In this document: one piece after another, positions 1-64,000 of the stretch | How positions within the stretch are numbered: the first letter of the stretch is position 1 | How the letters are laid out: every line of letters starts with the position of its first letter | Source of the DNA: Eledone cirrhosa | Lineage: Eukaryota | Assembly: GCA_964016885.1 (NCBI GenBank) | Contig: OZ024743.1 | Location: forward strand, 111,290,001-111,354,000 | DNA: 64,000 nt | Direction: 5' to 3' | The notes under the pieces: model-generated | Told to the model about the DNA's origin: nothing | Seen by the model: only the letters and a program-made list of their open reading frames with translations | Database searches by the model: none | Made by a program: the position numbers and the translations under genes

Positions 1-2094
1 TTCGTGCAGTTGTGTAGTTTAAAACTCATTCAAACACGTTTCCATGAGTTTCACTGATATGGTATTGAAGCATGAGGATTACGTTTGCCACTTTAGCACT
101 CGGACTGCTGAAGAATTCCTTGATCATTCCAGCAGTGTTTTTCGGTTTGTTGTCGAGCTAAAAAATCGACAACCTCTTCACATGAGATATCATGTGCATA
201 ATTTTCTTTATTGTATATTTGGAAATCACATCTTTCTTCGGTAAAACAGTACGAAACAAAGATATTACCACCAATTTGGTTAACTCTCGGATTCATCGAA
301 TTTGGGAGAATTCTCTTTCTATAACACTCTAGTAGAACAGTTGGTTGTCAAGACTATATTTCGACTAACGACGTCTAATCCGTATATCGAGGGTAAAAAC
401 AACTACTTACACACCGGCGTTTTAGGGAAATGTCTACCTTTTCTTTTTATTAACCCCCAAGTTCAAAATTCATTTGTCGATTTTTTTAAAATGTATATAC
501 TGTTGTCGGTCAAAGATTTGGGAACATCCCAAATCGACCATTGCTATCACTACAATTTGTTCAGACTCATAAGTTCCCTCTCCAATCACACCTCATTTCA
601 TCCTACATCTCCCATGTAATTTGCCATTTCATGCCAGGTCACGCCATATCACAAGAGTCTATGTCGTATTTGAGATCCGGTATGAAAGTGTGGTACGTCA
701 ATTGATGTCCTCGGAAGCGAGAAGTGTTGCTGGTATCTTCCGCATCTGAGCACAAAATACTCACATCGTAATTTCACCTATTACAATCCCTAAAAACACT
801 CGAAATGATTTCAATCTAACTGATTATCCTTCTCCAAGAGATGTCTTTTTAGTTGTTTCCTTAATATTTCTCAGAATGCACATTCGGTACCTCCGACGAA
901 GGAACCACACACAGGCCGATAAACACAGCGCTATGGTAATATCTTCAACACAGTTTTCTAGCGCAAATTTTCCAAAGCTTTGCTGCAAACAACTTATTTC
1001 TAACCGTATATGACAGCTCTAATACGCCCCATCATTATCCGCAACCACAATGTATTAATGGATGTAGAACGTTTTCAGATTTGTCACGAATCTATTATAT
1101 TATTTAACTTATTTGTTTTATTTACATATATCATTTCTGTTTCTTTTTCTTGTTTTTGCTTCCACTCTTACTTAACTGTATGAAATATGTTTCCCATACT
1201 ACATGTTAAGATAAGAAAATCAAAGTTTTAGATTTATCTATTTCCTGTTAAACCCATGCTTCCCTTTTATTACCCACAGATGCGTGTTTTTCTTTAGCAG
1301 ACATGCAATGCTTTCAGAACCCGGTTTTTAAAAAGAGAAATAAAAATTTGCTACAAATGTGGTGCTACATATTTTTCTTATTTATCCCTGGTGACATATT
1401 ATATGTAAACACGTCAAAACTACAGGAAACATCTAGGTTTTCTCTAGAACCCGATATAATATTTCAGCCTTGATTAGATGCTGATGTTATACAAATCACA
1501 AGTATATCTCACCCTCACATTAGATGTCCCACTATATATCTTAAAAACTTTGAATACCTCACATACAAATTTCTTTTGACGCATTCAAAAAGAAAAGCGG
1601 GGACGCCTGTAAACCTCACTAGCGCTCTCCTCACGTTTTTGTTAATATGATATATAGATATTTAATTTATGTCAATATTTTGTTGGATTACATTGAATTG
1701 TTAAATCAGAAAATTACATTACATTCTGAAATATAAATGCACTGAAATATATTAAAAATAAACTAAACTTTACCATTGAATTTGTTTTCAAGTTGAAACA
1801 CTCAGTTTTTCTTAGATCACTGTAACGAAATATTTTACATATCACACTGATTTTAAGAGTGCATGTGTTTTAGCATCATGTGATCCGTTTTTAGTCATCA
1901 AGAAAATACGAATACGACCCAGTAATAGCTAGTAATCAAACTAAATTACACACGGAGATGAAGGTGATATGCTACACGACGTCGTTATAAATATAGCTTT
2001 GCTCATTATATAGAGTAGTTTCCCGAAAGGCCACAATATTCACTATTTATTTGACAAGCGATTTATATAGAAAAGCGTCATGTATATAAGTCGG

Positions 2095-2245
2095 TCCATT
2101 GCCAGAATTATGAATATGCCAGATAGAATGCGTGGGAGTATTCATTTCTGCAATCTGAGATCTCTGATTTCAAATCCAAATGAGGTTAATTTTGCATTTC
2201 AACCATTCGGGGTTGATACAAAACCCAGTTCTGTACTGGGGTTCT
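2095..2245 (+). mobile_element. Degenerate tRNA-derived SINE (cephalopod-type)
   Basis: Remnant 'tctgatttcaaatcc..gaggttaattttgcatttcaaccattcggggttgata' matches the other SINE copies in this window. Confidence 0.55.
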
Positions 2246-2429
2246 ATTCTTCTCTACACACATTTCTGACAGCCTCTCTTACACTCTCACTCTTCTTCGG
2301 TGGAGGAAATCGTTTGTGATCAGACCTGAAGAGGACATGGTTTTGTCCATTAGGTGTTACGATACCATCCATTCATACATACATTCAGTCTTGCATAAAT
2401 ACATATATGCATACGTACATACATACATA

Positions 2430-3300
2430 CAATTATGAGCAATTTCTACAGTCAGTTGACAACTATGTTGTACAGGATGGGATTATCAGATATGATGGAC
2501 CAATAAATAAAAAGAAGACTGAGAATAGATACCTCAGCAGAGGAAAGAGAATTTGGTCTTCAGAATTATTGGCGAACAATCACATTGTCCATATTTTGTT
2601 GTTTCCAACCTAACGCTAACGTTTGGTCTGCTGAACTAGTCATTTCAAGAATTGAGTGAGTTGTATGTATACATTCGCAAACTGCCTAGTTTTATTGGAA
2701 GCCTTAACATCAGGGGTGGTGCGGAGAGGCTATATTTATTAGGCCAGTGGGGTGACCGGGGCAAAACGTCTATATTCACATTATACGAGACCTGGATAAT
2801 AACACTGAGGCAACAGCTTTAACAGAAGAAAAACGTCATAAACATGTTCATAATATGCTAGACGATTGACATGGAATAAAAGCTGATACATATGTCTCCA
2901 CCAGGAACATTGTAAGAATCAATTCAATGCTCGAACAAAATAAAAAGAATGACCAATTCACTGAGCAGAATGTGCATATGTACATGAAACGAAAATCACA
3001 GACCATAGAAGGGAAAACCCATACTAAATGCCTGACATCGAGTTCATAACGTCCAAGCATAACGGATATTTCCATGAAATCCAGGAACAACTAATCACAA
3101 CAAAGAAGCTATTGCACAAAAGAGAAGGTAATCAGTTGACAATAAAGATAGGTTGGCCAATAAAAAGACCGAAGATCTTAGCCACATTATTTACATTTGC
3201 GAAAGATCGCATTCACCTTATTACCTGCCCATTGAGATATGATGCGATAACTAGAACGATCTGGAAACCATAACGGAAGACGAAGGTAAAGTAAGATAGA
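2430..3300 (+). mobile_element. Very decayed LINE (RTE-like) remnant
   Basis: Fragmentary peptide 'GPINKKKTE' resembles the RT 'L.INxKKTE' region; many stops; weak. Confidence 0.25.
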
Positions 3301-3549
3301 GAAGAATAAATCGAAACTGTTGGCTCAAAATATATATGTAGAACCTAACAGTTAAATCCGCCAGAAATTAATGTACAATCAGCCTCTTATTGTTGTTTGG
3401 AACCACATATTAAAAACATGCTCTGGTGTAGAAGTTAACTACTCACTTGATGCCAATATGGTGGGATATATGCAAGAGAAGGGAGGTATTTACTGGCAAT
3501 TAACGAGGAGATTGCCGATCCAGTAGCCAAGATACACGTTCAGCTTCAT

Positions 3550-3739
3550 GGCTTTTGGCAGTATCGGTAGAGGGTCCGACGCCATGCTTTGCAGCAAAGA
3601 GTTAGGCCCTTTATGGTCTGAGTTCAAAGCCCGCCGAGCTTAACTTTGCCTTTCAGCTTTACGGGGTCGATAAAATAAAGTACCAGTAATAAATACACTG
3701 ATGTAATTGCTGGTCTTGTGCCAAAAGTAGAAACAATTA
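3550..3739 (+). mobile_element. tRNA-derived SINE
   Basis: A-box-like 'tggcagtatcggtag', B-box 'gagttcaaagccc', body 'ttgcctttc..ggggtcgataaaataaagtaccagt', tail 'ttgtgccaaaagtagaaacaatta'; many copies in the window. Confidence 0.85.
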
Positions 3740-3959
3740 AAATTAGAGTTTTTATACCAACGCGCCGAGACAAAGGTATGACTGAACTGGGAATTGTTGA
3801 GAAAGATGAAGGTCCCTAATTCATGATGTACGAAAAGCCGTGAACCTTGAAAATCTGTAAAGCATTCTTTAGACATACACAGGGGCGATGGAACTTGGGG
3901 GAGTGTCAGGAGGGCCATGTCCCCCCACCCCTTCCCTCCACCACCACCACCAATAATTA

Positions 3960-4361
3960 TATTTTTGTCAAATAACTACCAAAATATCTATTTGTATATA
4001 AGCTATAATATATATAAATGTTAGGTAGAGACAGATAGGAAAGATAGATATAGAGAGGGGGAGAATTTGTTGATAATTGATATAGAGAGGAAGGTTGGAA
4101 GAGTGTGTTGTATATTAGATATAGATAGGGGGAGAGATTGATGTTTATTGATAGAGAGAGGAATTTGAAAAGAGTTCCGTGTAGTAGACATACGGTGGGG
4201 GAGAGGTCTGCGTTCATTGATATAGAGAGGGGAAGAAATGGGGGTTAATTGATATAGAGTGGGGGAGAATTGGGGTTTAACTAATATAGAAAAGGATATT
4301 GGAAGAGTGTTCCATGTGGTACATATATACAGAGAGCGAGAGTTTGGTGATAATTGATATA
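3960..4361. repeat. Degenerate GA-rich tandem repeat (left part, interrupted by the Tx1 LINE)
   Basis: Recurring 'gatatagagagggggaga..taattga' motif; the same repeat resumes at 9114. Confidence 0.6.
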
Positions 4362-7300
4362 TATTTCTATTTATTTGCCACCCGGGCATCAAAGATTGGG
4401 ACACATACAAAGGGGGGAGTTTACATACATTTAAAAAGACGTGTAAAAAACATATAACAAATTAAATTTAACAATCGATGTCCTCAATAGGGAGGGGTGT
4501 TGACATGGGTCGCACACACCTCCGAAAAAATGTGGAACCCTCCTCTTCAGGAGCACAAAGAGCGGGTGCTTCCTTCCTCTTCTCATTCTTCTCCTCTCTC
4601 ACCTACAGGCTGATATAGAGAGAAGGCCCATTCACTCGGGCCATTCTCGCTACTTTCACCCATCTTTCATAAAACTTGCTGGGGTAGAGCACCTCTCTCT
4701 TCATTCTGATCCTTCTTCTAAAGTGGTACTTGAAAAAAAAGACCAATTTATTGGCCGGAGAGATAGGTGTCTGACCTCAGCCCTTTCAACCTTGTCCACC
4801 ATACAACTTCTTTCGCCATGGCTATCACACAGAGGAAAACCGCCTCTCCTTCGTTTTTGAAAGGGGGAGGCGGTTTGATTGTGACAATGTTCTCGGTGGT
4901 CAACCGGATTGGTCCCACCCGCGACAGTAGTCGTTCTACATAGCCCCACAGGTCAGCAACGCCCGGGCAGTGTACGAATGCGTGTGCGACGGTTTTCTCG
5001 TCACGCACGCATCTTGGACAGATCTTCTGCGAGGGGTCCCTACCCGGGCGCCCGTGTCTGTAGAGCTTGTCCCGAACGGGTAGAGCTCCTCGGTAACATT
5101 GCCAAGCCAGGGACCTTTGGAAGTTGTCCATCGGTCCCGGACCAAACGTCCTACCGAACAGACTTGACAGCTCGTCTTCCTCCATGCCCAGAGCCTCTCC
5201 GAGAGCGTCGTCGCACTTACTGCGCACCAACCCTCTATAGAATGTTGAGGTTGAGTCTCCACTGATTGCCGGTTCCGTTGCCAGAGGGCCGTGAGCGCCT
5301 GGGCACATTCAATGTGCCAGTCGCCCACTTTTCTCGGTCTTTGCTTGACCCAGGATTGCAGCTCGGTGAGGTAAACGAGTCTCGGAAAGGCTCGCCTCAC
5401 AAACAGGGCCCACACCGGCTGACCGGTGAGGAATACCTGGAGGTGCCGTAGCCTTAATGCGTGTCTACGCATCGTCAGCCACGGCAGCCCCAGCCCTCCA
5501 TTCGAAAGGTGTTGACAGCAGATGGATCTTCTCACCAAAGGAGCCCGCTTCTTCCAAAGAAATCGGAAGAGCGCGCGCTCCATTTAGGAGAGTGTTTTCT
5601 CTGGGCAAGGCACGATGGTCAAGCGGTAGTAGATGACGGACGCTATATAAGCGTTCGCCACCTCCGCTCGACCTTTCAGGGATAGTTTGCACTCGGCCCA
5701 CTTCTGGGCGAGTGTAAACACCTTGCCCGTTACCTCGTCCCAGTTTTTCTCCACCTGGAGGTCCGGTCCGAACCAGACTCCGAGCAGCTTCACTGGTCCC
5801 TCCGTCCAGCGTCCGACGATGCCGTCGGAGGGCATCGTTTTGCCCCTCCACGTTCCGAGTTGCAAACCGACGGACTTGTCCCGGTTCAGCTTGGCTCCTG
5901 TGAACCTTTCATATTCCTCCAGTAAGGTGCCGATCTGCCCGATTTTCGAGGCGCACGACACCATTACTGTCACGTCATCAGCGTAGGCCGACACCGCTTT
6001 CCGCAATCCCGGTTCCAAGGGGATGCCCTGCAACAGCTCCAGATTCCTCAGTAGTGGCTCGAGAGCCAGCACATACAGGAGGGAGGAGAGAGGGCATCCA
6101 TGTCGAATGGATCGCGTGATTTGGAACGGCTCCGAGAGGTAGCCGTTCAACTTGACCCACTAGCAGGTGTTGCTGCTGTGCATTGCAGCAATCCAGCCCC
6201 TGAAAACGGGTCCGAAGCCTGCCGCCGCGAGCACCGCATCCAGGTACCGATGGTCAACCCTATCGAACGCTTTAGATTGATCCAAGTTGATCAGGGCTCC
6301 ACCAAAGCCGGGTTCGTTCCCTACCCTCTCTACGATGTATCGTATGAGGTGGAGGTTGTCGTGTATGGACCTGGACGGGATTGCGCATGTCTGCGCTTCT
6401 CCCACCAGGTTCCCGACGACAAGCGCCAACCTCTTCGCTAACACCTTGGCCAAAATCTTTAACTTTGTGTTTAGCAGAGTTATGGGCCTGAAGTTATCTA
6501 TGTCATCCCCCTTGTTCTCGTCCTTCCTCGCCAGCGTGACTACGCCCTTGGTCACAGAACTGGGAATTCTCCCGTTCTGTTGCCAATTGCAGTAGACCGC
6601 CTCGAGGAGACCGGAGAACAAGCCCGGCATCGCTACATAAAGTTCGTATGGTAGACCATCGAGACCCGGAGAATTGCGATTGCCGCATTGGCTCAGCGCT
6701 TCCCCTATTTTAGCGGCTGAAATCGGCCTCTCGCAGGACTTCGCCTCACCGTCCGAGAGCCGCGCCAGACCGTCGAGGTATGGACCGAAATCCATGGCCC
6801 CACCCGGCCCACCGCCCCTCCCGAAGAGTCGTGCAAAGCGCCGTTGAAAGGCCGCGCTCATCCGCTCAGGTTCAAGGATCACGCGTCCATCCTGGTCCTT
6901 CAATGACCGAATCGTGGACTTTTTTCCACTTTTTGCCTCTGTCACTCGGGCCCAGCTAACAGCTTTGGCTCCTTCGTTACCCACTGCACGTATTTTACTC
7001 CTGACAACGCAGCCCTCGTGCTTCGCATCAAAGAACTGGTCTAGAGCCGTTCTTGACGCCAGCACGCCGGCCACGTTGCCACTCCTAATCGCCTCTTCTT
7101 CTCTATTTGTTAATTCCCTTTCAGTTCTATTCCTATCTGATGCTAATTCCCGACTAAAACGTATCGATTCTGTTCTAATTTCTCTTTTGAGAGAGCCCCA
7201 CCACCTGTTGTTTACAATTGCCCCCGTCAAACGCTGCTTAACTAGTGTGCTAATCCGCTTACTGTAAGCTTTGTTTGTCGGTAAAGACAAGTTTAGCTTC

Positions 7301-9113
7301 CAGTAACCGGGTCCCTGTCTATGAGTTCTATCAAGGTTGAACACTCCGGTCAACAACTTGTGATCCGAATAGTCAACCATGAACATTCGTGGACAGTTTA
7401 ATATGTCCCTATCCTTATTACTAACTAGGAACCTATCTAGGTACGACCTGGATGTTCCGCTGCGATTACTCCACGTCCACCGTGGCACAGTCGGAAAATC
7501 CAGTCGATATCTATCGGCCAGATCAAATCGGCCGATTAATCGTTTGAGGCTGTTACACCCCCCTCTATCGGGACATGCCCCTACATACTCCCAACGTGTA
7601 TCCAGGATACCATTCCAGTCCCCCACTAAAAGCAAGGAGCGAGACGTTCCCAGGAAATTCTCCAGGCGTCGGAAGAAGTCCGGTCGCGGAGTCCCCGATG
7701 AGGCATACGCTGCCACCAGCCTGAAAGCTCCACCTTCACCACTGCCGACGTCTAAAACCACCACTCGACCCTCCAGGTCCAGGTGTACCTTCTGTGTGGC
7801 AAGACCAAGGTATTTTCGCAGTAGAACGACAACCTCACCCCCACCCCTCTGCTGACAGAGAGATGCGTAGATCTCAAAGTCGTCGAAGATGGGGGCCAGT
7901 TGGCGCTCGCTGCTGATCCTGGACTCGCAAATAACCATTACATCCACTCTGTGCGACCTGAGGTCATTTAATTGAGGATAGGCAGCCCTCAGGTGACCCC
8001 TGCTTAAGCAGTGGTAACATGACGTCCACCTTCCCTCCACTGAAATGTTTATATAAGTTAGCCCGTCCAGAGGCACGCGTTGTGGGATATTCGCTATTCG
8101 TTCTGGGCTCATTTGCACCAGAACTTCTACGGTGGTCCCACCAAATACACCTCCGGAGGACTTTCCTATTGAAATTATCTTGTCTTCGTCAAAGTTTATT
8201 ATTCCACATAGTATCCACCAAATGTTTACATTTGGTGTGATATTCATTATTTTTATTCTTTGTGTCTTTTTTCCCCTGTATGTGGGGTAAAAGGTGAAGC
8301 CGGGGGACACACTGGGTGCTATCGAGTACTTTTGAGCTGTTGACTGGTTGTTCATCAGCACCGAAATGCTACCAAACAGTTTACCTTTTTGTATGAAGGT
8401 TAAGTCCTTCATTGCGTCTTTTAGAACCAATCAATTTCATTTTGTGATAATTGAGCTGGTTTTCTTTTTACGTTCGATATTGTCCTGTGGTTTTCAGGAC
8501 AGCCTCTCTACGTAATTCCTGTGGAGAATTGATGCTAAAAGCACCGTTTCGCCAAAAGTCACGAATTGTTTTGCGGCTTGTATTAGTTGTTTAGCATTTG
8601 TTATGTCTATTGGCGTGTATAGTTCGTTTTTTTTTACGGTCTGTGCAAATGTTGTTTTGGTGTTGTTGTCTTTCATGTTACTGTCACTGTTGGTAATATT
8701 GGTGTTGCTATTGTTGCAGTTGATGGTTGTGGTGTTGTTGTCATTGTTCTTGTTGTTGGTGCTGGTATTATTTACCGGGTTTGGTTTCGCGGTTTCGATA
8801 TTTTCCACGTTTTTAGATGATACGAGGGGGGACGGCTGCAAGCTTTGTACTCCTACCTTCCCTTTTCTTAGTGGGCGTGGCACTCACGACAGCGTGCGAG
8901 GTGGAAATGGCATCCATTGCCACCAAGTCTACAGTTTTTAGATGAAAATTGAAAATTTCGCCCCAGAAAGGGGCGAAAATTTGTTGACTTAACGTCTGAA
9001 GGCCAAGGCAAGGGGCTAAACCAAACAATGTTATTAAATTGATCAATAAACTCACAGTTTTTTTGACAACAATCCGTAAAATTCCGGAGCAAAGTAAATC
9101 ACGTCTATATCAA
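4362..9113 (-). mobile_element. L1/Tx1-clade non-LTR retrotransposon, near full length, disrupted
   Basis: ORF1 pieces (8494-8883; 8430 down to ~7975 with knuckle CYHC..GH), APE endonuclease (GDWN, SYLDRF, SDH), RT (PGLDG, LDQSKAFDRVDH, YADD), C-terminal CPRC..HAFVHC; A-rich 3' end near 4362-4380; candidate TSD gtg(a/g)taattgatata. Confidence 0.92.
4748..8430 (-). pseudogene. Tx1 ORF1-ORF2 (APE + RT) broken by stops and frameshifts
   Basis: Track pieces 6160-8430, 5584-6150, 4936-5583 and 4748-5308 are consecutive parts of one polyprotein. Confidence 0.9.
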
Positions 9114-9690
9114 GTGGTAATTGATATAGAGAGGGAGAAAGGAAAAAAGTAATATGGAGTAGATAAAGAGAGTGGGAGAGTTTAGTGTTAATTAATATAG
9201 AGAGAGTGATTGGAAGAGAGTTATGTGTTGTAGATATAGAAAGGGGGAGATTTTGGTGTTGCTTGATATAGAGAGGGGATCGGGAGATTGTGTTGTATGG
9301 TTGATGTAGAGAGGGGAGATTTTGGTGGTTATGCATGGAATGCGAGGATTGATAGCGATATGTATTGATAAATGTAGTGAGTGGAAGAGTTTGGTAGTGA
9401 TGGATAGAGTGAGAGAGAGTATTGCATGGTAGATATATAGAGGGGGAGGTTTGATGGTAATTGATATAGTGAGGGTCTTGGAAAAGAGTTCCATGTAGTA
9501 GATTTAGAGAGGGGTAGGGAGGCAGTACGATGTTTATTGATGTATGATTGGAAGAGAGTTCCGCGTACTAGATATAGAGAGAAAGAATGTTTAGGGGTGA
9601 TTGATATACAGACGGGGGTTGGGAGAAATCAGTGTAAATATGTATAGAGAGTGAGAGTCTGTATTAGTCATAGATATAGAAAGTGGCTTA
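9114..9690. repeat. Degenerate GA-rich tandem repeat (right part)
   Basis: Same motif as 3960-4361. Confidence 0.6.
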
Positions 9691-10485
9691 ATATACTTAC
9701 ATATATACATATTATGAAGGAATGCGAGGGATTTCTAGGACATGTCTGAGCAGTCTAAATCTGTGCTCAGTTTTTATGCTTCTATAATGATATACATATA
9801 AACACTTCGATATTCCCATCATGAATAAGAAATTAGATATATTGCAAGTAGAAACAACAAGTAACTACTTCGATATATAATCTTATCACCGACATGGGAC
9901 TGCGCAGAAAAGGAGATTCATGTTATGCCAGGTTCACTACTATAAATGTATAAGCATTTTATATAGAGCTATAATCAGTAAAACAGTTCAATCTGCCATC
10001 GATTTTTGCATTTAAACCACCTACTGTTTCACAATATATTTTAAAACCAAGAACGAAAGGAAAGATCAAATGAACTACAAAGGAAATACTAAATATGGTA
10101 CTTATAAGGTTTTAAATGAAATTCTGATGGTTGTTGCACATAAAAGAAAACTAATATGTTTTTTATAACCGATGTCTAAAGGCTTTATTTTCATTTGGTT
10201 TTTGGTGTTGTACTTATTTTAGTATAGGCATTTTTTTCTCGTTTATCATTCTTATATTGGAGAGCCATTTGTTGCTTGTATTGTTTAGATGAATAATACG
10301 CCGTATATACGATGGATTAATGTAATAACCTGAGATGAAGATTCAATATTCAAATTGTTCTAACCCTTTTATTCTAAACTACACAAATATCTTTTGGGAT
10401 TTCCGTAATCAGGATCCACAACTTACAAGTGGAAATGTATGACAAGTTCACTCACTATTCGTCCAATGGAAAATAAAATACTGCC

Positions 10486-10681
10486 ACAACTACTACAACA
10501 ACAACAACAACTACTACTACTACTACTATAACTACTACTATTACTACTACTACTACTACTACTACTGCTCCTGCTGCTGCTGCTGCTGCTCTTGCTGCTA
10601 CTTTTGCTGTTGTTGATACCAATGTTGCCGCTACTGTTGCTACTACGGCTGCTGATACTACTACTACTATTACTACTACTA

Positions 10682-10733
<52 letters not shown>

Positions 10734-10748
10734 CACTGATGCTGCAGG

Positions 10749-10806
<58 letters not shown>
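10486..10806. repeat. Compound (CAA)/(CTA)/(CTG)n trinucleotide microsatellite
   Basis: Seen directly. Confidence 0.95.
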
Positions 10807-11000
10807 AGTGCCCGGCATTGTCATACATTTCTACATAGATATAAGATTTCTAACTCGATTACAGAAATCATAACATATATATGTGTGTAATTAACAATAA
10901 AAGAATTGCAATATGACATTTCCGTAAATGATGTATTCTTATCATATAATCTAGCCACTAGACCTAAGCATGTGCAAGCCTATATGTACGTATATTTATT

Positions 11001-11120
11001 ACCTGAAGAAGGGCTTATGCCCGAAACGTCGTCCTCCACCTACCCCCCACTCTCCTGAGCGTGAATCTAATAAACATTTGTCGTACTGCCTCTCTGTTCT
11101 GTCCCTGTTCAATTTTTTAT

Positions 11121-11125
<5 letters not shown>
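11001..11125 (+). ncRNA. 5'-truncated hammerhead-bearing short element (family shared with 39330-39465)
   Basis: CTGAAGA(11003)-a-gggc ttat gccc-GAAA-cgtcgtc, then aataaac and (TA)n; stem I 5' strand missing. Confidence 0.6.
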
Positions 11126-11157
<32 letters not shown>

Positions 11158-11943
11158 ATATGTGTTTATATGTGTGTGTGTGTGTGTGTATGTGTGAGCG
11201 TGTGTTTGTATGTAAAACCATCCACTAACACACACACATCTGTATGTACGTATATATGTATGTATGTATACGAATGTATGTCTACATTACATGTTTTTCC
11301 TTTGTTACATTTCCTTTTTCGTTTTGTCTTTGTATTTTCGTTAGCCTTGCACCCCTGCCAACAGACTTATCTGTTAACAACTGTTAGGTTAACAGGCCAG
11401 ACTTAAGATCAGGCTCAGTCGAACACTTCAGTTGATTGTAAAGCTATTAGTTTCACAGTTTGACATGTCAGCACTTCATTAGTTTCTACTCCTCATAGAT
11501 GTTTTTATCGTTATGTTCCTTATTATCATTCTCGTTCTCTTTCTCCTTCTCATTTTAGTTCTTGTTTTATTAGTAGTTTTTCCTTATTTTCTTTCTTTTT
11601 TGTTGTTCTCTCAGAGTGTCGTCGTTTGTCATTTCTCTGTTCATTTCTTTCTTATTAGATTTGTGTCACGATGATTAGCCTATAATAAACCACGTTTGAG
11701 TTGACCCACGATCAAATATATTCCAACCATGACAACGACAAGCCATCTTTTATTTCAGATATATATCAAGACCTATAATATACCATGTAATCCTGCGTTA
11801 TGTATTTTGTTGTTTTGGCAAATGAATTCGTCTATTATCTTACATATATAAGGAATATATTTGAAGATGATTGCGAGGATTGTGATGACGATCTCTGATA
11901 TAACAGTCAATTGTGAAATATTTGTCTTGTCACGATAAAACAA

Positions 11944-12127
11944 ATAATTGTTTCTACTTTTGGCACAAGGCCAGCAATTATCTCAGTGCATTACTCGTGC
12001 TTTATTTTAATACCATGTAAGGATGAAAGGCATAGTTAAAATCGGCGAGATTTGAACTCAGACCGTAAAGGGTCCTAACTCTATGCTGAAAAGCATGGCG
12101 TCCGACCCTCTACCGATACTGCCAACC
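11944..12127 (-). mobile_element. tRNA-derived SINE
   Basis: Reverse complement of the 3550-3739 family. Confidence 0.8.
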
Positions 12128-12246
12128 AAATCATCATCATAATTATTCATCTGTTGGTACACAACACAGATGTTTAACTTTTTTGTAAAACATGTATGAA
12201 CGATAGGGTACACACAACATATAAACGGGAGATAATATTATTATTA

Positions 12247-12325
12247 AGGCGGTGGTGTGGCAGTATCCATAGAGTGTCCGACAACATTGTTGTGTCATAG
12301 AGTTACGGCCGTTTACGTTCTGAGT
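12247..12325 (+). mobile_element. SINE 5' half, cut at the B-box
   Basis: 'ggcggtggtgtggcagtatcc..ttacgttctgagt', then an abrupt switch to unrelated sequence. Confidence 0.65.
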
Positions 12326-12329
12326 GGGA

Positions 12330-14225
12330 ATGGGAGGTGGCGAGCCAGTGCTGTTTACAAAAGGCTTGGATATCGTGGTAAGGGGGTGCTGTTAGATTAG
12401 TGGCTATATACGCTCTGGAAGGGGCCGGACGGCGGGATTTCTTTAGGCGCTTGGAAGACTTTCCGGCAATGTACTCCCTTGACTCTTATAAGGGACCTGG
12501 ACTGGTATTTTGATGGTACTCGATCATGTAGTAAATATCTATTTACCAGTGCACACTGCGAAGTTAAGATCTGATGGAACACTGTTGTTATAACACGTAT
12601 TTGCATCGCAAACACAATGTTCTAAAAACCTCCGCTAAGTACAAACCTCTACCTCCCTACGGACAACTGACGTTGCACACCAGGTCCGAACTCGGAAGAG
12701 CCGAACACCCACTGTCATCGCCTCCATCTCTCCTAAACTCCCCATCTCTCTGTATTATGAGCAAATGGGGTCCCACGTGCTGGCCACCCACGGCCCCGGC
12801 GCACAGAATGGAGAAGCTGTTTTCCCGAAGTATGGTAAGGGAGATGCGCTGGTAGCGCCATTCCATCTCACGAGGCTCACACCTGCGGCTAGCCAGCTCT
12901 ATGCGCTAGTGTGGACATTATCTAACCACATTGTTTAATCTAGATCATATATAGATTGTTTTTCTATTTGGTCAACAGATAAGGAAAGGATAGTTTGTCC
13001 ATATTTACAAACGGTCGCCTATACTAATCAAAATTTTGTGAGCTGCATGTTCGATCTATATAGAACGTATAGTCTAGCGCCTGGTTACTGGAAGCTCAAA
13101 ATGTTATTTCACTTGCATAAATCTTACAGGGACCGGGTCACCATAACTCATGGTGGATTAGAACTGTGAGGAGGTAACGAGCAGTGCGGTCAGTATTACC
13201 CAGAAAAGTGTTGAGAGGAAGCTACCCCATAAATTGCGCCTAACATCCATTACCGACTGATCACCGAGCATGGCATCCGTCCATGCTCACTAAACTGGAG
13301 CGCCTGAACTGTTTCTACTTTGTGAATTGTTATATTCAACTGGTCAAGCAGTACATTTTCTGCCAGCAAACATTGCCCTAAGGGTCGGGAATTCTGTGTC
13401 TCCTGATACAAAATCATATGCTGAGGCCATGGCATTTGCAGATATTCTTAAACGGTGAACAAGTGCGGTCACCGTTTTGAGGCACGTTGTTCCGGAGCTC
13501 ATGTCCGTGACTGAGCTACAGTCATGGGTCAAACGAAGACCGAAACTGTGTGCCTGGCACCTATCAGTCGGGCAATGCGGCCAGTAGAATTTACATGTTA
13601 GTTTTCTAAATAAGATTAGCGGTGGGAAAATGCGACGTTCCTCTCAATGACACTGAATACGTCGACGCGCACGAACTATCTCATCAGCTGCGGAGGACTT
13701 TCGGTCTGGGGCCTGTGGATAACATTTTAGAAAGTCCTGACCTCTTCGGGCTATTGGTGTCACCGCCGGTTGGAGAGAAACAATATAGGAATGGGTGGGC
13801 GGTGCGGTCAGACGTACGTAACCAAGAGCATCGAACCCTTACTGCACGCGCTCATCATATGTACTGGCATTGTTGATGTCGAACATTTATTGTCTAGTAT
13901 GCGATAGATTTGCCTGTCGGCCTATGTCATCGTGAAGATGTCCCCACCATATTACTTTGGATGAGTAGGACAGGACATTGTTCAATCTGATGACTATAGT
14001 GCAAGAGGTTGGGTGGTGGTGGCGAAAGAGAGGATTGAAGAAAAACAATTTCCACTTCAGCCAAGCTCTCATCAACATTTTCAAGTTTCAGTTGGAAAAG
14101 GTGAATATGAAGATGGAAGTGGCGGCTTCCATTACAAAATTTTAAATGTGGGTGAATGTAGCGAGGATGGCCTCAAAAAACAGTGCAACGTTGCGCATGC
14201 ACCTGTTCACTGGAGAGTTCAGAGA
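12330..14225 (-). mobile_element. Decayed CRE-like (RLE) non-LTR retrotransposon fragment
   Basis: Island of raised GC; minus-strand peptide 'ELASRRCEPREMEWRYQRISLTILRENSFSIL' (~12800-12900) resembles the CRE C-terminal motif 'EPRE..L.QR.S.A..RGNA..IL'. Confidence 0.5.
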
Positions 14226-14510
14226 CGAGTGTGTGTGTGGGGGGGGGGGGCTTTCTTAGTTATATCAATTATTTCAAGATGCGATTAGCCACCGTTTTCT
14301 AATGGTAAGCTGTAGCCGGTGATGTATACATTGTCTTAAAATGTGGCCTTAAATGTTTAAACTGTATTGTGAAATAAACGAGATTCGGTTACTATTTCTC
14401 ACAAGACATGTTATCACGCAGATATTCCCTAAAGGCATCAAGATTCTAATTAATATGAAATGGCTTCAGTTGGGATTTGAAACAACACTGATGTCTTCTT
14501 TTGTGAACAG

Positions 14511-14658
14511 GATTCTAGAAAAATTTACAGTTGATTATTTCGATCTTTATCCCGGTATTCAACCATTGTCAACAGCGTATTGGAATTCAAATCCATTGAA
14601 AAGGAGTCTTACAAATGCTGCAGCTTTTAGTACACGTTACACAGGCAGCATTACAATT
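14511..14658 (+). CDS. Candidate internal coding exon of an unidentified host gene
   Basis: Acceptor tcttttgtgaacag|, donor |gtaagc, 148 bp, open frame ILEKFTVDYFDLYPGIQPLSTAYWNSNPLKRSLTNAAAFSTRYTGSITI in unique sequence. Confidence 0.35.
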
Positions 14659-17600
14659 GTAAGCTCTTGTTGAATGGTGAGCGCTGGGAACCACTTCACT
14701 ATTGTTATTGATGGTACATTGAAATTGTGATAATTCTAATTTAACTTCCCTTAATACAATATACATCAATATTGTCAGAAATATAATTAAATATTGAAGA
14801 AGTTGATTTTGATAAACGGATTAATTTAAAGAGAAAAAATATTATTTTCATATCCCTGAATTCTACAATAACGATAACTAAGCAAAGATTGTGTGCCTAC
14901 ATTACTTTTCAACCTGGGCAATATAGCAGCTAAATTTCTTAAGAATGAACCCCTATCTTAAATAATGAATGACATGTTCTAAAATGTAGTTCAAAATACA
15001 CAATAAAGAGAGAATCTTTATGATTTGAATATTAAAGAATCACATGTATGCATAATCATTGTTGACCTGGAGCTACTTAAGGAGAAATAAAAACAATGCT
15101 TAGTAATTAGTTCCCATATCAGCTTAATTAGTTCATAATTGTTGCTGATTTGTTGTTGTTAAGGCTCATGTCACTTGTAATTGAAAGCACTATGCTGGTC
15201 GCTCAAGCGCATAATATTCTTTCGCATTGCCTGAAAAAAGAAAAAAAAAGAAAAAGAAAACAATGTATAATTCTGCACTAGTATTCCGTCAGTCCAAACC
15301 ATTGTATTAGAAAAATATCATGTTGATATATGAATATATGCATAGCGATAGCAGAGGCTTCTTAAAATCACAATTCTTCTTATTCTATTTTACTTATCTT
15401 CTGAATATCTCATCAAATGGTTTAGAATTAGCAATTCAAGTGAATATGCTTTATATCGTATATCAAATATGGTTATAATGTTCAGAATACGGTATTTAAC
15501 GCTTCCGTTAAATTATTTTTTATGACATACATTGCCCACATGTTTCAATTAATTCAAAAATGTGAAATTCTATTCTATATATAACATCTCATTAAGGTAG
15601 TTAGAACGTTCACTAACAAAAGTTTCTGACATGCAACTATGTTGTATGTTTTATATTAAAACGCGAAATATTTTGTTCAATCATAATATTACAGGTGGTT
15701 TGGTATGGAAAAGGGTTAATAGAGAATAACATATTTCAAACTATAATTCTTCCCCTGATTTAGGTACTACATAAATATATTATTTCCCATTTACATTAGA
15801 GTTAGAGCTTTAGTTAATTGTAATTTTCTTTTTTTAACACAACCAGCAGAACAAATATCGTTTTCAAATCATTGTTGAGAACTGCAGAGGTTTTAAACTG
15901 CATTGCTTAAAGAGTTATCTAGAACTACAAGTATAGTGTCCTTATTTATAATCATCTGAAGAGGTAAACATGCCTACTCCAAAGATGGATTCATTGCTTA
16001 TGATATCCACCATATCACTTAATTATCAAAATTCCTCTCCATCGGCCGCTTCAATTATTCCCCTAAGCTATGTATATATGTGTCCCCACAATATGTTTCT
16101 CTGTGCGTGAATATAGTACTAATATTCAGGCTTGGTCATAGTGTACTTTTCTCAAATTGTCAGAAGCGTATGTCACTTTCGGCAAACAAAGATTGATTCT
16201 AGTGTTCTTTGTCTAAGTGTGTATATGTAACACAATTTATTCTTAATTTATTGAATTATCCCCATTTCTGTAATTGTTTGGCTTTCTTTTATCAAATGTG
16301 AGTATAATTTTCTATAATATACATTGCAGCTCTTACATAACAGCATCTATGATACTGGCTCCATTGATTTATTTCACTTTCTATATAAGCGGGGTAGACA
16401 TAGATAAACTCCCGCATATTTACACGTATGTGTGTATGTGATTGCTTGCGTGTGCATTTTATAGCATGAGACATAGAGAGATAGTTATCTGTAAAAAGAC
16501 TTTGAATATTTTCTGAACTGCAATTTCAGGCCAATTTTTCCCCGTTCAATTTCATAAAAGGCTCTTGTGTCACAATAAGAACGTTATAAAACCAACACCG
16601 CCACGGCCAGTAGAATGTTGAAACTAGACGTTTTCATTTTAATTCTTGTTTCATACCCAAACCCGGATTACAATCCTTTCGAAAAGGTTCTTACATTTTA
16701 TATTACGTGGCTCTTGTACGTTTTGGCCTAGGAAATATGGAAAGTAAACCAGCTCTCACAAAAAGGCATGAGATGAAATATTCAGCTTTTGCAATAAAGT
16801 AACAATAATAATAACAAACCCATAAACAGAAACATATGACAACAGCAAAGCGAAGAACGATGCCAACTAATAATGATAATAATGATAATAATAATGATTG
16901 AGATGACGTTGGGAAAAAGATGAGATGCAGATTTTAGAATGTGTTATAAGAGTGTGCGTATGTATGTATGCGTGTTGTTTTGGAAGGGTACATGGGGTAT
17001 ATAGGAGGCATTTGTGGTGATTTCGAGGTGTGTGAGCGGTTGTTGTCATTGTAAGAGGCGTACAAGGCGATGTAGAAAGTGAAAAAGAAATTCTTTCTGG
17101 TGCGCGGGAAAAGTGGGTAGGGGATGGATGGACGAGGATCGAGAAGTTTTGTCTTCAAAACGGAGGTGTTGACATCGACAATAAGAATGAATGACAGTCA
17201 GCCGGATAGTGAGATAGAAAGAGGCAGAGAAACAGAGGCAGACAGGTCAGACACACATTGGAAAAGAAAACACACAAAAAATTAAAAATAAAAATAAAAA
17301 AAGAGAAGGGAAACAAAGGCATGCTCTGACTGAAGCAGACATCCTGACAGTCACCAGTCTGTCAAGCAGGGCAGGTAGACTGATTTAAGGGGATAGAAAA
17401 CACAAACATACAGAGAGTGAAAGATGGAAAGAGAGAGACAAAGAGGTATGGAGAGATCATATAAATGTGTGTGGAAGCAAGGGAGAAATGAGGTCAAATG
17501 GTAAAGATGAATGTGGTGTGATGGTAAATCTATAGGAAGAGTAAGTGTTTAAGACTGAGAAATATAGAGGCGGGCTGAGACAGTATCTAACATGAGAGAA

Positions 17601-18510
17601 AGAGAGGAAAGAGACAGTGACCGTTTGAGGGAGAGTCGGGAAGGTGTAAGGGAGTGAGAGTGTGTGACGGAGAGAGAGAGAGAATGAGGGAGAAAGATTG
17701 AATGAAAGAGAGAAAGAAAACTTGTGTTATTGTGATTTTTGTGTGCGTTCATATATTCACCTTGTCTATCTTTTAGTTGGTTGCTGCGTGCGACTGTGTC
17801 TGTGCGCGAGAGTGTCTGTGAACGCGTGCGTGTAAGTGCTTGCTGTTATGTGTGTACCTCTCTCTATATACGTTTTTGTGTGTGTGTATGTTTAAGATGG
17901 AATGTGGGGGTTAAATTCGATGAGAATGGTGGTGGGAGGTGTTTGCGAGAAAATTACACGTGCTGACGCCAACCGTTCTTAATGGTTTCTCTTCGAACGA
18001 AGACATTTCCCCTCTATCTCTACCTCTCCACGCTGTCTCCCTCTTCCTCTATCTTCCATACCACTCTGTACTCCTCCATGGCACACCATTCCTCATTCTA
18101 ACACACCCTACTCAATAACACCCTTCTTAGCACTCTATGCGATTCTACTACACTCCAATCATACTACCCAATGACTACCCACTCTCTAAAGCCTTCCCAC
18201 CCCTTCCAGTTCTACTATATCCATCAACACTACAACTGCAAACCAGCACACCACAACTACCACTACCATCACTGCACCAAACATCACCACTGGAATTACC
18301 ACTACCACCACTGTGGTAAATATCACCATAACGACAACCACTAGCTCGACTGCGGTAAACATCACCAAAAACCACCAATAAAAACATTGCGAAAAACACC
18401 ACCAGCAAATTGCTACTGCCACCAATTCAGTAAACATCATCACTACAACTACTACCACTGTCACTGCAGCTAGCATTCTCACCACAAATACTACTACTAC
18501 CACGGCGGTA

Positions 18511-21010
18511 AACATGGACAGAACTAGCTTAAGATCCTCTACCAGCACTACCACAAACATCGACAGAACTAGCTTAGGATCCACTACCAGCACTACGGCA
18601 AACATTGACAGAACTAGCTTAAGATCCTCTACCAGCACTACGGCAAACATCGACAGGACTAGCGTAAGGTCCTCTACCAGCACTACGACAAACATCGACA
18701 GAACTAGCTTAAGATCCTCTACCAGCACTACGGCAAACATCGACAGAACTAGCTTAAGATCCTCTACCAGCACTACGGCAAACATCGACAGAACTAGCTT
18801 AAGATCCTCTACCAGCACTACGACAAACATCGACAGAACTAGCTTAAGATACACTAGCAGCACTACGACAAACATCGACAGAACTAGCTTAAGATCCTCT
18901 ACCAGCACTACGACAAACATCGACAGAACTAGCTTAAGATCCTCTACCAGCACTACGACAAACATCGACAGAACTAGCTTAAGATCCACTACCAGCACTA
19001 CGGCAAACATTGACAGAACTAGCTTAAGATACTCTACCAGCACTACGGCAAACATCGACAGGACTAGCGTAAGGTCCTCTACCAGCACTACGACAAACAT
19101 CGACAGAACTAGCTTAAGATCCTCTACCAGCACTACGGCAAACATCGACAGAACTAGCTTAAGATCCTCTACCAGCACTACGGCAAACATCGACAGAACT
19201 AGCTTAAGATCCTCTACCAGCACTACGACAAACATCGACAGAACTAGCTTAAGATCCTCTACCAGCACTACGACAAACATCGATAGAACTAGCTTAAGAT
19301 CCTCTACCAGCATTACCACAAACATTGACATAACTAGCTTAAGATACACTAGCAGCACTACGGCAAATATTGAGAGAACTAGCTTAAGATCCTCTACCAG
19401 CACTACGGCAAACATCGACAGAACTAGCTTAGGATCCACTACCAGCACTACGGCAAACATTGACAGAACTAGCTTAAGATCCACTACCAGCACTACCACA
19501 AACATCGACAGAACTAGCGTAAGATCCACTAGCAGCACTACGGCAAATATTGAGAGAACTAGCTTAAGATCCTCTACCAGCAATACGGCAAACATTGACA
19601 GAACTAGCTTAAGATCCTCTACCAGCACTACGACAAACATCGACAGAACTAGCTTAGGATCCACTACCAGCACTACGGCAAACATTGACAGAACTAGCTT
19701 AAGATCCTCTACCAGCACTACGACAAACATCGACAGAACTAGCTTAAGATCCTCTACCAGCACTACGGCAAACATCGACAGAACTAGCTTAAGATCCTCT
19801 ACCAGCACTACGACAAACATCGACAGAACTAGCTTAGGATCCACTACCAGCACTACGGCAAACATTGACAGAACTAGCTTAAGATACTCTACCAGCACTA
19901 CGGCAAACATCGACAGGACTAGCGTAAGGTCCTCTACCAGCACTACGACAAACATCGACAGAACTAGCTTAAGATCCTCTACCAGCACTACGGCAAACAT
20001 CGACAGAACTAGCTTAAGATCCTCTACCAGCACTACGACAAACATCGACAGAACTAGCTTAGGATCCTCTACCAGCATTACCACAAACATTGACATAACT
20101 AGCTTAAGATACACTAGCAGCACTACGGCAAATATTGAGAGAACTAGCTTAAGATCCTCTACCAGCACTACGACAAACATCGACAGAACTAGCTTAGGAT
20201 CCACTACCAGCACTACGGCAAACATTGACAGAACTAGCTTAAGATCCACTACCAGCACTACCACAAACATCGACAGAACTAGCGTAAGATCCACTAGCAG
20301 CACTACGGCAAATATTGAGAGAACTAGCTTAAGATCCTCTACCAGCAATACGGCAAACATTGACAGAACTAGCTTAAGATCCTCTACCAGCACTACGACA
20401 AACATCGACAGAACTAGCTTAAGATCCTCTACCAGCACTACGACAAACATCGACAGAACTAGCTTAAGATCCTCTACCAGCACTACGACAAACATCGACA
20501 GAACTAGCTTAAGATCCTCTACCAGCATTACCACAAACATCGACATAACTAGCTTAAGATCCTCTACCAGCATTACCACAAACATCGACATAACTAGCTT
20601 AAGATACACTAGCAGCACTACGGCAAACATTGACAGAACTAACTTAAGATCCTCTACCAGCACTACGACAAACATCGACAGAACTAGCTTAAGATCCTCT
20701 ACCAGCACTACGACAAACATCGACAGAACTAGCTTAAGATCCTCTACCAGCATTACCACAAACATCGACATAACTAGCTTAAGATACACTAGCAGCACTA
20801 CGGCAAACATTGACAGCACTAGCTTAAGATGCACTACCAGCACTACGTCAAACATTGACAGAACTAGCTTAAGATACACTACCAGCACTACGGCAAACAT
20901 TGACAGAACTAGCTTAAGATACACTACCAGCACTACGGCAAACATTGACAGAACTAGCTTAAGATACCCTACCAGCACTACGGCAACCATTGACAGAACT
21001 AGCTTAGGAT
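18511..21010. repeat. 45-bp minisatellite, ~55 units
   Basis: Unit aacatcgacagaactagcttaagatcctctaccagcactacg(g/a)ca; higher-order duplication with 765-bp (17-unit) spacing. Confidence 0.97.
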
Positions 21011-21108
21011 CCCCAACCAAGACTGCGTCTAACACCTTCAGCACTGACTTAAGCACCACTACCAACAGTTCCACTAGTATCACCACGAAATTGCCATCGC
21101 TACTATGA
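18514..21108 (+). CDS. Possible mucin-like Thr/Ser-rich repeat exon (NIDRTSLRSSTSTTA)n
   Basis: 864-aa ORF; Thr-rich non-repeat flanks in the same frame; no splice evidence. Confidence 0.35.
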   Translation: MDRTSLRSSTSTTTNIDRTSLGSTTSTTANIDRTSLRSSTSTTANIDRTSVRSSTSTTTNIDRTSLRSSTSTTANIDRTSLRSSTSTTANIDRTSLRSSTSTTTNIDRTSLRYTSSTTTNIDRTSLRSSTSTTTNIDRTSLRSSTSTTTNIDRTSLRSTTSTTANIDRTSLRYSTSTTANIDRTSVRSSTSTTTNIDRTSLRSSTSTTANIDRTSLRSSTSTTANIDRTSLRSSTSTTTNIDRTSLRSSTSTTTNIDRTSLRSSTSITTNIDITSLRYTSSTTANIERTSLRSSTSTTANIDRTSLGSTTSTTANIDRTSLRSTTSTTTNIDRTSVRSTSSTTANIERTSLRSSTSNTANIDRTSLRSSTSTTTNIDRTSLGSTTSTTANIDRTSLRSSTSTTTNIDRTSLRSSTSTTANIDRTSLRSSTSTTTNIDRTSLGSTTSTTANIDRTSLRYSTSTTANIDRTSVRSSTSTTTNIDRTSLRSSTSTTANIDRTSLRSSTSTTTNIDRTSLGSSTSITTNIDITSLRYTSSTTANIERTSLRSSTSTTTNIDRTSLGSTTSTTANIDRTSLRSTTSTTTNIDRTSVRSTSSTTANIERTSLRSSTSNTANIDRTSLRSSTSTTTNIDRTSLRSSTSTTTNIDRTSLRSSTSTTTNIDRTSLRSSTSITTNIDITSLRSSTSITTNIDITSLRYTSSTTANIDRTNLRSSTSTTTNIDRTSLRSSTSTTTNIDRTSLRSSTSITTNIDITSLRYTSSTTANIDSTSLRCTTSTTSNIDRTSLRYTTSTTANIDRTSLRYTTSTTANIDRTSLRYPTSTTATIDRTSLGSPTKTASNTFSTDLSTTTNSSTSITTKLPSLL

Positions 21109-21676
21109 ATTGTGGTTGCTGTGGGGAAAGTATTTGGGTGAGCAGTTTATTGAAAGTGGGGGAGTTGTTTATGTCTCTGAAGTCGTGGAGGGTGTGGGAC
21201 AGTATTGCTGTTTACATAATTCATATTCCCGGCCCTAGTGTGAGGCGAGTGTAGTATTGGCTGCAGAGGTGGTGGTGTGATTAGGCGGAATGTCATTGTT
21301 TAGCTCTGGAGCAGCCCTAATTTAATGTCATCATCATCAAGTACCTAATCAGCTAATCGTTGTGTGCCACTTTATACCTCTTCGCATTCATCATTCAGCA
21401 ATGGTGTATATTATCCATCATAGGCAGAATTGTCATGGTGTTGTGTTCAAATCTTTCCTTGGTGTTGTCGAAGCAGGATTTTATTTCCCTGTCGCTTTGC
21501 TGACTTTCCTAAGTTTTGCAATGATGGTTAATTGTGAACAGTGAATGGTGGAAATATACGAGAATGTACAATGCACGCTTGCCTCTTTTTACTTCTTGTC
21601 TTGAAATTGTGAGCTTAATCTCAATTGATCGAAGTTTTTTCCCATATGCTATGTACACATTGGGAGACAATATTTG

Positions 21677-21716
<40 letters not shown>

Positions 21717-21718
<2 letters not shown>

Positions 21719-21884
21719 AGCTGAGGTACCCGGCCTCGCCCGGAAGAAATTTAAGAAAATAACGATAAAAGAAAAAACGACTGTATTGGATGTGTTGTCT
21801 GGTTTACAGTATGAGGTGAGACCGTAATGTGTGTGCGTGCGTGCGTGATGTGTGCGCGCGCGTGTGTGTGTGTGTGTGTGTGTG

Positions 21885-21931
<47 letters not shown>

Positions 21932-22962
21932 AATAAAACTTCCTAATTAGGCTGGGGGAGTAAACTGCCGATTAAATGGCCTCATTGGTTTTGGATTTTA
22001 AATGTTGTTAAATAACCATAGTCAGTATGATTATTTTCAGCTGCAAAGGACGTCTTCTGAAACGCAGCAATATACCGCATAACATTGCTTCTGAAGTGTT
22101 TAGCTTCGTTAATTTGGTCTGTAAGCAGTATATAGAAGCAGTGGAAGTCTGACCTTTCCTCCTAGGCAACACATGCCAAGTGTAATAGCCATGCTACAAA
22201 TCGCGACTTTAGGATAATTTCTATAATTCTTCGATGGATCATATGAAAACGCAATTCTTAGCCAGTGTATTCTGCCTTGAAGAGTCGTTGGTGCTCGTCG
22301 AGTTTGCATCGCAACTCTCATTGCCTCTTGGTGATTTTCATATTGAACTTTTGTTTATTGCAATAGTCTTTCTTCGTGCCTCAATATTTCTGTTTCCTGA
22401 CTTTGTACACTTTCAGAATGTTGCTATGGTATTTCTTGTTGTCTTAATATTTCTGTTTCCCGTCTCATATTCTGCTGAATGTCACAATGTTGACTTGTCC
22501 CTTTATTCCCAATTTTTTTTTATTTTATATTGTTCGTGAGTTTCTCTTTCGCTTGAAGATTTTAACTGTTTGGCAGAAGTTGTAACTCCCCCAATAGATG
22601 AGCGGTGTTTTGGTGACATGATGAAATTAATTTTCTTGGAAAATATCGTGAAAAAAAGCAATGCAAAGAAATATAAAGAAAAAAACAAACAGAAATTAAT
22701 GCAAATAACAGACTGAGAGAATAGGTTGACACTCCACCATCTGAATTAGGTCAATAATAACATGACACTATCCTCAAAAATTAATTTCAAATAGCATCAA
22801 GTTTTTCTGTGTTCTGTAAAATCACAGACTGGTGTAAACAACTTTATAAAAGCTAACGCAATATTGTTAAACCTTCAACTGATACTTTAAGATGATTCTA
22901 GACTTTTGTGGGACGTCTAACACTTTAATTGTCTCTCTGTGTATAATGGATTATCTCTCTCC

Positions 22963-23031
<69 letters not shown>

Positions 23032-23154
23032 TATATATGCCTCTCCCTCTGTGTCTCTCTCTCTTTAGATGTGTTTGTGTATGTGTGTATGTGCATGTGT
23101 GTGTCTATGTTTATTTTTAATGTTATCCGGCAATTGGCGAAATCAGGTGTCAAA

Positions 23155-23186
<32 letters not shown>

Positions 23187-23374
23187 TATGCGAGCGACTA
23201 CATATACAAGATATCCCCTTCTGTCTCTGTCTCTCTCTCTGAATAACTAACACTTTAATTGTATCTCTCTCTGCCTAACGGCCTATCTCTCTCTTTTACC
23301 CCCCCCCCCCCTCTGTTTTTCTGTCTCTCTCTGTAGATGTGTGTGTGTAGTTTTCCTAATCTCTCTCTCTCCCT

Positions 23375-23423
<49 letters not shown>

Positions 23424-23757
23424 ATATTGAAGGGAGATACGGAAACTAAAACAGTGTTGTCATATAGAGAGTGAAGAATGACGGAGAGAGTAAAGCAGTT
23501 CAATTATAGAGAGGGGCAATGATCTATTATAGCCAGAGCGACGGAGAGAGTAACGGGGGGTGGGTGTAGGATACATACATACATACATAATACATACATA
23601 ATGACAGTGAAGAGCGAGAGAGAGTAAAGCAGTTAAATTATAGAGAGAGGGAATGATCTATTATAAAGAGAGGGAAGAGCGACGGAGAGAGTAAATCTAA
23701 GAAACTATAAGGAGGTGTGTAGGATACATACGACGCTCGGCTTTATAATATTATAGA
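21717..23757 (-). mobile_element. Helitron (non-autonomous deletion derivative)
   Basis: Minus strand: 5' TCTATAATATTATAAAG, 3' GC-rich ccgggcgaggccggg hairpin then CTTG (variant of CTRR), A|T target; internal RepHel N-terminal remnant 'WLRIAFSYDPSKNY..GMCCLGGKVRLP'. Confidence 0.8.
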
Positions 23758-23848
23758 TATATAGATTTTTTTTTTTTTGCAGGGAGCCCTCCTCAGGCAT
23801 TTTTGCCCTTTTTTGACACAAATAATCAACACATATTTTTATCCTTTT

Positions 23849-23913
<65 letters not shown>

Positions 23914-24318
23914 ATAGAAGACATTTACCAAGCTTCCTCATTTTAGAAAACTGAAAGTATTATAAATCAATATTGAAATGAACGAGTGTACTTTTGTTTA
24001 GATTCATGTTTGTGAGTTTGTATAGTTTTCTATTGCCATGTGTGTGACTGATGGAATGAAGTGATCAAAATCGGAAAGTTCCTTTCAAATATCTTTCTGA
24101 ATACCGGTCTTTTCTGTGTGATTTTTAAGTCAACTTTTGACGCTGAGTAGGATGTGATTAATTTCGTCAACAGGTAATTATCTAGAATTAGTGACTTCTG
24201 GGAAATGGTACTTTACTATGTCAACTTAGAATGATAGGTTGCCTTCATACCATTCGTCACTAAAACACAAAAGGCTATTTGTCAAATGCTATAGCAATTT
24301 ACTATAATCATTATGATT

Positions 24319-24452
24319 AGGGCGGGGTTTGGCACTATCGGTAGAGAGTCAGACCACATGCTTTGCGGAAAAGATTTACGGCCCTTTATTTCTGAGTTCA
24401 AATCCTGCCGAGGTTAGTTTTGCCTTTCATCCTTACAGGTGTCGATAATATA
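24319..24452 (+). mobile_element. tRNA-derived SINE
   Basis: Same family as 3550-3739. Confidence 0.8.
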
Positions 24453-24470
24453 AAGAAGCATAAAATATAA

Positions 24471-24732
24471 ATGTGACTTCTAGGATTTTCCGAAGCTAAA
24501 GGAGAAGCTCAATGAAATCAGTGTTGAGGATGTGATTGAAATCAAGGAGGCTGTGACAAGCACCTCCAACACCTTCACTTTGAAGGACAACTAGGGAGCC
24601 TTCCAGGGGTGGCTGGAGCACTACAACAAATTCATTGTAGTTAGAGGATTCTACTAAAGTTTTCTGTTGATCTGTGTTAAATAAATGTCTCTCTCATACA
24701 AACCTTAAAATCTCTTGGGTGTGCTTCGTATA
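24471..24732 (+). mobile_element. Mariner transposase C-terminal remnant with probable 3' TIR
   Basis: Translates CDF*DFPKLKEKL..EDVIEIKEAVT..GAFQGWLEHYNKFIVVRGFY, like the mariner 'PCDFWLFPKLK..W.ERY.KCI...G.Y' terminus. Confidence 0.75.
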
Positions 24733-25124
24733 TAGTTAAATATGAATTAAGCTACACCTAATATAGTTAGACAAAAGATTGTTCAATCAAAAGAAATAAC
24801 ACCTACATTAGTTCATTAATCTATAAGAATTGTTTATACCTAATGACGTTTGTCTCATGATGGAGGATTTATTCATTAAACAGATTTTGGTGCGTTATAT
24901 TACCTATCTTCCACGACATGTAATTAACGCACATTTTTTTCTGGAAACATGAAAGGCATTATTGATAATGTGGGTTTCGTGAACGAATAAATACTGCAAG
25001 ATATGAAATCCCTCTCACCGGCATCTGTGACATCAACTACAGAAATAATGAAATAAGTCAGTGATTTTGTTGGATCTCATTAATGACATTCACGCAAACA
25101 ATATATTTGAAAAGTATGCTGCTG

Positions 25125-25172
25125 CTGATAATGATGATGATAAAGATGATGATGGTTATGATGATGATGATG

Positions 25173-25207
<35 letters not shown>

Positions 25208-26085
25208 GATAAGGATTATCCTCATCGTCATCAATATGCAACGATGGTTAAGTAAAGGAGGATGAGAGGGGGGGGGGAGAAGATGAAGAGGGTGGTGTTT
25301 GTGATGATGATGATGATGATGACGACGACGACGATGACGTTGAAGATGATGTAGCTGTGATGGCCTTCATGATGATAACGGTCATGATCATTCTAATGAT
25401 CACGATGTTGTTGCTGATAAGTTTATAGTTGTATGGACGACCTGATGTGTGTTATGTTTAATGACGATAAGGTTAAGGATACAATTGGTGGAGAGCGTTG
25501 TAAGAATGATGAAAATACAGATGATTATTATGTTGATGATGATGATGCTGGTGACGATGATAATGATGATGGTGGTGGTGTTGGTGGTGGTGGTGGTGGT
25601 GGTGGTGGTGGTGATGGTGGTGATGGTGATGACGATGATGATGATGATGGTAGTGTTGGTGGTGGTGGTGGTGATGGTGATGACGATGATGATGATGATG
25701 ATGATGATGCTGGTGACGATGATAATGATGATGGTGGTGGTGTTGGTGGTGGTGGTGGTGGTGGTGGTGGTGGTGATGGTGGTGATGGTGATGACGATGA
25801 TGATGATGATGGTAGTGTTGGTGGTGGTGATGGTGATGACGATGATGATGATGATGATGATGATGCTGGTGACGATGATAATGATGATGGTGGTGGTGTT
25901 GGTGGTGGTGGTGGTGGTGGTGGTGGTGGTGATGGTGGTGATGGTGATGACGATGATGATGATGATGGTAGTGTTGGTGGTGGTGATGGTGATGACGATG
26001 ATGATGATGATGATGATGATGCTGGTGACGATGATGATGATGATGATGGTAGTGTTGGTGGTGGTGGTGGTGGTGGTGGTGATGG

Positions 26086-26123
<38 letters not shown>

Positions 26124-26290
26124 CTGGTGACGACGATGATGATGATGGTAGTGTTGGTGGTGGTGATGGTAGTGTTGGTGGTGATGATGGTGGTGGTGGT
26201 GATGGTGATGACGATGATGATGATGATGATGGTGGTGTTGGTGGTGGTGGTGGTAGTGGTGGTGGTGGTGGTGGTGGTGGTGACGATGAC

Positions 26291-26330
<40 letters not shown>

Positions 26331-26800
26331 CTGGTGACGATGATGATGATGATGGTGGTGTTGGTGGTGGTGATGGTGGCGCTGGTGGTGAATATGACGA
26401 TGATGATGATGATGATGATGGTGGTGTTGGTGGCGGTGGTGGAAATGATGGTGTTGGTGGTGGTGGTGGTGGTGGTAATGATGGTGGTGGCGGTAGTGAT
26501 GACGATGATGATGTGGATAACCACATGTATGATAATGATAATGAGGATGATGCTGGTGACGATGATGATGATGATGGTGGTATTGGTGGTGATGGTGGTG
26601 GTGGTGGCGGTGGCGGTGGCGGTGGTGGTAGTGGTGGTAGTGGTGGTGGTAGTGATGACGATGATGATGATGTGGATAACCGTATGTATGATAATGATGA
26701 TGAGGATGATAATGAGGATGGATAATGTTGATGATTAGGATGATGATGACGATGATGTTGATGATGGTGATAACAACATGCATGATGATGATTATGATGA
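25125..26800. repeat. Compound (GAT)/(GGT)/(CAT)n microsatellite with ~160-bp higher-order repeats
   Basis: Marker 'gatgctggtgacgatgataatgatgat' recurs at ~25543, 25706 and 25862. Confidence 0.95.
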
Positions 26801-27834
26801 TGGGAAATAGGAAGCTGAGATATATGAGGAAGAAGATGATGAGGGCGAGGATGAGGATCGTATTGATGGGGAGGAAAAGATTACTTAGACACATGCAGAG
26901 TGGTGGATGGAGTACAACATAATTAATAATTATTTTGACAGAAAGAGTTCAGAGACTTTTATTGAAATAGCGCTTGACTAGTGACGGCGTGAGCTGGTTA
27001 GGACGCTGAGAAGTATATGTTAAGGGGAACCACAATGGAGACAACACTGAGGACAGATTCATCCCCATCCATATCCCTCTACTTACACACCAACCTCCTT
27101 ATATACCAACTCAAATTGCCGTATGTTATTTTATTCAAGAACACGAGGCACGTACATTCAACGCCAATGCTTTGATACTCCTGACAGAGAAAACATAGTA
27201 ATGCATTTACGAAAACATCTTCACATCAAAATAATAAAGAATACCATCTTGACAAGCCCAGTCGGATCAAGTTAACATTTGTCCTTCCTTCATAATATGT
27301 TTATATGTAAGTATAAAATCATAGTTCGCAATGGAGTTGAACGGGCGGAACACACCCCTCTCTCCAATTCTCAATAAATCGTTATCACACAGTTATTAAG
27401 GTCTATATTCCTGCTATTAACCGGACTACTAACATCCTCTTCCAAATCGTGGTGAACGTAGCAAAAGCGAAATTATATATTTCACCTTAATACCGGTCTC
27501 ATGACAATACATCAATTAATTATTAAGTAACCCCTGTGATGTCTTATAAATGCGCATAACAGAATTATATAATAAGCAACACTATGTATACATTAAACGA
27601 ACTATGTTCTGTATATTATCGGCAATCCGTTTAATACCTTATAGGTAATACCTTAAGCTACCCATGTCGTAGAATACTAAAATCTGTTTACATTTAAGTA
27701 GGTAGATTAAGTGACCAACGAAATGTTTTATTTGGATTAATTAAAAGTACACACACACACACAACGTGAAACAAATAAGAGATTGGAGAATTGTACCTCT
27801 GTGTCTTGTCGCCTTGAACTATATATGTATATAT

Positions 27835-28200
27835 ATATAAGATCAAAAGATGGTTAAAGGAGTTCCATGTATTTTATTATGCGCATTTCAAAAACAAACA
27901 TCATCATGAAATAATATTTGTGTTTTCATCAGATAAAACAGGAGAACATGATATGAAGGCTAAAAAACACTTGTGGATAGTGCAGTTTTAAATCAACCTA
28001 TTCTCCTGTTTTATCTGATGAAAACACAAATATTATTGCATGATGATGTTTTTTGAAATGCGCATAATAAAATACATGGAACTCCTTTAACCATCTTTTG
28101 ATCTTATGTTATGTATACTCCAGTCCTACAAACTGTAGAGTGCTTCTTATCCGATATCTGCATTGCTTTATTGTACTACAATAAAACTCACCTCCTACAT
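27835..28200. mobile_element. Inverted-repeat hammerhead element (family B)
   Basis: Arms ~27835-27945 and ~28000-28107 are reverse complements; a related copy lies at 31480-31797. Confidence 0.8.
28007..28074 (+). ncRNA. Type I hammerhead ribozyme motif
   Basis: Stem I tgttttat/ataaaata, CTGATGA(28015), stem II aaaca..tgttt, GAAA, palindromic stem III A-TGCGCA-T, predicted cleavage after TA(28066). Confidence 0.8.
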
Positions 28201-28203
28201 ATG

Positions 28204-28257
<54 letters not shown>

Positions 28258-28262
<5 letters not shown>

Positions 28263-29390
28263 TTTGGGAGGGTCATGTTGCCAATAAGAAACACACGCAC
28301 CAATTGCTTTCACTTCAATTTATTATAATAAATTTATAATAAATTGATAAATTTCTGGTTGGTTGGTTGGTTGGTTCCACAACCAGATAGTTGTTTATAT
28401 ATAGTCATAGTTCTTTCGTCACACACTCTGTGACCTCTTCAGTAACTGGGGATTCCTTTCTTTGTTTCTGTGCCTCTCCTTTGTTCTGTCCTACACCATT
28501 TTGCTTCTGTGTGTGTGTTGTGTGCTCAGTCTGCGCATGCGCCACATCCGGGTGTCTGTGTGTGTTTATGTTCATTTATTTATTTGTTTATTTACATGTT
28601 ACTGGTTGGTTGTTTGTTCTATGTGTGTGTGTGTTTTCATTTTGTCCTTAATTGTAAGTTGTGATGTTGCTGTTCCACTCATATTTTCTATTTAATTTTG
28701 GTTGCAATTCTGTTATGTTTATTGCCTCTGTAATTTGTCTAAACATTGCGTCTTTTCTGTGTGTAGATTCTATTTTTATTTCTATGTTCTCCTATTTACC
28801 CTTGTGTTCTATTTTAGCATGTTGGTAGAGTACAGATGATTCTTTACTATCTTGAAGGTCTCGCCAGTGTTCATTTATCCGTTCCCCTACACTACGATAA
28901 ATGAACAGTGGCGAGACCTTCAAGATAGTAAAGAATCATCTGTACTCTACCAACATGCTAAAATAGAAAATATGAGTGGAACAGCAACATCACAACTTAC
29001 AATTAAGGACAAAATGATAACACACACACACATAGAACAAACAACCAACCAGTAACATGTTAATAAACAAATAAATAAATGAACATAAACACACGCTGAC
29101 ACCCGGATGTGGCGCATGCGCAGACTGAGCACACAACACACAGAAACAAAATGGCGTAGGTCAGAACAAAGGAGAGGCACAGAAACAAAGAAAGGTATCC
29201 TCAGTCACTGAAGAGGTCACAGAGTGTGTGACGAAAGAACTATGACTATATATAAACAACTATCTGGTTGTGGAACCAACTAACCATAAAAAAATTCATA
29301 AATTTATTATAAATGTATTATAATAAATTGAAGTGAAAGCAATTGGTGCGTGTGTTTCTTATTGGCAACATGACCCTCCCAAAGTATAAC
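28258..29390. mobile_element. ~1.1-kb inverted-repeat hammerhead element (family C) flanked by (TA)n
   Basis: 28258-28690 plus 28805-28880 are the reverse complement of 28900-29390. Confidence 0.85.
29203..29247 (+). ncRNA. Type I hammerhead ribozyme motif
   Basis: agtca-CTGAAGA-g-gtcac..gtgac-GAAA-gaac-TA-tgact; mirror copy on the - strand at ~28403-28447. Confidence 0.75.
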
Positions 29391-29456
29391 AATATCGGTT
29401 TCAACACACGATTTCAGATAAAGAATCTTGCTATACAAATTCAGAAACGAAATATA

Positions 29457-29521
<65 letters not shown>

Positions 29522-29544
29522 ACATATATACTTCAAGGTGACAA

Positions 29545-29606
<62 letters not shown>

Positions 29607-29849
29607 AATGGAAAAAATGAAGCGAAATTACATTTATCACTCTCAGTACGGCTGATAACTAAATATAGTTATGTATACGTACATAAATATATTCGGGCTG
29701 TTTGTTTACAAACAAACCGAACATTATAATAAATGTTCCGTAAACCCATATGTGCATATATATATATATATATATGTTATCTCTTTTTTTTTTATTTCGA
29801 GTATATATGTTGAGCGGCCACCCTCCTGGTGGCAAGGTTGTAAAAGAAA

Positions 29850-30415
29850 TGAAATTATCATCCCTTGAATCGCAAGTATGTTTTGCAAATTTTGAAGGTG
29901 CCAGCTATCGCAGCCATTTGGAGACCATGAATTAAGGAGCTGTGCACTTTGTCCGCAAATCCAAGTTCAGTCATACTTTGGTCCAAGCGGGTTGGTATAT
30001 AAACCGTAGCTCCAATAACGATGGGTATGAAGATAAAGGTGTATCTTGGAGACTGGATTTGTAAACTCCTCATCAATGGTCCGTAGATGTCCTCCTTCTC
30101 CAGTATTTTTCTGACAACGTTTACATCAAGTGGGCAGCTGATCTCCACAACAGAATACATTTTCAATGTGTGGTCCCTAACAACAATATCAGGCCTGTTG
30201 TGCTTTAATTTGGTGGCAGTTTTTATTTTCAGGTTCCACCAGTATTACTTAGTGATATATGTCTCAATATATTCTTCCTCGTTTGTTGTTCATTTTGTTT
30301 TTCCGAAGTGCGTTCCTGATGGTTCTAGCTATCCCATAGTGTCTCATAGGGAGGTAGTAGGGAGATGACACTCTTTCGCAGCTGGCAACAATGTGGCTTA
30401 CATCTTCGATCTTTG
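29850..30415 (-). mobile_element. 3' fragment of an RLE-type (R4/NeSL-like) non-LTR retrotransposon
   Basis: [10 protein letters not shown] (CCHC end), RH, HNRPDIVV, VEISCP, EKEDIY, IPIVIGA motifs. Confidence 0.85.
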
Positions 30416-30518
30416 TTTTACATATGTATGTATGTATGCATGTATGTATGTATGTATGTATGTATGTATGTATGTATGTATGTATGTATGTATGTATGTA
30501 TGTATGTATGTATCTATG

Positions 30519-30595
<77 letters not shown>

Positions 30596-30597
<2 letters not shown>

Positions 30598-30870
30598 CAT
30601 GGCTTAGGGCTCAGTTCATAAGGCTTGCAATCGAAAAGATGTGAGTTCAATTGTTGGACCGGGTGATGTGTTGTTTCCTTCAGAAAGACACTTTATTTCA
30701 CGTTGCTGCAGATTACTCAGCTGAAAATGAGTACCAGGAAGAGCTGCAGGTTTAAACCTGCGATGGAATGGCATCCTGCCCAGAGGGGAGTATTGTGCTC
30801 TCTGTCGCTTCACGCCAAGAAACCGGGATAAGCACCGACCAAATGAGCCTTCTGGCTCAAGACAGATGTT
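30596..30870 (+). mobile_element. Second tRNA-derived SINE family (CORE/Meta-like body)
   Basis: tRNA-like head with 'gagttcaatt', body 'aagacactttatttcacgttgct..actcagctgaaaatgagtacc', 'cctgcgatgga..catcc', 'gaaaccgggataagc'. Confidence 0.7.
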
Positions 30871-31052
30871 AGACTTAGATATATATATATATATATGCTT
30901 GTGTGTGTGAATCTACATTCACCTATATACATAGATTACTATCGACGTATACCCCTCCTGATTGTTATTCGGTATACCTACGTACATACCTACGTACATA
31001 CCTACGTACACACACACACACACATACACATACACACACACGCGCGCACACA

Positions 31053-31115
<63 letters not shown>

Positions 31116-31403
31116 CCATATATATAATATATATACATAGATACACATTTGAATATATATCTAATGGGGGAAATTGAAATTGTATATATTGTGTATATAT
31201 GTATATATGTATCAATAGAGCAAACATCACGGACGCTCTATCTCAAAATAATTTTTCAAAAGCATTAGAAATGCGCAACCGGTAAAATTTAATACCAAAA
31301 CTGAATACTAACCAATACTATTACTAATTTTTACTTATTCCTAATTAAACTATTTTTCACTGTGAACAATTTGTCAGCATTTTCTTTTCCGTTTACCAAT
31401 ATG

Positions 31404-31479
<76 letters not shown>

Positions 31480-31483
<4 letters not shown>

Positions 31484-31791
31484 GGAGGTGAGTTTTATTG
31501 TAGTACTATAAAGCAATGCAGATATCGGATAAGAAGCACTCTACAGTTTGTAGGACTGGAGTATACATAATATAAGATCAAAAGATGGTTAAAGGAGTTC
31601 CATGTATTTTATTATGCGCATTTCAAAAACAAACATCATCATGCAATAATATTTGTGTTTTCATCAGATAAAACAGGAGAACATGATATGAAGGCTAAAA
31701 AACACTTGTGGATAGTGCAGTTTTAAATCAACATATCTTTTGAAATGCGCATAATAAAATACATGGAACTCCTTTAACCATCTTTTGATCT

Positions 31792-31797
<6 letters not shown>
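31480..31797. mobile_element. Second copy of hammerhead family B, inverted configuration
   Basis: Reverse complement of 28000-28200; minus-strand core (tcatcag ~31661, tttc ~31621); short + arm 31738-31797. Confidence 0.8.
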
Positions 31798-31857
<60 letters not shown>

Positions 31858-32026
31858 TAAAATAACAGATTAAACTTTAAGCAAAGAATCGCTGATTTCA
31901 CCCTTGACGGGATCTTCTGAAACTTTAATCTGTTATTTTATTAAATATTTGCTCTACGGTTCTTATATATTTGATATATATTTATCCTTGTCGAGCCCTC
32001 TTTTTGTATTTTAGTCTTCAAATTTA

Positions 32027-32070
<44 letters not shown>

Positions 32071-32212
32071 ATAATATATATATATATATTATATAGTAAT
32101 AATAATAAATTTGAAGACTAAAATCCAAAGATATATATATATTTATATACATACATATATATTAAATATATATAGAGAGAGATAGATAGATATATTATAT
32201 TATATATAGAGA

Positions 32213-32402
32213 GGGGGTGCATTGGCAGTATCGGTGGAGAGTTGGACGCCATGCTTTGCAGCAAAGAGTTACGGCCCCTTATGGTCTGAGTTCAAATCCC
32301 GCCGAGGTTAACTTTGCCATTCATCCTTACGAGGTCGACAAAATAAAGTACCAGTAATGCGATAGGGTAATTGTCGGCCTTGGGCGAAAAGTAGAAATAA
32401 TT
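32213..32402 (+). mobile_element. tRNA-derived SINE
   Basis: Close match to 3550-3739. Confidence 0.85.
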
Positions 32403-32451
32403 ATATATATGTATAATATATATATATATATTTATATATATATGTGTGTGT

Positions 32452-32503
<52 letters not shown>

Positions 32504-32608
32504 ATGTTTGTATGTTTATATATATACATACATATATATATATCTGTGTGCGTGTGTGTGTTTATGTTTATATATATATATATATATATCTGTAAGTATA
32601 TATATATA

Positions 32609-32655
<47 letters not shown>

Positions 32656-33034
32656 CAACATCTCAGATAAAACCTCAGCTTTATTCATCACAATTTAAGA
32701 ACATTTCCTCCATTCACAGCGATATGTATTATTAAATCTTCACAATAGGAACCAAAATAGCATCATGTATTTGTAAGTGGTTATTATCTGCGAATATTTT
32801 AATAATATCCCTTGATGCATACGTTGTGTGTGTTTGTGTGTATATGCGTAAAAATGCTTGAGTATGTGTTTTTATAAGTGTGTGGATATACTCGGCACGC
32901 AGTGTTTATATTATACATGCTGCGATATGTGTTGAAATGTATTCTTGGGAAGATAAATCTACTCTTACATACACACGCACCATATACACATATATACGCC
33001 CTGCCTCTCTATCTCAACACGCACACACACGCAC

Positions 33035-33122
<88 letters not shown>

Positions 33123-33203
33123 CGATATATAACTAGGTGTTCGTGTGTGGATACCTTGCACACGCACAACCTCTTAAACATAACTGTTTACAATTGCCTG
33201 ATG

Positions 33204-33285
<82 letters not shown>

Positions 33286-33318
33286 TATACATATATATAT
33301 ACATATATATATACACTT

Positions 33319-33432
<114 letters not shown>

Positions 33433-33983
33433 ACGTGTGTATATATGCTTGCATGTATATATGCATATATATATATATGCCTCATATACATACATATGAT
33501 TATGTATTTAAAGACATTTCATTTACCACTCATTCAGTCTATATACATACGTAGAATTTCTTCAAATGCAGTTGATTTGTATTGCGTTGCACTCCAATAA
33601 TGTACAATTATTTGAGAAATTTTACGTTCTTTGTTTTAATTTGTGTGTATGATTCATGTTAATTCAACAATCGAATTCTTTCTTTCAATTGGGATCTTAC
33701 ATCAGCATCTACTTTCGAGGTAATAACACATTAGCTATTGTAACAGGCCTGCAGAACAATTACTCTTAAGTTGGAAGGTCATTTTGACATCTTTAATTTC
33801 TTTTCTTTAAATGACAAGTACCATTCTTGAATACATATGTATGTTTGCGTATGGACGTCACAATGAGAGTTTGCGCACATATATGCAATTGCTTGTGTGT
33901 GCGAACGTCTGTGTGTGAATAAGCCACTGCGTTCCAAAACGTTAAATTGACTGCGAATAATCTGCCATATATATTCTCTATAT

Positions 33984-34082
<99 letters not shown>

Positions 34083-34182
34083 TATAAGTACACATATACA
34101 TGACATGCACGCACTCTCTCTCCCTCTCTATATATATACACACACATACACTCATGCCCCCTCTTAAATATATATATTACCT

Positions 34183-34280
<98 letters not shown>

Positions 34281-34340
34281 ATATATATAATATACATATA
34301 CATACTTATATACATATGTATAGAAATATATATATATTTG

Positions 34341-34436
<96 letters not shown>

Positions 34437-35498
34437 TATAATTCTTTGTATGTTTGATGTTTATAAAATGGTAATTAAATAAACCAGACAAAGCCAGTTG
34501 ATATAATACATGAACAGTAAAATGACATAACATTACATATTTTAATAATAAGCTTCTATTTCTCAACCACATGCACACGCACCGACGTACAAACCCACAG
34601 GTGCATTCGCACACGTACACAGACAAAGATACACATATACATATTTATATATTAAGGTTAACCAATGAAGGAAAAAGAAAAATTAGGCGATGTTGTTAAT
34701 TATTCCATTGTTTGACGATGATATTTATGAGGATTTTTATGAACGTGGAGAATAACCAATGGGATTATGCATCTCTATACCTTGACTATCGAAAAAGCAC
34801 AAAACCATCATTCAACTTGGAAACAAATTCAATCTTTTAGGGCTATGCACGGCATTAGCTGAAGACCAAGAAACTCACCCGCACACGCACGCACACATAC
34901 ACACAAGCAGACATACCCCTCGTATAATATAAGTATATTCATTTTATTAAAAGTAAATAGTGAGTTTGTAACGCTGGAGGTTCGCCTTTTTGTCACAGGA
35001 TCGTCAGACATATTGTCTTATGATTGTGATAAACGAGCGAAAATCTACACAAATAAGTCACATGTTACCATCATTAAAGGGAATTTGAAAACTTTACTTG
35101 TCTATTCGATGCTAACTTGGCCTTTATAACCTACTACTGAAGTGTGCTAGACATTACGTTATGAATCGTAAATGTGTTGTTAGTCCCTCTACACTATTTA
35201 GCCACAAAGGTGAACATTGTTTACCGTGTTGTCTGTCTGTCTGTGTCTTGAGGATATTATTGTTCTCGTTGAACTAGTTTTGTATTCCATACAGATTTCC
35301 GTTTTTCTATGTTATCTTCATTATATCTTTCAATTTATCTTCCGACGAACGACTGACGTACAGCATGTTAAATCTCTTTTGAAATAGTAAAAAAAAAGAA
35401 AGCGAGAAAGAGAAAAAAGATATAAAAATAGATAGATAGACACATAGATAAATAGAAAAGATAGATATGTATATCTATCTATCTATCTCTCTAGATAT

Positions 35499-35603
<105 letters not shown>

Positions 35604-35608
35604 GTATG

Positions 35609-35641
<33 letters not shown>

Positions 35642-35717
35642 ATATATATATATATATATATATGGAAATATATATATAAAGAACGAAATATATATATATG
35701 TAAATATATATATATAT

Positions 35718-37858
35718 ATTGGAATAAATGCTCTGAAATAGCGATATATATGTGAATATAGACATAGAATATTCGAAAATATTCTGTATGTTTATAATAA
35801 ACATTTTGAAGACCTAATCGCTATAGAATAGAATACGTCACGTATTACAATTAGATTCTCGATAAAAGCAAGGGAAGTAATCTACGCGTTTCATTCTTGT
35901 TAGAAATCATCAGGACTACATATCCAGTGCTTTTATCGAGAATGACACAGCTAGAGACTTATAGAATACTTAGCTGTGTACAGGAACTGGTTTGAAAGAG
36001 CGGTTGCCGGTCCGGCAGAAATTAGAAATTGGAATAAATGCTCTGAAATAGCGATATATATGTGAATATAGACATAGAATATTCGAAAATATTCTGTATG
36101 TTTAGTCTCTAGCTGTGTCATTCTCGATAAAAGCACTGGATATGTAGTCCTGATGATTTCTAACAAGAATGAAACGCGTAGATTACTTCCCTTGCTTTTA
36201 TCGAGAATCTAATTGTAATACGTGACGTATTCTATTCTATAGCGATTAGGTCTTCAAAATGTTTATTATAAACATACAGAATATTTTCGAATATTCTATG
36301 TCTATATTCACATATATATCGCTATTTCAGAGCATTTATTCCAATTTCTAATTTCTGCCGGACCGGCAACCGCTCTTTCAAACCAGTTCCTGTACACAGC
36401 TAAGTATTCTATAAGTCTCTAGCTGTGTCATTCTCGATAAAAGCACTGGATATGTAGTCCTGATGATTTCTAACAAGAATGAAACGCGTAGATTACTTCC
36501 CTTGCTTTTATCGAGAATCTAATTGTAATACGTGACGTATTCTATTCTATAGCGATTAGGTCTTCAAAATGTTTATTATAAACATACAGAATATTTTCGA
36601 ATATTCTATGTCTATATTCACATATATATCGCTATTTCAGAGCATTTATTCCAATTTCTAATTTCTGCCGGACCGGCAACCGCTCTTTCAAACCAGTTCC
36701 TGTACACAGCTAAGTATTCTATAAGTCTCTAGCTGTGTCATTCTCGATAAAAGCACTGGATATGTAGTCCTGATGATTTCTAACAAGAATGAAACGCGTA
36801 GATTACTTCCCTTGCTTTTATCGAGAATCTAATTGTAATACGTGACGTATTCTATTCTATAGCGATTAGGTCTTCAAAATGTTTATTATAAACATACAGA
36901 ATATTTTCGAATATTCTATGTCTATATTCACATATATATCGCTATTTCAGAGCATTTATTCCAATTTCTAATTTCTGCCGGACCGGCAACCGCTCTTTCA
37001 AACCAGTTCCTGTACACAGCTAAGTATTCTATAAGTCTCTAGCTGTGTCATTCTCGATAAAAGCACTGGATATGTAGTCCTGATGATTTCTAACAAGAAT
37101 GAAACGCGTAGATTACTTCCCTTGCTTTTATCGAGAATCTAATTGTAATACGTGACGTATTCTATTCTATAGCGATTAGGTCTTCAAAATGTTTATTATA
37201 AACATACAGAATATTTTCGAATATTCTATGTCTATATTCACATATATATCGCTATTTCAGAGCATTTATTCCAATTTCTAATTTCTGCCGGACCGGCAAC
37301 CGCTCTTTCAAACCAGTTCCTGTACACAGCTAAGTATTCTATAAGTCTCTAGCTGTGTCATTCTCGATAAAAGCACTGGATATGTAGTCCTGATGATTTC
37401 TAACAAGAATGAAACGCGTAGATTACTTCCCTTGCTTTTATCGAGAATCTAATTGTAATACGTGACGTATTCTATTCTATAGCGATTAGGTCTTCAAAAT
37501 GTTTATTATAAACATACAGAATATTTTCGAATATTCTATGTCTATATTCACATATATATCGCTATTTCAGAGCATTTATTCCAATTTCTAATTTCTGCCG
37601 GACCGGCAACCGCTCTTTCAAACCAGTTCCTGTACACAGCTAAGTATTCTATAAGTCTCTAGCTGTGTCATTCTCGATAAAAGCACTGGATATGTAGTCC
37701 TGATGATTTCTAACAAGAATGAAACGCGTAGATTACTTCCCTTGCTTTTATCGAGAATCTAATTGTAATACGTGACGTATTCTATTCTATAGCGATTAGG
37801 TCTTCAAAATGTTTATTATAAACATACAGAATATTTTCGAATATTCTATGTCTATATT
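35718..37858. repeat. Array 1 of the 310-bp hammerhead unit (retrozyme-like): ~1.2 units on -, ~5.7 units on +
   Basis: Marker ttctcgataa at 36121, 36431, 36741, 37051, 37361, 37671; inversion junction at ~36103; (TA)n on both flanks. Confidence 0.95.
36120..36208 (+). ncRNA. Type I minimal hammerhead with extended stem I (repeats every 310 bp)
   Basis: attctcgataaaagca/tgcttttatcgagaat 16-bp stem; gtagtc-CTGATGA-t ttct aaca agaa t-GAAA-cgcg-TA-gattac; predicted cut after 36180. Confidence 0.85.
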
Positions 37859-38781
37859 TATATATATATATATATTTCGTTCTTTGTATCTTTACCCTTT
37901 CTAGCAGTCTCTCTCTCTGTTAGCCTCCTCCTCAACTTTCACTCACTCCTTCTCTGTCACTACCTCTCCTCCTCCTCCTCCTCTTTCCTCCTCTTTCTTC
38001 CCGTTTGACCTGTCCGATTTCTTTTCTCGCGCGCTCTTGGCCAAGCCGCTATGAATTTTTTTTTCTCTCTCTCTCTCTCGTCTGCGACTTCACAGAACTT
38101 ATGTTTACCGAATTCGCAGACCAGACCCCTTCTTCTTCCCCCTGTTAGACCTGTGCGAAATTCCTTCCTTGCTCACATTTCAACCAGGTTTGATGGTCTT
38201 TATTCTCTCGTTCACGATTTCATCGAGTTTATATTCATAGAAATCTGGGACTTGTCTCTTTCTTCTCACTTTCTGTTGCTTAAACCATTTTGTTTGTTCA
38301 CCCTAACGTCCCCTTTATTTACGTGTCCCAACGATTTTTTTTAACCGTTGTTCGCACCAACCTGAGGTATATGGCCTTTACAGCGATGAAATGCCTAGGA
38401 CGGTTGGAGAGCCACTGATGAAGGACTTACTTTTTCATATGTAACCCATTTGCAACGCCGCAGCTCCATTATTATCATATATATATATATATATATATAT
38501 TTATTAAAATAACAGTTTACAGCTTAGTCTTCGAATTTATTATTATTACTATATATATACATTGTTATACTTGGGGAGGGTCATATTTGTGTAATAATAT
38601 ATATAGGGATAGATATATAGATAGATATCGATGAATTGCGGCCGTTTCAGTAAATTTGGTTATGTGAATTTAAAAGCGAACCTCATTACTATGTGTATAT
38701 TTGAGATGATTTATTCCACATAGACAGTGGCAATAGGTGAACTAATCTATATTTTTTTAGCACAAATATAGCGCGTGATCA

Positions 38782-38821
<40 letters not shown>

Positions 38822-39272
38822 TATATATATAATAAAAAGAAATACACAGATACATGCGAATAGATACATATACATGAATATACACACATATATCCCTGAA
38901 TTTGTGTGGGGCCAACCTTAACCGTTGTTGCTCTATGGTTAATAGGGACAAAATAATCTGAATGAATTAGATTGATTTTATACAATACATTTGTGGTATT
39001 TTTCTCTTGGTTATAAGAGGCTTAACTCTGTTTCTTGACCGCTGTATCACGTGATAAACTCCCCCTCCGCCTTTCCGGGATTCTCTCTCATGCGTTGCGG
39101 ACGAATTTTGAAACTTTAAATGAAGTATACTCTTGATATGATGGCAAACCTCACAAAAATACTACATCTCTATGATATAGTGTTTTTGCAAAGTAGCCGT
39201 GAAACTGTACAGTCGAGAAAGCGAGGGATAATGGGTATTTATTTTTTTCTTTATGTCTAATGTTTCTTGTTT

Positions 39273-39329
<57 letters not shown>

Positions 39330-39347
<18 letters not shown>

Positions 39348-39465
39348 AATATATAGTGAAATGTTAGACGGGAATAAAAACACTAGGGAGTACAAATAAA
39401 AGTTTATTAGCTCTTGAGAGTGGGTGGGGGGACGATGTTTCGGGCATAAGCTGTTCATCAGGAGA
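39330..39465 (-). ncRNA. Hammerhead-bearing short element (family of 11001)
   Basis: Minus strand: CTGATGA-acagcttatgccc-GAAA-catcgtc..ctaataaac, ending in (TA)n. Confidence 0.6.
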
Positions 39466-40086
39466 AAAGTGGGTAGGAAGAGAGTTCCGAGGGTGTTTGT
39501 GGGAGTGGTCGATAAACATTTAGAAAAAAAGGGGGGTAGAAAAAACGGTGGAAGGGATACAAATAAAAGTAAAAATAAACATAAAGATAAAAAAGTGGTG
39601 GGAGGGTGTGAGCCGTGTAAGGGTTGTGGCGGGTGGAGTGGGGAGAGGGAGGCGGGAGATCTGAGCGGGGAGGGCTGAATGTGGTGTTTGTGTATGTGTG
39701 TAGGTGTACATGTGTGTGCGTGTGTCTGTGAATGTGAGAGTTGGAGGAAGAACGAGGTTCCATGTACAGGAAAAGGTGTGTGCGTGGGGTGGGTTGTAGG
39801 TCGGTGTGTGCGTGCGTGTGGATGGGAAGGGATCGGAACGGTGGGGGGATGGGGGTAGATTGGGAGCGCATGTAGATTCCGGAAGCTAAGTGTTCATATG
39901 TGGGGGTATGCACGTGTGTGTTGGTGTTTATACGTGGTGTGGTTGTGGGTGGCATGGTTCGAAAAATAATTGTGAGTGTATATCCGTGGTTAAGCTCCTA
40001 AGGTTCTTCCGTGTAGTGCACGATGATATATATATATATTAATGAAAATGAACAAAGGAACTATTATGACATTATAACAAGTTTAT

Positions 40087-40131
40087 TGCCGACAGCCGTT
40101 TCGTCCGACCATATGGTGGGACTTTCGGGCA
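40087..40131 (-). ncRNA. Degenerate hammerhead motif
   Basis: tgcc-CGAAA-gtcc..ggac-GAAA-cggctg-TC-ggca: stems I-III intact, CUGANGA core decayed. Confidence 0.45.
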
Positions 40132-41694
40132 TATAACAGGTGATTGTAAGTTCATTATTTACATCAACGTTTCACTCAAGATTAGCAGTTTGAAATTGTG
40201 GTATACAACAACAGCTCCGCTTGTATATTTGTTGTCTATATTCTAAGGGGGCTTTTTATATTAATTGTAGGAGTTGTAAAAGGGATGGGTTATAGGGAGT
40301 TAAGAGAATTTGAAAAGGGCCTAAGAGTTAGGGATTGAATGTTAAAAATTAACACCCCACTTGCCTATTTTGTAATGGGTAACCCCTGCCTGCCAATGGA
40401 GACGTAATATCTTCTTTTACATTCTTTTATCGCTTCCTCTATATTTCCTTCTTCCCCCATCCCTCCCTAGTCCTTCTACCCCAGTTCCTTTTCTTTGTCG
40501 TCGTCTTTTTCTCGCCCACCCGAGGTAGCCCCTCGGTCCCTTGTAGCTTCAACACCCCCACCCCCTTCCCCTATTCTATGATAGATTTGGCTGACTCCGC
40601 TTTTTATAGCAGAGGTGTTAGACTTCTGATACTTGCCCTCTTCTCCGACCGCTGTCCCTTTTTTCCGTGCCTTCTATATTTCTTAGTGGCATATTTGCTT
40701 TAATTTCTCGTTTATCCAGTATTTCTTTCTTCTTTTTCCCTTTTGTTTGGGGGGGGGGGGGGGGGGTGTTTCTGTATTAATTTTCCGTTCTTTACGTTTA
40801 CTTCGTACGATCTTTCATGTAGCGTGTATAAGACTTTTCGTTTCGTGGCGGTACCCTTAGAGTTAGCACTAGTATTTTCTTGCGGGACCCTAATTATATT
40901 CTCGTACTAGTTTACTTTCTTTTGCCCCCCACCCCTTTGTTGATCCGTCACCGTACGATACACGCACATATACCTCGTCCCACCTAGTTTACTCTTTTAC
41001 CTGTTTCAGCCATCCGGCTGAGGCCATGCTAGGGCACCGCCTTATTTATTTTTATTATTTTTTCTATTCTTCATTATATATATTTTTTTTAATTTATTTA
41101 TCTATTCTTTTATTCACGTATTTGTTTATTTATTTATTTATGTATTTCTTTAGCCTAGCAATAGCGAGAGACTTAAGTCTTAGTAACTAGACTTTGCTTA
41201 TTTTTTTTTTCTCTCAGTACTGTTTATAGTTTTACCCTCATTGTTCTACTTACCGTTTCGAATTCCTCCCCCTCCCCCTCCCCAGTATCCATTTGACCTC
41301 ACGACCAGCTGTAGCCGGCACTACCAACGCATGAATGGGTCTACTCCACCCCCTCTCCCTCTTTATCCTACCGGCAGGTTTAGCTACCCCTTCCCCCACC
41401 AATTTGCCATCACCGATTTACTACTAATTTGTGATGTGACCAATCCTGGTGATTGTCTCTTTGGCCATATATGGAATTACCCCTTGATAAGCTCGGCTAT
41501 TTAAATACCAGAATAAATTTTCATTCAGTCCAGAATTAGCCGTCGATACGACTTGAGCTCAGCCGTCGGGGTCTTACTTGTTCCTATTACCCACTCTACT
41601 ACCCTAAGTATTGAGTACTTTGGTGCGTTATGGTCACCTGGTTCCTTACCACATTTGCTTCGTTATATATATATATTTATATATATATATACTT

Positions 41695-41739
<45 letters not shown>

Positions 41740-42385
41740 ATACTTTGCTAAATTCAGAAACGAAATATATAAATATATATATACATATATAAATATATAT
41801 ATACATGTTTATATATATATATAAATATATATAAATATATATTGGATTGATAATGTTTTCAAAAAAACTAATTAACCCGCGTGTATAATATTTTTTTTTT
41901 TTCTCATTTCGTGGATCGTGGGTTGTCTCCCCTTCCGCTTCGTGTCGCTATGATACTTCCTCAGTCAAAAAACTGCTGGAATTTCAAATTTGGCGGTCAT
42001 TCGAGGATAGAGAACGACTTTTCGGACATGATTTTTGACAGCGGTAAGAAATTGTTTTCTTATATCAATGTTTAATGGGCTTCACTGATGATTTATACGT
42101 GCCCACCTAAATATACTCTTACATGAATAAATATTAGGCTTCTACATAAACTGGAAACATTCTCCTAAACTTGTAGAAAACTTATAATGAAACAACTGTT
42201 TGGAAAGAGAGATATACTTTAACTTTAATTATATCTCATAAAATAATACAACTGGTTTTTCCACATTATACATATTGTTAGCACCCAAACACTTAAATTG
42301 GGTTTATATTTTAATATAACCTAATGTTTGTTGAGTGAGATGGTTACCAGTCAGAGTTTAGCTTTAAACCATCTCTGTTATTGTA

Positions 42386-42599
<214 letters not shown>

Positions 42600-42600
42600 A

Positions 42601-42763
<163 letters not shown>

Positions 42764-42814
42764 TGTATATATATATATATATATATATAAATATTTATAT
42801 ATATATATATATAA

Positions 42815-45596
42815 ATTGGAATAAATGCTCTGAAATAGCGATATATATGTGAATATAGACATAGAATATTCGAAAATATTCTGTATGTTTATAATAAACA
42901 TTTTGAAGACCTAATCGCTATAGAATAGAATACGTCACGTATTACAATTAGATTCTCGATAAAAGCAAGGGAAGTAATCTACGCGTTTCATTCTCGTTAG
43001 AAATCATCAGGACTACATATCCAGTGCTTTTATCGAGAATGACACAGCTAGAGACTTATAGAATACTTAGCTGTGTACAGGAACTGGTTTGAAAGAGCGG
43101 TTGCCGGTCCGGCAGAAATTAGAAATTGGAATAAATGCTCTGAAATAGCGATATATATGTGAATATAGACATAGAATATTCGAAAATATTCTGTATGTTT
43201 ATAATAAACATTTTGAAGACCTAATCGCTATAGAATAGAATACGTCACGTATTACAATTAGATTCTCGATAAAAAGCAAGGGAAGTAATCTACGCGTTTC
43301 ATTCTCGTTAGAAATCATCAGGACTACATATCCAGTGCTTTTTATCGAGAATGACACAGCTAGAGACTTATAGAATACTTAGCTGTGTACAGGAACTGGT
43401 TTGAAAGAGCGGTTGCCGGTCCGGCAGAAATTAGAAATTGGAATAAATGCTCTGAAATAGCGATATATATGTGAATATAGACATAGAATATTCGAAATAT
43501 TCTGTATGTTTATAATAAACATTTTGAAGACCTAATCGCTATAGAATAGAATACGTCACGTATTACAATTAGATTCTCGATAAAAGCAAGGGAAGTAATC
43601 TACGCGTTTTCATTCTCGTTAGAAATCATCAGGACTACATATCCAGTGCTTTTATCGAGAATGACACAGCTAGAGACTTATAGAATACTTAGCTGTGTAC
43701 AGGAACTGGTTTCGAATATTCTATGTCTATATTCACATATATCGCTATTTCAGAGCATTTATTCCAATTTCTAATTTCTGCCGGACCGGCAACCGCTCTT
43801 TCAAACCAGTTCCTGTACACAGCTAAGTATTCTATAAGTCTCTAGCTGTGTCATTCTCGATAAAAGCACTGGATATGTAGTCCTGATGATTTCTAACGAG
43901 AATGAAACGCGTAGATTACTTCCCTTGCTTTTATCGAGAATCTAATTGTAATACGTGACGTATTCTATTCTATAGCGATTAGGTCTTCAAATGTTTATTA
44001 TAAACATACAGAATATTTTCGAATATTCTATGTCTATATTCACATATATATCGCTATTTCAGAGCATTTATTCCAATTTCTAATTTCTGCCGGACCGGCA
44101 ACCGCTCTTTCAAACCAGTTCCTGTACACAGCTAAGTATTCTATAAGTCTCTAGCTGTGTCCATTCTCGATAAAAGCACTGGATATGTAGTCCTGATGAT
44201 TTCTAACGAGAATGAAACGCGTAGATTACTTCCCTTGCTTTTATCGAGAATCTAATTGTAATACGTGACGTATTCTATTCTATAGCGATTAGGTCTTCAA
44301 AATGTTTTATTATAAAACATACAGAATATTTTCGAATATTCTATGTCTATATTCACATATATATCGCTATTTCAGAGCATTTATTCCAATTTCTAATTTC
44401 TGCCGGACCGGCAACCGCTCTTTCAAACCAGTTCCTGTACACAGCTAAGTATTCTATAAGTCTCTAGCTGTGTCATTCTCGATAAAAGCACTGGATATGT
44501 AGTCCTGATGATTTCTAACGAGAATGAAACGCGTAGATTACTTCCCTTGCTTTTATCGAGAATCTAATTGTAATACGTGACGTATTCTATTCTATAGCGA
44601 TTAGGTCTTCAAAATGTTTATTATAAACATACAGAATATTTTCGAATATTCTATGTCTATATTCACATATATATCGCTATTTCAGAGCATTTATTCCAAT
44701 TTCTAATTTCTGCCGGACCGGCAACCGCTCTTTCAAACCAGTTCCTGTACACAGCTAAGTATTCTATAAGTCTCTAGCTGTGTCATTCTCGATAAAAGCA
44801 CTGGATATGTAGTCCTGATGATTTCTAACGAGAATGAAACGCGTAGATTACTTCCCTTGCTTTTATCGAGAATCTAATTGTAATACGTGACGTATTCTAT
44901 TCTATAGCGATTAGGTCTTCAAAATGTTTATTATAAACATACAGAATATTTTCGAATATTCTATGTCTATATTCACATATATATCGCTATTTCAGAGCAT
45001 TTATTCCAATTTCTAATTTCTGCCGGACCGGCAACCGCTCTTTCAAACCAGTTCCTGTACACAGCTAAGTATTCTATAAGTCTCTAGCTGTGTCATTCTC
45101 GATAAAAGCACTGGATATGTAGTCCTGATGATTTCTAACGAGAATGAAACGCGTAGATTACTTCCCTTGCTTTTATCGAGAATCTAATTGTAATACGTGA
45201 CGTATTCTATTCTATAGCGATTAGGTCTTCAAAATGTTTATTATAAACATACAGAATATTTTCGAATATTCTATGTCTATATTCACATATATATCGCTAT
45301 TTCAGAGCATTTATTCCAATTTCTAATTTCTGCCGGACCGGCAACCGCTCTTTCAAACCAGTTCCTGTACACAGCTAAGTATTCTATAAGTCTCTAGCTG
45401 TGTCATTCTCGATAAAAGCACTGGATATGTAGTCCTGATGATTTCTAACGAGAATGAAACGCGTAGATTACTTCCCTTGCTTTTATCGAGAATCTAATTG
45501 TAATACGTGACGTATTCTATTCTATAGCGATTAGGTCTTCAAAATGTTTATTATAAACATACAGAATATTTTCGAATATTCTATGTCTATATTCAT
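42815..45596. repeat. Array 2 of the 310-bp hammerhead unit: ~2.9 units on -, ~6 units on +
   Basis: Same unit as array 1 but loop II reads aacg; junction at ~43712; (TA)n flanks. Confidence 0.95.
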
Positions 45597-45619
45597 ATAT
45601 ATATATATATGTGTGTATA

Positions 45620-45805
45620 GCAAGAGATATCAACATGAATGGACCTGTTATTTTTTTTATCTAAATACATTTTTTCAAATTCAAACCCGCCCGGCGCTTC
45701 GTTGCATCTTATTTCTCATTCTTTCTTCTGATGAAGGATTAGAGTCCGAAAGGTGAAGTCCCGCTTCCTGCTATTTCAAGCGTTAACCTAATATATTCCT
45801 TCCAT
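45620..45805 (+). mobile_element. Hammerhead-bearing short element (family D)
   Basis: CTGATGA(45728)-aggat taga gtcc-GAAA; homologous to 52310-52500. Confidence 0.7.
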
Positions 45806-45838
45806 ATATATATATAAATATATATACATATATATATA

Positions 45839-45926
<88 letters not shown>

Positions 45927-45944
45927 TATATATATATACACATA

Positions 45945-46119
<175 letters not shown>

Positions 46120-47164
46120 ATATATATATATGGAAGGAATATTTTAGATTTATAAATATATATATACACATATATGTATATCTGTTAGAACACGAAAAGT
46201 GTGAAACAACAGAATGTTCACTTTTCGTGTTCTAACATATATGCCTAGCTTCTTTAAAAAATTTTCGGGGATAGCCGTGGTGGTGGTGATCGTATGTCAT
46301 TGGCTAATTTTCAACCAATCAGAGTACCTCTCTCTATATCTCTTCCACTGTTACTTACGCCTGTTTCTCTCTATCTGTTCCGTCTCTATATATATCTCTT
46401 ACTCTTTCGCTTTGCACTCCTCCCCTTCAATACCATCTCTCCCCCTCTCTATATATTTGTTACTCTATCGCTGCACGCTCCTCTCCTTCAATATATCAAT
46501 TACACACGCTTTACACTCCTTTATCCCCAGCGCCCCTATATATACACCCCCCCTCTCCCGCATCTATATTTTAATGTACCGTTGCACCGTGAATATATGT
46601 GTCTATATATATATACATATATATTGTATATACACATTCATGTATGTGTATACACACTCATGTATGTATATACACTGGTTTTATGTGTGTATTGTAAATT
46701 TGTACTGTTAAAACACGAAACTAACATTCGATTGACACTTTGATTACCTGTACAGGCAATAGTTATTAGAATGCTGTTGAAGTGTGTATATATTTTGGGG
46801 GGACATCCTGTATATGCACACATTATATATAATACAATAAACAGATAAATACACACATATATATATGAGCTTATTTAATTATAAATATTGTGAATTTTTA
46901 ACTCAGTTCAATTATATATATAAATGGCTTCTACAGGACTAGAACTGTTTCATTCGAAAGAAATCATCATAATATTGAGAGGGGGGACTAGATAAAATAT
47001 TTCAAATCAAATGTGTATAAGTTATAAGTTAAAATGTATAAATAGAGACGATAGTGGAGGTATATCTGTTTAGTGGAACAGTAGACGATAGAATTAAATA
47101 CAGACGAGAATCTCCCTTTAATGAAACAGCAGACGATAGAATTAAGGCAATTTAAATTTTAAGC

Positions 47165-47226
47165 ATTTGCATTTTTGCCTTTCATCGTTACGGGGTCGAT
47201 AAAATAAAGTACCAGTAATACACTGT
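47165..47226 (+). mobile_element. SINE fragment
   Basis: 'tttgcctttcatcgttacggggtcgataaaataaagtaccagt'. Confidence 0.7.
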
Positions 47227-47604
47227 CACTAGACGACTTTCAAATTGAATTGTTGGTTCCATTTCTTTAGTATTTTCAATTGTAGTTATCTACTTAAAAA
47301 GCGTTACACGGTTAGAGACATAATTCGTAAGTTATATCTTCCCTATTAAACCATTGCATTATTTCGCCTACAATAGAACAAAAATGAAATGTTCTTTAAA
47401 GAAACAAGGAATATAACTTTATAAAAAAAAAAAGTTGCATCCGCTTCTTTTATCATTGATAATTTTTTCGTTTTAATATTAATTGTTTTTTGTAGTTGTT
47501 TATATTAAAAATCTTACTGTAATATTTACTTAAACGAAGGCAAACATCTAAACTTATAGATTAATCTTGAGCGAAGGACTAGATAAATCTCTCTCTCTCT
47601 CCCC

Positions 47605-47635
<31 letters not shown>

Positions 47636-48024
47636 AACGAAGAATGATAAAATTTCAAGCAAAGAGTTTAATTAGGTATATTTTGTAATATTATTAACTA
47701 ATTATTATAATTAACGCGCATATTTTGCTATCCTCAAACACGTTTACACATGGCATGAAATATAACTAATCCGAGATGGCTAGGTTTCATCTTCTAACTG
47801 GATATACGAAATCCATTGTCTTGACAACAACATGAGGTAACATTATGTTATTCACAGACACACTTTGTACACTGTTCCATATCAGAATGTATTTCCTTCG
47901 TCACATTCACAAACAGTATTGAAAATATGTTCTTCGGCAAATAAAAATGTTTTGTTCATAATATTTCAACTAGCGATTGCTCTACTCCACGCACGACCAC
48001 CATAAATTAATGACCAGCTCAACA

Positions 48025-48196
48025 CAAGTATTGGTAGAGCGTCAGACACCATGCTTTGCAGTATTGTTATGGTCCTTTGCATTCTAAGTTCAAATCCTGC
48101 CGAGGTTAACTTCGACTTTCATACTTACTAATTCGATAAAATAAAGTACCAGTAATGGACTGCCGTAATGGATTTGTGCCGAAAAATAGAAACACT
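48025..48196 (+). mobile_element. tRNA-derived SINE
   Basis: Same family as 3550-3739. Confidence 0.8.
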
Positions 48197-48750
48197 ATTA
48201 ATGTGCAATAAGAGCAAAATATAACGACATTGCTCAATTATTTTATCTAATGTTGTAATAACACAAGGAAATGTTGTTTGTGTATTTTTTTTTATATTTG
48301 CTCATAGGCTTTTACAATTTCGCTCAGCCAACAACTATTAAAAAGTGAGTTGCTTAAGATAACAATTTAATCACAAATTGTTGCTATCTTTTAATACACT
48401 CCAACAAGTCATCAAATTATGTACAATAAAAACAAATCTTATTAATTTGCTCAGGGAGTAAAAAGAAAATGTATATACACTGATAATTGCAATTGTATGT
48501 AAATATTTTGTTTTTGTATTGTATATTTTATGTTTTCTATTATGTATAATATATTGATTTAATATTGATTGTTTTTTGTAGTTGTTTATATTAAAAGTCT
48601 GAAAATATTTTTATACATCTTACACTAATATTTATAAGATAATTTATAATAACAATTACATAATCTAATTACATTACAACGATAATTTATTATTAATATA
48701 TATCCTGTTTAACTAGATTTATTACAAGCGTTGCCTTAAAAAAATATTAA

Positions 48751-49705
48751 ACTAGACATGAAAAATGCGCAAGCTCAAAAGTGCCACAGAATGTTATAAT
48801 AAACCTTCAAAAGTGTGGGACTAGAGTTGTTGCTAAAAAATATTGTAATCATTATATATCGTACATTCTGTGGCATCCTTTATAAAAATAGCTTAAACCA
48901 ACGAAGCCTTTATTTTTACGCTATTTCACTTAGTTAATTCTTAGAGTGTAACATATAAAAATAAATACATCTATGTTTAACGTAATAACAGCTATAAATA
49001 ATTACGTAATATTATTATCATATACTCATAGTAACAAAATAATTGTGTTGAAACTTAATATGATGCTTATATGAACGATCAAATCTATAATGATAATTTC
49101 TTAAATATACTAATAGTAAAATAATTTAGTTATCTATTGTTACATTTTCATAGAACTATAATATTAACAATCGTATTGCATTATCAAATTTTTATCACTA
49201 CAAACTTTCATATTGGAATTACCTTAAGCCACTTATTATTACTTCGCTTTCGTACTTTTACAGCTGTAGATATTGCGCTGTATCTTATATCTAATATCAA
49301 TATCTCGTGGTAATTTGCATGAAGTGTAAAATAGGTTTATTAATAACTTTAATATGAAATGTATTATACAGGGCTGCGGAGGCGGCCAAAAATTGACTGG
49401 CTCCAACTCAGGATCCGATATTCCATTATTTCCTAAATTTCAGCTCCGCAGCTCTGTTATTATATTAATTAATTTATTTTATAGTTGTAAATCATATTTT
49501 TATATGTTACACTCTAAGAATTAACTAAGTGAAATAGCGTAAAAATAAAGGCTTCGTTGGTTTAAGCTATTTTTATAAAGGATGCCACAGAATGTACGAT
49601 ATATAATGATTACAATATTTTTTAGCAACAACTCTAGTCCCACACTTTTGAAGGTTTATTATAACATTCTGTGGCACTTTTGAGCTTACGCATTTTTCAT
49701 GTCTA

Positions 49706-49707
<2 letters not shown>
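48751..49707. mobile_element. Non-autonomous element with ~210-bp terminal inverted repeats (ACTAG..CTAGT)
   Basis: 48751-48963 is an almost perfect reverse complement of 49495-49707; AT-rich non-coding interior. Confidence 0.75.
49369..49456. mobile_element. 88-bp hAT-like MITE
   Basis: TIRs cagggctgcggag/ctccgcagctctg; 8-bp TSD gtattata/ttattata. Confidence 0.7.
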
Positions 49708-49760
<53 letters not shown>

Positions 49761-49883
49761 GGTATCCACTGTAAGGTGTGGGGTATATTATGTATGGAGA
49801 ACTCAATGTGATCTATGTGTTGAAAATGTTTACAAACTATCAGATAGAGAGAATATTTACTTATATGCATATCACCAACTGTA

Positions 49884-49982
<99 letters not shown>

Positions 49983-50037
49983 TAGAAAGTTTCTTTTTAC
50001 AAAATGAAAAATAACCGAGGTGTCCTACACGAGTGAA

Positions 50038-50691
<654 letters not shown>

Positions 50692-50789
50692 ATATATATA
50701 TATATGTATGTATATATATATATATATATATGTATATATTTATATATGTATATATGTATATATATATATATATAAATATATGTTTATAT

Positions 50790-50860
<71 letters not shown>

Positions 50861-51062
50861 CAAAGTAAGGTTGTAACACCCACGTCCCGTAGGGCCTACA
50901 TAGGGTTAACCGCCAATAGTTTCAAGCATCGTCTTTACATGCATACCCATTCTTTTCGTTACCCTCTAAGAAGGAATATGACGTCACTTTCAACTTATAT
51001 CTGGAGTCTAAAAGACAACCACACCCAATATAAGTTACACTGGGAGATCCTAGCTAGGGCTG
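50861..51062 (+). mobile_element. Penelope-like element GIY-YIG endonuclease fragment
   Basis: Translates [45 protein letters not shown]; abuts a (TA)n tract. Confidence 0.8.
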
Positions 51063-52037
51063 TGGATATTTTACGTCTTGATGTGGGAGCTAAGTATATG
51101 TTTTGTTTATTCCTTTACTTATTTGCATAGGTAAGTATATACTACCCGTATGTTTTGTGAAGGTACGTATAGCTTCTCGTACGTATATTTGATTGTTATG
51201 GCGTATAATTTTATTTATTCTGGTACATAGGGTTTGGCTATGTGTATACGGGAGTTTTTGCGTCTGTCTGAGTATGCAGGTTCATACGTATGGTGGGTGT
51301 GTGTATATGTGTATTCTTGTTTTAGTTGACTTACGTCTCCGAACATTCGTGTATTTATATGTAGGTATGTGTGTGCGCTTGTTATATACGTATTTATTTA
51401 TTTATATACGTTTATATAATTATTTATTTATTTGTATACACGCATACACACACACATATTTATATGTGCGTGGTTTTGTATATCTATGGTACAGTTTTGC
51501 GTATGCTTGTGTATGTACGTATTTGTTTGCGTGCATTTATTTATTTCTATTACTTCTGTATTGTATTTATTTACTTTGTTCTTAACTCTGTAGCGGAGAT
51601 TCATTTGGTCTCCTAGTTAGAATTTTAGTCTACGACTTCTGCTATACCATTTACGTGGTTTTGTCTTTGCGTGCTATTGTTCTCCACGCTCCACATATGA
51701 CGTATTATCTTCGTTTTTTCGTTCTTTGCCAGAGAACGTCTCTATGCGCCACCTAAGAGAACATTAGTCTGCGACCTCTTTTACACCATAAACGTGATTC
51801 TGTCTTTGCGCGTAATTGTTTTTCACCGCTCCTATTAATGACGTATTATTCATTTATTCTCGTTCTTCGCCAGCGAACGATTCCACGAACCAAAGTATCG
51901 TCTTCCTGTCTTCCTCCGGTTGCAACGTTTTTTGAAATATCCACTTCTGCGTTTACAGATTGACTTTGTTAGTTTCAGAAGATCCCGTTAAGGGTGAAAG
52001 CAGCGATTTTTTGCTTAAAATTTAATCTGTTATTTTA

Positions 52038-52111
<74 letters not shown>

Positions 52112-52113
<2 letters not shown>

Positions 52114-52266
52114 AGTATATGGAATGAATATATTAGGTTAACGCTTGAAATAGCAGGAAGAGGGCCTTAACGTTTCGGACTATAATCCTTCATCAGAAGA
52201 AAGAATGAGAAATAAGATAGATTGAGGCGTCGGGCGGGTTGGAATTGAAGAAAAGTATTTAGATAA

Positions 52267-52308
<42 letters not shown>

Positions 52309-52500
52309 TGCAAGAGATGTCAACATGAATAGACCTGTTATTTTTATCTAAATACATTTTTTTCCAATTCCAACCCGTCCGACGCATCGATCTATCTTAT
52401 TTCTCATTATTTCTCTCTGATGAAGGATTTGAGTCAGAAACGTTAAGGCCCACTTCCTGCTATTTCAAGCGTTAACCTAATATAGTCCTTCCATATACTG
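52112..52500. mobile_element. Inverted-repeat hammerhead element (family D)
   Basis: Minus-strand motif 52164-52200 (CTGATGA-aggattatagtcc-GAAA-cgt-TA-agg); plus-strand motif from 52417. Confidence 0.8.
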
Positions 52501-52545
52501 TACCGATTGAGTTTTTCTTTCTGTTTAGCTTTTACATACAAAGAT

Positions 52546-52633
<88 letters not shown>

Positions 52634-52637
<4 letters not shown>

Positions 52638-53395
52638 GATATTAATAAATGGAAACTATATTTATAAAACCATATTTATTTCATTATACATATTTCAGGG
52701 ATACTAAATTAAATTATAGTATGCCTTCATCAGACAAAATACAATATATAACAGTTTTACAAACAAGCTTTGACGTACGACAAATAAGTTTTGACGTACC
52801 CTTTTAAAGTGCGAACATTATTTTTGGAAGCCATCTGGATAGTGAATTGTTTATATTATTTTAATAAGTCTTAGTGTTAAGGATAATTAGAAAAAGACGG
52901 AGAGAAAGAAAAAAGAAAAAAGAAAAAACGTGGAGAAATTTCTTTCTATCTGTCTGTTGATTTGATATCTCTCTGTTGCTTTCCTCTGGTTTTCTTGTTC
53001 CTTCCTTTTTTCTTTTTTCTTTTTTTTCTTTCTTTCCTCCTGTCTTTATTTATCTCTTCCTTTTTTCTCCATGCATTTCTCTCTCTTCGATATTTCTCCA
53101 CGTTTTTTCTTTTTCTTTTTTCTCTCTCTCCGTTTATTTTCTTTCTCTCCGTCTTTTTCTAATTGTCCTTAACACTAAGACTTATTAAAATAATATAAAC
53201 AATTCACTATCCAGATGGCTTCCAAAAATAATGGTCGCACTTTAAAAGGGTACGTCAAAACTTATTTGTAAAACTGTTATATATTGTATTTTGTCTGATG
53301 AAGGCATACCATAATTTAATTTGGTATCCCTGAAATATGTATAATGAAATAAATATGGTTTTATAAATATAGTTTCCATTTATTAATATCGTATA
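52634..53395. mobile_element. Inverted-repeat hammerhead element (family F)
   Basis: Arms ~52634-52940 and ~53090-53395; CTGATGA(53295)-aggcatacca..tggtatccct-GAAA. Confidence 0.75.
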
Positions 53396-53477
53396 TCTAC
53401 TCCAAATACTTGTCGAGTGCTTTATATCAGTTACAAAAATATTTACTTGTTGTATCCCAACAATTTTAAATAGAACT

Positions 53478-53603
<126 letters not shown>

Positions 53604-53693
53604 TTAGTTAAGGAAAACAAGACCACATATTTCACAAGGAAGACATTATTAAAATATTGTCAACATAGTTTTATTTTGATGTAAGGAATGTAG

Positions 53694-53763
<70 letters not shown>
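53694..53763. repeat. (TAA)n tract, Dong target
   Basis: Seen directly. Confidence 0.95.
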
Positions 53764-53765
<2 letters not shown>

Positions 53766-54197
53766 TGGGATTTTAGGATACAGACGGACAAGAAACTGGA
53801 ACACAATAGACCTGACCTGGTGGTTGTGGACAAAGAAAAAAGATCGTGTCTGATTGTGGATGTGGCCTGCCCATTCGATACGAGAGTGCAAGAGAAGGAG
53901 AGGGAGAAAATTAACCGATACCAGGACTTAAAGTGGGAGGTAAAAAGGATTTGGAAATGCCATGAAGTCAAAGTGATCCCGATTGTCATAGGCGCACTGG
54001 GGACTATCTGCAAAAGTTTCCAGGGATGGTTAAAGAATATCGGCCCCTTCACGCTTTTTGGAACGCTTCAAAAGGCATGCTTGCTGGGAACAGCAAGAAC
54101 CCTCCGATACGTCCTGATATCTGAAGCTGCAGGTAGTGGCTTGATATTCATTCCAACGGACTTTCCAGTTAACCAAAATCAATGACTGAGATTCAAG

Positions 54198-54200
<3 letters not shown>
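53763..54200 (+). mobile_element. 5'-truncated copy of the R4/Dong element (RLE end + 3'UTR)
   Basis: Near-identical to 58813-59250; (TAA)n on both sides. Confidence 0.92.
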
Positions 54201-54274
<74 letters not shown>

Positions 54275-54276
<2 letters not shown>

Positions 54277-57200
54277 CCCCTCCCCTCCTCTCCTCTGGCT
54301 ACACTATATAGGACAGCTAAACTCACCAACACCAGAAACTAGATACACCACCCACCCCATCATCTGTGTACACTAAACACAACAGCCAGATAACGACACA
54401 TTTTCACCTTCACCGCCACCGCTCACTACGGCCATCATTACCACCACTATCCCATCACCGCCGCCACCACCCCTTGACTCCGCTACAGCACCATCACTAC
54501 AGTAATACGGTCACATCACCGCCACCACTGCCTCGGTATCGACATCACCACCACCACTGTCTCAGTATCGCTAACGCCGCCAGTCTCCCACTTCCCTGCT
54601 GGCTGCCACTTCCACATTATAGAATTCCTACTACTAACAAAGAGGAAGGCATCAAAATATATAGATAGACCCAAAAGAAAAAAGAAAAAACAAACAACAA
54701 AACCAAAGCAGCACAGCAACAACAGCAAAAAACGAGAAAAACAAACAGAGAAAAACAAAAACAAAAAAAAGAAACCCCAAAAACGTAAAGAAAATATATT
54801 GTTATAAGGCTCAAAACGTAAAGAAAATATATTGTTATAAGGCTCAAAACGTAAAGAAAATATATTGTTATAAGGCTCAAATATTCAAATATTCAACTTT
54901 GTATTGTACACTGTATATCCAAGAAAAAAAAAAAAAAAAAAATGGCTATAAATGGAAGAAGAACCCCTCCCCTCCTCTCCTCTGGCTACACTATATAGGA
55001 CAGCTAAACTCACCAACACCAGAAACTAGATACACCACCCACCCCATCATCTGTGTACACTAAACACAACAGCCAGATAACGACACATTTTCACCTTCAC
55101 CGCCACCGCTCACTACGGCCATCATTACCACCACTATCCCATCACCGCCGCCACCACCCCTTGACTCCGCTACAGCACCATCACTACAGTAATACGGTCA
55201 CATCACCGCCACCACTGCCTCGGTATCGACATCACCACCACCACTGTCTCAGTATCGCTAACGCCGCCAGTCTCCCACTTCCCTGCTGGCTGCTACTTCC
55301 ACATTATAGAATACCTACTACTAACAAAGAGGAAGGCATCAAAATATATAGATAGACCCAAAAGAAAAAAGAAAAAACAAACAACAAAACCAAAGCAGCA
55401 CAGCAACAACAGCAAAAAACGAGAAAAACAAACAGAGAAAAACAAAAACAAAAAAAAGAAACCCCAAAAACGTAAAGAAAATAAGAATGAAGAGAGAAGC
55501 AGGCGGACGGACAGAGAAGAGGGGGGAAAAAGTAAAACTTAAAAAACTAAAACTAAGTCAGACATTCGAACACTACATTACAATGAAACTTATGCTTATT
55601 CATTTCTGGGGCCCTTTCTGCCTGTGTGTTTGTTTGTTTATGTGTGTTCGTATACAGCGTGGTGATAATGCCACACAAGGGCCAAGTGGGATGGCGGATC
55701 CACAGATGGCTATGTAAACATACATTCGCCAATCCTCGATAAGAGTGTTTAAATATCGAACATAAACAGTTCGAATAACGGTGAAATGGAGACTAGAACG
55801 TCATGTGGCAGACTCTCACCCAACAGGTGCCCCCTGGCTCAGCAGCAGGAACCTGACTGTCAACCAAATACTGCTGATGTTGGAGGAAGGAGAAGAAGGA
55901 AAGGGGCCAGAACCAACTGGACGAAAGAATTGAATAGAACTGTTATGCAATGCTACCTGAAAAGTAACCCCAAGGAGAGGGGCTACAGGAGACGGATGCA
56001 TAACATCTGGAACGAGATTGGTTTATTTAAATTAGATGAACAAAAATTGGCCGGGCAGGCTCGGGTAATAAGAACTAATGGGTGGATAAGCGAGCTGGAA
56101 CTGGAGGAACTGAGCAGAGAGAATGGCTTGGAGATGGCGGGTGTAGTATGCCAGACAAGCGAGCCGGTGGGAAATGAAGGTGAGGAGGTCCTGAGAACGG
56201 AGGAACCACCCGAAGCAGACAATGATCTGAGTACTGAGATAAATAATACCTGGAACAGAGATACGGCCACTGAGGAGATGAATGCTGACGGGCTAGGACA
56301 AGATTCGGTTGACATCCTAAATGTAGTGGTAGATGAATTGAACAATGATAGTGGGAGACCTATGAACCTAAGATTTGTAGACAGGAAAAAGTTAAAAGAA
56401 ACAACAAGGTAAACAAAGTCATCCCATACCTTGAGGCGAGGAGCCTTCACCAGTGCAACAATATCCTCAGAGCAACAGCAAATACGGTGAGGAAACTACT
56501 TGGTATAAAAGCGAGAGGAAACAACAGACAAGAAAGAGCAGAGCCGTGGTGGAAGAAGCAACTGAGTGGGCAAATCGGGGAAATGAGAAATGACATAGGA
56601 AAGCTTGAGTCACTACTGAATGGGACACTAAAAAACATAGGCACTAAAAATAGACTGGAAATAAAATACAAAACTAGGAGTAAAAAGCTAAATATTATCA
56701 TAGAGGAATTGAAGCAACGCATTGTAGCAAAGAGTGCAAAAATCAGGCGATACGAGAACAGAGTCAGCCAGTATAAACAGAACCGCATGTTCGACAACAA
56801 CCAGAAGATGCTGTTTGGACAGCTTGAGGGCAAAGAAAGAGGCAACGACTTGATCCCTGGGGCGGAGCAAACTAAAACATTCTGGAGAGGAATATGGGAG
56901 CAGGATGTTAGACACAATGCCCAGGCAGGGTGGATTGAGACAGTACAGAGGGAGATCGGTGAGCAGGCACAGCAACAGACTGATTTGAGTATCACAGTTG
57001 AAACTCTTAAGGGGCAAGCCAAAAAACTAACCAACTGGAAATCACCAGGCCCAGATGGTGTGCAGGGGTATTGGATTAAACATCTAACATCCCTCCACCC
57101 GAAGCTGACGGCCATGTTCAATGACTGCTTGGTGTCGGGTGAGGTGCCAGAGTGGTTGACAAAAGGTACCACAGTTCTGATAATGAAAGACCGAATCAAG

Positions 57201-59290
57201 GGTAATGATGCTACCAACTATAGACCTATCACATGTCTGCCCGTAATGTGGAAACTGTTGACGAGCATTGTGTCTGAGGAAATCTACCATCACCTCCACA
57301 CAAACAACTTGTTACCGGACGAACAGAAAGGATGCCGAAAGAAGTCACGTGGTACAAAGGACCAGTTGCTTATTGATAAGATGGTAATGGGGAATTGCAG
57401 GAGGAGACATACTGATCTTGCCATGGGATGGATAGACTACAGAAAGGCATTTGACATGGTGCCTCATTCCTGGATCACCAAAAGCCTGGAGATCTTCAGG
57501 GTGGCAGATAACATCAGACAGTTGCTAGGCAGGAGTATGGGGTCCTGGGAGACAGAGTTGACATCAACTGGAGTATCCTTGGGAAGCGTGAAGATCAAGA
57601 GAGGTATCTTCCAGGGAGATAGCCTGTCCCCTCTGTTGTTTGTCCTTGCCCTGATGCACTTAACCATTATGCTGCGAAAAGTGAGAGCAGGATACAAGTT
57701 GGGAAGGGGAGAGCTTACCATCAATCACCTCCTCTTCATGGACGATCTTAAGCTCTTCGGGAAAAGTGAGAAGGAGTTGGATGTGCTTGTTGACACTGTC
57801 CGTATTTTCAGCAGTGATATATGTATGCAGTTTGGTATTGGTAAATGTGGAGTCATTGTGATGAAGAGGGGTAGGTTGAGCAGAAGTAACGGGATCCAGA
57901 TACCAACAGGTGAGATGATAAAGGAAATTGACTCTGAGGAAGGATACAAGTATTTGGGCGTTCTGGAGGCTGATGGCATAAAGAACAAAATAATGAAGGA
58001 ATTGTTAAGAACTGAATACATTCGGAGAGTAAGGAGCGTATTGAAGTCACATCTGAACAGCAGAAATGCCATAAGCGCAGTAAATTCCCGAGCTGTGTCT
58101 ATTATTAGGTACAGTGCGGGAATTCTGAGATGGAATGTTGCTGAACAGAAAGAAATGGATAGGAAGACTAGGAAGCTATTGACTATCTACAACATGTTCC
58201 ACAAGAGGAGTGATGTCGATAGACTCTACCTAAGGAGATCTGAGGGTGGAAGAGGTCTTATCAGCATAGAGGACTGTGTTCAGATGGAGAAAAACAACCT
58301 ATACAAATACGTGACCTATAGTAAGGAGCCAATGCTCAGAGCTGTACTGAAGGAGGGGACAGTAGGCCAGGGGATGTCCAGGGAGGAAATAACATCAAGG
58401 AGGAAGAGCAGCCTTAAGGGAAAACCCCTTCATAGTACCTTCTTTGAGAAAACTGAATTTAGAGATCCACAGACATGGAACTGGTTGAGAAGAGGAGACC
58501 TCAAAAAGGCTACAGAAGGAATGCTAATGGCTGCGCAGGAGCAGGCCCTCAAAACGAAGTGGTTGAAGCACCATATCTACAAAGAGGAGGCCAGCCCACT
58601 GTGCAGGATCTGTGGAGAGAGAGAGGAGACTGTGGCTCACATTGTGTCCGAGTGTAAACACCTAGCCCAGACCCACTATAAGGGCTGGAGACACGATGTG
58701 ATGGGCAGGGTGATCCACTGGCACCTGTGCAAAGTAAACAATCTACCACATTCTGAGAAATGGTATGAGCATAGGCCAGAGGCGGTGATGGAGAACAATC
58801 AGGTGAAGGTGCTGTGGGATTTTAGGATACAGACGGACAAAAAACTGGAACACAATAGACCTGACCTGGTGGTTGTGGACAAAGAAAAAAGATCGTGCCT
58901 GATTGTGGATGTGGCCTGCCCGTTCGACACGAGAGTGCAAGAGAAGGAGAGGGAGAAAATTAACCGATACCAGGACCTAAAGTGGGAGGTGAAAAGGATT
59001 TGGAACTGCCATGAAGTCAAAGTGATCCCGATTGTCATAGGCGCACTGGGGACTATCTCCAAAAGTTTCCAGGGATGGTTAAAGAAAATCGGCCCCTTCA
59101 CGCTTTTTGGAACGCTTCAAAAGGCATGCTTGCTTGGAACAGCAAGAACCCTCCGATACGTCCTGAATATCTGAGGCTGCAGGTAGTGGCTTGATATTCA
59201 ATCCAACGGACTTTCCAGTTAACCAACATCAATGACTGAGAATCAAGGAATAACAATAACAATAATAATAATAATAATAATATTGATAAT
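54275..59290 (+). mobile_element. R4/Dong-clade non-LTR retrotransposon, near full length, in (TAA)n
   Basis: Single long frame with RT and RLE domains, short 3'UTR, (TAA)n tail; 5' boundary uncertain because the leader is duplicated. Confidence 0.92.
55786..59174 (+). CDS. R4/Dong RT-RLE polyprotein with one frameshift at ~56405
   Basis: N-terminus RTNWTKELN..CY..S.P..RGYRRRM..IW; RT motifs PGPDG, IDYRKAFD, GIFQGDSLSP, LFMDDLK; CRIC..H..EC; RPD..IVDVACP. Confidence 0.9.
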
Positions 59291-59797
59291 AATAATGTCC
59301 GTTTACAATTGTTTCGCTACTCCATATAATGTTTCTGGATCAAATGATTATAGATCATTATTGATCTGATTCAGTTGAAAAAACTTAGATACAATTAGAG
59401 CAGCTCATCGGAACGTTAAAAGGAATATAAATTAAAATAAGGAAAGATTGTTACATGAATGTAATGTTCCATATATTGCTATTTCACTACGGTGTCCTGG
59501 GTATATCTATTGTCTGCCATAGTCTAGCAGTATTCTTCTGTCGAGGCTGCATTGTGTGACATCTGCCTATGTGTAACAAGATAGCCGCCAATGGACACAT
59601 TTACCTTACTATATAGAGGGTGGTTTCAGGGGAAGTAACTTCTCGAGAAATTAGAAATTGTGGGTAGTTTATAGTTAAGAAGTGCTAATTTTTTAATATT
59701 TTAATTGAGAGACAATGTAAGGGAGGTAACTTATAATTATCTAAGTTAGCTATAAACATTTAACTTATTAGCTATAAGTAAAAATGGGGCTAGATGA

Positions 59798-60048
59798 CTA
59801 TGTTGGTTCAAATATTCTGTTGACGAAGGAATTAGTCCTTCGATGTTGACAGCTAATAGTTATCTCCGTTCTATCATTAATCGGTGGAGGCCGTGATAGA
59901 GTTATATAATATGCTTCGGTAAGACAGAGGTCACAAAAGTTTCTTCGTCCTTTGAATGGTTGTCCCCTAGCCAAGATATCCCATGTTAGTGAGTATTCAA
60001 TGTTGGTTAATTTAAGGTTTTTAATGAGCCTAGCTAGAGATGTCGAAC
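59798..60048 (-). mobile_element. Penelope-like element endonuclease C-terminal fragment
   Basis: TSLARLIKNLK..YSLTWDILARGQPF..CDLCLTEAYYI..INDRTEI..CQH. Confidence 0.8.
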
Positions 60049-60243
60049 ATTCATGTAACATTCTTTCCTTATATTAATTTATATTCCTTTTGAAGTACCT
60101 AAGTTAATTAATTTCAACTGAACCAGACCAATAATTGTTTCTACTTTAGGCTCAAGGCCAGCAAATAATGATCTATAATCATTTGATCCAGAAATATTTT
60201 TTGGAGTAACGAAACAAATGTAAACGGACATTATTATTATCAA

Positions 60244-60306
<63 letters not shown>

Positions 60307-60397
60307 CATTCCTTACATCAAACTAAAACTATGTTGACAATATTTTAATAATATCTTCCTTGTGAAATGTGTGGTCTTGTTCTGCTTAACTGATGAA
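60048..60397 (-). repeat. Inverted 'empty-site' copy of the Dong flanks
   Basis: Reverse complement of 53601-53700 + (TAA)n + 59270-59461. Confidence 0.85.
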
Positions 60398-60577
60398 TGT
60401 TTCCAGCTCTGTGCACCTAACCTCTGCCAGAACCCAGCTACCTAGCTGCCTTCCACTGCATATTGCACATTGAGCACATGCCTTTACGCTTTGTCTTCTA
60501 ACTAATTCACCAATCTCTCTTCTCTATTATCTCCTCTCCTATCTCCATCTCTCTCTTTAAGATTGGTTACTCTTGAA

Positions 60578-60675
<98 letters not shown>

Positions 60676-60679
60676 TCCT

Positions 60680-61070
60680 CTGTTTTTCTTATTTCTTCCT
60701 CTTTTCTTTTTTCTTTCTTTCCTCCTGTCTTTATTTATCTCTTTCTTTATTCTCCATGCACTTCTCTCTCGCCGATATTTCTGCACGTTTTTTCTTTCTC
60801 TCTCTCCGTCTTTTTCTTTCTCTCCGTCTTTTTCTAATTGTCCTTAACACTATGACTTATTAAAATAATATAAACAACTCACAATCCAGATGGCTTACAA
60901 AAATAATGGTTGCATTTTAAAAGGGTACGTCAAAGCTTATTTATAAAACTCTTATATATTGTATTTTGTCTGATGAAGGCATACCATAATTTAATTTGGT
61001 ATCCCTGAAATATGTATAATGAAATAAATATGGTTTTTATAAATATAGTTTCCATTTATTAATATCGTAT
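60680..61070 (+). mobile_element. Another copy of hammerhead family F
   Basis: Direct homolog of ~52980-53395; CTGATGA at 60970, GAAA at 61007. Confidence 0.75.
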
Positions 61071-61560
61071 ATATATATATATATATGAATATATATAAAT
61101 GAAAAATGACGTGCTATGTTGTTGCAAATGTGACATAGAAATTACATATACATTGACAAGAAGACGAAAGACGCATCTTAAACAGAAAGAATTTCGCACG
61201 GTGTGGGACGATGGAGGACGTGTGAGAGAGTGTGAGTAGCAGAGAGTGAGTGAGTGAAAGGGTGAGAATGACTAACAGAGGGGGTGATTGAAAGTAAGAG
61301 GGAGAAGGAGAGTGTAGTGCGAGAGAGAAAGACGATAGCAGTAAGCGAATAGAAAAAGACGGGTCACAGGGAAGGGGAGGCATATAGGAATGAAAAATGG
61401 CGTGCTGTGTTGTTGCATGGTGATACCCATTTTTTTTAAATGAAGAATTAGAAATAGAAGCCAAGACTATCCATCATCAGTGGTCTACTAGCCATCACAG
61501 GTATTTATTCGTATTAAAGACCAGATATCTCAGGCTTGCGCGAACAATAACTAAAATAAG

Positions 61561-61657
61561 TTATTGGGTTAACAAGAATTGGGTGGAAAAAGAGAGGCAG
61601 GTAGAGGCAACTGGTACAATATCTTTGTTGATATTCGCGGAACTCACATTGCATTTT

Positions 61658-61707
<50 letters not shown>

Positions 61708-61997
61708 AGTGTGTATTTATACAGGCACACACACGCGCGTTCGCACATACATATATACGAGAGTAAGTATGTAGTAAACAAGCATGCATTCATATACAAA
61801 TATAGGAATATAGATATATGTGCATCTATTACACATGCACCTATATACCTATGCATTTCCTTCATTGAGCATGTATATATATATATATATATATATATAA
61901 CAAATGCAATGTGAGTTCCGCGAATATCAACAAAGATATTGGACCCGTTGCCTCTACCTGTCTCTCTTTCTCCACCCAATTCTTGTTATTCCAATAA
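61561..61997. repeat. ~100-bp inverted repeat around microsatellites
   Basis: 61561-61657 is the reverse complement of 61903-61997. Confidence 0.8.
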
Positions 61998-62515
61998 TAT
62001 ATATATATATATATGTATATACATATATATATGTATGTGTGTGCGTATGTATGTGTGAGTGTGTGCGTGTGTGTGTATGCGCGCGTGTGTGTGTTTATAT
62101 ACAGTTAGGATTAGATAGTCGTGATCTAAAATATTATAATCGTTATGTGGAAAACAATCTGAATATAAATTGAATTGGGAAAATGAACAATTGATGAAAT
62201 AATGACACTAATAATAAGAAAACGCATTATATAAGTACATTTGAATTTTGTGAAGGAATTATATAGTAATCATTCTGATTTCTTTGTTTTTGTTATTTGT
62301 TTATCCCTTTATCAATATATCTTTCGATGACGTGAAAGAATAATAGTAAACTAGTCAGTACAATGTCTTAGATTGTTTATCATAACGATAATATTAATCC
62401 CAATAACAAATATTGATTTATAGTTTTTTCATAAAGCTTTAAATATGGGGGCGAGGTATTGTCGATTAAACGAATCACAGATATCAATTGGTTCTGTATT
62501 CTTCCACCTCGTAAT

Positions 62516-63472
62516 TATTGATTTCTTGTATAGGCACAAGGCCAGTAATTTCGGAGGATGGGCAAAGTCAATTAAATCGACCCTGGTACGTTAATCCTGC
62601 TTTATTTTATCGAACCCGTAAGGATGAAAGGAAAAGTTAAGCTCAGCGGGATTTGAACCCAGACCGTAAAGAACCGTAACTCTATGCTGCAAAGCATGTT
62701 GTCCGTCTCCGTACCGATACTGCCAATCCACCTCGCAATTATTAAAATCAAAATTCACATTCGCAATATTCGGAACTCAAAACCTAAATTTCGGTAAATA
62801 AATAGTCTATGTGCTGCTAGGGACTCTGATGTTCCAATAACAATTATTTCCAATTTAAGCACATGGCCAGCAATTTTTGGTAAGCGTAATGTCAATTTTG
62901 TCGATACCAATAATTAACTCCTTGTTAATTTCAACCAGCTGCTAATGATAAAAGGCACAATTGACATAGCAGGATTTGAACTCAGAGCATAAAACGCCGT
63001 AATTAAATTCGGCGAAGCCATTTGTCTGACTCTATCCATTCCGCTAATCCACCATCATTTACCATTCCAAGCGGAATTCGTTGTAACATTAATAATTATT
63101 TCTTATTTTAGTACACGCCTGAAATATTAGCGGTGGGGGAGTCAATTACACCGAAACTAGTATGTGACTGGTACTTTATTTATCGAATCCGGAAACATGA
63201 AAAGCAAAGTTTACAAGGGCAGGAACAAATACCACAAATTATTTTATCCGATACTCTTAGTAGTTCACCCATTAACCCCTCTTTGCCGTAGCAATAATAA
63301 TTATTTCTACATTGGGCACAAGGCCTGCAATTACCCCTGCAGTCAGCATTTCTGGTGCTTTAGTTTATCGACCCCGTAAGGATGAAAGGCAATTTGAACC
63401 CGTAAAGGGCCATAACTCTATGCTGCAAAGCATAGTGTCTGACACTCTACCCACACTGCCAAACCACCGCCC
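62516..63472 (-). mobile_element. Cluster of four co-oriented SINE copies or fragments
   Basis: Approx. 62516-62735, 62835-63055, 63093-63215, 63297-63472; each is a reverse complement of the 3550 family. Confidence 0.75.
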
Positions 63473-64000
63473 TTATTATTGTCTTAGCAATAATAATGCC
63501 ATCATAATTTTTCATAAATAGCAAGCACTGTTCCATTTATCTCCTAAAATACCAGATAAATCTCTATTAAATTAATTCTCTACAAGTGTAACAATAATAT
63601 AATGACTATAGCGAAGGAGGAAAACATAGAGTAATGTGAAATGTACAAGAATTACCTCTGTATTATCTTTCTGGCTTGGGATAAATTTAGTGTCTGTATA
63701 CTTGCACTAAGATTTAAATTCTTATATGGCGTAATAGTATGTGGTGGCCTTAAACGTCTGCCTGATTTAGCACCACCACTTAGATCTTCTGTATCCTATG
63801 TGAAGTCCAATTTGTGACAAGCATTCGCTTCATGTCTTAGGTTTGACAATATCCCTCTCTTTCTTGTTCATTATTCTCTGAAGCCCTGTAAGAGGAATGA
63901 AAATCCCGTAACACTACCAGCAGTGAGGTGGGTGAGAATGGTACTACTAACTTTCATATTTCATGCTATTAGAATTAAATATATTTCTAAAGAGGATATG

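Follow-up and report, generated by a model that had tools for sequence, protein, structure and literature searches.

The hairpins of the 310-nt unit that is repeated in tandem in the window (the whole stretch of 64,000 nucleotides that was analysed) are real and its helices are maintained by selection, which acts on the fold at the level of families and also at that of single insertion events. The unit is a non-LTR retrozyme, and a young one. Its helices are kept by compensatory change and, in our opinion, it is probably the RNA circle of such a retrozyme, copied by a Penelope-like enzyme into (TA)n from both cut strands.

Fold of the unit

We number the unit from position 36104 of the window (u1), a single copy (u1-u310) occupying 36104-36413 on the + strand. 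Like retrozymes, which have less than 50% GC and encode no protein, it has 34% GC and a longest ATG frame of 30 aa, and it is found as dispersed tandem repeats in the 150-450 bp range with a type I hammerhead in each. A search of the unit for a Pol III promoter gave no A box and one weak match to the B box, and no LTR, PBS or PPT was seen in it by eye.

An earlier note on this DNA had described the unit as built from hairpins, among them a 16-bp extension of hammerhead stem I. This pairing is exact: 36120-36135 (+, u17-32) is the reverse complement of 36193-36208 (+, u90-105), while the longest perfect non-overlapping inverted repeat in 500 dinucleotide shuffles did not exceed 13 bp. The 5' strand of the extension has a pairing probability of 0.95; the 3' strand is the predicted clamp for both ends of a cleaved monomer. 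Folded as a circle, the check which the note had proposed for its compact fold, the unit reaches -67.8 kcal/mol (z -4.16), a value attained by none of 150 shuffles; the linear fold reaches -73.7 kcal/mol (z -4.06, none of 100 shuffles as low). The bulk of this signal comes from the ribozyme arm, which has a z of -6.5 when folded alone, the remaining 221 nt having a z of only -2.5 (4 of 200 shuffles as low). In the predicted circular fold 59% of the bases are paired at p>0.5 and about 40% are unpaired, and the shape is branched. The minus strand folds comparably well (z -5.3), so that energy alone does not set the strand; the strand is set by the hammerhead core, which occurs in one polarity only.

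The arms of the other hairpins which had been listed are all present (36218/36225, 36278/36290, 36356/36363, and 36394 with 36110 or 36420), two of them having been miscounted by one pair. The arms atacgt/acgtat and tgccgg/ccggca sit one base apart and a 1-nt loop cannot form, so the two hairpins are one pair shorter than listed; the feasible ones have 6 bp (36217-36231, +) and 5 bp (36356-36368, +), each with a 3-nt loop. An 8-bp hairpin with a UUCG loop (36278-36297, +) stands about 12 nt upstream of the first of the two sites at which the arrays end (see below), and a 9-bp helix (36394-36428, +) spans the unit boundary, 36394-36402 pairing with 36420-36428, which is 36110-36118 on the circle. 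To these we add a hairpin absent from the earlier list (u156-172, 36259-36275, +; probability 0.42 in the family) and a weak candidate hairpin with the end site E1 in its loop (36297-36316, +), which is clearer in the sister families. Two more candidate helices, u136-140 with u218-222 and u226-230 with u269-273, appear in single folds.

The hammerhead

The type I hammerhead lies at 36144-36186 (+), with stem I at 36144-36149/36181-36186, a core box at 36150-36156, a stem II with U.U at its base (36157/36170), a palindromic stem III (36174-36179) and a predicted cut site after 36180 (u77). Its core boxes and cleavage triplet around the three helices are intact, as in the canonical type I hammerhead, and its dimensions are those by which this type is defined in PMC4209133: a helix I of 6 bp and a helix III of 1-2 bp with a palindromic loop. 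Hammerheads with a 6-nt palindromic stem III are said there to act as dimers, sparing monomer circles. The G10.1-C11.1 pair is missing and is replaced by U.U in the family and by A-U in one haplotype, the sister family B2 having G-C; according to the portion of PMC7229834 that bears on this, U.U at the base of helix II is also found in a weakly active axolotl motif. No Rfam model matches the window at the gathering threshold. The best match is Hammerhead_HH9, whose 19.2 bits are far below its 52-bit cut-off and whose alignment includes the bulge and loop II; when four sister loci were scanned with Rfam by E-value, the matches were repeats and a single weak hammerhead.

The 16-bp helix does enclose the ribozyme, as had been claimed, through two loops rather than a single internal one, a 2x2 loop and a 3x1 bulge separated by a 3-bp helix (36136-36143, +, on the 5' side). 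The 3-nt stem I bulge (36141-36143) is a candidate docking loop. The likely docking bases are conserved: the bulge U, which precedes the core by nine bases, is the same in 25 of 27 copies compared, and the AA..A of loop II in all 27. Docking itself has indirect support only, from this conservation and from the Rfam alignment, which places both loops on those of Hammerhead_HH9. We take the bulge U and the loop II A to be the partners of the published reverse-Hoogsteen contact. A conserved loop contact of this kind is described for hammerheads in PMC6155905.

The ends of the cleaved monomer are predicted to be paired through stem I and its extension with a probability of 0.95-0.99. Stem II has a pairing probability of only 0.14, and a double-hammerhead fold is predicted to lie 6.4 kcal/mol above the free minimum. 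As a separate post hoc observation, the segment u303-u28 (equivalent to window 36096-36131) matches the antisense of the hammerhead of another family, P, at 26 of 36 positions (0 of 2000 shuffles; matches in L106:985-1045 and L108:3216-3330), the sister family B1 having no such match. As long as u90-105 has not been transcribed, the predicted partner of this segment is the core of its own unit, and the segment might thus constitute a folding switch.

Compensatory changes in sister families

Three older sister families, B1, B2 and B3, were found in the flanks of other loci of the same genome, two diagnostic patterns giving 2,121 and 5,948 matches. Their identity to the family is 72-77% across u136-290 and falls to about 50% in the ribozyme arm. 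We aligned, by sequence alone, 7 copies of the family and 21 copies from the sisters, of which 17 had been chosen by eye among 40 full units and 4 were near-full B1 copies, leaving stem I and the u114 hairpin out of the count as their alignment is out of register. The compensatory changes that the earlier note expected among homologs were found: 95.6% of the helix cells are paired, against 33.6-46.6% in slid controls, and there are 102 cells with a double change, a number reached in none of 500 shuffles. The count of covarying pairs taken alone is not above the shuffles (107 of 500), and the double changes stem from about four lineages, hence from few independent events.

The helices are not equally supported: some matter and others are incidental. 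In the long helix 10 of the 16 pairs are in register, 6 of these 10 change on both sides, and 96.4% of the cells are paired; the 23 sister units left out of the alignment agree, with 217 of 230 cells paired. All 4 pairs of stem II change on both sides. In the UUCG hairpin (u175) 2 of 8 pairs do so, the loop becoming GCAA or GCCA in the sisters, and in the u156-172 hairpin one pair is double-changed. The 3:8 pair of the core is C-G in 16, U-A in 29 and otherwise in 6 of 51 rows, U3-A8 being a published hammerhead variant (PMC4209133). Two variants within the family are G.U intermediates between the family and sister states. The u253 hairpin (tgccg/cggca) has no double change: it shows one-sided changes only, and 4 of its pairs are kept in the sisters. 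Neither acacagcta/tagctgtgt nor atacgt/acgtat covaries in register with the sister families: the boundary helix is family-specific, and it and the u114 hairpin are replaced in the sisters by other local hairpins, that of u114 at the same place. RNAalifold proposed a long-range pairing of the tail with u146-159, which we rejected, as it has no double change and a probability of 0 in the circular fold.

Selection within the family

We compared array-wide with single-unit substitutions in 51 loci having at least 2 full units, L046 and L070 being left out because they hold two insertions each. There are 23 array-wide substitutions and 38 confined to single units. In nine predefined helices, 7 of 7 array-wide changes keep the pair, against 1 of 17 single-unit changes (p 2e-5), and no array-wide change falls in the 11 core bases at these 51 loci. 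The same test on all pairs of probability over 0.5 gives 7/9 against 2/22 (p 4e-4); on raw MFE pairs it is weaker (6/14 against 2/24, p 0.03). Array-wide variants thus preserve pairs and single-unit ones mostly do not, which means that the templates that founded the insertions had kept the fold.

An excess of A-to-G was also observed: it accounts for 7 of the 23 changes that are array-wide and for 2 of the 44 in single units. At u43 this change recurs on several haplotype backgrounds (L057, L042, L051, L059, L223, L227) and it switches inside one arm of L057. RNA editing or tolerated G.U pairs could explain the excess.

Anatomy of the insertions

The first insertion in the window consists of an inverted arm of 1.25 units (35719-36104, -), whose outer end is of the type that we call E2, and of a direct arm of 5.7 units (36104-37858, +), whose outer end is of the other type, E1; both ends lie in (TA)n. 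In the second, an inverted arm of 2.9 units (42813-43712, -; outer end E2) faces a direct arm of 6.1 units (43710-45595, +; outer end E1). A loop II variant is present in both arms of the second insertion and absent from the first.

Copies in the genome (3.0 Gb) were counted from exact sequence patterns. A 27-mer of the unit, which misses several haplotypes, has 8,509 exact copies; there are about 1,250 E2 junctions (624 forward, reverse matches being double-counted) and 912 E1 junctions of one subtype. Among the first 100 matches, 10 of 12 unselected clusters run minus-then-plus and none plus-then-minus. We sampled 40 regions, nearly all at E2 matches, together with 20 at E1 matches and the two insertions of the window, and obtained 56 insertions with two arms, 6 in which a single arm is visible (in one case next to an assembly gap) and 1 incomplete at the edge of its region. 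All 56 are back-to-back arrays in (TA)n with one end at u205-209 (E1) and the other at u241-249 (E2), 54 having been assigned automatically and W1 and L031 by inspection. The outer ends of the two arms are therefore offset by about 34 nt, and this segment (u208-242, 36311-36345, +), which each of the 56 insertions carries on exactly one of its arms, matches the "tail" of Penelope elements. The sister families end at the same two sites. Since (TA)n lies on both flanks, the length of a target-site duplication, expected to be longer than 4 bp, is not readable.

The arms have median lengths of 989 and 1,460 nt, the longest measuring 8,459 nt, and hold up to 27 units. Among 17 haplotypes, the same one is common to both arms in 35 of 37 testable insertions, where chance agreement would be 0.15; in the other two the arms are distinguished by a single variant in part of one arm. 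Some single-unit variants are repeated in L043 and L047. The inner junctions overlap by at least 2 nt in 25 of 35 gap-free centre rows, against 18% expected, and 9 more rows contain inserts (among these 44 rows, one is a duplicate and one comes from an old sister copy). Of 86 inner ends, a single one lies close to the cut site. We rejected the hairpins as the usual joining sites of the arms, as they are used in 2 of the 44 rows only.

Three arrays stand out. The centre of the insertion in L031 (5885-6062) has three strand switches, two of which use the same 5-nt overlap. In L160 (1500-1989) a tandem derivative of B2, with a unit of 163 nt, lacks the whole ribozyme arm, its array keeping only the start domain and the tail, and a 17-unit B2 array in L172 (731-5827, minus) has strongly heterogeneous units, unlike the uniform young arrays.

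Other elements in the window

Several more small elements with hammerheads occur in the window, most of them paired back to back in the vicinity of (TA)n (27840-28110, 28442/29208, 45610-45800, 52150-52480, 52733/53295 and 60970). At 56352-59174 (+) a frame of 940 aa, adjoining (TAA)n, has an RT domain and a likely restriction-type endonuclease end, and a copy of the 3' end of this element lies upstream at 53694-54185; it resembles the R4/Dong-type elements. We also noted a broken non-LTR element with endonuclease and RT domains (4748-8430, -) and a 45-bp repeat in 56 copies (18510-21019), open on both strands (908 and 986 aa).

Comparison with known systems

The unit is likely to be a folded RNA parasite of a known kind, the animal retrozyme. 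It has in common with the non-LTR retrozymes of coral, mussel and axolotl, as the main text of PMC7229834 presents them, a tandem unit of 150-450 nt, a type I hammerhead, a low GC content, the lack of an ORF and a self-paired fold, the last being seen here in the computed fold, the covariation and the selection tests; its helix II base is that of axolotl HHR_Amex2 and its short palindromic helix III that of HHR_Amex1. It differs from what is presented in the main texts of PMC7229834 and of a vertebrate survey (bioRxiv 10.64898/2026.07.22.740005) by its two-armed inverted insertions, tail, (TA)n targeting and covariation, and also in being known from DNA alone. The word "inverted" is absent from the main text of PMC7229834, and our literature search, which covered few subscription journals, found no published description of two-armed retrozyme insertions or of covariation in a retrozyme fold. 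That retrozyme circles are copied into tandem cDNA by Penelope-like enzymes is proposed in the main text of PMC7229834; that of the vertebrate survey links retrozymes to pLTRs by homology.

The earlier note had called the fold viroid/retrozyme-like. Of these two likenesses, that to retrozymes holds and that to viroids is poorer. Hammerhead viroids and viroid-like satellites resemble the unit in size, ribozyme and predicted folded circle, but hammerhead viroids have ribozymes in both polarities and no DNA form, whereas here the ribozyme is in one polarity, the fold is branched rather than a rod, with its large unpaired fraction, and the unit exists as genomic DNA. Canonical type I hammerheads (Schistosoma type, Hammerhead_HH9; PMC4209133, PMC6155905) share with the unit a 6-bp helix I, a helix II of four positions and an alignable bulge and loop II, and share the U3-A8 variant with the sisters; unlike Hammerhead_HH9, the unit lacks G10.1-C11.1 and departs from the model on the 3' side of the internal loop.

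The likeness to Penelope-like elements is in the insertions. Passages of PMC8557442 and PMC3846280 give as hallmarks an inverted 5' copy and a tail of 30-40 bp; for the anole element in vitro, a section of PMC11167929 describes cutting of both strands, two internal RT starts bounding the tail and a predicted dimer. The insertions of the unit are likewise head-to-head, as in non-autonomous Penelope-like elements, with a tail of this size at one end only, an AT-rich target, a hammerhead upstream of the start sites and microhomology at the inner junctions. Unlike Penelope-like elements, the unit has no ORF and both arms are multi-unit arrays of one 310-nt monomer. We are highly confident that the element is a new family of retrozyme with a Penelope footprint.

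The genome holds many RT-GIY-YIG elements. In 71 loci (50 GIY-YIG and 21 of family P; 150 of 10,596 candidates were scored) we found no autonomous element sharing the start domain u136-242. Families P and N, the latter having RT plus GIY-YIG, also leave insertions with two ends in (TA)n, but their tails measure about 68 nt (P) and about 50 nt (N); we rejected them as partners, the tail lengths being different and the start domain having no significant match in them. Loci of family N (L104, L107, L228) and of family P (L106, L108, L112, L164) carry hammerheads with U.U at the base of stem II. A 340-nt cyclic contig of depth 10-15 was found in three sequencing runs of unspecified kind; a tandem DNA array gives the same contig.

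Origin of the arrays

The mechanism which appears best to us, and which we would favour with somewhat more than even confidence, is twin-primed copying of one circle. The arrays would be transcribed and neighbouring hammerheads would cut as dimers, single ones being presumably weak with their U.U at the base of stem II and their 6-nt palindromic stem III. Stem I and the 16-bp extension are predicted to hold the ends of the released monomer together for ligation. The conserved hairpin cluster u136-242 would then be bound by a Penelope-like RT-endonuclease, which would start two cDNAs about 34 nt apart, one on each nicked strand; both cDNAs would circle the same monomer and finally join at their inner ends. 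The end product is what we observe: a pair of back-to-back arrays that share a haplotype, one having its outer end at E1 and the other at E2.

The same structured RNA and a Penelope-like enzyme could also be at work on another template, a long transcript that reads through an array already uniform and is left uncleaved. One RNA primed twice would yield concordant arms too, with no stop at the cut site, and the ribozyme looks weak; cleavage is dispensable in vitro for the anole element, whose main substrate is the uncleaved RNA (section of PMC11167929), and 8 of 9 Xenopus dimers did not cleave, according to the main text of bioRxiv 10.64898/2026.07.22.740005. However, on such a template a new variant would remain confined to its unit. 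Rare variants are instead found throughout whole arrays (for example in all 14 units of L064 and all 12 of L052), so that a single-unit bottleneck is needed; moreover, arms reach 27 units, and the core and helices are under selection between insertions. We regard this linear template as unlikely, though deserving of attention.

Less probable still is a cleaved but unligated monomer, its ends clamped by the long stem I, in which the RT would jump the nick at each round. It would produce the same single-unit bottleneck and the end clamp is indeed predicted, but nearly all of 315 units have a clean junction at the cut site, inner ends show no accumulation at this site, and circles predominate in coral, mussel and axolotl (main text of PMC7229834).

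The hairpins might instead be functionless leftovers of inverted duplications of the DNA, the arrays having grown from single insertions by unequal crossing-over, a local tandem growth discussed in the main text of bioRxiv 10.64898/2026.07.22.740005. The element routinely makes inverted junctions, both strands fold well, and u303-u28 has its resemblance to an antisense hammerhead. This is largely refuted by the double changes with G.U intermediates, by the switch between C3-G8 and U3-A8, by the contrast between array-wide and single-unit variants, and by the oppositely oriented arms, which have identical haplotypes at about 4e-4 divergence; we give it very little credence. We find it equally implausible that the second arm is a self-primed snap-back copy of the first cDNA made with no second RNA priming, which predicts the same head-to-head layout and haplotype, has been proposed for rotifer elements (in part of PMC3846280) and might find an echo in the complex centre of L031, because either arm may be the longer (the E1 arm in 24 of 54), the length of one arm does not correlate with that of the other (rho 0.12), and each outer end is fixed at a site of its own.

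Coming back to twin-primed copying of a circle, we advance tentatively, at a little under even confidence, that the circle has two modules: a dimer-gated hammerhead arm whose long stem I would close it, and the hairpin cluster u136-242, on which a Penelope-type RT dimer would dock, with two cDNA starts 34 nt apart and both cDNAs rolling round the same circle.

Significance

Since retrozymes are expected to have a folded unit and a long stem I, the fold is by itself unsurprising. The useful part is the evidence for selection on the fold, which separates the helices that matter from incidental ones. The inverted ends and tails of Penelope-like elements, and the copying of retrozyme circles, are stated as open questions in passages of PMC8557442, of PMC7229834 and of bioRxiv 10.64898/2026.07.22.740005. 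With its 310 nt, its mapped start sites and its natural compensatory variants, the element is a good minimal substrate for the Penelope mechanism, on which both questions can be tested. If the two-module reading is true, the genome would preserve more than a thousand direct records of rolling-circle reverse transcription with twin priming, the inverted repeat and tail of Penelope would be explained, and an RNA element that sets the start sites would have been named.

What the first reader, a model, noticed from the sequence alone, without database searches (positions are those of the whole stretch)
42815..45596. Second array: same outer ends, different inversion junction, array-specific ribozyme variant
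Seen: 3 minus-strand and 6 plus-strand hammerheads. All read ctaacGagaat, whereas all array-1 units read ctaacAagaat; the difference is in loop II, where change is tolerated. Both arrays start at 'ttggaataaatgc' and end at 'ctatgtctatatt' next to (TA)n, but the inversion points differ (tatgttt|agtctct versus ctggttt|cgaatatt). Inference: each array was copied from its own single template variant (as rolling-circle copying of one circRNA predicts) in independent insertions 5 kb apart. Scattered homopolymer indels may be sequencing errors.
Basis: partly seen in the sequence, partly recalled or inferred. Interest (0 to 1): 0.8.

Follow-up and report, generated by a model that had tools for sequence, protein, structure and literature searches.

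The report
Retrozyme arrays with Penelope insertion signature
A 310-base repeat with a predicted self-cutting RNA motif is scattered through this animal genome as back-to-back arrays that always end at the same two points, which suggests that a Penelope-type jumping gene likely copies a small, probably circular RNA into both ends of one DNA break.

Summary
The array is one copy of a young family of animal (non-LTR) retrozymes: a 310-nt unit with a type I hammerhead, 9,022 exact core matches in a 3.0-Gb genome. The inversion is the family rule. 76 of 78 two-armed arrays have one arm ending at site B (128-139 nt after the cleavage site) and the other at site A (163-172), both pointing outward into (TA)n. 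This is the 30-40 nt 'tail' signature of Penelope-like elements (PLEs). Junctions lie at many positions and are enriched for microhomology. Both arms usually share one haplotype, and variants fixed in whole arrays spare the ribozyme (0 of 8 break it, against 12 of 12 single-unit changes). The G/A difference is a family-wide dimorphism, not private to this array. Likely mechanism: a PLE enzyme primes reverse transcription from both ends of one break, mostly on a monomer circle. Six arrays point to linear multimer templates or gene conversion, and very long arrays grew in place. No RNA data were found, nor the autonomous partner. The scan noted a similar PLE-type tandem element in another genome.

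The parts
42813..43712 (-). Array 2, left arm: 2.9 units, ribozyme strand pointing left, outer end at site A (unit phase 167)
43710..45595 (+). Array 2, right arm: 6.1 units, outer end at site B (unit phase 130)
43710..43712 (.). Head-to-head junction of array 2; 3-nt microhomology joining unit phases 200 and 105
   Evidence: sequence
44809..44851 (+). Example type I hammerhead: 6-bp stem I, 4-bp stem II with tetraloop (G/A variant at 44830), self-complementary 6-nt stem III; predicted cleavage after 44845. Other plus-strand sites after 43913, 44223, 44535, 45155, 45465; minus-strand sites at 43601, 43291, 42980
44846..45155 (+). One complete 310-nt unit, cleavage site to cleavage site (predicted monomer or circle)
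44973..45017 (+). 'Tail' interval between end site B (phases 128-139, includes an (AU)4 tract) and end site A (phases 165-172); the region best conserved in older related families
42391..42812 (.). Left (TA)n target tract
45596..45610 (.). Right (TA)n target tract
35718..36104 (-). Array 1, left arm: 1.2 units, outer end at site A (phase 165)
36104..37858 (+). Array 1, right arm: 5.7 units, outer end at site B (phase 128); A variant in loop II

Best explanation
This is one copy of a young non-coding hammerhead repeat family whose arrays are two head-to-head arms ending at two fixed sites in (TA)n, likely inserted ready-made by the enzyme of a Penelope-like element that would prime reverse transcription from both ends of one DNA break, most often on a predicted 310-nt RNA circle. 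Steps: (1) Arrays are transcribed (inferred). Neighbouring hammerheads pair as a double hammerhead (predicted fold) and release monomers that host ligase circularises (by analogy with PMC7229834). (2) A PLE reverse transcriptase with GIY-YIG endonuclease binds the tail region (inferred from conservation) and cuts both strands in (TA)n with a stagger (target-site duplications seen at the few informative sites). (3) One 3' end starts cDNA at site B, probably helped by pairing of the RNA's (AU)4 tract with the target; the other starts at site A (two fixed ends shown; priming inferred). (4) Each cDNA runs on through cleavage sites for 1.2-1.7 kb on average. (5) The two cDNA ends are joined by microhomology-type end joining, which gives the variable inversion junction (junction features shown; pathway inferred). 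A minority of insertions probably use uncleaved linear multimers, and the longest arrays expand later in place. My odds: PLE-type mobilisation 0.9; priming from both ends 0.7; monomer circle as the main template 0.6.
For: 76 of 78 two-armed arrays have one A end and one B end; 1 is AA and 1 is cut by a gap; random pairing would give half AA or BB. All 11 two-armed arrays among the 13 chosen by the hammerhead motif alone follow the rule. Inverted ends with a 30-40 nt tail at one end are described for PLEs (PMC8557442, PMC3846280), and a purified PLE protein cuts and extends both strands and starts at two sites that bound the tail (PMC11167929). Microhomology of 2 nt or more at 30 of 51 junctions without inserted bases, against 18% expected. 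Only 1 of 102 junction phases is within 5 nt of the cleavage site (3.3 expected), so templates are read through those sites. Target-site duplications: 15 nt at L039 (seen in the output), and 4 of 84 arrays against 0.17 in shuffled pairs. 81 of 93 arrays are homogeneous apart from single-unit changes. There are 22 haplotypes in 65 arrays; one two-variant haplotype is fixed in both arms of just two arrays genome-wide. Fixed substitutions that break the hammerhead: 0 of 8, against 12 of 12 single-unit ones (p=8e-6); in the long flanking stem 0 of 4 against 7 of 8. The unconstrained minimum-energy fold of a natural two-unit stretch is the double hammerhead, 10 kcal/mol below two single ones. PLE families with RT and GIY-YIG domains and long open frames (844-938 aa for one family) are present and also end in (TA)n at two alternative points.
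Against: No RNA was seen: transcription, cleavage and circles are untested. No autonomous element with a repeat similar to the unit was found in 110 PLE-containing stretches; the hits inspected were separate insertions of older relatives. Six arrays share unit-level variants or haplotype switches between arms (L118, L099, L084 in register from the outer ends; L085, L053, L068 out of register), which a monomer circle cannot give. Two arms of 45-46 units are mosaics with repeated blocks, so growth in place does occur. Variants that looked private in my sample are small subfamilies (one has 325 units), and I found no parent array carrying such a variant in one unit only. In vitro, hammerhead cleavage was not needed for PLE insertion and unprocessed RNA was the main substrate (PMC11167929). 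Rfam gives no hammerhead match. The hammerhead has U-U at the base of stem II, where G-C is described as highly conserved (PMC4209133). 80 of the 93 first stretches were chosen by end patterns next to TA, so the TA preference rests on the 13 unbiased loci (22 of 24 ends).
Confidence: 0.68

Rival explanations
1. Same PLE-type insertion from both ends, but the template is normally an uncleaved linear multimer transcribed from homogeneous source arrays; circles are a side product.
For: In-register heterogeneity in both arms of L118, L099 and L084; cleavage was dispensable in vitro (PMC11167929); long arrays exist that could serve as sources.
Against: The two long arrays examined are mosaics, whereas 81 of 93 arrays are homogeneous. 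Fixing a new variant in all units of both arms needs a one-unit bottleneck. Propagated variants spare the ribozyme. Arm lengths are not significantly correlated (Spearman 0.18, p=0.12).
Confidence: 0.2
2. A short PLE-like insertion (inverted terminal repeat with tail) comes first, and each arm then expands locally by unequal crossing-over, with gene conversion homogenising the arms (the satellite route proposed in 10.64898/2026.07.22.740005).
For: Arrays of 45-46 units show repeated blocks; many short arrays of under 2 units per arm exist; out-of-register shared variants could be conversion.
Against: Concerted evolution should leave many partly spread variants, but only 10 of 94 arrays have any (one of them an artefact of a deletion counted in L118), against 85 single-unit substitutions. 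Arms of near-identical, very young arrays are already 4-6 units long on average.
Confidence: 0.08
3. The inversion arises by fold-back self-priming (on an antisense template, as proposed for PLEs in PMC3846280) or is an artefact of chimeric reads or assembly.
For: Self-priming is a published proposal for PLE inverted repeats; array 2 has local indel noise near its junction.
Against: The arms are asymmetric in length and phase, with 79 distinct phases in 102 junction ends. The flanks are unrelated. The A+B rule and target-site duplications would not result from fold-back reads. Contigs of an independent or source run also show site-B ends running into TA.
Confidence: 0.04

Closest known systems
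Animal non-LTR retrozymes (PMC7229834; 10.64898/2026.07.22.740005)
   Same: Tandem 150-450 bp non-coding repeats, low GC, one type I hammerhead per unit, thousands of copies, co-occurring with PLEs.
   Different: In the passages and sections I read, neither paper describes head-to-head arms, two fixed end sites or microsatellite targeting ('inverted' 0 hits in PMC7229834; 'tail', 'head-to', 'target site' 0 hits in the preprint). The preprint proposes local amplification for the tandem arrays. Expression and circles are shown there, not here.
EN+ Penelope-like elements (Penelope/Poseidon, Neptune, Naiad; PMC8557442, PMC3846280, PMC11167929, PMC4209133)
   Same: Inverted 5'-truncated partner copy, 30-40 nt tail at one end only, hammerhead upstream of the ends, dimer-type ribozyme, microsatellite or AT-rich targets, target-site duplications.
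   Different: No ORF; each arm is a pure concatemer of one 310-nt unit (up to 46 units). No terminal repeat of an autonomous element matching the unit was found.
Non-autonomous Chlamys elements such as MRC1 (PMC8557442)
   Same: Non-autonomous PLE derivatives with multicopy head-to-tail insertions.
   Different: Green algae; most Chlamys elements are described as lacking canonical hammerheads, and these share 3' sequence with known autonomous families.
L1 twin priming (recalled, not from a call)
   Same: Two primers from one break give an inverted structure joined by microhomology.
   Different: In L1 the second primer anneals internally and the two parts copy different stretches of the RNA. 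Here both arms start at fixed sites about 35 nt apart and copy the same sequence.

Membership tests
Non-LTR retrozyme | Short tandem repeat (150-450 bp), dimers to multimers, non-coding, GC below 50% | tested here: met
   310-nt unit, GC about 0.34-0.35, no ORF of 150 aa or more inside the arrays
Non-LTR retrozyme | Type I hammerhead in every unit | tested here: met
   Core, stems I and II and palindromic stem III by inspection and folding; structure-preserving fixed variants. Rfam models do not score it
Non-LTR retrozyme | No LTR, PBS or PPT; dispersed copies | tested here: met
   Arrays consist only of units between (TA)n tracts; 9,022 cores, 82 arrays in the first 128 Mb of C1
Non-LTR retrozyme | Expressed, self-cleaving, accumulating as circular RNA | not testable with these tools
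   No RNA holder listed; only predicted folds
EN+ PLE (autonomous) | ORF with RT and GIY-YIG endonuclease | tested here: not met
   No ORF in the arrays
PLE-mobilised non-autonomous element | Inverted partner arm and 30-40 nt tail at one end only | tested here: met
   76 of 78 two-armed arrays; end positions
PLE-mobilised non-autonomous element | Target-site duplication or microsatellite target | tested here: met
   22 of 24 ends in TA among the unbiased loci; duplications at L039 and in 4 of 84 arrays
PLE-mobilised non-autonomous element | Sequence shared with the terminal repeat of an autonomous PLE of the same genome | tested here: inconclusive
   None among 110 PLE-containing stretches, a small part of the more than 10,000 first-look candidates per search

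The most novel reading that the evidence does not exclude
These arrays are a genome-scale record of Penelope-type transposition on a circular RNA: one enzyme dimer straddles the tail on a single RNA molecule and launches two rolling-circle reverse transcriptions, one from each end of the break. This would explain at once how animal retrozymes spread, why their ribozyme is under selection, and why PLE insertions in general have an inverted end and a one-sided tail.
Probability: 0.45. Interest if true: 0.8.

Novelty: new variant of a known kind. Interest (0 to 1): 0.62.

Why it matters
How animal retrozymes are mobilised is stated as unresolved in both main papers (PMC7229834; 10.64898/2026.07.22.740005), and the origin of the tandem and inverted PLE structure is listed as an open task (PMC8557442). 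This family is very young and numerous (roughly 1,300-1,900 arrays by my estimate), and its units carry readable variants. It therefore names the two start sites, the target, the junction chemistry and the template rules for a direct in vitro test. It also suggests a natural route for writing a small circular RNA into DNA as a concatemer.

Tried and rejected
A DNA search of the own genome with one unit returned nothing because common words are skipped; patterns worked. Rfam gave no hammerhead match at either threshold. Sequencing runs: no RNA holder listed. Two raw Hi-C runs gave 0 laid reads, so they are no test. The unit occurs in runs labelled as 18 organisms. Of the six contig runs laid, five hold it only as one 340- or 394-nt contig at depth 3-365, and one (X5) holds the family at depth above 100,000 with the same common variants. 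X5 may be the assembly's source. I rejected horizontal transfer as a claim because low-level carry-over of an abundant repeat would look the same. The first test for target-site duplications did not discriminate (24 of 76 against 17.9 shuffled) and was replaced by a stricter one. BLAST-based junction phases (13 of 156 near the cleavage site) were an edge artefact and were replaced by exact extension. One search missed arrays with changes at the unit edge and was redone. A search for a parent array of the C210A haplotype found a 46-unit mosaic, but there the variant is always linked to another change that the homogeneous arrays lack, so it is not the source. A 15-nt resemblance between site B and the end of one Poseidon-like family is not conserved in older relatives, and I do not count it. 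Template jumping between different monomers was rejected because arrays are not mosaics of haplotypes. Empty-site polymorphism could not be tested.

Full report
OBSERVATION. The window holds two arrays of a 310-nt unit. Array 2 (42813-45595) is a 2.9-unit minus arm and a 6.1-unit plus arm joined head to head with a 3-nt overlap at 43710-43712; array 1 (35718-37858) is 1.2 plus 5.7 units with a different junction. All 9 cores of array 2 have G and all 7 of array 1 have A at unit phase 295, counting from the predicted cleavage site. The flanks of the two arrays are unrelated. Array 2 has 10 single-unit indel calls near its junction, probably consensus noise (not tested with reads).

THE RIBOZYME. 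Each unit has a type I hammerhead: 6-bp stem I, conserved core, 4-bp stem II with a tetraloop, and a self-complementary 6-nt stem III. This is the architecture described for metazoan hammerheads that work as dimers (PMC4209133, passages). The unconstrained minimum-energy fold of a natural two-unit stretch is the double hammerhead (-102.0 kcal/mol, against -92.1 for two single ones). The unit folded as a circle has z = -4.5 against 100 shuffles. Rfam does not match it. Activity is predicted, not shown.

FAMILY. The genome is 3.0 Gb and has 9,022 exact matches to the 29-nt core pattern, with 0 for the reversed control. I fetched 93 stretches of contig C1: 13 chosen by the hammerhead pattern alone and 80 by end patterns. 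I dropped 4 rows (one duplicate of another row, one gap-cut local duplicate, two from one complex locus) and merged one split array. That leaves 94 arrays including the two in the window: 78 two-armed and 16 one-armed. Twenty more stretches were fetched later for variant follow-up. Density is 82 arrays in 128 Mb; 3 neighbours lie within 10 kb against 0.5 expected (p=0.016), each pair with different haplotypes and junctions. So two independent arrays 5 kb apart are uncommon but not unique.

ENDS. 76 of 78 two-armed arrays have one arm ending at site A and the other at site B; one is AA and one is cut by a gap. The last matching base is 165 in 56 of 83 A ends and 167 in 12; it is 130 in 44, 139 in 25 and 128 in 18 of 88 B ends. 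Among the 13 unbiased loci, 11 are two-armed and all are A+B; 22 of their 24 ends abut TA repeats. Site B is followed in the RNA by an (AU)4 tract that could pair with the target (inference). Target-site duplications are hidden in pure TA but visible elsewhere: 15 nt at L039 (output) and 4 of 84 arrays against 0.17 in shuffled pairs, with lengths of 13 to 35 nt or more. An inverted 5'-truncated partner and a 30-40 nt tail at one end are the described PLE signature (PMC8557442 and PMC3846280, passages). A purified Poseidon protein cuts and extends both strands, prefers AT-rich DNA, is predicted to be a dimer and starts at two sites that bound the tail (PMC11167929, parts 1-2 of 4 read).

JUNCTIONS. 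51 of 78 have no inserted bases by exact extension; 30 of these have 2 nt or more of microhomology against 18% expected (p=1e-10). The other 27 have short, often templated insertions or a nearby indel; array 2 falls here because of a 2-nt deletion. Junction phases are spread over the unit (79 distinct in 102), with 1 near the cleavage site against 3.3 expected. Arms average 5.6 units (A) and 4.0 units (B), 10 of 152 have 10 units or more, and the two arm lengths are not significantly correlated.

TEMPLATE. Position 295 is all-A in 45, all-G in 19, A with one deletion in 1, and mixed in 0 of 65 arrays with both arms of at least one unit; these carry 22 haplotypes. Contigs of run X5 show about 74% A at this site, so the variant is a family-wide dimorphism. 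81 of 93 arrays of 3 or more units have only fixed or single-unit substitutions. Variants seen once in my sample are small subfamilies: C210A has 325 units; T119G with C131T has 29 matches, 28 of them in two arrays where it is fixed in both arms. Fixing such a change in every unit of both arms needs a one-unit bottleneck, as a monomer circle gives (inference). Fixed substitutions in the hammerhead keep its structure (0 of 8 break it; single-unit changes 12 of 12; p=8e-6), and so do those in the long flanking stem (0 of 4 against 7 of 8; my own classification). Three further fixed changes on the 3' side of stem I, two 1-nt insertions and one substitution, keep most of its pairing by inspection. 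This suggests that cleavage matters for spread.

AGAINST A CIRCLE IN EVERY CASE. L118 switches haplotype after the second unit in both arms; L099 and L084 share a variant in the first full unit of both arms; L085, L053 and L068 share variants out of register. These fit a linear multimer read twice, or later gene conversion; the in-register cases would also mean that both arms start in the same unit of one RNA. Two arms of 45-46 units are mosaics with repeated blocks, so they grew in place.

PARTNER. The genome has many GIY-YIG elements (10,595 first-look candidates, 150 scored). They include families with a CX2-5CxxC linker, as described for Neptune and Nematis, and frames of up to 938 aa, a Poseidon-like family (my label) and a young family with 713-aa frames. 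Several end in (TA)n at two alternative points. None of 110 PLE-containing stretches has a terminal repeat like the unit; the similar pieces that I inspected are separate insertions of older relatives, 73-85% identical, which conserve the tail region and site A but differ in the hammerhead. The partner is unidentified.

LITERATURE AND NOVELTY. Non-LTR retrozymes are known, and PLEs were proposed as their mobilisers (PMC7229834, passages). A 2026 preprint links them to PLE terminal repeats by co-occurrence and Xenopus phylogeny, and suggests local amplification (10.64898/2026.07.22.740005, parts 1-3 of 5 read plus a term search). Six library searches showed no paper describing head-to-head retrozyme arrays with paired end sites, or priming from both ends for PLEs. 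The library lacks most subscription papers, and I did not see the supplements of these papers (the model figure of PMC7229834, Fig. S2 of PMC11167929, the preprint's tables), which may bear on this. The scan's note e1-7881736 reports a ribozyme-free tandem element with PLE-type ends in another genome (not checked).

VERDICT. Real and biological: a new variant of a known kind. The class is known; the insertion rules read from about 100 young arrays are the new part. Interest 0.62.

Noticed in passing
window 45600-45800, 52196(-)/52417(+), 52733(-)/53295(+), 60970(+), 39461(-): Short hammerhead-like remnants of at least three other families beside (TA)n, two of them as head-to-head pairs; probably terminal-repeat remnants of other PLE-type elements.
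   Followed up: partly
L035:6873-7209, L048:4-273, L098:3718-4027, L119:3021-3389, L125:2426-2900, L155:1302-1709, L171:8990-9119: Older relatives of the unit (73-85% identical; period about 313-331 where two copies allow it) that keep the tail region and site A but have different hammerheads; L125 is also head-to-head.
   Followed up: partly
G000:C1:217795036-217810058 (L235-L237) and L091/L092: Arms of 45-46 units that are mosaics with repeated multi-unit blocks: satellite-like growth after insertion.
   Followed up: yes
L174-L203: Very young PLE family (98-99% protein identity, many 713-aa frames, 73,569 first-look candidates) whose hammerhead-like motif has A in place of the second base of the core.
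   Followed up: no
L160:1177, L163:7080-8210, L169:4130-4330: Another short head-to-head element in (TA)n whose hammerhead stem II resembles this family's, with a longer tail of about 65 nt.
   Followed up: no
window 55753-59174 (+), fragment at 53694-54185: Non-LTR retrotransposon with a 940-aa RT frame flanked by (AAT)n; R4/Dong-like by recall.
   Followed up: no
window 4748-8430 (-): Broken non-LTR element with apurinic endonuclease and RT domains.
   Followed up: no
window 18382-21108 (+): 45-bp tandem repeat (55.8 copies) open as a 908-aa Thr/Ser-rich frame; possibly a mucin-like exon.
   Followed up: no
L105, L044, L054: Exceptions: one array with two A ends, one with an extra internal inversion, one with 272 unrelated bases between the arms.
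   Followed up: partly
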